DNA of 64,000 bases. Source: Yuukianura sp. NJ FZ-2021. Its lineage: Eukaryota. The notes beneath the pieces are model-generated. The model was not told the DNA's origin and did not search any database. It was given only the letters and a program-made list of their open reading frames with translations. Below, one piece after another: positions 1-64,000 of this stretch (position 1 is the stretch's first letter; the number at the start of each line of letters is the position of its first letter). Location: NCBI GenBank assembly GCA_046563655.1, contig CM102288.1:1860001-1924000 (forward strand). The letters are read 5' to 3'. Both the position numbers and the translations under genes were made by a program.

Positions 1-85
1 GCAATTGATCTCCAATTTCCGACTGCGATATATTATATGGAGTAACTTTGTTGTCTTACGTCGTAGATAACGACATATATACATA

Positions 86-306
86 TCCTGAATCAGGAGG
101 ACAAGCCCGTTCCAACGATATGCGACTTGCATGGGGTCGTCATAGGATGACATGGTGACCTTTGACCCCCCATTACCCGTGACCTATCGTTTCTAAGAGT
201 CTGAAAATTTGCAAATATGATCCCAGTATTGAACCTAACAACTGGTAAAAATTTCATTCGAATACCACCGGGACAACTTTCTTATGGACTTTGGGCCATC
301 TCCTTT
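86..306. repeat. Dispersed repeat fragment related to the arm of the palindromic element at 48475-49256
   Basis: CTGAATCAGGAGGACAAG...GGGGTCGTCATAGGATGACATGGTGACCTTTG aligns by eye with CTGAATCAGGAGGTCAAC...GGGGTGTTGTCATAGGATGACCTCGTGACCTTTG at about 49038-49113. Boundaries are approximate. Confidence 0.55.
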
Positions 307-1782
307 ACTAACTAGGAGGAGGTATTGTGCATGCCTGGTTGATAAAATTTTCCTTTTGTTCTGTGTTTTATGTAATAGTCTTACCTAACTAATACTTCCA
401 AGTATTATACTTGAAAGTGGATTTATGGAACAGAGTTTGTCCTTAAGCTTCTCCTAACCTACGTAGCATATTTTAGAATAGAGTGACTAGAAGGTTTAGT
501 TAGGTTTAGTTTTTGTTAGGTTGAGGCTATAACATTGCTAATGTTGTTGGGGAAGTGTGTATCCATGTTTATACTTTGGCAAAAGTCGACCTTGATTTTT
601 TTTTTTGCTAAACTAAATGCTTCTCTCTAGTGCGACTGTTTGTGTTTTGTGTAGTCAGTTTCTATGTGCTAAAAAGCACTTGACGACTATATTCAGTCAG
701 TAGAGAGAGAAGGGCACGGGCACTAAAAAGTTTTTTTTTGGAAGAGTTATACCATAGTTTAGTAAAAGAGTCTAAAAAGTAGGATTCTATCATTGATTGA
801 ACTGTAGGGAAAGCAAAGTTGTTGGGCTGCTTAAAAGTAGTATAGGTTAGGTTTTATGTGCAAGAGTGTTTACTGGGGAAGGAGGTGGGTGCTTTAGAAG
901 GTTGTTCATTTAAGCTTGTTGCTTCTGCTCTTCCAGTTCCTTTGGACATCCAGTGGAGACCGGTGATTCGGAAATTTAAGTGTAATTCATCTCTGAAGCC
1001 GACGAGAGGATTTGATCAAATAGCGCTGGAAGGAGCAGCAGCGCTGGAACTGGAACAAATCTTCTCGCCTTACTTTTTTTTTTCTCTGAGTAGTTGGTGT
1101 CGTTCTTTGTACTTTTGGTTAAGGTCGTGGTCTTTTCCATCTCCTCCAGTTTCACTTTGGCCAAAGTTGTTCTTGTCCTTGTGGTTTTTTGTTATCGACC
1201 TTGTTTTGACCGTGTCTCACAACGTCAGCAACGAACCAGCGTTTCAATTGATTCCACGTATGTGGAACTAATCTTGGTGGGATAGAGCAGGAACGCTGAA
1301 AACGCTTGAGAGAGGCAACGAATTTGAAAATTTCAAAGTGAAATTGAGAAGATTGAATTTTAGAAGAAATTTTAAAAAACGATTGTTGAAGATGCTGATG
1401 AAATATAAAAGGTTTAAGCAGGAAACGAGCAGCGGGTTGGAAGGGAAAGTAAGTTCAAATTCAAAATGGGTTTCAAATTTTTTGATTTTTTTTTTGAAAA
1501 ACGAGAAATGAGAATCAATGGCAGGGTCACATACGTTATGCGTGTAGACGTTAAGCTAGTTTGACCTTGGAGAGTATGAAATTCGAAAACAAGGTCAAGA
1601 GTAGCGTTGTTTTCGTCAACACTCCAGAAGAGATTGAGGATCGATTTTGTTTTGTCTGATGGGAGAAATTAAATTTTACGTTAGAAAATGGTATAATGGA
1701 CTCCACGTTTTTGTTTAATTTGGATAGACTCTTTATTGGCACTAATTTACTAATGAAATTTTAATTACTTTGTGAATTATAG

Positions 1783-5437
<3,655 letters not shown>

Positions 5438-7779
5438 ATTTTTAACTTTTTAAAGAAGTTTTTAAGGTTTGATGACGATGGCGCAAGGTTTGAAACCTAA
5501 AGATTTTGATTATGGGACGAAACGGAGGAAAGATTGCAATTTAGAATGAAAAATTTAGATTTTTTTAATGTGCGGAAGAATTAAGTTTTGAATTTTAAAA
5601 TTAGGGTTTAAAATACCCATTTCTTCGCTTATTTTGTTTTTGACAATGCCGGTCATGCCAATTCTAAAATATCAAATTTTGGTTTTGTAAGTTTTTGAAT
5701 GTTGTTTTGAAACAGAGACACTTCCGCACAAGAAATTGTTCGTATAGTAAAAACGTAGGGTTAAGTTTACGCATGAATTGAATTGGAGTGCAATGCTAAA
5801 GAATTTAATGAGTTGTGAATCGGAAAGTATTGTACATACGATTGTAAACAAAAAATTAAGTGTTTAACTTTAATTATTAATTAGGTAATTCGATTAAAAT
5901 TGTCCACTCAAATACACAGATTGTTCAGGGAAAGTTAATTTTCAGTAGCATTTGCTACTGTGCGCGCAGAAGAAAATTTCAATCAAGAGAAATGATGAGA
6001 ATTTGAAAGAAGTGGAGCTTTAACAAAAAATTTCATCCGCTATTTACGTAATTTTAGTCAACTTTTATTGTTTTTTGTTTGTAAAATTTTAAAATCATTG
6101 TTGTTAAAGTCAAAATTTTCAGTTCATTTGTTGTCTTCAATGTTAATTACAAGTATAATTAGCAATTTAAAATTTAATCAAAGTGTCAGGTCATAGCCAT
6201 AATGTTTTGGTAGTGTTAGAGAGCTTCTTTTTGCGTGAATGTTCAGTATATGCCAGGAAATACGGTAAAAAATTTATAGTAACAGGGTCTCTGCTACTTG
6301 TGTACCTTTTTAATTAGGATTTCATTAATTAATTTCCGAAAAACTTTTTTTTTGGACTCGTTTGATCCGATTTTGCGTTTTGTTTATTAAGTTTGACACT
6401 TGAGACGAAATGTAAACTAATACTTGATATTTAGTGTGAAAAATGCTTATTTAATTAACAATTAATGTTTTATTTAATGTTAAAAAGTCTTGATTAATAA
6501 TTAGTAGATAGGTTTGCTTATTGTTATTTTGTAAAGGGATTGTGTAAAATAGAGGTTTGTGATTGGAGGAGACTCGGGGAAGAAAGTAGTTTTGTAAAGT
6601 TTAGTGTGGGACGAAAGCCAACTTAGCTTAATTAATAATTGAGAATTGTGTTTTTAGAAAAGCTGAAAAGTTTTGTCTACTGGCTGGTGGAGAAAGTTGA
6701 AATTTTGAAAAGGAGAAGGTTTATTTTTAACGCATTTCTGATGATTCTGTGGTTTGAGATGAATTTTGAGCTCAAAATGGAATACCTATGTCCTTATGTT
6801 TTATTAATGTTATTCAAAGTACTAAAAATTATAGTCCTCATCAGTTTTTGTGTCTAAAACTCGAAGAGTAGAAAGTTTAGAGCGAAGGAAACAGGCGTAA
6901 GTTCAAGTTAATAAAATTTATTCCAAAAAATTGCAAAAGATTCAAAAAAAAATTTTAAAAATGGTTTAGGAGCTCTTAGAAAAGAATCTGAAAAGTTTGA
7001 ATGCTGAAAGTAATCTGTACGAAATGCGGGTTTTTAGGCAAAGATTCCGATGTAACACGAATGTGAACTGGAATGTGGATTCGGAGTGTCCCACTTGCAG
7101 AAAATGCCCGGGTTTTCTGCGTTGATTTCTCAAGAGGGCTTTAACCTTTCTCCTCTCTTTCTCCAGTACGAAGTTGACGGAGAGAGTAAAAGCTATTGTG
7201 ATAGTATTCAAATCTAGACCTGTCACATACTTAAACCAAGACAGGTTGTGGGCATAGTTCAATTTCTTTGAAAAATTACGAATAATTGACTCCACAGACG
7301 AATTTTTGTAGATTTAGAAAGTAAGATTGCGGAATAACTTGAGATAACTACATCTGTACTAGCGTATTATGTGTTAGTTCCTTGTGGTGTTTGAATTTTG
7401 TGGTGAAAGTGTTTGGTAAACAAAAGATTTTGGGAAGAGGAAGTAACTTTCACTTGGAAGAGAAAGCAGAGAGGGAGACTGAAATCGATCTTCTTCCGTA
7501 TACCGAAGTGCGTTTTGGATTCCTGTTTACGGTAACCCGGTTTTTCAGCATTCAGGATTCCCATCATCGAATCTCCGAGTTTAAAAGTGAAAGTCCACTT
7601 TTAAGTCGCGATTGTTCAGTAAAATTTTAAAAATTAAACACGGATTATTTCTACATTTTGAAACATATTGCTCAAGACTTTGAAAATGAGGATGTTGTCT
7701 CACGGTGATAAGGGCGGAGGTCAACAGTGGATTTTCAGCTGCGTGTAGAAGTAGTTAGGCGGAGAAAGTTGCAGTGAAA

Positions 7780-10700
7780 ATGGAACTAAGCGTGAGAAAG
7801 TTCTGGAGGGGTCAATGCCCGGTGTTGCTGCTGTGCACTGCGGCATGTCTCAATTATGCTGTAGCTCAGCAGCGGAGTGCAACAAATCCTGTGGGTAAGT
7901 TCCGTTTCACAGTTTCAATTTCCAAAAAAAGGTCAAAGGTCATGTTCACACACATAACAACGCAATGTCATTAAAAATATTGAAGATTTTTATCTCGGAA
8001 CTAACTAAGGAGATGACATTACACATCTTTACCAAAATTTCATAAAATTTTGAACGGCATTGTTTGAAAACCATTTTTAATCAAATTTTTAGGTGAACTG
8101 ACTCCAATTAACGTGAACAGCGATTCGTGCAACAAAACAGTGGAGATTTACAGAGAAATTTCCAATCCACCAGTTACGGCTGAAAATCGCTTCAAGCCAC
8201 TGATTTGTCACTATCGCTTCAGACCCTTCAGAACGACCCTGAGAGACTGGGTTCTACGCATTAGAATAACAAGGTTCAAAGTAGGGAGACTTATCAACGA
8301 TACCCACTGCGAAAACGCTTACTTCCAAGTAAGTTACATTTTCAAATTTAAGAAAAATCGAAATTTCGAAAAATGTTGCTTGTTTTTCCAATTTCTCTTC
8401 ACGGAGAAAGTTGGAGTTGTTTGTTTTTGAATTTTCAAATGTTTCCGCAGATTATCGATGGGAATGGAAAATCAGGAGTAAATCATCATGGAAGAGAACC
8501 TGGAAAGTTCTGCGGTAAAGAGATTGGGCAATTTGTTTAGAGTGGGAAAGTTTGAACTAAAATTTTTAAATTTTGCATTTTGGTTTCTTTGCAGGAGAAA
8601 TTGAGCAAGCGCAAACGTTTATCTCTGAGACGAGTTCTGTTCGCATTGTATTTTCCGTCGAAAATTACACTGAACAGACCTACTTCAAGTACGAAAGGAA
8701 AACGATTGATTAACGTTAGGGTTTAGTTGAATGGCTAATTTAAAATTGCTAAATTGCATTAGGTTCGATACGAAGGCGGAGCAGCAGTACGAAGTTTACT
8801 TGCGGTATGGACAGCATCCAGAACTTTATCCGAACCGTCGTGGGGAAGTTCCGAATTCGTACTGCGATAGAATTTTCAGAGATTGCAGAATGCAGAGTAA
8901 GGTCAATACAAAAATTAAAAATTAACTTGATGTAAATAATTTTTTCCATTGAAAATTCAGCTTGCTATGTCCAGTCGCCAGGTAAAACAATTTTTGACAT
9001 GACCTATGATCTTGCACTCAAAAGTAGTTGCGTTGATCAACCGACATGTTTTTTCACCCTGGCCTTTTCACCTTTTTTCATTAGCCTACCCTGGTATTTA
9101 TCCGCGTAATCTGCATTGTCGTATCAAAATCAGCACTAAACAGCCGTTTACGAAGCTCCACCTACAAAATGAAGACTTCAACGTCGATGGCCAACGATGC
9201 GAGAATCTCATGCTGTGTCCGATGGTAAGGATATAAAATTCACATAAAATGAATTAATTTAAGCCAAAATTCAACTTATTCAACTAATTGATTCCGTAGA
9301 AAGCAATTGGTTCCAACTGTCCGCACGACTACCTCAAAATTTACGACGGAAAAGACGAAAACAGTCCGGTCATCGGGAAATTCTGCGGAATAGGTTTAAC
9401 GCCGATTAAAAAATAGAATGATTCAAGGAGCGAAAATTTACTTAAAACTAAAGTTTGTTGTTACATCTACATGCCAAATTTGCTCTTGGTTTAGGAAAGT
9501 TTCCGTTCGACATTTCCGGTTCCGGTTCGGAACTGTTCGTGGAATTCGTCACTGCTCCCGCTGGTCCACTACTCAGCACTGGATTCCATTTTAACGTGGC
9601 TCACTTACCGGAACATGTCTACAACACGGGTGAACGAAACGGAAGTTGCGATTGGATTTACCGAAGGTAGGACATTCTGTAGTAATAATTGCCATTGTCG
9701 ATGTACCGACATGCAGTTCCAAATTTTTGCGTTTTTTTCGAATTACGCAGTACTGCTTTAGCGGATTCGGGTGACAAGCAAGGACTACTCTGGTCCGTAG
9801 CCCACTGGTACGTTCCGAACACCGTCTGTACATACTTAATGCTTGGACAACCAAACGAAATCGTTCGTCTCTACTTTGCATCATTTCGAATCGATCCAAT
9901 TGAATCACCAATTCAACAGTGGGAAGAAGACTGCGGAGAGTCCCTGACAATCTACGACTCTAACTGGGCCGATGACTCCAAAATAATCAAAACGTTTTGT
10001 GACACGTTTTCCAAACCAATGGAAAATCAAGACTTCGTGTCAACCGGAAACGCTCTGTTCGTTCGTTTCGAAAGCAAGACAGGAAGTTATGATGGATCCA
10101 GCTTATACTACTGGGCTCACTACGACTTCTTCAATAACACACATTCTGGACAACCTGTTCCCGGAACGTCTTGTGACGAAATATTCAGCAGTTGGAATAC
10201 CCCTGCCGGAAAATTTTCATCACCATCGAATACGCTCCTTTATAAAACATCAACGAAACCGATCATGTGTTTGTACCGTTTCGTGTCGGCGAAACGACTC
10301 TTTGCCCGTGTCTTCATCAGTATCACAGCGATTAACTTCAAGTATAACCAAGAGCTGTGTCTTGGTAACTGCTGGGTGGATCGTGTCGACAAAGTAAGCA
10401 AAGGTCATTGACCCTTGACCCCCTTAAATCACATACCAACTAAAGTCAGAATATTACCAAAGTTCGAGTCAGACAGACTTAATTAATAGGTTCACATTTT
10501 TTGAAAATTCAAGAGTCAATTGATGAAAGCCATACCGAGAAACTACGCAGACATGCGAAACCGGTTTCGTTTTTTCATACCAACAAAACCGGCTTCCGTG
10601 GGTGTCATATTTCTCAAGGTCAAAAAACCCCATAAACACTTTTATTTATATTCAAAATTGCCTTAAAAAGATACAAAGGTCAAGCAAATTTAACATTGAC

Positions 10701-12426
10701 AAGAATTCGGCTAATTATCGGTTTTGAATTAAAATCAAAGGGGCGTTACCTTTTTCAGACAAAATACACCGGAAACAGGCCTTCTTCTTTCCCATCAGCG
10801 TTGATTTTACCAACAATTAATCAAAATCAGCTTTCACAATGATCTCAGATCGTTTATAAAAAATTTTCTGGAAGACACATTTGGAAAGCTGGGTTTGAAA
10901 TTTTTGGAAATTTTGAAATGCCGGCTGTTTGCTGGTCTTCCCGACCGGTCACCACGTCTGTTTTCAAAATTTACTGAAAAACCGGCCAAAGTTCAGTCCG
11001 AAGTTAAAGTTGCGGTTAAGTCCAGCCACGACAGACTTAATTAATCCAGAAGTGCGTAAATTACAATTAATTGAAGAAAGAGAGGGCGTAAACCGATGGT
11101 TGAATAGCCGAAGTACTCTGGTAGGGAAGTAGAATAGGAATGAATTGGGTTTTGTAATGGTCTGGTCATGCCTGGCCATGCCATCGGCCCATCCCAGTTT
11201 TTTTTCCTCCTCCTTGGCCCCGTCCTACTTCCTACACATTCCAATCCACGTTGGAGCAATTGAATTGAAACATGCCAACATAACATGTTAAGTTTTACGG
11301 TATCATTGGTATGCCTGACCTCTTGTAATGTGTCAATTCTTTTTGTTCTGTGTCTTAGGTGACCCTGGTTGACAGCAGTGTCAAGACGTCCAACGCCACT
11401 CGGATCTGTATCTGCAAAGAGACACTCAATAGTCTGCCACTTCCCATAAGCTTGATTTCGCATGGAGAAGAGGCAGAGGTCACGCTTAAAATTGACAATC
11501 GACATGCGCTGAGCAACTACTTCAAGTCGACAGTGCCAATTTTTGAAGGGACTTATCAATTTTTTCATCCTCCGCTATGTGGACTTACTGAACTTGGCCC
11601 AACGAGTGACGGCAAATTGAAATTTCCGTTCTACTACAACCCGACGCTTCGCGATCAACCGATTTCATGTCTCTGGGAACTTCGGTAAAAAAATTTCAAA
11701 ATGACCTTTGACCTTGACCAGATTTTTCACTGAAATTGTTGTTTTGAATCCAGGGTTCATCCAGACAAAGATGTATGGGTACACTTCAAATTACTGTTTT
11801 CGTCAACAGCCAAGTCCTGCGCCGACGCCAAACTGGAATTCTACTTACCAACGGCCCCTTCCAGCCCAAATCCCAACACCGTTCCGAATCAGCACTTTCA
11901 TCAGTTCCAGGCCCACCGCCAAAATCAACCACTGCTGACACTATGTGCTGATTCAAGCATGGGAGACCGACATGAAATTTCTTCCCAACTTCCAATAATT
12001 TCGTCTTCGAGACTTCAGCAAGGTGGTCCATTGACAATACGTCTAGATGCTGCAGCAGCATCCAAGGTCACTTTTCTCATTTCCTGGACAGAATTGGTTC
12101 AGCTTCCACAGGGATCTCGGTTAGAGCAGAAAGATGGCTTCGTTTGTCCTGGACCTGAAGGATTGTTGATAGAACCTGAGTTGGTTTGTAACGGAGTCAT
12201 CAATTGTCCAATTGCTAATGGTTCTGCAGAACACCAAGAGCATGACGAAAATGACCTGAAGTGCAAAATTTCATCTACGAGGTTCTTGGTGCTCAACTTG
12301 AGCGTCAATATTAGCTGGGTCACGGCAGCAGTTGCTGGAGGTTTCGGAGCTCTTCTGTTCTGCTTGTGCTGCGTATTGGTTTGTAGATGCTGCAGAAGGA
12401 AAGAAACTGACTTGATTGAATACTGA
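7780..12426 (+). CDS. Multi-CUB-domain, LDLa-like, single-pass type I membrane protein (multi-exon)
   Basis: Signal peptide ([15 protein letters not shown]) and repeated CUB motifs ([49 protein letters not shown]...TFCD...LFVRFES). An LDLa-like FVCPG...[10 protein letters not shown]...DE segment precedes a TM helix and a short Cys/basic tail. Confidence 0.85.
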
Positions 12427-12516
12427 GGAAACGATTGGATAGAAACGAAAAGACAAAGCACTGCCAACAAGTTCATTGAGATTTCAGTATAACAATTCAT
12501 ATAGAATTAGATTTGC

Positions 12517-15376
12517 TTAGGTTTTAAAGAAATGGAGGCAGATTACTAGGAAATAGACAATTTTACAATTAGTGAACTCAAAGAGCCGAAGTTCGCTCCA
12601 TTGTAGATACATTAGAGACGTGCGTTTCGTCCTTCTGCACGGGAGGTTCTCTTTTGGCTCGCTGTCGAAATTTGAGCAGTATGAATCTGGCTGGAAAGAG
12701 AATCGCTGAAAATAAACAACCATTTTGAACATTGGCGAAGGATTCCTCAACATAATGAAAACTTTTGGGATTTGCTTTCTTACGTCGTAGAAAAATGTAT
12801 TTTTCATGAATGGCGTTGATAACTTCCCATTTGAAGACGAAAATGACGAAAATTGCTATGGGTTGAAGGATGTTGGCAGAATCGAAGATTTGGATGTACC
12901 AAGTAATGTGAGCTCCAGAAAAAGTAACTGAAATTGCAATTAATTACAAGTCACGGTGTTCAATTACTGAAAAACTTTTTCCTTTCAAAAATTTGGAGAT
13001 ACTTACAACTGTGACCAAAAATCCAAGACGTAGCGTTGATTTTTTAAAAAATTGCCAACAAATTAGTTTCCAATATTACATTCTTCTAATTCTTTTTTTA
13101 CCTCAGTAATTCAGTAAGCCATAAAATGCCACAAACCAGAAACAGTTTCACGAAAAGAAGAAAACTGAAATGTAGAAAAAAAATAGTCAAAAATCAAAAT
13201 TGTCAAAAATCTTCTTTCGAATTCCATTTTGAAACAAAACGGACGATTGTCTCTCTTGATTCATCTGCTGGGTAGCCATTTTTGTACTGAGCTGAAACCG
13301 ATAAAGTGTGATAGAGGTCCAGCAAAATAGTGACATGTTGAGAATAAACATGATAGCCGTTGGACCATAAACGAACTCCCAGAGCGCATGTCTTGCAACA
13401 TAACAAAACAATTCTGGAAAAATCCAAAAACGGAGGTAATCCAGTAGCATCACAGATACAAAAGATTTTTTGAAAGTTTCAAAAGAGTCGCTTTTGAACG
13501 TACCTCCATACAATGGCACTGGAACTTCGCTATCGTCATCATATCTAAACTTTTGTTCCAGTCCCCATGAAATTGCTACCACGATTCCTGGAAATGTCCA
13601 GCCAACGACCGAGTAAAGACAAAATCGCTTCACTCCCCTTCCAGCTCTGGCGAGCGGTGCTGAAATGGATTTGAACGTCAACCACAAATCAACGGAGAGG
13701 AGGAGGAGCCAGCAGAAGTTTGCCAAAAAGAAGTAATGTGCCAGAGTTGCTGGAAAAAAAAAACAAATATGGCATGTTAATTTTCAAAAACACTCAAAAA
13801 TCGGTTAAAACCGAGCTTACCAACAGCAGTACAAGCTTGTGTCACATGGAATTCTGTGTGTTCTTTTGTAATATGCGCGATGCCCAGGAATATAAAACAG
13901 AAGAAAACAGCAATGGAGTGAGACATGAGGGTCCAGCCATGAACGTTTTGCTTGTCAAACAACAGTGCATACGAGATTGCAGTTAGCAGGGCAAAATGGC
14001 TACTCAAAATGGCCAATGCACCGTACAATCCCGAACTTTGCGCTTCCACCATTTCAGTCTACAAAACAAAACGAAAGAAAATCAGTACTTTGCGAGATAA
14101 ACATTATACGATTTCTATCTGAACAGACGGACAGGCAGACAGACATAAACCACATATAAAGTAGCTTTCGCCACATAATAATTCACCAACGAAAAGTGTT
14201 TTTTCAAAAATATAGTATTTGAGTTTTGTACTTACAACTTCGGAAGTACATGTGAAGACAATGGTGGCCGCGGGATTCGTGACATTGGTTCCAGGGAAGT
14301 CGACACCAGAGAGACAATGCTGATTGTCCACAAGTTCAACCCACTTTCGAAATGTGTTTCTGTATTTTGGCGAACCGTGGGAATCCAAACGGAAACTATA
14401 ATTTGAATCAAATTGTTTACGTTTTCGGAAACTTTTTGAAAATTTTTGAATCTTACTTGGCGAATTGAACCATGCCCCCGAGTTCGCTTACTACATCAAG
14501 ATCTTCGTTAATGAAAGCATGAATCCCATTATCACAAACTTGTTTGAGAAAGTCCAGGGAACGATAAAAATAACGTGGTTGCAGTAGGCGCAACTCTTCG
14601 TCGCTGAAACCAGTGGTCTGGTCAGCAACATTTCTGCGTGATTTCCAAAAAATTACTAATTAACATCGATTAATTAACATTTTTAGAGTCAATTTCTATT
14701 GTTTTATACTATACCTGTAGATCATCGGTTTCCATTTGCGTGGAATACATTTTATGCGTTCCCCCAGTACGAGCTGTAGCACTGTTCCAAGTGGACAGCA
14801 TAGACGAATGCACGGTTCAGTTCCAATACATTGTGCTTCGCAGTATTTGAGAACAATTGAAGAATGGGTAATTGCATTAATGCAGTATTGGTCCACATTT
14901 AAATATTTTGCATTCTCCGAACCGTTCCGAATTGTCAAGTATCCGTCAAAGGTGAATTCCATTTCCGGCGGCTTCGATTCCAGAGACAGCTCGTGCAGTA
15001 TTGGTTTCAGGGAGGAAGAATGGCGACATTTGACATCTTTTTCAACCCACCTTCAAAATTTCGAAACAAAAACGAAAAATATTGTCAATGTCAACATTAC
15101 GTAAACGAAACGAATGTTTTGTAATTTTAAAGTTTCAGATAAATCTTACTGGCTGTCTTGCATCAGGCCCAATCGCTGACCAACGTTCCACGGAATCGTT
15201 CTTGGTACTCTAGAAGTGTCTGACCTGGACATTCTTTCGGAACATCTAAATCCAAAGTTGGCTGCATTTGCGACATTGTCACTGTCGACTTGACAGCACG
15301 TCGGAATTGAGACCCGCCCTTCGGCAAGGTTCAGGAGCAGCGTTGACACTATCAAAATCATCAAACTCCGCCCCAT
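12517..15376 (-). CDS. Methuselah-like (Mth) family B GPCR
   Basis: Signal peptide and Cys-rich Mth ectodomain repeats (IPTCC; QYCI...C...CIRLCCPLG; HCL...FTC). The 7TM region has QNVHG.TLM, LANFCWL, FCLYSVVGW and YGP motifs; the last exon has NILQPIAIFVIFVFK. Confidence 0.88.
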
Positions 15377-15706
15377 ACTTTCCTTCAAAAAACTTTTAAA
15401 ATGCTTAAATTTTAGGATTGCTGAACTGAAAACTGAAAAAAAAGGCCCAATTTCCGTAAGTTTAGAACAGGAAACGCACTACGCTAAAACCGCAACATCC
15501 TTTGGTATGATATGAATGTTTCCAGTTTATTAGAAACTGATGTTAGGGCATCAAAATATTACGAAGCTCAACAACAACTAAATCTGTAGGAAGTTATGAT
15601 TACTCTAACTGTTGAAAATGAACGGGAATTAATTAGCATCAGTTAGCCCTTAGGAACTTCTAATTTGAATTATGGGCTGCTAAGAACAGGGATAAATTAC
15701 CAACAA

Positions 15707-17922
15707 TTAGAAGAGCGACTGGATCGGCTGGACATTGCATAACAGTTGAACGATATTCGAATCTTGGCCAACCACGGTTACTACCAATGGAGCTTCATCG
15801 TCATTCAAAGGAAACTGTCCAGCATCTGGAATGAGTTCGTCCTCTCTACAAAAAAAAATCATATTGATTTGTAATCAATAGCTCAGCGAAAAATGACCTT
15901 TGACGTAACTTTTAAATGTTTTTGTCATAACTGTACCTTACAACAGCAACTCTGTGAATTGGTTTCACAATTACTCCAAGGCTGTTCCGATGAACATGGG
16001 CAGCAGACTGAGGATACAAATCATACGGTACATAAATACTTTTGGATTCTTTGCGACTTTGTTCAGACTCCGAGTTCTGGAACTTCCACTGATGAAGATT
16101 CGAAGTAGCAAATCTTTTGCTCCAGTTCCACGTTCCGTTTTCTCTTGCTTCGGCTCTTCCTTCTCCAAGCAAAGACTCATTAAAGAGATTAGTAGCCTCA
16201 GCGGTAGTAGTTTCTCTCCATTCTTTCCAGCATCCTCCACTTGACACATCACCCTCCAGACGAACTTTGTCCAAGATCGTGTCAATTTCGATATCATCTG
16301 CAACAGGAGTTTGATCTTGAGGACCTTTGACAAAACTGTACTCGTAGGTTCCAGAACGAGGAGAGATATTTCCTGGTAGGAAAGCGGCCGGCGGAAAAGT
16401 GATTTGAATTTTAGAATTTGGAATACATTTGGACCAAATCGGGTCGTAGTACTCGCATTCCAGTATTTCAGCTTCATTTTCAGAGTCTGACGAAACCAAA
16501 TCCACATAAACTTGTGATGGTTTTGAACTGGAAGGACCAGCTTCACCTGAAAAGTTACAAAAAATTAGTTTACATAGAAAATAGAACATAATAGAGATAA
16601 TGTGAAACTTACAAGAAAGAATTGAGTCAGAATCACTAGGAATTTCTTCGATCATAACAGCATAAAGCGACACTTCATCCACAAATTCAACGTCTGAGTC
16701 AGATTCAACGACAATGTAGGCTAAAGTAGATGAGGGGGAACCAGCAGCAGCAGCAGAAGATCCTGAATAGTGAGGTGTCGAAGGCAGAAATGCTTCGTCC
16801 ATTGATACTTGATCGCCAAATAGCGGAGCGTCATCCTCTTCAAGTACAGTCACACGAGTAGAGCCTTTAGGTTCTTTGTCAATTTCAACTTCTTCAAGAA
16901 ATTCGCAATCGCTGTCATCTTCTACAATGACGGTTTCTTTTGGCTTGTCTTTACTCTTTGAAGCAGTCGAGGTACCAGGAACGCCGGAATCTATAACGTC
17001 ATGTGGCTCTGGGTGTGAAGATTCAGCCCTCCGTTTGATTCCACGAGTATTAACTTCCGTTTCATCCATGCGTTCAGTTGTATAGTTCGTATCTTGATCC
17101 ATTGGCTTCTCTGATTGGACATCACTCACACTGTTCGAATCTTCTGGGGGATAATCCGACAGGTACTCTGGCATTCTCCTTCGGAGTCGATAGCCCACCT
17201 TTGAAAAATGCTTGTAAACGGCATAATCTGCAGCAGAACAACTCGGAATGAGTTTGGATTCCAGAAATAGTAGACGAGCACGTTCCACAGAAACTGGCAC
17301 ACCTTCAGTCAACACTTCCAACCTCCCCTGCAAATGTAATGAAACAGCTTAGTATAAAATGGGAACTCCGATCTAAAGGTAACATTGAAGTGAAGAAAAC
17401 TTTACTGTTTCCACAAGGTAAAGTGCTTCCTCTGGATGCAAATAAGTACAGTCATCCACATCAAAGCCATAAAACGCAGCGATGTTCCGGTTCCCTTTAT
17501 TATTAGTTATCAACCGAGGCCGCTTGACCGTTGGACACAACTCAGCTACGGCCATATGGTCCCTAGAGAATGCCAAAAATTTAGTGTTAGTAGTTGTTAG
17601 CCATATATGAATCGTAAATGTTAATTATGTACCGTCTTTGCATGTTTGTGCTCTTTAATAAGTCAAAAATTTCGCCCACTTCGTTCAGTTTTCCGTTCTT
17701 CTGAAACTCTTGAGGATCTGTAGCAGGGAATTCGTATTCTTCGAGTTGAGATGCTCGATAATTCAAACTTGACAATCCTTCGCCTGGATCTTCAGCCACT
17801 ACATCCGTCGCCGAAGTGTTTACGTCCAATTTCAACTTCTTCACACCTGTAGGATGAATGCTTTGGTATGAAGAAGATGGCGATTGTTGCTGCGAGCTAG
17901 TCACTTCATTGTCAATCTCCAT
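15707..17922 (-). CDS. TSEN54: tRNA-splicing endonuclease subunit Sen54-like
   Basis: YLHPEEALYLVE motif followed by GRLEV...YAVYKHFSKVGYRLRR, a long acidic insertion, and C-terminal YDLYP...P.HRVAVV / PLVVTVV segments. Confidence 0.8.
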
Positions 17923-18042
17923 TACCTCAATCCAGAAACGTATTGGCGACAATGGAAAATCGTCAGAAATTAGTAGTGTTCTTCCAGTCTTACAATCAGT
18001 GCGACGTGACCATAACAAAATCTGAAATAATACGCAAAAAAT

Positions 18043-19040
18043 CAGGGTGTCGGGTTTTTTTGGTTTTTTTCAAAAAAACCAAAAAAACCGGTTTTTTTGG
18101 TTTAAACCAGGTTTTTTTGGTTTTTTTGGTTTAAACCAAAGCTTGCGAATTCATGCGCAATGCGCGAAGAATAATGATGTAGAAGTAAATTAAAGTGGGG
18201 GCCAGGGATATCTGGTATATTTGCACTAGGTATCCTTTCGAATCAAGGTGAAACGAAACTAAAACAATATAAATTTGTTCCACCAATCCCAAGCAGGTAT
18301 GTCGTCTAAAACAGTGTAGGGTACAAAACTTTTTGGAATGGTCCCGTTTGTGCTCTGTACTTCGTAAAGACGGCTAAAAATCATGGAACCCTTTCGTTTT
18401 CAACTGCTGCATAAGTAACGGCGAGTTCAATTACATGCTCCGACAGTTTTTTTACCAAGCTAGACAGGATGCATCAGATTGACGAAATAATGAATAGGAA
18501 GTAGTGCCTGCGACATTCTCTTCCTAGTGGAATCTATTCCATTTTTCGGAACCTTTGCAGTTAAAAATTGCCACTTGACCTTCCATTTCTTGTCCATATG
18601 CGTTACATTTTGCCCTACTGCAATTTCGGTCACGAGAAACTGCTTCCTGGAAGCTTAACCAACGAACCAACCGATGTCACATTTCCTACTGCTGCTATTC
18701 ATTGTTCAATTAACTCAAAAGTACGAACAATTTTAGCCTTAAAACGAAATGGCGTATTGAGCAGTAAGATAGAATAACTTTGAATGCGTGTAAGGCGGTC
18801 TAATTCTGAAAATACGCTGGAAACAGCAAGAGGTTTTTGCTTTTCAAACAAAACTAAAAATGGTTTGACAGAAAAGGACAAAAACAAAGCTCCTGTCGAA
18901 CTATTTTGAATGTTTTTTATCATTTCGCATGAAATTCGTGATTTGGTTTAAACCAATGGTTTTTTTAAAAAAAACCAAGTGGTTTAAACCGTGGTTTAAA
19001 CCATGGTTTAAACCAACTGGTTTCAACCAACGACACCCTG
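18043..19040 (-). mobile_element. Non-autonomous hAT DNA transposon with a decayed transposase fragment
   Basis: TIRs CAGGGTGTCG...CGACACCCTG and an exact 8-bp TSD CAAAAAAT (18035-18042, 19041-19048). Subterminal GGTTTAAACC repeats. The minus strand reads KRMSQALLPIHYFVNLMHPV*...FTKYRAQTGPF...IPAWDWW with stops and frameshifts. Confidence 0.88.
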
Positions 19041-19623
19041 CAAAAAATTAATCTGGAACTGACGACAAAAAAGGCAAACTTTCCTTACGGTAAATGTCGG
19101 CAAAGATGAATACTATCGTATGTACGACTACGTTAAAGTAAAATGTGATGATTAACTTACGTGATTAATCTAATAAATGTGTGGTTGTTACAATCAATTA
19201 ACACAACCGCAACCGAAACGATGTTCGGAAATCAAAATTTGCCAAACAAGGCAAAGAAATCGGAGTAAAAAAACAGCTGATGTCGTCCGATTTAAATTCG
19301 GTTGGACTAAAAGTTACGACAATCTCATTTTCATCCCATTGCAAAGATGGGCACTCAAAAATTAAAAATAAACTAAAAACTAATTAACTTTTGACTTTTA
19401 ATGTGCTTTAATTGCTAAATCCTGACTACCTAATAACATTTTTCATAAAAACAGGCGTATTTCTTGTAATGTATAGTTCAGTAACTTAAAACTTAACTTA
19501 GGAAACTTGGAAACGCGACGAGCAATAACGAAACTCGTGAGTATTGGTAACTTGGTCCGGTTGTTTAAGTTTCTTCGTGGAAGGTTAGAGATTAATTGAC
19601 TTTCGAGTTCCATCTTCATAAGT

Positions 19624-22600
19624 TTAACGATCAAAAATAGTTAGTTCCTCCAATCGCATTGTACCCATGTGAGATTCAACTCGGTAGCGAGCCAAATCCT
19701 TCCTAAACATGGCATAGACACAGCAAAATAAGAAATGCATTGTGAGAATTATGCGATATGATGATTTTACTCACCGTGTGACCATTCCCACGACCTCGTT
19801 CAGACTGAAAATGAAAAAAGTTTACAACTTTGCATTTCTGAATTTGAAAATAATCATGAGAAGATACTCACTCGTTAACAATGACTAAATGGCGTAGTCC
19901 TAATCCACGGAAGAGGCGAAACAATCGAGGGAGACTTGCGTTGTGGAGAGCAGTGTAAGAAGCGGGGTTCATGATTGGTCTCAAGTCAACTGTGAAGCGT
20001 CGTTCCTCGACGCTGATATGAACTTGCTGAATTGTAGGGTAGCGTGGATAGGCGTCTCGAAAGTACTTGAGAATGTCACGGTGACACCAAGTGTCCGCAG
20101 TTTCATTGAACAGCTTATGCTGGAGCATAACGATCAATTGGCTCCTTAGAATCAATCCTCGGTAGGTACCAAAACTTCTCTGTAAGCAAGAAAAATGTAA
20201 AATCAAGTTTTTCAGCCAAAGATTTATGAATTAAAGTAATTGATTTACCCTGTCATCGGTTGTTGGTGGATCTACAACTGGAAATCCGTTGTGAGTTTCT
20301 CCCGTAAGAGTGTCGATGATATTTCCCACGGTTTCTGTAGAATTGAAAGTCACCACAGGACAAGACATGACTTCTGTGGCATAAATGTTGTGAGCCAAAG
20401 AAGGTGGCTGCCACGGAAGTATCGGAACGCCCATCAATCGAATGTGCGTATCGTAAATTCCCTGTAAAGAAACCAAAAATTAACATCGACTCAAAAACTT
20501 GGAAAGAATGCAAAAGCTGTACCTCATTGAAGTAGTCTCCAACCCATTTTGACACCATCAAAGTGATCATCAAAGGAAGGCCTAACGTCAAGTTGCCAGT
20601 TGCTTCAATTAAAATGACTGTCAAACTGATTGTCATGCGTACTACTCCTCCCAACTGCGACGCAGCTCCAATCAGCGCATACTTTCCTGGATCTACCCAA
20701 GACTGAAAATTAAGAAACAAAAACGTATAACTTATTCCTTATACTCAGCAAACCAGTCTCAACCGGAGTTGCCACAAAACTTACTTTATCCGGAAAGTAG
20801 TACCTGAAATCACATAAATTATTTAGCTGGCGTTTGCATGGAAAAAAAAGTTTGAAGTTTGAAAAAACGAAAACTTGAAAAATACAAACTTACTCCATTC
20901 CTGTCCCGACAACTCTTCCCCAAGCAGCACCAGTCAGTAACGCTGGAATGAACAGCCCCGACGAAACGCTCAGACCGTAAGTCCAGCAGGAAAGAAAAAA
21001 GTAAAACGCGAAGAAAATTAAAACCGATGACAATTTGTGCGATCCTAAAAAGTTTAAGAAAAAAATACATCAAATCTCAAATATTTTTCAATTTCAACAA
21101 CTTTTTTTTGTGAAATAACCTTCTACTGACCTGGTGGATCGTGAAACAGCGATTTGACACTCGCTTCAGGGGTTTGAAACCAAATTGCTCCGATAGCGCT
21201 GTATTCCGCATCGCTGCACCTAAAAACAAACAAAACAAACACATTATGAATCCTCATGCGCTATTTTGCGATGTATAAGAACTTACCACATCTGAATTGG
21301 ATATTTTGTTGGATCTTCTCCCAGTGGTTTGCAATCATCGATGAACAGGATCATTCCAAATCCTATTGCCGCAGTACATCCAGCAACCAAGAGAGCTTCA
21401 ATCACTTTGGCCCAACTTCTGTAGATATAACGCAGTCTAAACACAGTCAGTTTGTAGTTGAGGAAATTGAACAGAGCACCAAGGAGTCCACCAATGGCTC
21501 CCATTGCCAGAAAAAGCGGGAGCTCAATGAAGTCGTAGTTCGTGTTATCAAATTTTCCAAAATTTAAAAGGCCAGCGTAGGTCAACTGCCCTGGACGTCC
21601 ATGGTAGGAGCTCAGAATGACGTTAAGCGTAAATGTGGAAATCATCGATCCAAAAAACATGCGCCAAGTGAGTCCTAAGTTATCAAAAAACAAAATCAAG
21701 TCAATTAAAAACAAAACTTTGTAAAAACGTTTAAGTTTTGATGAATTGCCTTACCTTGATTCCAAAAACTTGCACCTTCTTCTAAACTAAACAAAACACC
21801 GCCTACCGGAGCTCCGAATGCTGCAGCTACACCAGCCGCTGCTCCAGCAGAAACGAAATCACGCTTCTCGTGATCCTCCCGAAAGTACGTAAAAAACTTA
21901 AAATCGTGTCCAAATGATGTCGTCTTCCCCTGAGAGATTCCTACAAAACATTTCCAAAAATATTTTTAGACTCAAAATTCCAAAAAACGAAAATCGAACG
22001 TTTCTGATTCGGTACCCGCTGCAACAACAGCTCCAGAGTGAATCATTGGTCCTTCCTGTGAACAGAACGAAGTGAAAATTGTATTTTGTTAACATTTCAA
22101 AATACTGCGAGTATTACCTTTCCGACTGCCAGTCCTCCAATCACAGAGCAGGTCACGCCCACCGCCTTGACCAACAGCGTCTTGATCCTCACAATTCTTG
22201 GCATCTTGATTCCGTTCAAATAGCACTTGACCTGTGGAATTCCACTTCCTGCTGCCACTGGCTCAACGTAGGCAACAAGTACCGATCCAATTAAAATTGG
22301 AAACATGTTCCAACCAATCCACGCAAGGAGTGGAAAAACTAAACAATTGTCGACCACACATCGATCTGTCAAGTTCTTCAATGTGGAATACTTTACCGAC
22401 GAAACTTCTTCAATTGTTATATCAATCGTTGCAGCGATTACTGCAGTGAAGATCCCAATAAACATGATGATGATCCATCGATACAGATCTCTTCTGGCGA
22501 TGAATTGGTACCCCTGCGTCCGTTCCTCGTCAATATGAAGTTGGTTTTCACAAATGTCGTAGTCTAGACTTTCAAATTTAGAAGAGAGCAGGCGGAGATT

Positions 22601-23023
22601 CCCTGGTTGAACTTTGGTGACCGTAACACGCTGTGAGTCACAAAGTGGATGCATGTCGTTAACTGAATCGCTACTTTCGTAACTTGCACTTGTAATTCCG
22701 TGGAGACTTTCACTTTCATCGCCAATGAGGTACTGGCCATTCTCGTCCTGAAACAAAACAATACAAAAGTGAAATTTAATAGTTACCACTTCCGAAACAA
22801 AAAGTAATTAAATAGTTACAATCACTTTCGAACTAACCCTGATAACTACGCTGGATGTTCTTCTCCTTGGTGGAGCGATGCTGTCTCTTCTTGGATTAGA
22901 ACAAGTACTGAATCGTCTAGTGGAACAAAGAAGTGGTGAAACTTCATCGTCACCTTCCATTGACGGAGATACTCCAACTCCGTTCCCGCCAATTGGACTA
23001 GTACTTGGTTTGCTCGGATCCAT
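19624..23023 (-). CDS. CLCN7: Lysosomal H+/Cl- exchanger ClC-7
   Basis: [71 protein letters not shown] and GIYD motifs, plus CBS domains ([13 protein letters not shown]). Confidence 0.96.
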
Positions 23024-23631
23024 GACCTCGACTTGACCTTTCCAAGGTGAGCGGTTCAACTTCAATTAACTAATTGTCGTCTTCTAGTCGCATTTTCGCT
23101 GAATGATTTAGCACTAAAAAAAACAAAAGGGGTGTTTTATTGGGTATACGGTATACGTGAATCCAGTCACACATGTGTAGGTTTGTAGGTAGATTGTGCA
23201 ACTATTTTGCAAAAAAAAACTTTTATATAACTTACGAACTTAAAACAGCAGCGCAGCGTATCGTCTGAAGTTTCTTAAAGTCGGAACGAGGACCAATTTG
23301 TTGTGATAACTTCAACTGAAAACCTCGTCTGTAGTTCCAACTCCTCCTTAAGTGGCGTAATTCTTTTAGTCTTGATGAGCTTTGACCTCTAGAAGAAAAT
23401 GAATGAATCACAGGAAAAAATTAACGAAAACAGATTAGGAGGATTATAAAAATACTAGCCAAAGAGAATACTCTGCTTTCCCTCCGTTTATCAGCTGTTG
23501 AGTCATATGTGGTCTCAAGTCGAGAAATAAACGGAGGGAGTAACTATTCTTCCGAAAATTTTCAACAATATTTGAAATTTTTACTGCAAATCACTTTGTA
23601 AAACGATTAAGATGAGCACAACTTACAAATA

Positions 23632-25249
23632 TTACAAGCATATCTTCACTATTGAACTTGTAGTCCAATGTAAATCACAAGTTGGGCAGGTCTGTGTCTC
23701 CGTTTTCACCAATCCGATGAGACAGTTTCTGCAAATAATGACATGGTTGCAAGTACTTTTGTAGAATACTTGTACTGGAGAGTTTTTCCCCGACGTTTCT
23801 AACTTTTGACAGCATTTGAGACACTGTTGAGTAAGAGAAGTTGAAGCGTCGCCAGAGTCACGTGGCTTATAACAAGAAGCGTCGCCTAAGATCCGAGCCA
23901 GTTCCTGTTCCATAAACTCCTTCGAAGTCACTGGAATTTCTTGTACAGGCGGAGTGGTAGAATTGAATTGTGCAGCAGTTGAGTTGCTCATCTGCGCGAA
24001 CGAAGAAGGCGCTGACGATGATTGCTCAGGTTGTAAAGGAATTTCAGCGATTCGGGAGCATTGTAGCACACCATCAGTTCCTGTTGACTTTGATCCGAGT
24101 GTCCTAGGAACTTGAGCTACGCTTAAACTTGAACTTTGACTGAGAAAGGCATCAATGCGCCCTTTGAGGGCCAAATCTGGAACGGGCCTTGAGTCGTCCG
24201 TAAAAACTTTTCCGGTAAATGGATCGTTTTCACTTCTTCCCCATTTAGCTTCTTCTCTTGTGTATCTCTCCAACGTTTTAGATCCAATTGCTACCCCACA
24301 GGGAAGACGAATAGGCTGAACCAGCACTTCAAACGTAATGGGATCCAGAAACTCTTCTGGAATTTCCATTTCAGATGCTTCATCATCCGATAATTTCCGG
24401 CGCTTATTAGTCTGGAGGCAGTCGGAATCGTTGTCTATCTGATTTAGTAGAAAAAGTGAGACAAATTCATCTCCCATTCTCAAAATTTTGATAATTTTAT
24501 CAGTGAAAACTAACCTCCAAAGTTCGTTTTTGTTTCGATGTATTTTTGAATTGTATCCAAGTACTTAAGAGCTTCTGGACTTCGGCAAAAGTAGACCATT
24601 TTGAAGGTTGGCCCCAGATTTCCAGTGCACCTAAAACGGGTAGCCTAGCTGGTGCTTCAGCTCTTTCTATGGTTAAATGTAGAGAGAAGATGCGTTCACA
24701 TGCGTTGTATGTTGGATGTCGAAGACCAAACGAATTGGGATTGTTTCGGTGATACTCAAAGTCTGCCAGAGAAAGATTACAATATTTTCGGTGAAGGATG
24801 AACCGCGGATTGCGAAATACAACGACTGGAGGTATTTGTGGACCTTGAAGAAGTTCACGACCAATTTGGAACAAGTTATGTTCCTCGCCTTTTTCATTCT
24901 TATGATAAAAAAAAACATTGTTATTAGTGTTACATCTTCACAGACATTATGAGTAACTGATTCAACTTACTGAATTTATGTCCACTTCGATCTTGAATCC
25001 AGAAGACATTTGTTGACCAAGCTTAGGATTGATGACAATATGACTTAGGTGAATAGGAGTTGGAAAGTCCAGTCGAATTTTAACCGGAGGGCGGACAAAT
25101 CTGGAAGGCATGAATCCCGTACCCTCCGACCCCATTATAGTTGCAATAGCACTTGATTTTCTCAGCAGATTGGTAACATCATAACCTTCCTCCGATACTC
25201 GTCCAACGACTTCAATTTTAGTGCCGAGTTCCTCTGTACAAAAATTCAT
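23632..25249 (-). CDS. UBOX5: U-box/RING E3 ligase (RING finger protein 37)
   Basis: N-terminal MNFC...SEEGYDVTNLL...FVRPPV...FP and LEIWGQP motifs, a U-box (IPEEFLDPITFEVLVQPIRLPCG...DPFTG) and a C-terminal RING (C..C...C.H..CR.CL...CPTC). Confidence 0.9.
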
Positions 25250-25287
25250 GATTCGACTGGTGGTTGGACTTCCCCAATCTTGTAAGT

Positions 25288-25517
25288 TCTGTTCAAATTA
25301 GCAAATTGTTAAAGTCCGGTATGGATAGAACGATCGGTTGTTAGAAACTATACCAATTATTGATGAACAGTTTCCATCCGAGCCACATCCAAAGAGAACA
25401 GAAGAGGAAGGCAGGAACAGAGGCTACCGTTACAATGAATGCATATGTGACATCGGATAACTCAATTTCTGCATTCCATTCATCCAGTGTCAAATTCCCA
25501 AAAAGATTGAGTTCCAT
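25288..25517 (-). CDS. PIG-Y-like small membrane protein (54 aa), upstream ORF of the UBOX5 transcript
   Basis: MELNLFGNLTLDEWNAEIELSDVTYAFIVTVASVPAFLFCSLWMWLGWKLFINN. The C-terminus resembles the PIG-Y/Eri1 signature W-x-W-x-G-x-KLF-x-x-N-stop. A predicted 65-nt GT-AG intron (25353-25289) creates the TG|A stop. Confidence 0.65.
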
Positions 25518-25898
25518 TTACCGAAGATTAGGCCAGTACAAGAGCGAAGTTCCGGAAGTTAGATGGCCAACTTTACTTGACCTTGACCTTAGAGCTAGAC
25601 GAACTACAACAAATGTGAAATGTTATACGATCTTGTAACTTAAGTTCTATAGATAGAGTTATTCATTACCTTTTCGAATTGAGAAACCCCGTTTCTCACA
25701 TGTAATTAACAATTAAATTTTAGTTTGAAACGAAACGAAACAGCGAAAGTGAACGTGTGTTCTGTTATTGCAATGCAATTCGGCTAAAAATTACAAATGA
25801 ATTTAAAAAAAGTAAACAAAGAATCATAGCTGGACAAAATTCGCTATTGTGCATCCAATTTTCTTGCAAATAAAAGTCAGCGAATCCCCGATCGCTGA

Positions 25899-26673
<775 letters not shown>

Positions 26674-27049
26674 CCTTCTCTAGTTTCCTGTAAAAGTTAA
26701 AAAATAAGCTTAAAAGTAATTCGTTTGGAATCCAATTACTTTTCCAGTAATGTTGCTTACCGGAATTCAGAATTGAATTGAGGATTTGTCACTTTCCCTC
26801 TCTAAATTACAAATGGAAAGTGTTTCTACTTATTCCTGGAAAATCTCACACCACACAAGTGGTATAATATCGTGAGACGAACAAAAAACAAGCTTAAAAG
26901 CTAATTAATCGGACTCATAACGAATTTTTCTTAATTTTGGTAAGTTTACAAACAAATTACATCTCAATTTGGATGGCTACAGGTTATTCCTTCTGCTTAA
27001 TTTTAAGTAAAACTGCACTGCAACCGTTTTTTTTCGCCCATCCTCTTCA

Positions 27050-30000
27050 TCACTCATCCGACCGGAAATCGGACCTGAAAGTTAAAAACCCATTAACATG
27101 AAAACTGAAACTGAAAGATTCAAAAACACTAAATTATGAAACAAATTCAACAAAAAATACGAACTCTACAACTCACCAATCAGGTCGCTCGAGGCTGATC
27201 TGTCGCCACTGATCTGCGATTTGTCCAATCATCCTTGGAATCTCATTTTGATATCGAAATGCTGCAACGTTGAACGGTGAATACGTCAGATGGAATTCCG
27301 GATCCGGGCTAACACCTCCATTTTTACTCTTGGCAGACCTCGGTGCTGATCGACTACTCTCAAGTGGCGACGGTGTTGGAGTCGTTGACACAACGTTTCG
27401 AAGTTTCCGTTCGTCCGCTGCTTCTTCACTTCCTTCCGACGAACCAGGCGGCGGTTGTGGCTGCTCCTTTCCCAGTGCCAAAAGTCTCGCAAATCTTTGC
27501 ATAACGTCTGGATCCAAGTCGACTCCTCTCCCATCGTGATCTTCGCCTTCATCTTCATGATCTTCCGAAATTGAATGCGATAGCCACTTGGCTTGTCTCT
27601 GACAAACCTTGGCCAGAATACTTCGCAAATCTCCAGAAGGACGTAACGGAGGCTTCAAAACAGGGAGTCGTGGTACTGGTGATCCTAGGGAACTCTTGGT
27701 AGAAGCAGAATCATAGATTAAGTTGAGATCCACATTTGGAAATGACGATGAAGTGGTTGAATCAGCTCCAGGCTTCGACGATCCTGCCGGACTCGCAACA
27801 TTGTTCGACCAATTCGTATCTGTTGTTGGAGTATGTGAGTTTGGCGTAGAAGAATTTTGTGGTTGACTAAACTGGGACCAATTACTACCGAATGGTGATT
27901 GGTTGGCAAATGCCGGATCACGTGATGAAACAGTTGTACCGTAGTAGGCAGTACCGTTTGTAGTACCGTTGGTGGTACCGTTGAAACCACCGCTTGATCT
28001 AGAAGAAGACGACGAAGATGATACGGTAACATCAGAATTGATTTGGACAACAGATGAATCAGAAATAGAAGAGTCCTTGGACGTTGACATTTGAGCAACT
28101 AGGTCAGGATCCATGTTGAGCAGTTTCTTAATGTAATGTCGAAGTATCTTCTGCGAAGCTTCAGTTGGTATGGCCATTTTACTCTGTGTAGTGGCCGATT
28201 GTGTTTGACTTTGGCTTTTACTGGCAGACTGACTTTGACCTTGACCGTCTCCGGTTTGTTTTGATCGACTTTTGGCTTTCTTCGTGTTGGCCCCAGATGA
28301 TGGGGAAACACGATCTTTCCACTTGCCGGTTTGAGACGGACCTTGACTTTGGTTAGTAGAAACACCTTGGCTTCCAGGATGCTGTCGAGATGTTCCTTGC
28401 TGCTGCTGCTGTAGCCGCTGATTCTGTTGCTGCTGACTCTGTTGTTGTTGATACTGTTGGGACGTTCCTTGCTGCTGCTGTTGTTGATGCTGCGGAGGTT
28501 GCTGTTGAAACTGCTGGGACGTTCCTTGCTGCTGCTTATGATGATGATGATGATGATGATGCCGAGGTTGTTGTTGTTGAAACTGTTGGGACGTTCCTTG
28601 CTGCTGCTGATGTTGGTGCTGCCGACTTTGTTGTTGAAACTGTTGGGACGTTCCTTGCAGCTGCTGATGTTGCCGAGGTTGTTGCTGTTGTTGTTGAAAC
28701 TGTTGGGACGTCCCTTGCTGCTGCTGATGTTGATGCTGCCGAGGTTGTTGTTGTTGAAACTGCTGCTGTTGATTCTGTTGCCGCTGATACTGGTCCTCCT
28801 GACGCTGTCGCTCCTGGGTCAGCTGTTGCTGATTTTGCCCCTGCTGATTCAGTTGTTGCTGATTTTGTCCCTGCTGATGTTGCTGCTGCCGATGCTGTTG
28901 CTCATGCTGCTGTTTTTCTGTTCGTAGCTTTTGTTTTGATTGCTTTCGTGAAGGTGCAGTAGTGGACAATGCGAGCTTAGACCTCTTCCTCTTCGTACTA
29001 ACCTTGCTTCGACTCTTCTTGACCGCAAGACGAGGAATTCTGCTGTGCTTCTTGGTTGTACGAGTAGCAGTGGAAACTGCTGATGGAACTTCACCAACTC
29101 CTGTTACATTTTGATTTTGAATTTGAACATTTCCAGTTGGACCGCTGGTAATCGCTGGTTTTGTACTCGCTTCTGTTGAAGAAGGCGTAGTTGTTTTTGT
29201 TTTCTGTTGTGTTACCGGTGGTGTAGGATTGCTAATCAAATCTATTATTGCAGCACCACCGTCATCCTCCTCCTGCTGCATTTCCTCTTCATTTTGTTCT
29301 CTGTCGGCTCTAGCCGCCAAATTCTCGGTTTCTCTTCGCTTCAATTCAGCTTCCAGTTCCTCCAGTTTGTCCTTGACGCTCATGTAAGCCTTCATCACTT
29401 CCTGTTTCCGATGTAGCTCCTGATACCCAATACCAGAACCTGGATCAGCAGAACCAGAACCAGAACCCGGGCGAGAACCAGAACCAGAACCAGTTCTACC
29501 GGTCCGGGCACTCTGATTTGGAATGACAACACCATCAGAATCCGGAGCAGTCACGGTTATCGATGGAACTTGGACAACAGCTGACGATGCTGGCAGTGGT
29601 CTTGGAGACGGTTGTGATGATGCTGGCAGTTGTCGTGGTGACGGTTTCTGGACAGCAGTATTTGGCATTTGTATGTCAATGGGCTTTGGAGGAAGTTGAA
29701 TAGGCGGAAGTGTCCATTGTGGAGTGTCGACCATTTCAATTTCGTCTCCCATTAGATCTGCCATTTGAGATCTTGCTGCAGCCATGATTTCCTCGTAGCG
29801 ATTGTTCAGCTTCGTAACGAAATCGTTTTTATCAAATGGCCTTGGAGATGTACCCGTCGGTGGAAGTATTGCTGGAGGCCGCAGGTGACTGTGACTGTCA
29901 CCTTCATCTTCCTCTTCTTCTTCAATTGTCGTCATTAAATCGTTCGTAAGTTGCTTGTATCTTTGTTCCAATCGAGCTATCTTAAGAGCTTTCTTCCCTC

Positions 30001-31179
30001 TCTGCTTCGTTTTCTTATGAATAAGGTGCTTTTTCGCAGCAACTCTTTGATCTTCCTTTTCTTGTTCCTCTGTTTGTGCCTTTGCTTGATCCCAGGCCGA
30101 TGGAGTTGAGCCGTCATGAGTTACTCTAACGGCCAATCCTGGAGGAGCTTTATACTTCTGAGGGGGCAATGGAATGTTGGCATCCACAAACTGAACATCG
30201 TCTGGCTGCTTTTTCTTTTTTGTCAAAGGACGAAACGGACGATAAGGTCGAGGTGAGCTCTGAGTTGATGTTGTATGTTGATCACTGTGGAAATCTAGTC
30301 GTGACGAACCGTCTGCTCGGGCATTGTCGGCTACCTCCAGAGGAGCGACTCTTTCTGGATGACTTGAAGGTGGACAAGTACAACTCCTCATTTTCTTCTT
30401 AGATCGAGTTTTCTTTTTGCGTTTCTTGGGAGGATGGTTTTCAGTGCCCTTGTGTCCAGGAACACGAAGAGTCTTGGCCAAGCTCTGTTGGTAACCTTGT
30501 CGCTTCAGTTTGTCACGAAGGCTACAAAAAAAAATTAGAACAATGAATTTAGAATTTGGAAAAAAAATTAAGAAAAGTGAAATGCTTACGTTTCCGGTTT
30601 ATGTTCAACGTTTCTAGAACGAAATGGACGTCGGTCAACGAGGTTTTTGGATTTCATGTCCTCCAGTGCCCGAACACTTTCACGAATTCGTTGAAGTCTG
30701 GTAGAATCTTCATTTCGCTGCTGCTCCTGTTTCTTTGCCTTATTTAGTGCTTGTGAATAACGAATCTTGGCCTTTTTATCATCTTCGATAGCCTTATCCT
30801 CTTTAATTGCTTGGTAATTGGGATAACTCGCGGCAGCACGATGTGCTGCTCCAATTTCCCCAACAGCAGCAATGTGACTACTTGTCAGTTCCTTTAGATT
30901 CTTGATAGCATCATCAGTGACTTCATGAGCAACTTCTGCAATCAGTTCCTTCAAACTCCGCTGTTTTTCGGCTTCATACTTCTGGCGTGTATCCGAAAGC
31001 CAAGAGTTAGCTTGCTGTCGTACCTGAATCAATTAAACGTAAAGATTTAAAGTTAAACTTATAAATCATAGATATTGAGTCTGTAGTGCTTTAATTACTT
31101 GTGAGATTCGTTGTACACGACGTTTAGACTTTTCAGCTTCGGCCAACTTTTGAGATTGCGTCTTCTCGTAGGATTCCAT
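27050..31179 (-). CDS. Centriole protein Ana1/CEP295-like (4 coding exons, long low-complexity body)
   Basis: The N-terminal RRVQRISQ|VRQQ...VGEIGAAHRAA...KAKIRYSQAL resembles the CEP295/Ana1 N-terminal conserved region (RLLQVREQ...MGEGHRQA...RHKEAL). It is followed by a 3.3-kb exon with coiled coils and Q-rich repeats. Confidence 0.65.
28385..28915 (-). repeat. Coding Gln-rich repeat (QQQQGTSQQFQQQ.PR units, CAA/CAG runs, poly-His)
   Basis: About six GTSQQ/GTSRQ-containing units are visible in the 27173-30481 ORF. Confidence 0.85.
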
Positions 31180-32133
31180 TGCTACGATAAAGTCAAAGGT
31201 AAATGAATTAGTTCAAAAATTATTTTACTTAGCTTAGCGTTTATGTGTCCGTTTACTCAATTACCTGTTGAAACTTATCCGGTTGTACTAATGCTGTTAG
31301 CGAAGGAAACCCTGGAGCCACTAACTTTTGCCCTGATTGATCCAGCACTAAAATCCACTTTAATTTCAATTTGTGTGTGGTACACTTAATTTTCATCTGT
31401 CTCCATCTGTAATTAAATTAATTACGTTACGACAGTAAAACAATGAAAAGATTTTACAGTTATCTGATCATCTGTTTTCTTGTGTAAAAATCCCGCTAAC
31501 GGTGAATTTGAATTTTGGCTTTCCCGCGTTACCACAAACAAGTTGGAGTCAATAGTTCCACAATAGTTAAAACTTCATCTTTTTAATTCTCACACTTAGG
31601 ACCGATGTAGAAATTAAAACTAGTGTTTAAAATTAACTATTTAATGCTTACTATTAAAGCTGACCTTAGTCAATTAAAACATTTTACAAATTACTAAGAA
31701 AATAAGACTATTATTTCGTCTACATAAGGTAATTTCTCAGCGTGCCCCAAACATCGAAAGTAATTTAAAAAAGCTCTTACTGGGAAAATTGAATTTTCGA
31801 AGCGGCAATTTCTTTGTCAAAAGTTCGAATTTGCATAAGCAGATTTACGAAAAACGGGAATTGACGGGAAATTATCGGTGTTGTTTTGTTGTTGATTCAT
31901 ATTTCTGTGCGTTTTTGACCTCTTCAACTTCTATCTAGCAGTCACACTTGCGTGACCTTTACGTTCAATTCGGATAAGAGGCACTAATAGAGTTGTGGTG
32001 TTCCTATTTGTTACAATCAAGAATTAGTAGTTGTCGGTGAAATTCACTGAAAACTGAAGTCATCCGTCGTCGCTCTACTACTAGGGACTCACTAGTGTAC
32101 GACCCATCGTTCGTGCGTTTCAAATAAAAGAAA

Positions 32134-35057
32134 ATGTGGGGTTCTACAGGTAATTCCATTGTTTTGATGTTTTGGTAATTGCAAATAACAATTTGCCTTG
32201 TTGTTGAAAAATACAATTTTTAAAACCAATTTCAGAAACGTTCGGTGGGGCAGTTGGTGGTGGATTCATGAACAACATCTCGTCTCCAAGTACATCGGGA
32301 AAAGGAGACAAAGCGGTGAGTTTATTTTGTAAAATGTAAACCAAAAACCAACAAATTAAAAGTTAAAACTAAAGTACATTTACATTTACAAGTTACATGC
32401 TTGTAAGCTCTTGAAATGTTACCCTTACAAATAGTAATGAAAGCATTATAACTACGTAAGTGCTAGACTAGCACTAACGAGATTCTAGACGTAGTGCAAA
32501 TTCGATGCAAAAGTGAAACTAAGATGAAAGAGTCTAAAAATAGTTTTTGCGAATACGGATTTTTCTTATGAGAATTTTCGGAGCGCATGGCATCTTCACT
32601 TCGTCTGCTGTTCAAATCCTCATTTTATCCTGTCTCTTCTCAACCCGGCCGTGTGGCCTAATGGATAAGGCATCAGACTTCGGATCTGAGGATTGCAGGT
32701 TCGAATCCTGTCACGGTCGACTACAATTTTTTTGGTCAATTCTTTTTTTACGTGTTTAGCGTTAACATCAAGTAGAGAATGTCGGTTTACATGGTTTAGT
32801 CTAATGCCGACATACTACGCAACTATAATTCGTTTAATTTTTTAACTAAAGAATGTCTAAGTTCAAAGGACACATTTTTTGGATCGTACAGTTCTCAGGT
32901 TTAGTGAGCCCTTGGAATTAGCTCTTTTGCCCGCGAAGTTCATACCACACTTGTCTTCAAAATTGCAAATTTTCAGATTTTTTGAATCAGTTTTACAAAA
33001 ATGACGAGAGCCGAAAGACAATCTTTCGCGAATCGTGTTGTAACATTTCATAAAAATGTTGCAAATCGGGTGTCAAATCGGTCACGGTAAAACATTTTGC
33101 AAGTGAGGGTATTCAACCCAAAACCATTTACCGTATCATAGACAGATACAATACAAGTGGTGAAAGTGTTTACAAGCCAAATAACACCCGAAAACCAAAG
33201 GTCATGACCGACAAGGTCATTCAAAAAGTGAAAGTTGCTTTTTCGGAACAGTTTCTTTGTGAAGGCAGGATGCATCAGCACGTGTATTTGCAACTTTTGC
33301 AGGAAAAACTCATCCCATTCATCAAAAAACATCATAATTTAGAAGATGTACTGTTTTGGCCCGACCTAGCTTCGTGCCAGTGCGCAAAATCTGTGACTAA
33401 GTACTTGGGATCCGAAAATGTCAACTTTCTCCGGGAAGATCGGAACCCCCATAACGTCCCGCAGGCCAGAGGAATTGAGAAGTTTTGGATGTTAGGAAAG
33501 GAAAAGTACTCTGCTCGATAGCCTCCAGCAAAAAACGCCCGGGGATTTGTGCGAATTTGGTGCAATATGGCGGCGGAAGTGGAGAAAGTGCATGGGGAGA
33601 AAGTCATGGCCCCTGCCTTCACCTTTCTCCGTGAAATCGGTCACAAGGGGTACCAACGCGCTCTGTGTCGTCTAGCGAACCGTAAAAAATATTGAAGTGT
33701 GATGCCTGACCCAATTTGCAATTGTTGTGCGATAAATTATACAAAAAACAAAATGTGTCCTTTGAACTTAGACATACTTTAAGCGTCCTCTTGCAGTTTT
33801 ATTGCATGGAAATTATAAATTATCAGTCTAATTATTGTATTTATAATATAATTTATAATAATTTTACTAACTGAATGAATTAATTTGTTTCAGACTCGTA
33901 AAGGTGCTAATCTTTTTCCGGTGACGATTCGCCAGCTTCATGAATCGCCGGACGAGACCTTGAAGTTTGGAGAAATCGAAGTCAACACCGTACGAAAATA
34001 AAGTGTTTTCAGACAGTACTTTTAGCTTGATGAATCTAAAATTTTGGTGCTAACTCTGTTTTTTTGCGTCTTTTTCAGTTAACTGTCGTTGGGATTATTC
34101 GTCGCGTAGAAATCTCAACCACGAAAGTGTCTTACGTCGTTGATGATCATACCGGTTCAATTGAGGCTATCGTCTATGTCGGACCAGAGGTAACAGAAAA
34201 CGCTGTACAAAAACAACTATTCTCAGAAAAGAGAAACTCCATCAATCATGTTTTATGTTTTAGGACAATGCCAGTGACCCACCGATTATTCTTTCGGAAG
34301 GGGCATATGGACGTATCATCGGATCACTTCGTGCTCAGCGTGGAGATGGACAAAAGTATATTTTAATTTACAAGGTCTTTCCTGTTGTGGACTTGAACGA
34401 GGTCACTTGCCACAATTTGGAAGTCATCTATGTTCCACTCAAGCTAAAGATGCTCAAAGATATGGAGGTTAGTTGATTGAAACTTTAACTGTAATTGATT
34501 TACAGATTCTAAATTAACGGTCTTTTGTAGGACAAAAAGAGTGGTTATGTGGCTTCTGGAGACGGAGGATTCGGCAGCAGCAGCAGCACCAACAACAACA
34601 GTTACAGTAACACAATGGTTGGTGGTGGACTGGTGACAAACAGTGCTGGGACCAAGGTTACGTCAACTCCTGCTGCTGATGGTGCACCTAGTGGATTCAA
34701 ACCTGTGGAAAACAAAGTTTTAGCTTACATCAAGGTAAAACATACACCGAATACAGCTATAAAGTCTTGGAGATGTGAATTGTCCAACAATTTTGTAACT
34801 TAGGCTGCTCAAGGAAATGAAGGTGTCCACAAGGATCAAATTGCAGCAATGCTTCGACTTCCGCCTCAGCAAGTTAGGTAAGTCCAATGAGTAGAATTTG
34901 GAAGATTGCGTATCGTTTTTACCGGTTATTTGATAAAATGGTTTTGACTTAAAATGTGTTAACGTTGGAAACTTTCAGAGACATACTGGACTCTTTGGGC
35001 GGAGAAGGCCACATTTACTCAACCAAAGATGATGACCACTTTAAGATCACTGAATAA
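32134..35057 (+). CDS. RPA2: Replication protein A 32-kDa subunit
   Basis: MWGST|ETFGGAVGGGFMN..SP N-terminus, OB fold (PVTIRQL...VVGIIR...YVVDDHTG...IIGSLR...DLNEVTCHNLEVI) and C-terminal winged helix (EGHIYSTKDDDHFKIT). Confidence 0.95.
32647..32719 (+). tRNA. tRNA-Arg (anticodon TCG) in RPA2 intron 2
   Basis: 73-nt cloverleaf GGCCGTG...CACGGTCG, D-arm TGGCCTAATGGATAAGGC, anticodon arm TCAGA-CTTCGGA-TCTGA, T-loop GGTTCGAATCC, and a T-run Pol III terminator just downstream. Confidence 0.96.
32849..33779 (+). mobile_element. Internally deleted IS630-Tc1-mariner element, DD37E type
   Basis: About 30-bp TIRs AAGAATGTCTAAGTTCAAAGGACACATTTT / AAAATGTGTCCTTTGAACTTAGACATACTT with a TA TSD. Transposase remnant FWPDLASC...NPHNVPQARGIEKFW has 37 residues between D and E; a frameshifted HTH-like N-terminus starts at 33001. 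Confidence 0.9.
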
Positions 35058-35528
35058 TCCGAATTCCATTGGGATACAAGAAAGTACTGAAATGAAACAT
35101 CCTGGATCAACGCATAAACGTAAATACAATATATTTCTTTTCTCAAATACTACAACAATCCCTCAAGGTTTAGCTCATTTTGAAATGGACATACCTCTCC
35201 ATACCTTTACAATCTACTGATTGAGCTAAAGTAACTACATAAATTAACTTTTCTAAAAACATTCTTAACTTAACTAAATACAGTAAATGATACTTGATCA
35301 GAATTCATTCATGTCTAAATGCCATTTCTGGACTCACTTATTTCTGGCGTCTGGCCTAAGACTTGATTGGTCGAAAATCTATCTCCAAATGTTTACATTT
35401 AAGGTTAACTTTTGTTTCGCCAGTGAAAGTGTTGGTGATCAGTTAACACGCATTAGGAAATAAGTGAAATGGAAGGAGTTATTATGGAGTTTACAGTTTA
35501 CCGTAAAGTGGCTAGTAAATGTTCGTTT

Positions 35529-35973
35529 TCAGTCCTTCTTCTTCTTCTGTTCTTCTAAATAGACTTTTAGCTTTTCGAGGTAAGTTGCAGGATCTTCTAC
35601 TTTAGGGCACTGAAAATAGCAAACAAACATTGGAAATGCTTAGCATGGACGAACAAATAGTTTGAAAATTAAGTAAAATACTGCCAGTACTACTGGCCCA
35701 GTAGTGAACTCTAGATTCAATGAGAATCGCTTACGTTGGGATAATTTTGACTTATATAAATTCCGGTATACACTCCAAGCCCAAAGCCAATCTGCGAAAT
35801 GAAACTTCAGATTAGGAAAAAACCGAATTCGGAAATTCTTTAGGTCATAGGTTAACTAATTAATTAATATTGAATTGGGATTTGACAAGACGAACGACAA
35901 GTAAGAAAAGCAAACAAAAATTATTGCCGTTAAGAACTTTGCTAGTACTTACCAGAGTTTTGAATAGGCCCAT
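35529..35973 (-). CDS. STMP1: Short transmembrane mitochondrial protein 1-like microprotein (52 aa, 3 exons)
   Basis: Exons 35973-35953, 35791-35735 and 35609-35529 give MGLFKTL|IGFGLGVYTGIYISQNYPN|CPKVEDPATYLEKLKVYLEEQKKKKD*. The G-x-Y-x-x-QNY motif and basic tail match the family. Confidence 0.85.
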
Positions 35974-36529
35974 CCTACAACTTTTCTTTACAATCAACGA
36001 ATCAACCGTAGCCTTAACGTTAATGTAGTAGAAGGTGCATTAATTGACTAATTAGCTTAACTTTGTGATTTTTGATTAATTAACTATCAAGTCAACAGCT
36101 GAGGCTGAGGACAGAGCCGGTTATCTGCAAACGCAAAGTGATAAGATAAACTGCCAGATGATTTTTCTTCTCAATTTTCCCACCAAAATTTCTTTTTCTG
36201 CCCATTCAGTTCAATTTTCGCCCCCTTGGTGTCAAACTACTGAATGTTATTAATTAGTTTTAATTAAATAATATAATATTGAAATGAAAATATATAAATA
36301 TTCCACATGATTCTGATTCTACTAAGTAGATGACCGTAGTGTGATATTTCCACTCCTTCCGGTGGTCTGGGCCACTGACCTAGAAAATGTCTATTGTTTA
36401 GTGCCGGGGTGCTAATTTTTTCAAAAGGACGCCCTTTAAAGAAAGCTTACACCAAAGTCCGCTTTCTACCACACGGTTTCACCTGTACTGTTAATCTATT
36501 CAATTAACACTTCAACTTGACTTGAAGGA

Positions 36530-36568
36530 TATAAAAGGAAGTGACCAATCCCATTTTCTCGGTTCAGT
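36530..36568 (+). promoter_or_regulatory. TATA box + Inr core promoter of CUB paralogue A (copy at 41466-41504 for paralogue B)
   Basis: TATAAAAG followed about 30 nt later by TCAGT, immediately before the ATG; conserved in both paralogues. Confidence 0.7.
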
Positions 36569-36572
36569 CAAG

Positions 36573-38636
36573 ATGAACACAACTTTGCTTTCTCTTTTGG
36601 CTTTTACTTTGCTCCAGCTCTGTTCCGCTGGGGTCATCTCAGAAGAAGGTCAACGGGATGACAAACGTAAGAGGAGTAATTCAGCTCCAAGTTAATTAAA
36701 ATAGTCAATTAATTGACATTGTTATTTTCAGTTTTACCGTTCCTGGCTGTGGTGTCGTTTCCACATATTGAATGTTCTGCCACGAGCGGTGGAATGACTA
36801 ATCAAGGCGTTTGTTACAATAGGTTGAGTTAAATTAAATTGTAACATTTGAAAAAATGGTTAAATCTGGTTTTGGATTATTTTGAAATTTTTTAAAATGA
36901 AAGAACTTTGTAACAACAGGAAACAATGTCGTAATCTGGGAGGCACTGAATTGGGCGTTTCTTGTGCTCAAGGTTATGGCGTATGCTGCGGATGTAAGTT
37001 ACCATTACAGTGTTATTTTTAGGAGTTCTACGAATTTCCAAAAATTTTAACAATTTCTATTTCTCGGAAAGAATTTCTAACTTTTTGAATTACTTGTATT
37101 TAGTATAGACAATTTTAAAAATGCAACGATACAACATTCTTGAGAATTTCTATTTCGAAAAAATTAGTTACAGCGTCGTGTCCTGCTACATCTGGAGGAA
37201 TGGTCATGGTCAAAAACAATTTGACAATAATTAGTAGTGTAGATACTCCTCGAAGTTGCAGTTTTGTGATTCCAAAGGTGACAAAGGAATTCAGTACTTC
37301 ATGAACTTAACTTGAAAACTTTAAGCTTTGTAAATGTCGTTAATTTTTGTAATTTTTAGCAACCTGATGTTTGCCAAATTCGCCTAGATTTTCAACAGTT
37401 TCAACTCGGATTAGGAGACTACACGTATGGAACCCCCACTGACACACCGCCCGATCCATCTGCGTCAGCCAATGACGGAACTTGCATCAAGGATAAAATG
37501 CTGATATCACCAACGCAAAATCTTCCTGACGGACTTGCAATTTGTGGAACTGCTGCAAATCAACATCGTAAGTAACTACCGGTCACGGCGACATTTTTTA
37601 AAGGAACAATAATTGTTCCTTTATTAAAACTAGAATTATTCTAGTTTTTCTGAACTTGATTTCAGTGTACCTGCATTATGGAGACCAGGACAAGATAACG
37701 TTGAGTCTCACACAGATGACCATGGGGCAGTACGCCATCAAGGTCACCATGATCAAGTGTAACTCTGTATTAAAAGGTATGTTTTGAAGGTCAGTTGAGG
37801 TCATTGCTGTTTTTGGGTTAATTTTTTCCATTTTTTTTTAATTCTAGCTCCGCTGGGATGTACACAGTATTTCAGAGAGAAATCTGCTCGAGTCCAGAGC
37901 TTCAACTTTCCAAACATGCAGCTCAACAGTAAGAAAGCCACGACTAGTGCTTGACTTTTGACCTTGGCCTTTATAACATCTAACTTTGCAGGTCAACGAT
38001 ACTCTGTTTGTGTGCACAACAATGATGGAGAGAGACAAATTCAAGTTAGACATTCTACAGCAACGACTGCCACATTTTCTTATATTGACGTTTTGAAATT
38101 GCCGCTTTTTCGATTTTAGTGGCGTGCATGTTCACCACCACCAACAGTGTCACTGATGACGATGTTTTTTGTGAGTGGCAAGGCCCCGCCAGTGCCTCCT
38201 CAGCTGAAAGGCCCGGAGAACTGCGGAACTGACTACATCATCATCCCTGGATCAGGCAGTGAACGATACTGCGGAGGAAACTTCACTAATGCCGAACAGA
38301 GTGAGTTTTAGTGACCTGGTGAATTTAACTAACTATGTCAATTTGAATTAAAATATCTAACTCAATCCATCCTTCTGTGCAGGTCATGTGATACCGTTTA
38401 CAATGTGGGTGAACTTTGATGAGGCAGAGACTCCTAAGGAACTCATGCCTTCGACGCAGATTGACAAGACGAATGGCTGCCCGTTGGGGTTCAGTTGTAC
38501 AAAGCCTCCAGGAGAAATGTGCGGTTTAGCAACAGATCCAGACCCTGGATTTTGTTTCCCTCCACCGGGATACGCAGCGCTCATAGATCGATACAACATC
38601 GGATTCTGTCTGCAGTATGACCTCGGATCAATATGA
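36573..38636 (+). CDS. Secreted Cys-rich CUB-like protein, paralogue A (multi-exon)
   Basis: Signal peptide, then G.CY...C...GG....SCAQGYGVCC, VCQIRLDF, ICG..NQH.Y, APLGCTQYF...VQSFNF, C.TDYIIIP, RYCG and GFCLQY. This is the pattern of the pancrustacean secreted CUB family. Confidence 0.85.
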
Positions 38637-38815
38637 AACTTCATCGGTTTCATTAACTCCAATTTTAATGTTTTCTAATTTATATTTTTCTAAGTTCTGA
38701 AACCCTCTCAATTTAGAAATTCAATTTTTTCGAACCGTAATTTTCGGATTTGACAAAAAAAAAGTTTAAAACTTCAAGAGTAGCGTTTTCCGTGAATGGC
38801 TTCAGAGAGGAAGGC

Positions 38816-40424
38816 TCAGCAGTTGTTGCCTTGTGTAGTTGGTGGTTCAATTGGTGGTTCTGTAGTTGGCACTTCAGTTGGTGGTTCTGTAGTTGGCGGT
38901 TCAGTTGGTGGTTCTGTAGTTGGCGGTTCTGTAGTTGGCGGTTCAGTTGGTGGTTCTGTAGTTGGCGCTTCAGTTGGTGGTTCTGTAGTTGGCGGTTCAG
39001 TTGGTGGTTCTGTAGTTGGCGCTTCAGTTGGTGGTTCTGTAGTTGGCGGTTCAGTTGGTGCTTCTGTAGTTGGTGGTTCTGTAGTTGGTGGTTCTGTAGT
39101 TGGTGGTTCTGTAGTTGGTGGTTCAGTTGGTGGTTCTGTAGTTGGTGGTTCAGTTGGTGGTTCTGTAGTTGGCGCTTCAGTTGGTGGTTCTGTAGTTGGC
39201 GCTTCAGTTGGTGGTTCTGTAGTTGGCGCTTCAGTTGGTGGTTCTGTAGTTGGCGCTTCAGTTGGTGGTTCTGTAGTTGGCGGTTCAGTTGGTGGTTCTG
39301 TAGTTGGCGGTTCAGTTGGTGCTTCTGTAGTTGGTGGTTCAGTTGGTGCTTCTGTAGTTGGTGGTTCAGTTGGTGGTTCTGTAGTTGGTGGTTCAGTTGG
39401 TGGTTCTGTAGTTGGCGGTTCAGTTGGCGGTTCTGTAGTTGGCGGTTCAGTTGGTGGTTCTGTAGTTGGCGGTTCAGTTGGTGGTTCTGTAGTTGGCGGT
39501 TCAGTTGGTGGTTCTGTAGTTGGCGGTTCAGTTGGTGGTTCTGTAGTTGGTGGTTCAGTTGGTGGTTCTGTAGTTGGTGGTTCAGTTGGTGGTTCTGTAG
39601 TTGGTGATTCAGTTGGTGGTTCTGTAGTTGGCGGTTCAGTTGGCGGTTGTGTAGTTGGTGCTTCAGTTGGTGGTTCTGTAGTTGGCGGTTCAGTTGGTGG
39701 TTCTGTAGTTGGCGGTTCAGTTGGTGGTTCTGTAGTTGGTGGTTCAGTTGGTGGTTCTGTAGTTGGTGGTTCAGTTGGTGGTTCTGTAGTTGGTGGTTCA
39801 GTTGGTGGTTCTGTAGTTGGTGGTTCAGTTGGTGGTTCTGTAGTTGGTGGTTCAGTTGGTGGTTCTGTAGTTGGTGTTTCAGTTGGTGGTTCTGTAGTTG
39901 GCGGTTCAGTTGGTGGTTCTGTAGTTGGTGGTTCAGTTGGTGGTTCTGTAGTTGGTAGTTCAGTTGGTGGTTCTGTAGTTGGTGGTTCAGTTGGTGGTTC
40001 TGTAGTTGGTGGTTCAGTTGGTGGTTCTGTAGTTGGTGGTTCAGTTGGTGGCTCTGTAGTAGGAGGCTGCATAGTCGTGGCTGTAGGGCAGGGCTCCGGG
40101 GTCGTCGCTGCGCAAACACCGTTCGCAAATACCTTTCGCTCAGCTTTAGGGAAAAGAGAAAGGTTTCAGAGTAAGGTAAAAGGTCAATTACAAGGTATAT
40201 GCTTTGAATTTACGTTTGCCTGGATTAACCAAAGCGCACTGATAGGGAATGACCATCCATTGACCATTGTATATGTAGCAGTAGGAATACCAGCCGTCTT
40301 CTGCTGCGTATGGTGGACACGGCTTGTTAGCGTTGTATCCTGTCACTTTACAGTCCGGAATCCCATTGACTGTATGACACCATAAGAAAGCCACCGCTGT
40401 CGCCAGGATTACCAATACCTTCAT
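38816..40424 (-). CDS. Peritrophin/mucin-like protein: signal peptide + 6-Cys chitin-binding-like domain + PPTTE mucin stalk
   Basis: Exon 1 MKVLVILATAVAFLWCHTVNGIPDC...C...YC...C splices (GT about 40213, AG about 40144) in frame to PERKVFANGVC...PEPC and the (PPTTEPPTE)n ORF ending GNNC*. Confidence 0.8.
38835..40066 (-). repeat. Coding minisatellite, 27-bp unit (PPTTEPPTE) with some 15-bp PPTTE variants, about 1.2 kb
   Basis: GTTGGTGGTTCTGTAGTTGGCGGTTCA repeated tandemly over 40 times. Confidence 0.97.
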
Positions 40425-41149
40425 AGTCCATTGAGGCGCATCTCGTTTGGGAAGAGAAACCATCTCCTGTCACTCTCTTCTCAATGAGTTTATGCTAAAT
40501 GCACAGCAACACAGGAGAAGGAGACGGGTTTCTTTCTCTCAATTCCCAAACCAGATGCGCCTCTACAATCACATCATATTTAAAAAAAATTAAAAAGTAA
40601 ATTTCTAGAAGAAAAATTTTAAATGCTCTTACCTTAACTCTTTCCATTTTCCGTATCAGCGCAAGACTGGTTGCTCAAGCTTAAAAATTTGAAATTACAA
40701 TCCTTTGCAGATCGAAAGCGTTTATAAAGTTACGAAAATTACTCGATTTCAACTAAAATTGAATCGTATCATCTTATCCTTATTGACCATTAAATTTCAT
40801 CACCCTTCCACGAAATACTAAAAGTTCGTAATGTTCAAAATCATGATCATGCGTCATTCGGATAATTCTTCGAGTTAGTGAATAGCGGCGAATTGAATAA
40901 TTTGAGGTGTTAATTGTATTGTAGTTAATAAATTGGAATTATTTCAAAATCTGATTTCGGGGAAGGAAGTGGAGCGGCTTGTTTCATGGGCTTTTGACGC
41001 AGTTTGTGAAAGGATTGAACCATTATAACTGCGAACTCTTTTTGACATTGCGGTCAAAGGTCAATGTCAAATGTTCTGCTTATGCCGTATTTGTTCACCA
41101 AATTTTAGTAACTTAAGCTCCATCGACTTTGACCTCCGGAAAATGTCGG

Positions 41150-41420
41150 TGGTTTATTCCTTATCGCAAGTAGGCTCCACCACTGGTTATTCTAACTTGG
41201 AATAACCAGTGGTTAGAATTTCTAAGCACTTGAAGGTTGTGTGTTACTTCGATCTTTTGTAGAGAAAAGAACAAGTTATGAGAAAATATCAAAAAATATT
41301 GTATTTGGTCAGAGGTTAAATGTTTACCATTGGATTGGGAAAGTCAATGAGACCGGATATATGGGTAAGCAATCCAGCGTCCAGTTAAAATGCAGCAGTA
41401 CAAGTACCAGCCCAGTGACG
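41150..41420 (-). pseudogene. 5'-truncated, frameshifted copy of the small 6-Cys gene at 43884-44344
   Basis: 41325-41419 translates SLGWYLYCCILTGRWIAYP then loses frame, versus SLGWYSYCDTWNGRWIAYP in the intact gene. The flank at about 40913-41160 matches about 43633-43890. Confidence 0.75.
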
Positions 41421-41508
41421 ATTAATCTACATAATTTAATACCTCAGCTTAATTTCAAGGATTACTATAAAAGGAAGTGACCAATCCCACTCTCTCGATT
41501 CAGTCAAG

Positions 41509-43453
41509 ATGAACAGAACTTTGCTTTCTCTGTTGGCTTTTACTTTGCTCCAACTCTGCTCGGCTGGTGTCATTCCAGATCAACGGGATGACAAAGGTAA
41601 GAGGGGTAATTGACTTAAAAGTTAATTAAATTAGTCAATGAATTGAAATTGTTGTTGTCAGTTTTACCGTTCCTGGCGGAGGCGTTGTTTCCACATACCG
41701 AATGTACTGTTAAGAGTGGTGGAATGACTACCAAAGGTGTTTGCTACAACAGGTAGAGTTAAATTGTAACTTTAAAAAAATTGTAAGATCTTTGGCTTTG
41801 TATTATTTTAAAAATTTGAAAATTTGAAAAAACTTTCTGGGTACAGGAAACAATGCCGCAAACAGGGTGGATCTGTACTGGGCGGGTCGTGTGCTGAAGG
41901 TTATGGCGTATGCTGCGAATGTAAGTACAGTGTTTTTAAGGCTCTATGAAGTTTTAAAACAGTGTCCAGAATTTTGAAAAATTTTAGTTTCAGCGTCGTG
42001 TCCACCTACACCAGGAGGAACGGTCACGGTCAAGAACAATTTGACAACAATTAGTGGTGGAGATACTCCTCGAAGTTGCAGTTTTGTGATTCCAAAGGTG
42101 ACAAAGAAACTAAAAGTTACAGATGAACTTAATTAAAGGTTACGCTAAATGTGACGCTTAACGCTAAACGCTTAATTTTTGTGATTTTTGTCTAGGAACG
42201 TGATGTTTGCCAAATTCATCTAGATTTTCAGCAGTTTCAACTAGGAGACTACAAATATCCACCCCCCGAGGGCCCTGTGCGCGTCGATCCTTTTGGAGGA
42301 GTCAATGACGGAAGTTGTGTCAATGACAAACTGCTGATATCCCCAACAGAGAATCTTCCTGATGGACTTGCTATTTGTGGAACTGCTGCGAATCAACATC
42401 GTAAGTAACTAAAGGTCAAGGTCGCGGCGACATTTTTTAATATTTTAAGAATTCTCAAACTATTCTGGAACTTGATTTTAGTGTACCTGCACTTTGGCGA
42501 CCAGGACAAGATAAGGTTGAGTCTGACACAAATGACCATGGGCAACTATAGCATCAAGGTCACAATGATAAAGTGTAACTCTGTATCAAAAGGTGTGTTT
42601 TAAAAGTCAGTTGAGGTCAGTGACCTTGTAGATTTAATTTTTTCCGCTTTTTTAAATTCTAGCTCCTCTAGGATGTACACAGTACTTCAGAGAAAAGACT
42701 GCCAGGGTAGAAAGTTTCAACTTTCCAAACATGCAGCTCAACAGTAAGAACGTTAAAGTCTATTTGTTTGTATCTAACCTTTGACCTTTTTAATTCACTT
42801 TTTACAGGTCAGCGATACTCCGTTTGTGTCGACAACAATGACGGAGAAAGACAAATTCGAGTAAGTTAATCTCACACAATGCAACAAGTCCACACATTTT
42901 AGAATTTTTACGGATTGATATTTTGAATTTGGCGGTTTTTCGTTTTTAGTGGCGCCCATGCTCACCACCACCAACAGTACCACAGAAGACGATGTTTTTT
43001 GTGAGCGGCATGGCCCCGCCAGTGCCTCCTCAGGTGAAAGGCCCCGAGAACTGCGGAACGGACTACATCATCATCCCTGGATCAGCCAGTGAACGATACT
43101 GCGGAGGAAACTTCAGTATTGTCGAAGAGAGTGAGTTTTGGTGACCTGGTGACCTATGTCAGTTTTAATTAAAAATGTCAATTGATTTGTTCTGTGCAGG
43201 TCGTGTGACACCGTTTATAATGTGGGTGAACTTTGACGAGTCAGAGACTCCGAAGGAACTGATTCCATCTCCCATCATTGACAAGACAAATGGCTGCCCC
43301 TTGGGGTTCCTTTGCTCGAAGCCTCCAGGAGAACTGTGCGGTTTAGGAACAGATCCAGACCCTGGATATTGTTTTCCTCCAGCAGGATATGCAGCGCTCA
43401 TAGATCGATACAACATTGGATTCTGTCTGGAGTATGCACTCGGATCATTATGA
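41509..43453 (+). CDS. Secreted Cys-rich CUB-like protein, paralogue B
   Basis: Same exon structure and high similarity to 36573-38636 (e.g. last exon PFIMWVNFDESETPKEL...RYNIGFCLEY). Confidence 0.85.
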
Positions 43454-43883
43454 ACATAATCGGTTTGATTAACTCCAAGTTTAAGAATAATTCTAAAAGT
43501 TTCTCAAAACAATAATTTTCTGATTTGAAAAAACAAAAACCTGAATAGTCGCTCAAGCAGCAAGTCTCCTCTGTAGCAGGACAAGTCTGGGAGTAAGTTA
43601 ATAGCGGCGAATAGACTAATCTGAGAAAGTGATAATTGTAGTTAATAAATTGGAATTAAATCAAAATCTGAATTCGGGGGAGCAAATAGATCCAGAGCGG
43701 CTCGTTTCATGTGCTTTTGACGCAGTTGTGAAAGAATTCGTCTGTTTATAACAACGGAAAACTCTTTTTTTTGACATTGCCGTCAAAGGTCAATGTCAAA
43801 TACGATGGTCATAGTAGTATTTATTCCTCAAATTTTAGTAACTTAAGCTCTCGAGACTTTGACCTCCGGAAAATGTTCTTGGT

Positions 43884-44344
43884 TTATCCCATCATCATGG
43901 GGCAAGTAGCATTCACCATTGGTTTTGCTACGCATTTGTCGCCTTCAAATTGTTTGTACCCGGAAGTTGCTTAAGAAAAACGCAATTTATGGAAAAAAGT
44001 GTTTAAACTAGTATAATGCTCAGAGGTCAGAGGTGAAATGCTTACCATTGGCGGGGTCAATGAGCCCACATCGGGTTGGATAAGCAATCCATCGTCCATT
44101 CCAAGTGTCGCAGTACGAGTACCAGCCCAGTGATGCTTCGTATGGTGTGCAATTATTATTCGCATTGTAGCCAGGTTTGGTACAAGCTGGAGTTCCTTTG
44201 GCTACATTCCACCAACATAAGCCCACCATCGCTCCAAAAATCAGCAACACCTTTTCAAAAAAAAAAGTATAATTACTTAGACACAAATTTTGAAAGAAAT
44301 GAAAATTTCTTAACCCCCTTCGGCCTTACTTCGATTGTTTTCAT
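43884..44344 (-). CDS. Small secreted 6-Cys peritrophin-like protein without mucin tail (3 exons, about 100 aa)
   Basis: MKTIE|VLLIFGAMVGLCWWNVAKGTPACTKPGYNANNNCTPYEASLGWYSYCDTWNGRWIAYPTRCGLIDPAN|ATSGYKQFEGDKCVAKPMVNATCPMMMG*. It is paralogous to the N-terminus of the mucin gene. Confidence 0.75.
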
Positions 44345-45006
44345 TTTCCAGAAGTATTAAAACAATTTTCTTTGAAAAAAAAAGTGGCAAAATCAAAAAA
44401 AAAAAAAATTGAAAGCTTCCTTGTAAGATCCTTAACGTTAACCTGTCAAATGCTGGGAACAAGCCCGTATTCTGGAAGTATTATATATTGTTGTAATTAA
44501 GTCAAAATCAGTCAAATTATGCATAATAAAGCTTCATAAACAACAATTGTTTCGCAAGTGTGAAGATTTCAATGAACCGAATATGCAGCTGAATCTGAGA
44601 GGTCAAAGAAAGCATTTGCTGTTTAGATTTTTTGTTTTCTTTTTAGTAAAAAAAAAACTATCTTTCAATATTATGTTAAGGAGAGACAGGAGGTCAATAA
44701 AAATAACGCCAAAGAATGTTTTGTAGACATGGCAACGACTGAGAATTGAGAATTTACAACTACGTGATCATGAAAAACCCGAACGGGTGGATTCTTTACG
44801 ATTGAAATTTTGCACAACTGACGCTAACTCGCGAATCACTGCGTTAAATTTCAAATTTGAGAAACGTGTGCGTTTTTTCTAAAACTGTCAGACGAAGTGG
44901 ATGAGCCATTTCTTAGCCTCAACTCTCAGGTTGCCCCAACTCTTGGTGACGTAATACGAAATTGTAAATTGTAAACAAGAAATTCGTGAACTCTGACCCA
45001 ATCTTC

Positions 45007-45316
45007 TGGTGCATTTCCTGTATGGTTGGTTAGGCGCTCAAAAAACTACGACCACACTTTTCGTATTAGCACACGCTGATCAGCAAAACATCGGACAACT
45101 AGGTGACGAAAAGAGTACCCTTCGCCCAGAAAACCTAGTTTTTCTGGATTTTCCCGAGGATTTCAGAAACATTTTCCAGAAAACTTAAGTTTTCTGGACG
45201 AAGGGCACTGTTTTCGTCACCTAGTTGTCCGATGTTTTGATCATCATCGTGTGCTAATGCGAAAAGTGTGGTCGTAGTTTTTTGAGCGCCTAACCAATCT
45301 TACAGGAGATGCACCA
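45007..45316. mobile_element. Palindromic (foldback) MITE-like element
   Basis: About 140-bp arms TGGTGCATTTCCTGTA...CAGAAAACCTAGTTTTTCTGG mirrored by CCAGAAAACTTAAG...TACAGGAGATGCACCA. It may extend to CCCA(44997)...TGGG(45329). No TSD confirmed. Confidence 0.8.
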
Positions 45317-45567
45317 CAAGTCTTATGGGAAATTGCGTTGAAGCGAATCTGTCCATCCTAATCTTAAAAACTTTTTTTTTTTGAAATTTTTTCGCAATGA
45401 AATTTGACGAAGGAAGAATGGAATCACCAAGGTCATTTGAGTTACGGTTTGACGACCATCGTTGCAGCCACCTTACGACTGCAAAGGTTGGCTACATTCT
45501 TCTGAACTTATGTTGCCACTTTAGAATAGGCTCGGTTAAAGTGACTAGAAAAGTTGCCACAAAGTAC

Positions 45568-47170
45568 CCCATGTTACCAAGTCGTACGGAATATGTACAT
45601 ACTTAGTGAATATAAGTGCGTTATGCTCGAGTGAGGTTTTGCCCAAATTTCATATGCATTTTCGGTGCGTAAACTTTTGTACACAAAATGCACGGAGAAA
45701 GGAGCGCTGCATAGGAATGCCTTACCGAATCGGTACATAAAATTTCTGCATATAAACGGCACTGCTCTTGTGAATACAATTCATTTAGCTTTTGTACGCG
45801 AAATATCCACTAAAATGATAGCAAGATCTACTCGGTTTCTGATCAAATTAATTTTTATTAATCAATATTGTGAAAGATAAAGTATCAACAAGATACTAAT
45901 TATTACACAGTGGAATACAAAACATCTTTCTCTTAAAGGGTAAACAAATGCACTTTGTCCTTAAGTAATCTTTACTAACAGTTTCTTGTTTTGTTGACAA
46001 TGCCTGTCTGACCAGTTGGAGTAACTCGGCAAATTTCTGCTCAAAGTAGCCTGATTCCCAAGGACAGCTTGTTGGAATTCTAAAAGTAAACAAGAACAGT
46101 CATAACTGGGAATACGAAATTCAGTAGTATGATAAGCGTAATAACATAAGAATTTACCTCGAAACTCGTATTGTTCTTCCTCGATGCTGTATTGCAGTTG
46201 CTGAATCGTGTGCTCCAGTTCATCGATAGATACAGTATTGACAGATGTAAGATTCAGTGGAGCTGCTTCCTTGACTGCTTCTAAAATAAACAACAACACA
46301 ACTAAAGTTTTGTTTGTTTAATGAGGTCAAACTGTTGCATGACACTCACCTTGTGACTCCGTCAAGTTATGGTCAAATGTGTGAAGACCAGATTCAGCTC
46401 CACTTTTGAAGTTCGCAGAGAGTTGGATTTTTTTAACGCTTTTTCATGTGAAACTGAAAAAAAAATCAACAAGCGTTTATTAATCAAAATCCTAGGAAGG
46501 TTGGTTAATAGAATAGTTAGTAGTTCAATAACAACTAAAGTACTAATTAGCTTACCAAATGATTTGACGTATTCAATGTCGTACTTTCTGCAGTCCTTCT
46601 CTGGCTTGGACTGGCCGATGCAGCCAGTTCGCTTACTTTTTTGGTTAGTTTTGATGGCCAGTGACACCGTATTTGGTCGTCATCAAACGCTACCCATGAT
46701 GAGGGAAGAACTGAAAACCTATTTTCCGCTTTGAAAAACACAACTGAACAGTTTTCGTAGTGTGTGGTCCCCATCACGGACGAGTTGAAGACAAAACTAA
46801 ACCACTTTGTTTAAAACTTAACGGACAAACGCACTTCTGTTATATACTTTTTCAGCACCTATAATTCACCACTAAATACTCTCAGAAAGAGAAATGAGAA
46901 TCACTCACATAAACCGCACATAAATCTCACACCAATGTGCATGAGTGCAGAAGAAGCGCTGAATCTGTACGGATTATTTCCGAAGGTTTTATTTGCGACA
47001 ATTTAAGTGCATTTTGTATACTTTTTAAATATCTGAGGTATCAGTATACAAAAAATCCGAACCATTTAAGTGCATAAATGGCAATGCAAAAAGAATCACG
47101 CTATATTCCAAACAGTTTATTTACGAAATATTCTGGATATTCACAAAATATTTACGGATGGTAAGAAGGG
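45568..47170 (-). mobile_element. Degenerate CMC/EnSpm-like DNA transposon carrying a spliced accessory-gene remnant
   Basis: Imperfect TIRs CCCATGTTACCA / TGGTAAGAAGGG with a 2-bp flank AC on both sides, and a subterminal inverted pair GTACACAAAATGCAC / GTGCATTTTGTATAC. The internal frameshifted ORF reads VVFF..ENRFSVLPSSWV...CHWP...YDIEYVKSF. Confidence 0.6.
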
Positions 47171-48175
47171 ACCAAGTGTAGCCACAGAACGTGCTGGAAT
47201 GGGTACAACGATGCTCGTTAATATTTACTGTCCTCCAAATTTACAAAAAAAAACTTTGGGAAAATCGCCGTGCAATAAATTATATTGCTTTTTTGTTAGC
47301 GACGTGTGTGAATCTTTGAAACGGCTGCGAAGAAAATAATACCAATATGCATCAGGACGTAACTTAACACGGGATTGTTAGTTTTGAATTTTGGAAATTT
47401 TGAAAACTTGAAAAAAATTCGAAAAGCTTTCCCTTTGTTAGGTTTTTAATTAATTGAATTTCACACGTTTTTGTCACTTTTAGTTTGATTCCAGCTAGCA
47501 TTAAAACAGTAACCCATTATTTTCCAGACATGCAATTTTGTGATTCATGACACGCAACTTTTGTTTTTGGTAAATTTAACTACCCACTAAAATTATATTA
47601 CGCTGCTGAATCATATCCAGTGACATTTGGAAGATTGAACTTTTCGCAGTAAATTTTGGGTCAACTTTGACCTATCGAAGGTCTTTGACTTCAACACACA
47701 AATTAGTCAACACACAAAGTTGAATCAACTTTGAAAGTAAAGGAGTGAAGAAAAAAAAGCGTTTGAGATACCAAATTGCCACAGGATGTTTTCTGGAAGA
47801 TGTTTGACTGCATTTTGACTCTTCCCATTTCCTGTCAACGTGAAAACAATCTTGGCTGACAAAGTCGACTAAGCAGAGGCCAAAGGTCAAACTTCGAATA
47901 AAAGTACAACGTCAGCGATTTTTGTAAACTACGGAACCTGGGGTAAAGTTCTGTCAAATCAGCGCAGTTGCCATTAGTATTTTTAGTGATGTTGGCTTGT
48001 ACCATGGGCATCCGTCCAGGAAGATCAGTTTTTTGGCATAGGAAAATTTAGTGATTAGAACCACTTGAATTTTTAATCAGCTGTATGATTAGGTGCATTT
48101 GGATCAAATCTTATTGGAATTTGGATTCAGTCGATTCTGTGGAGGCAGTTACTCAAAAATTTAACTCTGTTTGAC

Positions 48176-50837
48176 ATGTCTTTGAAGAATCCGTTTGTGG
48201 TTGAATTTGGGACGACAGGAGGCCATGTACCCACGGAACGCCATGTGGAGGTAATATGAAAACAACTGTAATATAAACGTTAGTTCTAAAATTCTGTTGC
48301 AATTCTTTTCGCTTTTGAAGTTTTTTAAAAACGTTTTCAAAATTTTGGATTTAGAACATGAGGCTGCCTGAAGTCGCTCAAGAAAATCATACGGTGAACT
48401 ATGTTCCAACTGGTAAGTTCTAAGAAGTTAAGCGTTAGCGGTTATAGCGTTCGAATCTAATGGGAATTTTTTAAAGGCTACCGTAGTTCGCTTACGGGAC
48501 AGGGTGGACGCGTACGATTTGGCTGAAAATTTAACTATGTGTTCTCGACTTCTATAGGAACAACTTTTGTACAGGGTCCAGATGGGGCATCAAACGGTTT
48601 GACCCCCAGGGGTCACCAAAGGTCACGAGGGCATCCTATGACAGCACCCCACAAGTAAGGTGTCGTTGGAAAGCTGTTGACCTCCTGATTCAGAAAATGT
48701 ATAAGTATCAATAGTTTGGTATAGTCGTTTAGGCGCTACAGGTCACGAAAGGTGAAGTATAAAAAGTAGATTTCAGGTAAGTACTTTCGCGACGGTAAAG
48801 CGGAATCTGTTTCTTTCCTTCGGTTTGGACTTAAACATCAGCAAATTGTTTTAGGAAGTTACTTTCTTGAACCTTTTTTTGTGTTCTGGGGGAATCTGGA
48901 GATACAGAACCGCTGTTCTTGCCAAATTTCCTTTTACTGTCGCGAAAGTACTATCTGAAATCTACTTTTTATACTTCACCTTTCGTGACCTGTAGCGCCT
49001 AAACGACTATACCAAACTATTGATACTTATACATTTTCTGAATCAGGAGGTCAACAGCTTTACAACGACACCTTACTTGTGGGGTGTTGTCATAGGATGA
49101 CCTCGTGACCTTTGGTGACCCCTGGGGGTCAAACCGTTTGATGCCCCATCTGGACCCTGTACAAAAGTTGTTCCTATAGGTGTCGAGAACACGTGGTTAA
49201 ATTTTCAGCCAAATCGTAGGCGTCTACCCTGTCCCGTAAGCGAACTACGGTAGCCTTTCAAATTTTTTTTTTTGGAAAAAAAGTTACGTAATTTTTGTCA
49301 CTTCCCAGGAGCTTCTGTAGTGGACATTAACAGTGACGATGGAAGTACAAGGCCCGTGTACTCCAAATTGGAAACGAGCATTGACACGCTTGACCCAGGT
49401 CACTCCAGTGCCAATTCTCAGCATGGCGGGAACAAACTGCCCGGTCACCCAGAATTTCAAATGGTCGATGACCCCCTGCATGAAACTCTCTTCGCATTCC
49501 TACTCTCTGTATTCTACTTGGGATTTAGCATTGGAATTGCATTTTGGCACCAATCAGAAGGTCACGAACATCAAGCTAATGCTAGTCTATGGATCTTCTT
49601 CATCAGTGCAATCGTGATCCAATTCAGCTATGCATGCAACAGGTCAGAAAAAAAGCAAAGCTTAACTACTTCAAATTTTAAGAATTTTCAAAATTCTGAA
49701 ATTCTTTTTTCAATTTTTGTAGAAAGCTGAACAAAGCCAAAATCTGGGACACGAGCAAAATTTTTGCAGCTCTGACAATCATTCCAGGAACGCTGACAAT
49801 TTTTCTGTAAGTTGAAAAACACGAGATCTGAAATTGAAATTTTTGGGTATGACCTTTGACATTTTTTTTTGAAATGAAGGTCATTTGCGGATTTGGTATT
49901 TGCGATCAAGGAAGCCAAAAATCGGGCCTATGTTCGTCCGTGGAAAAATACACACGCAATTTATTTAGTAGAGAGTTTGGTACTGGCGTTTCCGCAGTGC
50001 GTCCTCCAGTCTGTGTTTCTTCTGGAAGATCCAGAATCTATTCCACAAGTGAAAGGTTGACATAACTTAACAATGTTAATTATTAATTAATCAATTGTTA
50101 ATTAATTTACGATTTAAACACTTTGTTTTTAGGTCTCTTTGTTCTATTTTGTCTGGGCGTCATGACTCTTGGAATCACTCTGGCAAGAATTCGGTTTGAT
50201 TCGGCACTCAGACCAGACCGGTTTGGTTCCGGAGTGGACAAGATCGTCCGGTCTGCCGTTGTTTGGGGCAATAAAGGTCAGTGACCTTTGACCTTTGCAT
50301 ACCATAACAATTGCCCTAAGTTTAACTATATTTCGCTTAACTTTAACTGTATTTCAGGGTTATGGGTGACAACTTACGCAATTTTGATCGTGACGGTACG
50401 ACTCACACATCCTGGACAGAATTTAGTCACAGTGGTGGCCATCTTGGGCCTAATGGTCATTTACGAAATTCCAATTCTACTGTCATCCACGAACTCTTTA
50501 CATTCGTACATCGGGAAAATTTCGGGAATGTTTTTCCTAATTCCGCAATTCGTGTCATTGTTCGTGTTGATTCTGTGGGTCAACACGGATCCTACAGTGT
50601 ACTTGACCAATGTCGGAATTTGTGCTATGGGGGCCTTTTCATGGTAAGCTCAACTCAGTACAACAACTCCGGAGGTCAAGGTCAATTGAATTTGGTTTTT
50701 ATTACAGGTTTGAGTCCTTGACGCTGATTGGTTGGTTGCTGGATGGATGTAATGACAGAGAAATTGACATTCTACCGTTGTACCCACACTTCTTCGGTGA
50801 CATCTACGCTTCGACTTGCTGTAAAAGAAGGAATTGA
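48176..50837 (+). CDS. Divergent XK-related multi-pass membrane protein
   Basis: The spliced model has multiple hydrophobic helices. LVESLVLAFPQCVLQ resembles the XK-family E..LES.PQL.LQ motif. Confidence 0.55.
48475..49256. mobile_element. Long palindromic non-autonomous element (Kolobok-like termini) in an intron of the XK-like gene
   Basis: About 325-bp near-perfect inverted arms beginning AGGCTACCGTAGTTCGCTTACGGGACAGGGT, a spacer of about 130 bp, and flanks TTAA / TTCA. Confidence 0.88.
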
Positions 50838-51390
50838 TTAATTTACTATTGATTGTTACGAACTTAGTTAATTAATTGACGATTAACTTTTACTTAATTA
50901 ATGAATCACGTTTTAGTGCTATTGTTCTTCATATTTGCTAGTACTATTGGTTTAAACATATATTCAGTAAATTCCATCTGTCTCACGTCTCGATTACTAA
51001 GCAAAAGTTTATGGCGCCAACTTTATACATGACTTTTCGTTTTCATGTTTTGTTTTTTGTTTTTGTTTTCGTCCACACGTGCGTTAACGTGTAACGTGTT
51101 AAACCTTAAACGTTCGTCTCCTTAAGATGTTTGCATTAATCGGTTAATTGGAATCGATTGCGAATTAACTACCGCGGACGTCCTCGTCGATACTTTCACG
51201 AGTAAGCAAAGGTACCTGTATATATTTTAATATTAGATTAGAACTAGTAGTCCGTCCGTACTATTTTGATTTTACATTTCTAATTTTCTGGATCTGGACT
51301 CAATTTGTTTTAGAAATTGTTCATTTTCAATAATGTAATGTGATTGGTTTGGTTCCAGTTCATTCGAAGCTCCTATCATCGTAGAAGACA

Positions 51391-53069
<1,679 letters not shown>

Positions 53070-53570
53070 CAGCTCTACTACGTTTTGACTATGTTTTGAC
53101 AAACTATTTCCATGTGAAATGAACTTTTCTTGTGTTATTCAGATTTAACAGATTACGATTCGTTGAGTTTTGAAAATATTTTTAATAGTATTTCCTAATA
53201 GAATGGAAATAAATTTCGGATGAAGCGACGACAAGAGTTAAGCATTCTCAGCATCTTTTTGGCATCATTGGAAGTGCGTCGGGAAATGTTTTGTCAATAT
53301 TTTTAGGAAGATCAAGCGGAGAGATTCATCTTGATGGATTTGGATTTTTAACTTTCCTTCTCCTGGTTGCCCCTAGTAAGGTAAGCAAAACTAAAACTTA
53401 AAAACTGAACAAAAACTTGGCAAACATGTTTACTTGAATTTTCACACTTCCAGAGTCTTCGTGGTCAACTGAAGTCAAAGTACTGACAGCATCACATCAA
53501 GTCCATTGGAGTTCCTCAACATTTTTAGGATTTTCATTTTTGAAGCAAGCATTGACCAAAGGAAGCAGCG

Positions 53571-55889
53571 ATGGGTGGACACCGTAGTGATGTGGACGTT
53601 ACTAACCGGAGAAATCTTCTCCACAAAGAACCCGCCGTCATTGACGAGGACATGATCAGTGATGCTCTCAAAAAGGCTCTGCCGAGAGGAAGCGAAAGCA
53701 AGGTACGAAAATCATCCAAAAAGTTCAGAACTTAAGTTTTTGAAGAAAAAAAACTTGAAACTTATAATTCTTGTTTTGTTTTGCAGTATGCCAGGGAGCT
53801 CGGCATTGACCCGAAGAAAGCCGAAGTTTTGGCAATTGAGTTCCAGAGTAAGTGAATTATCAAAAGTTTTTGCAAGTTGGGACTTTTCTAATTCTTTTTT
53901 TTAATGTTGCAGGCATTTCACAAATTGCCAACATATCTCATATGGTTTTACTCAAGAAACTTGCATTGAGTAACAACGTGATTACTCGAATCGAAGGATT
54001 GAGCAAACTTGTGAACTTAGAAGAACTTGATTTATCCTTCAATTCAATCAAAAAAATTGAAGGACTTGACCATCTCCCGAAACTCAAAATTGTCAACTTC
54101 CATCGAAATTTGATCACAAAAATTGAAAATCTTGACAAAGCCCTTCGCCTTGAAGTTGTCGTACTTTCAACAAATGGAATTCGCAATTTTAATGATATTC
54201 AACACCTTCGTCGGCTAGTGCATCTTCGAGCGCTTGGTAAATTTCTATCTTTTAGAAAAAGTTGAGAATTCGTTTAAAAATTTTTGAATTTCAGTTCTGG
54301 ATGGGAATCCAATTTGTGATGAAATGGACTACCGTGATTACGTGATTGCTCTGCTACCGGATCTTCTCATTCTGGATTATGTCAGGATCAAGCCAAGTGA
54401 TCGAATGAGCCCAGGAGTAACGCAGTTTGCAAAACAGATCCAAGCTATTGCTGACGTTGAAGATGGAATGAGACGGCGTGCTTCAGTGGTAGAAGCTAAT
54501 GAAGAACTGCAAAAAGTTTACCAAGAAGCGCATTCTGATGGGTTGGATAGCGAAGAATTCTGGAGTGCTCTTGTTGAAAAAGACACCGACGGAGACACGA
54601 TACTACAAATTCCTGGAGCTGCGGAAATCACACAAACGTTTAAGGAACTGACGATGAAGACGTGTCACGACTTTTTCGTGAAAGCGATGCGAGCGTATAC
54701 GATGCGTCAGAACGAGTATCACGCGGTAAGTTATTATAAACTTTTTTCGTTTTTGATACGTTTTCTAAGTTTTTTCATTTTTTTTTTTAGTTCAACACAG
54801 CTGTGACAGAAGTCAAGAGTGAAATAATCAAGCATGGACGTCAGCTGACCGAAGAATTTCTGGAGTTTCATGCAACGTCAATGGAAAGGATGAATCCTGT
54901 CATGGCACAACTGGAACTGCGAGATCGGATGGGAAACGGTGGGACAGAATCTAAGAGTGGCAAGATCCCACCGGAGTACACGAAGTTACAGGAGCAGTTG
55001 ACCACGGATGTGCTAGCCTATATCAAACAGTTACATAAATTGTGGTACGTTATGGTCTCGGCAGAAGTTGACCTCAATGAACAAATCATTGAAGCTGGAC
55101 AGGAGCTGGAGAGGTAAAACTTGAGTTCTAAAAATCCAAGCCATGAATTGAAAAAATTGACCTTGAGATTTTTTTTTACAGGTCGCTGAGAGAGTTGGTG
55201 ACCAATTGGATTGAACAGGCACACGGATACTTTGGTCAAATTCGTAACCAGCATTTACAACTCCAGCATCAGCTGAATGAGAAGCTCACAGCGGCAACTT
55301 CCGGTGAACACGAAGAAGAGGAAAGTGAGACAGATATTGCCGAAGAGATGGAGACCCTTGTAGAAGATAAAGATGCACTGAAAGCTGCTATTCAAGCGTC
55401 TCATGATCATCGTCTGGCAGTGATCGATGGAAAAGAAGAGACACTGATTGCGAACATGAAAAAGTGGATCGAGATGGCTGCAGCAAAAATTCGGACTGAT
55501 GAAGTGGATCGATCGCGTCGACGAATCTCCGAAATCAGGTAACGCAACAATATGTTTTGTGTCATCCAGTAATCTCGAAGTGTTTTCTAAAAAAAATGTT
55601 GTTTTTTTTAGCCATTTTGCTGATTATCATTATAAAATTTTGAAAGATGCAAAGATGTTGTCCCATTGCTTGGGCGTCATCCCCCAACTTCGTGATGACC
55701 AAGATCACATTCCGACGAAACAGGAACTGAAGGAACGGAGACTGAAACGTAAGGAAATCAATAGTGACCTTCAAGCAAATGAGTTGACCTTATTTGACCC
55801 GGATTCTGAAGAGTTAATTGACTGTTTCAGGGAGACAAGAACACGAAGAAGAGGAGGAAGAGCTAACCGAATACACAGCAGATGCATAA
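53571..55889 (+). CDS. DRC3: Dynein regulatory complex subunit 3 (LRRC48)
   Basis: EPAVIDEDMI N-terminus, SDS22-like LRRs (LALSNNVITRIEGL, LDLSFNSIKKIEGL), LRRcap (GNPIC...YRDYVIALLP.L..LDY), and a helical C-terminus with SHDHRLAVIDGKEE and E..RSRRRI.EI. Confidence 0.85.
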
Positions 55890-56263
55890 CGGTAACGTAA
55901 GGTCAAGACTCATCTAAAAATCAAAGATTGTTGACATTTCATAAAAATCAATTGATAATCAACTTCTCGAATGAAAAATCTATGCTGATCAATAACTGAT
56001 GAGTGATGAGACCACCGCTTTTGCATATTATTGGTTCGGATGAGAGAGAATTAAGATCATTTGCAGCGGGAGTGATATTGAGATTGAAGTCAAACAATCT
56101 CTATACACAAATATTTGAGTTCAAAGTTTTAGTTGTTCAATTGATTTATCCATTTATCTGTGCAGTTTAAAGTTAATTTTCTTTTAACTTGGAATGACAC
56201 TTCTTCTGTTTACATCTATAACTGTACTGTCATCAATCAGTAATTAATTGAAGACTACAAGAA

Positions 56264-57728
56264 ATGAATCGACGACGTGGAGGTGGGTTGAAGCTTACCG
56301 TGTCTGCAGAATCCACAGAGTTACTGTAAGCTTCGTTAACTTAAAGCACATCTTAAAGTTAGTTTTTTGAAAGAAAGTATTTTGTTCTAAATCATAAATT
56401 ATTTGTCTGTTCCACTATTTTTAGGAAACCTCCGCGAGACCTTGACAGCCGAACAACAGTAACTCTTGGGGATTCTACGTTTGAAATCGCTGCAGATGAT
56501 TTATATGTCGTATCGGAACTTGGACGTGGAGCCTACGGAATCGTTGAGAAGATGAAACATCGTCCGACAGGAACTCTGCTGGCGGTGAAAGTAAGTTTTG
56601 TCAAGAATTTCGACATTTTTCGAATTCTTTGTTCATCTCAAAACTTTTTTTTTTTCATTTGCAGAGGATTGCTGCAACGGTGAACTCCGTGGAACAGAAG
56701 CGATTGCTGATGGACTTGGACGTATCAATGCGAAGTGTAGAATGTCCCTTTACAGTACAATTTTATGGTGCCTTATTTCGAGAAGGAGATGTCTGGATTT
56801 GTATGGAAGTGATGGACATCTCTCTGGACAAACTCTACAAACAAGCTTTTGCTCTTGGGAAAACCGTTCCGGAGAATGTCATCCAGAAAATCACGTTTTC
56901 GGTATGCTGGAAAGTATTTTAAAATTTTCGTATTTTGAGTAACTAACAATAAGAATTGGTTTGTTTCCAGGTTGTAAAAGCATTAGATTACCTTCATTCT
57001 ACACTTCGTGTGATTCACCGTGACGGTAATTTATAAAAAACGAAATGAAATCGTCAGTTACGTTTGAGTTACGATTTCTTGACTGTGAACTTTAGTGAAG
57101 CCGTCCAACATTCTCCTTTCCAAAGACGGATGTGTCAAAATGTGTGACTTTGGGATTTCTGGATACTTGGTTGAATCTGTCGCAAAGACTCGGGATGTTG
57201 GTAACTTCCGACACTTTTTCTGGAAAAATTAGAAACTGACTTACCAAGCGAATCATTGGTTTTTCCTAGGCTGTGCAAGTTACATGGCTCCAGAACGGAT
57301 TGACCCCCAAGGAGATGCGACAAATAACTACGATGTGCGCTCCGACGTTTGGTCGCTTGGAATTTCTCTAATTGAAGTAGCCACTGGTGCCTTTCCATAT
57401 GAGAAGTGGGGAACGCCCTTTGACCAAATCAAACGAGTAGTCCTCGATCCACCACCGAAAGTACCCAGCAACAAAGGATTCACTCAGAAATTCATTGACT
57501 TTGTCGCCAAATGGTAAGAGCCTTAAACAGTTAACGTCAATTAGTGCTTACTTACTTTCTCTTTATAGCTTGCAGAAGGACTACAGGCTAAGGCCGTCCC
57601 ATAAGGAACTTCTGGAAGATCCTTTCCTCAGTCCGTTACTGAACGACGTCACTGCCGAATGGCAAGAAGTCGGAGACTTTGTCCAGGAAATTCTTGGGAC
57701 TGGAACAGCCCAAGAGATAGTAAGCTGA
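56264..57728 (+). CDS. MAP2K6: p38 MAP kinase kinase (MKK3/6, licorne-like)
   Basis: [76 protein letters not shown] and YMAPERIDP. An alternative spliced end at about 57792 is possible. Confidence 0.95.
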
Positions 57729-58262
57729 GTTTTAACTTTTAATTTTTTGAATTTACATTTTCGTCGAATCAATTTTCCAGCCATATTATTAGATAACGAA
57801 CTGATTTTTATACACGAAGGACAACAGCGATTTACAAATAGAGACAATAAATCAGGAGACATGTCCAGCACATGATGGCGTACAATTTAGGCAAAAGTCA
57901 GTCTTTAATAAACTATAAATAGAATCGTCAAATATAAGGCTAATCAATACAAACTACAAACTTCCGGTCCAGTGCAGCAATACAAAATACAACATAGGTA
58001 TACTGACCAGGTAAAACGATAAATGATGAACTATCAAGTGAAATGGTATGAAATACTGTTTACAAATCAATTAAGTAATCTCCAGCTCATAAAATATAAA
58101 CTCCAAATCTAATTACTAAATCTAAACAACCTTAAACAGAATACTGATGATGGATAAGCGATTCACAAATGATAATCTATGTAAATGTAACCTTATGAAA
58201 TGCCGGCGAAGCGATTGCATTGGTTAATTACGTTTGGCAGTCCATTTGAGTTTTCATTCGAA

Positions 58263-59009
58263 TTATCCGTCCTTGTCGTGGTCGTAGTAATCATGATCAT
58301 CCGAGATTTGAACTACTGGTGGTGGTGGCTGTCGTAGATTTTGTTCTGTTTGTCGAAAAAGTTCGTCCAATTCTGTAGATGACACACCAGCACCATCAAT
58401 TATGTGTTGACGGTAGAGTCGATTGAATGATCTGACCATTGAGTGAAGTCCAACCAGATTGGCACGGAGAGCTCTTTCTCGTTTACAAATGTCTCCCAAG
58501 TATGCAATAGCAGCGAAAGTAGCCATGTTGTAGTAGGGATGGTAACAACAACTAGTGTTCCTTGGACCTTGAGTCTCATTTGGTCCTTGCGCCTGCGCCT
58601 GCCCTTCTGTGCCGATACGGGACCGACATGACGTTTCCGGTGCTCCTTCGGATTCGGTCTCCAAGGAATCTAGATCAAGTGAATCGAAGTATGTTGATGG
58701 AGAGTACGGTGACAGAAACAGAGCTCTATCCGAATTTATATCAATTTCTGGTTCTTCCATACCACTCGGGCTGTCCTGCAAGTCCTGTTGTATTTGAGAT
58801 TCAGATTGTGCAGGCGTATTGGCAACTTCCGTTGAATTAACTGCATTTGACGTACCAGTTGACGTAGAAGTGAGTGACGTAGCAGTGGGTGACGTAGCAG
58901 TTACCGTAGAAGTGGAATCTGACGAATTGGTTGTTTCCTCGGATTTATCTTGATGTCCTCCATTTCTCATTGCTCTTGCGTTTGCGCGTGTGAAGTGGTC
59001 ATGCCCCAT
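58263..59009 (-). CDS. Intronless 248-aa Ser/Thr/acidic-rich protein of unknown function
   Basis: ATG-initiated 747-nt ORF with coding-like composition in an AT-rich context. No family recognised. Confidence 0.6.
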   Translation of the reverse strand: MGHDHFTRANARAMRNGGHQDKSEETTNSSDSTSTVTATSPTATSLTSTSTGTSNAVNSTEVANTPAQSESQIQQDLQDSPSGMEEPEIDINSDRALFLSPYSPSTYFDSLDLDSLETESEGAPETSCRSRIGTEGQAQAQGPNETQGPRNTSCCYHPYYNMATFAAIAYLGDICKRERALRANLVGLHSMVRSFNRLYRQHIIDGAGVSSTELDELFRQTEQNLRQPPPPVVQISDDHDYYDHDKDG

Positions 59010-60841
59010 TTCTTTCCAATCGCTGGAAACCTTAGACGCTTCTTATAGCAAGAGTGTTCCGGATTGTTCAAGGTCAAAGGTCAAGGTAACTCGTCAAGAT
59101 TAAAAAGTTAATCCAACTTTCGTGGCTCTAAATCCGTACACTCCTTATTTCGCAAACTAGACAACCAACTGGACTGGACTAATACTAAAAGATGCTACGC
59201 GCTACGGATTGGCAAGAAGACGTCAACGGACAACGCAAAAGGTGAACATGAACAGATTTACTGGACAACCTGCCATGCTGAAATCCAAGATGACTTATTC
59301 ACTTATTACATAATCTTACAAACCAAAATCCATACAAAAAGATAGCATCTTTTACATAATCCATGAAATTACACCAAAAATTTGCTTATAGTGAGTTAAC
59401 ATTCTAATTTTGCTAAAATCTTGGAAAAACTTCTGGCAAATCTTACAACGTAAGATTTTTTTTGCTCCAAATTTGAATAATGGCGACAAAAAAGGAAAAC
59501 GAATTGCCCAGAGAGGTCAATGACCTCAAATTGCAAATGATGAATCAACGCAAAGTAGACATTTCACAAATTCTGTTGCAACGGTCGTACTTGACTCATA
59601 TTCGCATTTGTCACAAATTCTGTCATGCAGACTATTGTTAGAACTTCATAACAACAACAAAATTTCATTTCCGGTTTACCGTTTGAGTAATGATGTCCTT
59701 TTTTTACTGAAAGTTTACCAATTTTTCATTTTTTTTTTTTTTGGCTTTTGTTTTGCTTAGTGCGTCAAAGTACATATTTACTACGGAACCGGTTTATGTT
59801 TGACGCTATGGCTAGTGACGCTATAAAAGTTGAATTATGGCCAACAAATTACGTGACAAGGAAGGTTGTGTCTGATTTGTGCTCACAAACGTTTAATGAA
59901 TGAGCCTCAGGGACTTGATTCAATTAAGTTTTGGCATCATTCCGCATCAACAAATTGAGAATTCTTAGTTACTCCCTCTTTTCATTTCTAAATTGGTCTT
60001 TTGCCTACAAGCGTCAACAAGCTTATAAAACCCAAATTAAGAAACTCCAAAATCAGCAAACGACCATTACCATTCTAATCCAATCGTTCCAGTTCGATGG
60101 AACCAACAAAGTGAGCAGGAGTTGCTAAAAACTTGCAAGTTTTAGTAAACTTGGTAGATCGTTACTGTTTTGTTACATTTCAGTTTCACAATAAGAAGTA
60201 GACTGCAATTAAGGACTAATTGGATCGATTGACAACAAACTTCGACTAACTAGGAGTTCTACATAATAGGTATCAATCAATTAGCTTACCTTCTCAATTT
60301 CATAACTTCCAGTTTTAGTTTCATGTTCAAAGTACATGGAAATATAAGCTATGGAAGATGATTTCTTAATGCCATTTTCATTTTGGCAGAGTGAGGACAC
60401 GGAAGTAATCATTCTTAGAGTCTCCCTTCATCCCTGTCCGTGTCATCATCAATTCTAACCGACTTGAACAAAAAAGTAGACTTTAGCGTTAAAATTAGTG
60501 TATCTCCTGGACACTCCCATAAAAGTAAGTTTCAACTAGCAACACTGTAATCACCAACACTTAAGTTTCGTGCTAAGTAATTACCCAATCCACTTGGAAC
60601 AAAAGAACTCTTGAAACTAAACTCTTGAAAATGATAATTTTTAAAGTGTTAAAGGGCTTTATCATTTAGATGACCAAAGTCTACGTCAGACCTGGCACAG
60701 ATAAATACACTTTTGTGTATTAGACTTTGGCCAAACCGCAATTTTCAGAAGCATTACCACACTATTGCTCAATAGCTAACTAAAAGTTATTGTTTAGTAA
60801 TCAATTGCCCAATAGTTAACTTAAAAGTTATTGTTTAGTAA

Positions 60842-61298
60842 CAGGGTTTCGGTGGTTTAAACCAAATGATTTAAACCATGGTTTAAACCAAATGATTTAA
60901 ACCATGGTTTAAACCAAATGATTTAAACCATGGTTTAAACCAAGGTTTAAACCAACTGGTTTTTTTGAATAAAAACCTGGTTTAAATCAAATGCAGAAAT
61001 TAGCATGAAAAACGGAGAAATTTTGATACACTTCAAAATAGCAAATTCTACACAAATTGATGTGTTATAATCTGCTTCTTCTAATATTCAAGCCTTTTTT
61101 CTGTTCAGTAGTCAATTTTTAGTCAAAATTAGGAAAACTAACTATATTATTCCACAATTTTTTAAATAAATACACGTTTTTAACACACTATTCTGCATTA
61201 AAACCGTGTTTTGATTTAAACCAAAAAAACCGTGGTTTAAACCAAAAACCATGGTTTTTTGGTTTTTTTCAAAAAAACCAAAAAAACCAGAAACCCTG
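60842..61298. mobile_element. hAT-type MITE related to the 18043-19040 element
   Basis: TIRs CAGGGTTTC...GAAACCCTG, exact 8-bp TSD TTTAGTAA (60834-60841, 61299-61306), and GGTTTAAACC subterminal arrays including 3 x 26-bp tandem units. Confidence 0.88.
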
Positions 61299-61612
61299 TT
61301 TAGTAATCATTTGTCCGTCTGTCTGTCCAGGAGTTTAGTAAATAGCTGGACAGTTGATGGTGATTTAATTGCTTTAGCTCGTTGACCTTGAAAAAATATA
61401 ATTACTAAACACACTTGCTTTGTATTCTGGAATGAACTTTTAAGTCGTCTAGCAAAGCTTTTCAGTAATTCAGTCTTCTAATTACTCTGGACAGGAAAAC
61501 ACTCTCATTTTTCACACACGCGCCAGGATATTTTTCAGTAATTTTTAACTTCCCACGGAAACGGAATCTCACGTTAATATTCAACAGTGAACGCTGTGAG
61601 TTGAGCCAAATC

Positions 61613-62380
61613 ATGTCGTCGGAAGGTGGACTACTCACGGAATCGGAAGCCGCTGCTGTGACATCTACTTGGAGCTTGGTCCAAACTGACCTCAAGGCCA
61701 ATGGTGCAAAATTCTTCATTCAGTAAGGTCTACTTTCTATCAAAAGTTTTGTTATCGGTTCCTTCGGACTGATAATCAGCACTCCCGTTTAGTTTAAAGC
61801 ATGTTACTTTATAATCGCTGAATCAAAAAGTAAGCACGTTGGTCAACTGTCGTTTCCAAAAAAAAAAGGTTGAGGAAAAATTGTGCTGGATGAGGATTTT
61901 TCTGGGAGAAATCAAGAATCCACGACCTTATGTAAGATTTTTTGTAGTTTCTTCACAGGGTATCCCGAGTACCAGAAAAAGTTTCGTGGATTTGCTGAAA
62001 TCCCATTGGACCAATTGTCAACTAACAAGCGACTAATTGCGCATGGATACACAGTCATGTCAGCAATTACAAGTTTAGTAGAGAATTTGGATGACACGGA
62101 AGTTCTCGCGGAAATGTTAGTCAATGTTGGTCGGAGTCATTCTAAACGAAATCTGAAAAGTGGCGACTTTCAAGTAATCAATTCAAAAAGAAAATGCGGC
62201 AAAAATTAAAATTTACTTTACTTTGCTTCTGTTTAGAACTTGGGCGTATCGCTGCTTGAATTCTTTGCTAAAGCTCTTGGAGACAAATGGACACCAGAAG
62301 CAGAAGCAGCTTGGAAAAAAGTTTTGACGGTCCTTGTTGAGAAAGTATCCGAAGGACTTGTCGCGGGAGCCACTGAGTAA
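61613..62380 (+). CDS. Intracellular globin (3 exons)
   Basis: Exons 61613-61722, 61948-62173 and 62237-62380. Globin residues: W(A12), YPEYQKKF (CD1 Phe), AHG (distal His) and GRSH (proximal His). Introns at B12.2 and G7.0-like positions; no signal peptide. Confidence 0.93.
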
Positions 62381-62570
62381 TGAAGCAATTAGCCAATCAC
62401 AGTCCAGAACGTCCAAGGTTCATACTGCCGAAATCGTCACAGAATCGTTGCAGCAACCTTTGTGTTTAGTCTTTACTGAAATATTAATTGGTCAAAATCT
62501 GTTAAAAATTTTACTCTTTAGCTTGACCTATGTGTTTAATTAAGACCTACCTTAAAACGAAAGTTGTCCA

Positions 62571-64000
62571 TTACGTGGGAATGGCTGTTTGATTAGTGTC
62601 ATCCGTTTCTGAAGTGTCGTGTCGCAGTTGATGATAAGATGTCCACACTCCGTCGCCCGAAAAATGAAACTCTTTTTCTAAATTGTACAAAACGAGATGC
62701 AAAAAGTTCGGATGATTTTTGATTTCTGCGGTATTTTCAGTCAGGACTTCTTGCACAGCTTCCTTGACGTTGTCCAGAGGATACAACATAATTGGAATTG
62801 CTATGCTCAGCTGATTTCGAGTAAACGATTTTTGCAGAAACTGGAGCACTTCCTTGGCATAAACTGTAGGAATATGAAGCCAATGTGGATGAACCGACAG
62901 GGCTTCTCTGACTTCAGCCTTGGGAAGATCCAAACTTTTAGCTATGAGATGGACAAGGTCACCCCCTTTGTTTCTCAGGTCACCTTTCTTGACATAATTA
63001 GAAAACTTCTCTTGATCCAATGATAATACGTGAAGCGATACTCCAGTGACGTCCAGGGCAGAGAAGTAGTCTAAACGTTCTTTCACTTTTTGAAAGTAGT
63101 ACAAAATGCGGCAAAATCTGGGATGAGATTTGAGAGACAAGAGGGCTGGCGTTTCGTCGACGATTTTGAGCCGTGCAGCGACTGTTTCGGCTGATAGGGT
63201 AAAAATTTCTGGACATTTTGCTAAAGCTTCGTCCGTTATTCCATGCTCTTTAAACATTTGTTTCATGCGACACAGCGTGTCGGCTTTGACTAGCATGATC
63301 TTTGGTCTACGAATTCCAAGCTGCTGGATTGGAATTCCGCCGAGAGTTTGCACGGTGTTGAGAATCGCTTTGAAGTTTTCTGGATCTCCTTGCAGTAGAG
63401 TGCCGTTTCTCATAATCTGGAAAAACGAAACTCAAATTGAAAAAATACAAATGGAAATGTTAGTTGAGTTTGACCTTTTGCGGCGTGAAGTTGAGATCGG
63501 TACGAAGGATTTTGATACTCGCAGTGATCCACTCGTAACATCGATGCTTGATTCGAGGGTTTTGGGAAATCAGTCTTCTGCACTCTTTCACCTCTGTTCC
63601 TAACTTGGACGCGAGGAAGTGTTCCAGGATTAGTATTCGGAGGGACATCAGGCTCAACTAAAAAAAACAATCAAAGAATGCTGGATGCTAGCAATATTCT
63701 AATTACTAATGTCATGTACTTGTACCTCATTGGGATCCTGTGGAAGAGCTGATAGAATGTTGGATCGAATTTGACTCGGAAGTTCCAGTAAATTGAAATA
63801 CCGTTCAATGACACCTTCATTTTCTGGAATAAGTCCAGATTTCCGTATAACTCCTAAGCTTTTGCGTGAAATTGATGGGTAACTGGATTTTCAAAATAAG
63901 TGAATCCCATTTATACTCAACTTGCAGTGTCTTGTGTACTTCAGGTTAGTTGACAATCAATTGATTCCTTACGTGGCGAGCAAGAATGGACGAATTGACG
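62571..64000 (-). CDS. Mitochondrial transcription termination factor (mTERF5/DmTTF-like), 5' end outside window
   Basis: Helical mTERF-like repeats (IRRPKIML, KCPEIFTLS) and C-terminal LYNLEKEFHFSGDGVW, characteristic of arthropod mTERF5-like proteins. Confidence 0.75.

Follow-up and report, generated by a model that had tools for sequence, protein, structure and literature searches.

[quoted passage not shown] NJ FZ-2021 DNA analyzed here. The joint explanation that fitted best, and which is considered probable, was that an insect PIG-Y smORF shares one mRNA with UBOX5 and has its stop codon restored by splicing.

Layout of the locus and identity of the peptide

The smORF occupies 25356..25517 on the minus strand, as read from the sequence and the ORF list. 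It starts at an ATG (25517-25515) and runs for 54 codons (MELNLFGNLTLDEWNAEIELSDVTYAFIVTVASVPAFLFCSLWMWLGWKLFINN) to a second Asn codon, and the peptide ends in FINN. The NN codons are followed by TG (25355-25354), GTATAG from 25353, a stretch closing with TTGAACAG at 25289, and an A at 25288. Removal of a predicted 65-nt intron (25289..25353, GTATAG...TTAAC...AACAG) would place TGA right after NN. The split stop's last base (25288) and the intercistronic spacer (25287-25250) together cover 25250..25288 and hold no ATG. The spacer to the UBOX5 ATG at 25249 is 38 nt; the 39 nt given in the earlier note is correct as the coordinate difference 25288-25249 but not as a spacer length. With the intron retained, the frame would take in four more codons (WYSF) and close at a TAA (25341..25343), as in the 58-aa ORF 25341..25517. 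The distance to UBOX5 is 91 nt from this TAA, and 106 nt from the last Asn codon to the ATG in the DNA. A further intron of 66 nt was predicted in the leader at 25604..25669 (AAAAG/GTAATG...TTGTTGTAG/), and the 86 nt from its acceptor to the smORF ATG are free of ATG. Both introns were predicted from the DNA letters only.

The downstream ORF was identified as UBOX5 by its Pfam domains, DUF5918 (E 1.1e-20) and U-box (E 7.3e-16). Exon 1 (24971..25249, minus strand, 93 codons, MNFCTEELGTKIE...) carries DUF5918 and ends at a donor GTAAGT at 24970. It is 62.6% identical to positions 5219-5515 of L001, a metagenome contig with a smORF copy at 5001-5162 that is 76% identical to the window peptide. 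A 72-nt intron (24970-24899) leads to exon 2 (24515..24898, minus strand), which was placed by tblastn of the L001 UBOX5 protein and by sequence. A 76-nt intron (24514-24439), with splice sites read by eye, precedes the last exon (23632..24438, minus strand), which includes the stop, encodes the U-box and a RING-like C-terminus, and shows 42% identity to L001. The elements on which the earlier note was built, namely the minus-strand ATG at 25517, the FINN end, TG/GTATAG...AACAG/A, and the UBOX5 ATG at 25249, were all found in the sequence.

The Pfam search of the 54-aa peptide that the earlier note had suggested gave PIG-Y (PF15159) as the sole family match. The E-value was significant (3.6e-4), but the score of 21.7 bits fell short of the curated cut-off of 25 bits. 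The match spans profile positions 34-67 of 69, which cover the second helix and the C-terminus only. The L001 peptide scored 19.5 bits, under that of the window. A phmmer search of 1.84 billion representative proteins gave five relatives at E <=0.001 (3.7e-8 to 5.1e-4), and all five alignments reach the last residue of both query and match. All five relatives exceeded the 25-bit PF15159 cut-off (25.5-39.4 bits). A profile search returned 24 matches, 20 of them with a precomputed PF15159 domain. A second profile search returned 30 matches, including one named by NCBI as 'phosphatidylinositol N-acetylglucosaminyltransferase subunit Y [Anoplophora glabripennis]'. This protein (P0034, 37 aa) scored 31.7 bits on Pfam PIG-Y. 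It is 51% identical to the window peptide over 37 residues of the helix and C-terminus (pairwise E 2e-14) and has the same ...LGW-x-LF-x-NN end. The three nearest clusters in the ESM Atlas were all PIG-Y (scores 0.87, 0.84, and 0.82), which was taken as a lead only. The word-indexed protein search with the single smORF peptide gave no candidate.

The C-terminal family signature W-x-G-W-x-L-[FY]-x-N-N is present after the hydrophobic helix of the window peptide. The columns invariant in 21 family sequences (P35, W45, G47, W48, L50, N53, and N54) are all retained. The hydropathy maximum was 2.01 at residues 26-44. The AlphaFold2 model of the peptide contained helices at residues 11-18 and 22-51 with a mean pLDDT of 84, rising to 93-97 within the region of the second helix, and one membrane helix (residues 22-51) is predicted for the product. 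Profile searches of solved structures with the family alignments found no PIG-Y chain. Structure matches to cytochrome oxidase II (E 1) and photosystem I subunit XII (E 0.07) were rejected as chance membrane-helix likeness. By tblastn with 21 family members, no second PIG-Y copy was found in the window, the hits being the smORF itself and weakly similar stretches in a membrane helix of CLC.

The smORF was conserved at the codon level between the window and L001. Nucleotide identity was 74%, with 10, 5, and 27 differences at codon positions 1, 2, and 3, respectively. The pN was 0.137 and the pS was 0.714, with pN/pS of ~0.19 and dN/dS of ~0.07. The non-coding flanks of the smORF barely align. 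A dN/dS below 1 had been named in the earlier note as a check, and the value indicates that purifying selection acts on the peptide. Codon-level conservation together with membership of a protein family means that the smORF is more than a chance reading frame. A position in the UBOX5 leader, a strong start context, and a sub-threshold Pfam score of its own would also suit a mere regulatory uORF of UBOX5, or an ORF that arose by chance, with a peptide that has no function of its own. That reading is highly improbable, since 27 of the 42 differences fall at third positions and the peptide is one of a family (at least 30 insect-type proteins) whose C-terminus is invariant and whose members occur both with UBOX5 and without it. 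The results supported the view, put forward in the earlier note, that the smORF encodes PIG-Y, apparently of the insect single-helix type: its own Pfam match is sub-threshold but significant, its relatives lie above the threshold, and one homologue is named PIG-Y. A role of the product in GPI-GlcNAc transferase and in PIG-A binding is putative.

Stop codon of the smORF

A stop codon immediately follows NN in all 11 metagenome loci. Among 33 family proteins inspected, 31 end at NN, and the two exceptions run on with W, which could be a TGA translated as W by the gene caller. The window carries TGG after NN, followed by the intron-like 65 nt (GT...AG/A). Since all other loci stop after NN while the window has TGG, a stop made by splicing (TG/intron/A), as the earlier note had proposed, is plausible. 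The 65-nt length is in line with the local UBOX5 introns (72 and 76 nt). TTAAC lies at -21 from the acceptor and appears to be the likelier branch site. CTAAT, the branch site chosen in the earlier note, was dropped, as it lies just 10 nt from the acceptor and is too close. The donor GTATAG is weak: G at +5 was found in 10 of 13 local introns read from homology and T at +4 in none of them. A CLC-gene intron at 20522 has the donor GTACAG, one base off GTATAG. No intron was found at the smORF stop site in L001 or in ten other loci (11 loci).

The window contains 2058 TGG triplets. T comes next and an AG/A gives an intron of 55-80 nt in 7.5% of these; the share drops to 1.7% when a YTRAY motif 15-40 nt before the AG is required as well, and to 1.0% with the further requirement of a pyrimidine at -3. 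The split-stop geometry by itself is not very rare in the window.

The PIG-Y smORF could be real and the 65 nt no intron. An ancestral stop would then have changed to TGG, giving a 58-aa protein with WYSF that may still be dicistronic with a 91-nt spacer. As L001 and the ten other loci are without an intron, one stop-to-TGG mutation with a four-residue extension is a simple alternative, and the change from TGA or TAG to TGG is a single transition. The 58-aa form equals the 54-aa form on Pfam (21.6 bits), the donor lacks G at +5 and has a T at +4 that no local intron shares, and chance alone yields the geometry at 1-7.5% of the TGG triplets. Against this stand the NN-then-stop pattern of the 11 loci and of all but two of the family proteins, the length, CAG acceptor, and TTAAC at -21 that match local introns, and the service of GTACAG as a CLC donor. 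The reading without an intron is regarded as possible but doubtful, and a stop made by splicing is held to be somewhat the likelier origin, with its weak donor and the intron-free L001 as the points against it.

Relation of the smORF to UBOX5

The claim of the earlier note that the smORF and UBOX5 lie on one mRNA is supported, indirectly, by the arrangement of the locus. In L001, the smORF stops at a direct TAA, and 53 nt further on lies the ATG of MNFCTEALGTKIE, with a DUF5918 domain (E 2.1e-28). The gene order is kept in L001, with the smORF followed by UBOX5 (DUF5918 and U-box) and then CLC, and synteny extends to the upstream neighbour. This conserved order supports a dicistronic unit. The UBOX5 proteins of the window and L001 are 42-63% identical, with DUF5918 and the U-box conserved in both. 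The 72-nt UBOX5 intron of the window is absent from L001 (a 19-codon gap with stop codons in tblastn), so intron content differs between these lineages. In neither the window nor L001 was an AATAAA or ATTAAA found from the smORF to the UBOX5 stop. The L001 unit is flanked by such hexamers, one closely preceding it (4771) and two closely following it (7140 and 7151). The absence of a hexamer is weak evidence, because the upstream DHFR gene also has none before the smORF. A PIG-Y-UBOX5 fusion protein was ruled out, as the frames differ and L001 has a direct TAA.

UBOX5 lies directly 3' of the smORF in the window and L001 only; L002 lacks it beside the smORF, and no UBOX5 was found in L003-L011. 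A tblastn search for UBOX5 gave no match in L002-L011. The Pfam scan covered 131 context ORFs (>=75 aa in L001 and >=66 aa elsewhere) from L001-L006, L008, and L009, with L007, L010, and L011 excluded as near-duplicates or too short. UBOX5 domains were found in L001 only among the ORFs scanned. The link between PIG-Y and UBOX5 is therefore lineage-restricted.

Two tightly packed but separate transcription units, without translational coupling, would also be compatible with these observations. An internal start site may exist, and the eight AUGs that precede the UBOX5 start in the window would make its translation from a shared mRNA inefficient. The smORF also occurs without UBOX5 in other lineages: in L003, AATAAA lies 21 nt past the smORF stop, and in L002 the smORF is tail to tail with CLC. 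However, the gap between the ORFs is just 53 nt in L001 or 38-106 nt in the window, with no canonical poly(A) hexamer in either, and the adjacency persists although the non-coding flanks have diverged beyond alignment. Sharing of a locus or mRNA by PIG-Y also has precedents in human and Drosophila, as given in the available parts of two sources (PMC13303939, PMC12259957). Separate units are considered unlikely.

Under the preferred reading of a shared message, one capped mRNA would carry both the PIG-Y and UBOX5 ORFs. The first AUG past the predicted leader-intron acceptor would be the PIG-Y start (purine at -3 and G at +4), so that most ribosomes would make PIG-Y. With only 7 residues beyond the helix, insertion into the membrane would be post-translational and tail-anchored-like. 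UBOX5 would be produced at a low level, either from a variant transcript or by reinitiation downstream of the smORF stop. Removal of the 65-nt intron would restore the family C-terminus in the window genome; its retention would add WYSF to PIG-Y and leave the 91-nt spacer.

A more speculative proposal, held to be rather improbable, is that the two short introns around the 250-nt smORF exon (25603-25354) make it a cassette exon and that PIG-Y is also a serial hitchhiker across hosts. With the exon included, the mRNA would have PIG-Y first and a stop codon completed at the splice junction. Exon skipping, from the donor at 25669 to the acceptor at 25289, would remove the PIG-Y exon and the eight AUGs and leave UBOX5 as the first long ORF. 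If the cassette exon were real, splicing would decide how the output of one promoter is shared between GPI-anchor synthesis and a ubiquitin ligase. If the hitchhiker part were true, unrelated host genes would have taken PIG-Y into their transcripts in different animal lineages (PYURF in human, Tpst in Drosophila, and UBOX5 in the window), with no host in several other insects.

Comparison with known PIG-Y genes

Human PIGY is reportedly, from work of Murakami et al. in 2005, the downstream cistron behind PYURF/PreY and a protein of 71 aa with two membrane helices. In human, PIG-Y shares one mRNA with an unrelated protein, as it would in the window. In the window, PIG-Y would be the upstream cistron, has one predicted helix, and is paired with a U-box ligase. 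The statement of the earlier note that partner and order differ from human holds as far as the two were compared. Yeast Eri1, taken to be the PIG-Y equivalent in GPI-GnT, is likewise a small subunit of this enzyme in the ER membrane. PYURF-PIGY appears as a characterised bicistronic transcript in the available part of one source (PMC13303939). No description of a PIG-Y-UBOX5 transcript was found in the literature searched, and a 2026 table of tick orthologs has no entry for PIG-Y, in the part of that source available (PMC13174539). UBOX5 is a new partner, and the upstream position a new order, for an already-known arrangement in which PIG-Y shares its transcript. UBOX5 would be the third, different host gene among PIG-Y polycistronic arrangements, with PIG-Y as the first cistron.

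According to the part of the 2025 Drosophila report that was available (PMC12259957), PIG-Y had been 'missing' in Drosophila before, and a CRISPR screen led to CG46311 of Drosophila melanogaster, a 40-aa smORF inside the Tpst locus, which was proposed as the 'missing' PIG-Y. This finding, which the earlier note does not mention, lowers the novelty of the window locus. CG46311 resembles the window smORF in being a tiny single-helix product, in lying in the locus of another gene, and in having been long overlooked by annotation; its product is needed for the display of GPI-anchored proteins (PMC12259957), a likeness that would extend to the window peptide. The assay applied to CG46311 was disruption of the smORF, read out as loss of a GPI-anchored reporter at the cell surface and as proaerolysin resistance (PMC12259957). 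The host gene differs, being Tpst for CG46311 and UBOX5 in the window (PMC12259957). At 54 aa vs 40 aa for CG46311 (NP_001334677.1), the window protein carries an acidic N-terminal extension of 20 residues.

Annotation routinely misses PIG-Y on account of its small size, and the window locus points to its hiding place in another insect lineage. The locus raises the questions of why PIG-Y repeatedly sits on shared transcripts, and whether the PIG-Y frame throttles UBOX5 output or splicing parts the two. The sharp C-terminal signature of the family alignment can be used to find PIG-Y in other arthropod genomes. Annotated insect PIG-Y proteins are shorter than the window protein and are without its acidic N-terminal part. 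The reverse complement of CG46311 sgRNA-1, as given in the available part of the report (PMC12259957) and translated by hand, reads VYLAFR, vs VYLAFQ in a 40-aa tephritid family member (P0039). This hand-translated guide, the one piece of CG46311 sequence compared, suggests that CG46311 and the window smORF belong to the same family.

Identity of the small ORF

A minus-strand ATG at 25517 opens a 54-codon small ORF (smORF) that runs down to 25356 and encodes MELNLFGNLTLDEWNAEIELSDVTYAFIVTVASVPAFLFCSLWMWLGWKLFINN. The earlier note had proposed that it is a hidden PIG-Y-like microprotein. PIG-Y (PF15159) was the sole Pfam match of the peptide (E 3.6e-4, profile positions 34–67 of 69), but its 21.7 bits lay below the curated cut-off of 25 bits. 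A word-indexed protein search with the single peptide as query found nothing. An exhaustive phmmer search of 1.84 billion representatives yielded five proteins at E ≤ 0.001 (3.7e-8 to 5.1e-4), with all five alignments extending to the final residue of both query and matched protein. By themselves, these relatives reached the Pfam cut-off, with 25.5, 28.2, 28.4, 29.6, and 39.4 bits.

Profile A1, built from the five relatives, retrieved 24 proteins, of which 20 carried a precomputed PF15159 domain. The wider profile A3 (21 sequences; invariant columns P35, W45, G47, W48, L50, N53, and N54) retrieved 30 proteins. Among these were [quoted passage not shown] and uncharacterised 37–62-aa proteins of Bradysia, Anastrepha, Eurosta, and Calliopsis. 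The smORF peptide was 51% identical to the Anoplophora glabripennis (beetle) PIG-Y over 37 residues. The nearest three ESM Atlas clusters were all PIG-Y (0.87, 0.84, and 0.82), which was taken as a lead only. The five above-cut-off relatives and the identity to a named beetle PIG-Y bear out the proposal, and this small ORF very probably conceals a genuine PIG-Y ortholog.

In the window alone, the PIG-Y C-terminal motif also gave repeated weak tblastn matches (E 0.003–0.05) to a membrane helix in a CLC chloride channel exon (22301–22342, minus strand). A second PIG-Y at this site was rejected as a look-alike within a well-conserved CLC exon.

Conservation and predicted topology of the peptide

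A copy of the smORF on metagenome contig L001 was 76% identical across all 54 residues. The coding sequences shared 74% nucleotide identity and differed at 10, 5, and 27 sites in codon positions 1, 2, and 3. With pN 0.137 and pS 0.714, the Jukes-Cantor dN/dS was 0.067, an approximate value because dS is near saturation; codon-level conservation with dN/dS < 1 was thus seen against L001. Neither alternative frame of the smORF is open in either species. Little of the 5' leader or the spacer could be aligned. What is conserved is therefore the peptide, together with its start codon and its acidic N-terminal part of 20 residues. An N-x-T sequon in the N-terminal part is kept in both (NLT, 25488–25496, minus strand; NYT, L001 5022–5030) and is absent as a conserved feature across the wider family.

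The peptide has a single hydrophobic stretch, peaking at residues 26–44. Its AlphaFold2 model consists of a short helix (11–18) and a long helix (22–51), with a mean pLDDT of 84. As the Pfam match covers only the second half of the model, the smORF protein appears to be a one-helix form, to which the 36–40-aa length of many insect family members likewise points. The hydrophobic core lies just 7 residues from the C-terminus, from which we infer tail-anchor-like, post-translational insertion.

The stop codon of the smORF

Past 25356, the DNA reads TG (25355–25354), then GTATAG and onward to TTGAACAG ending at 25289, and then A (25288). This arrangement and the UBOX5 ATG at 25249 were found in the DNA as the earlier note had claimed. 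Removal of the 65 nt at 25353–25289 would form TGA right behind NN and leave 38 nt up to the UBOX5 ATG. Unspliced, the frame adds WYSF and closes with TAA at 25343–25341, giving a 58-aa ORF.

The stop lies directly behind NN in all 11 metagenome loci carrying homologues (TAA in 10, TGA in one), which makes the window the only locus whose DNA is without a stop there. NN is also the end of 31 of the 33 family proteins inspected at sequence level (5/5, 19/19, and 7/9 in three sets); 8 further A3-search matches are outside this count. The exceptions, P0029 and P0037, both run on past NN with W; gene calling may have turned a TGA stop into Trp, or the extension may be genuine.

The window GT stands exactly where a stop-completing intron requires it, and 65 nt fits local intron lengths (72 and 76 nt in UBOX5; similar sizes in CLC). 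Intron content differs between the two lineages, the UBOX5 intron at 24970–24899 being present in the window and absent from L001. A similar donor, GTACAG, serves a CLC intron placed by homology at the exon junction NE|GIYDTHI. Against splicing, 13 local introns placed from homology and frame have G at +5 in 10 and T at +4 in none, and TTG is likewise a poor match on the exon side. The geometry arises by chance at 7.5% of TGG triplets, falling to 1.7% with a branch-like motif and to 1.0% when a pyrimidine at −3 is added. A single transition from TGA or TAG would produce TGG. On balance, we lean towards a smORF stop that would be completed by splicing.

Linkage to UBOX5 and known systems

UBOX5 starts at 25249 on the minus strand (DUF5918, E 1.1e-20; U-box in the last exon, E 7.3e-16). 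On the same strand, CLC lies downstream and DHFR lies upstream of the smORF, its last exon running down to 25899. In L001, the smORF (5001–5162) is closed by a direct TAA. An ATG AAT TTC TGT 53 nt past this TAA opens MNFCTEALGTKIE, the UBOX5 N-terminus (62.6% match to window UBOX5 exon 1; DUF5918, E 2.1e-28). The U-box (E 3.1e-17) and a CLC gene (86% identical) follow, and a large upstream ORF is homologous to the window's Q-rich 1072-aa ORF. These shared neighbours make the two loci syntenic, apart from DHFR, which is inserted in the window between the Q-rich ORF and the smORF (25899–26700, minus strand). Tblastn found no DHFR in L001, where the upstream neighbour and the smORF are only 440 nt apart (4560–5001).

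In the more distant locus L002 (5001–8802), the smORF and CLC are arranged tail to tail and no UBOX5 was found within 5 kb; the proximity of PIG-Y to CLC thus persists where the UBOX5 link does not. Tblastn against L003–L011 was likewise negative for UBOX5, and a Pfam scan of longer ORFs in L003–L006, L008, and L009 (L007, L010, and L011 being outside the scan) found no UBOX5 domains. Usable context was little or none in L004 (275 nt after the stop), L009 (130 nt), L010 (9 nt), and L011, which begins inside the smORF. Pairing in 2 of 12 loci indicates a lineage-specific arrangement.

In both the window and L001, the interval from the smORF to the UBOX5 stop is free of AATAAA and ATTAAA. In L001, such hexamers follow the upstream gene (4771) and UBOX5 (7140 and 7151); L003 has AATAAA 21 nt past its smORF stop. 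The window shows none downstream of the smORF until 23141, some 490 nt beyond the UBOX5 stop, and the minus strand from the DHFR stop (25899) to this point holds neither motif. This absence is weak evidence because no canonical hexamer separates DHFR from the smORF either; DHFR transcripts must end at a variant signal within ~200 nt or continue into the smORF/UBOX5 unit. Judged from gene order, the smORF and UBOX5 are likely to form one transcription unit with PIG-Y as first cistron.

The boundaries of the 66-nt leader intron predicted earlier at 25669–25604 (minus strand; GTAATG...TTGTTGTAG) are present in the DNA. The smORF ATG (A at −3, G at +4) is the first ATG in the 86-nt stretch 3' of the predicted acceptor. 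Seven further ATGs within the smORF precede that of UBOX5, so UBOX5 on a shared mRNA would rely on reinitiation or a variant transcript. A one-codon uORF (ATG then TGA; 25696–25701, minus strand), in the putative first leader exon 5' of this intron, would be relevant only with transcription starting further upstream.

The partner and order were said to differ from human. PIGY is reportedly the downstream cistron of the human transcript (attributed to Murakami et al., 2005), whereas here PIG-Y is upstream and its partner is UBOX5. Polycistronic encoding itself has precedents in human and fly: PYURF-PIGY is among the characterised human bicistronic transcripts (PMC13303939), and the 40-aa Drosophila smORF CG46311 lies "within a larger gene, Tpst" (PMC12259957), not ahead of UBOX5. 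The searched literature on UBOX5/PIGY and PIG-Y/Drosophila/bicistronic contained no description of a PIG-Y–UBOX5 transcript. New are the UBOX5 partner, the cistron order, and the possible split stop, the transcript-level parts being predicted.

The tick PIG-Y ortholog is left blank in a table of PMC13174539. According to PMC12259957, Drosophila was formerly without a recognisable PIG-Y; surface GPI-reporter display and proaerolysin sensitivity require CG46311, its cDNA rescues, and its protein is modelled adjacent to PIG-A. The reverse complement of sgRNA-1 from that study, translated by hand, reads VYLAFR, which resembles VYLAFQ in the tephritid family member P0039 (40 aa); judged from this stretch, CG46311 probably belongs to the family of the smORF.
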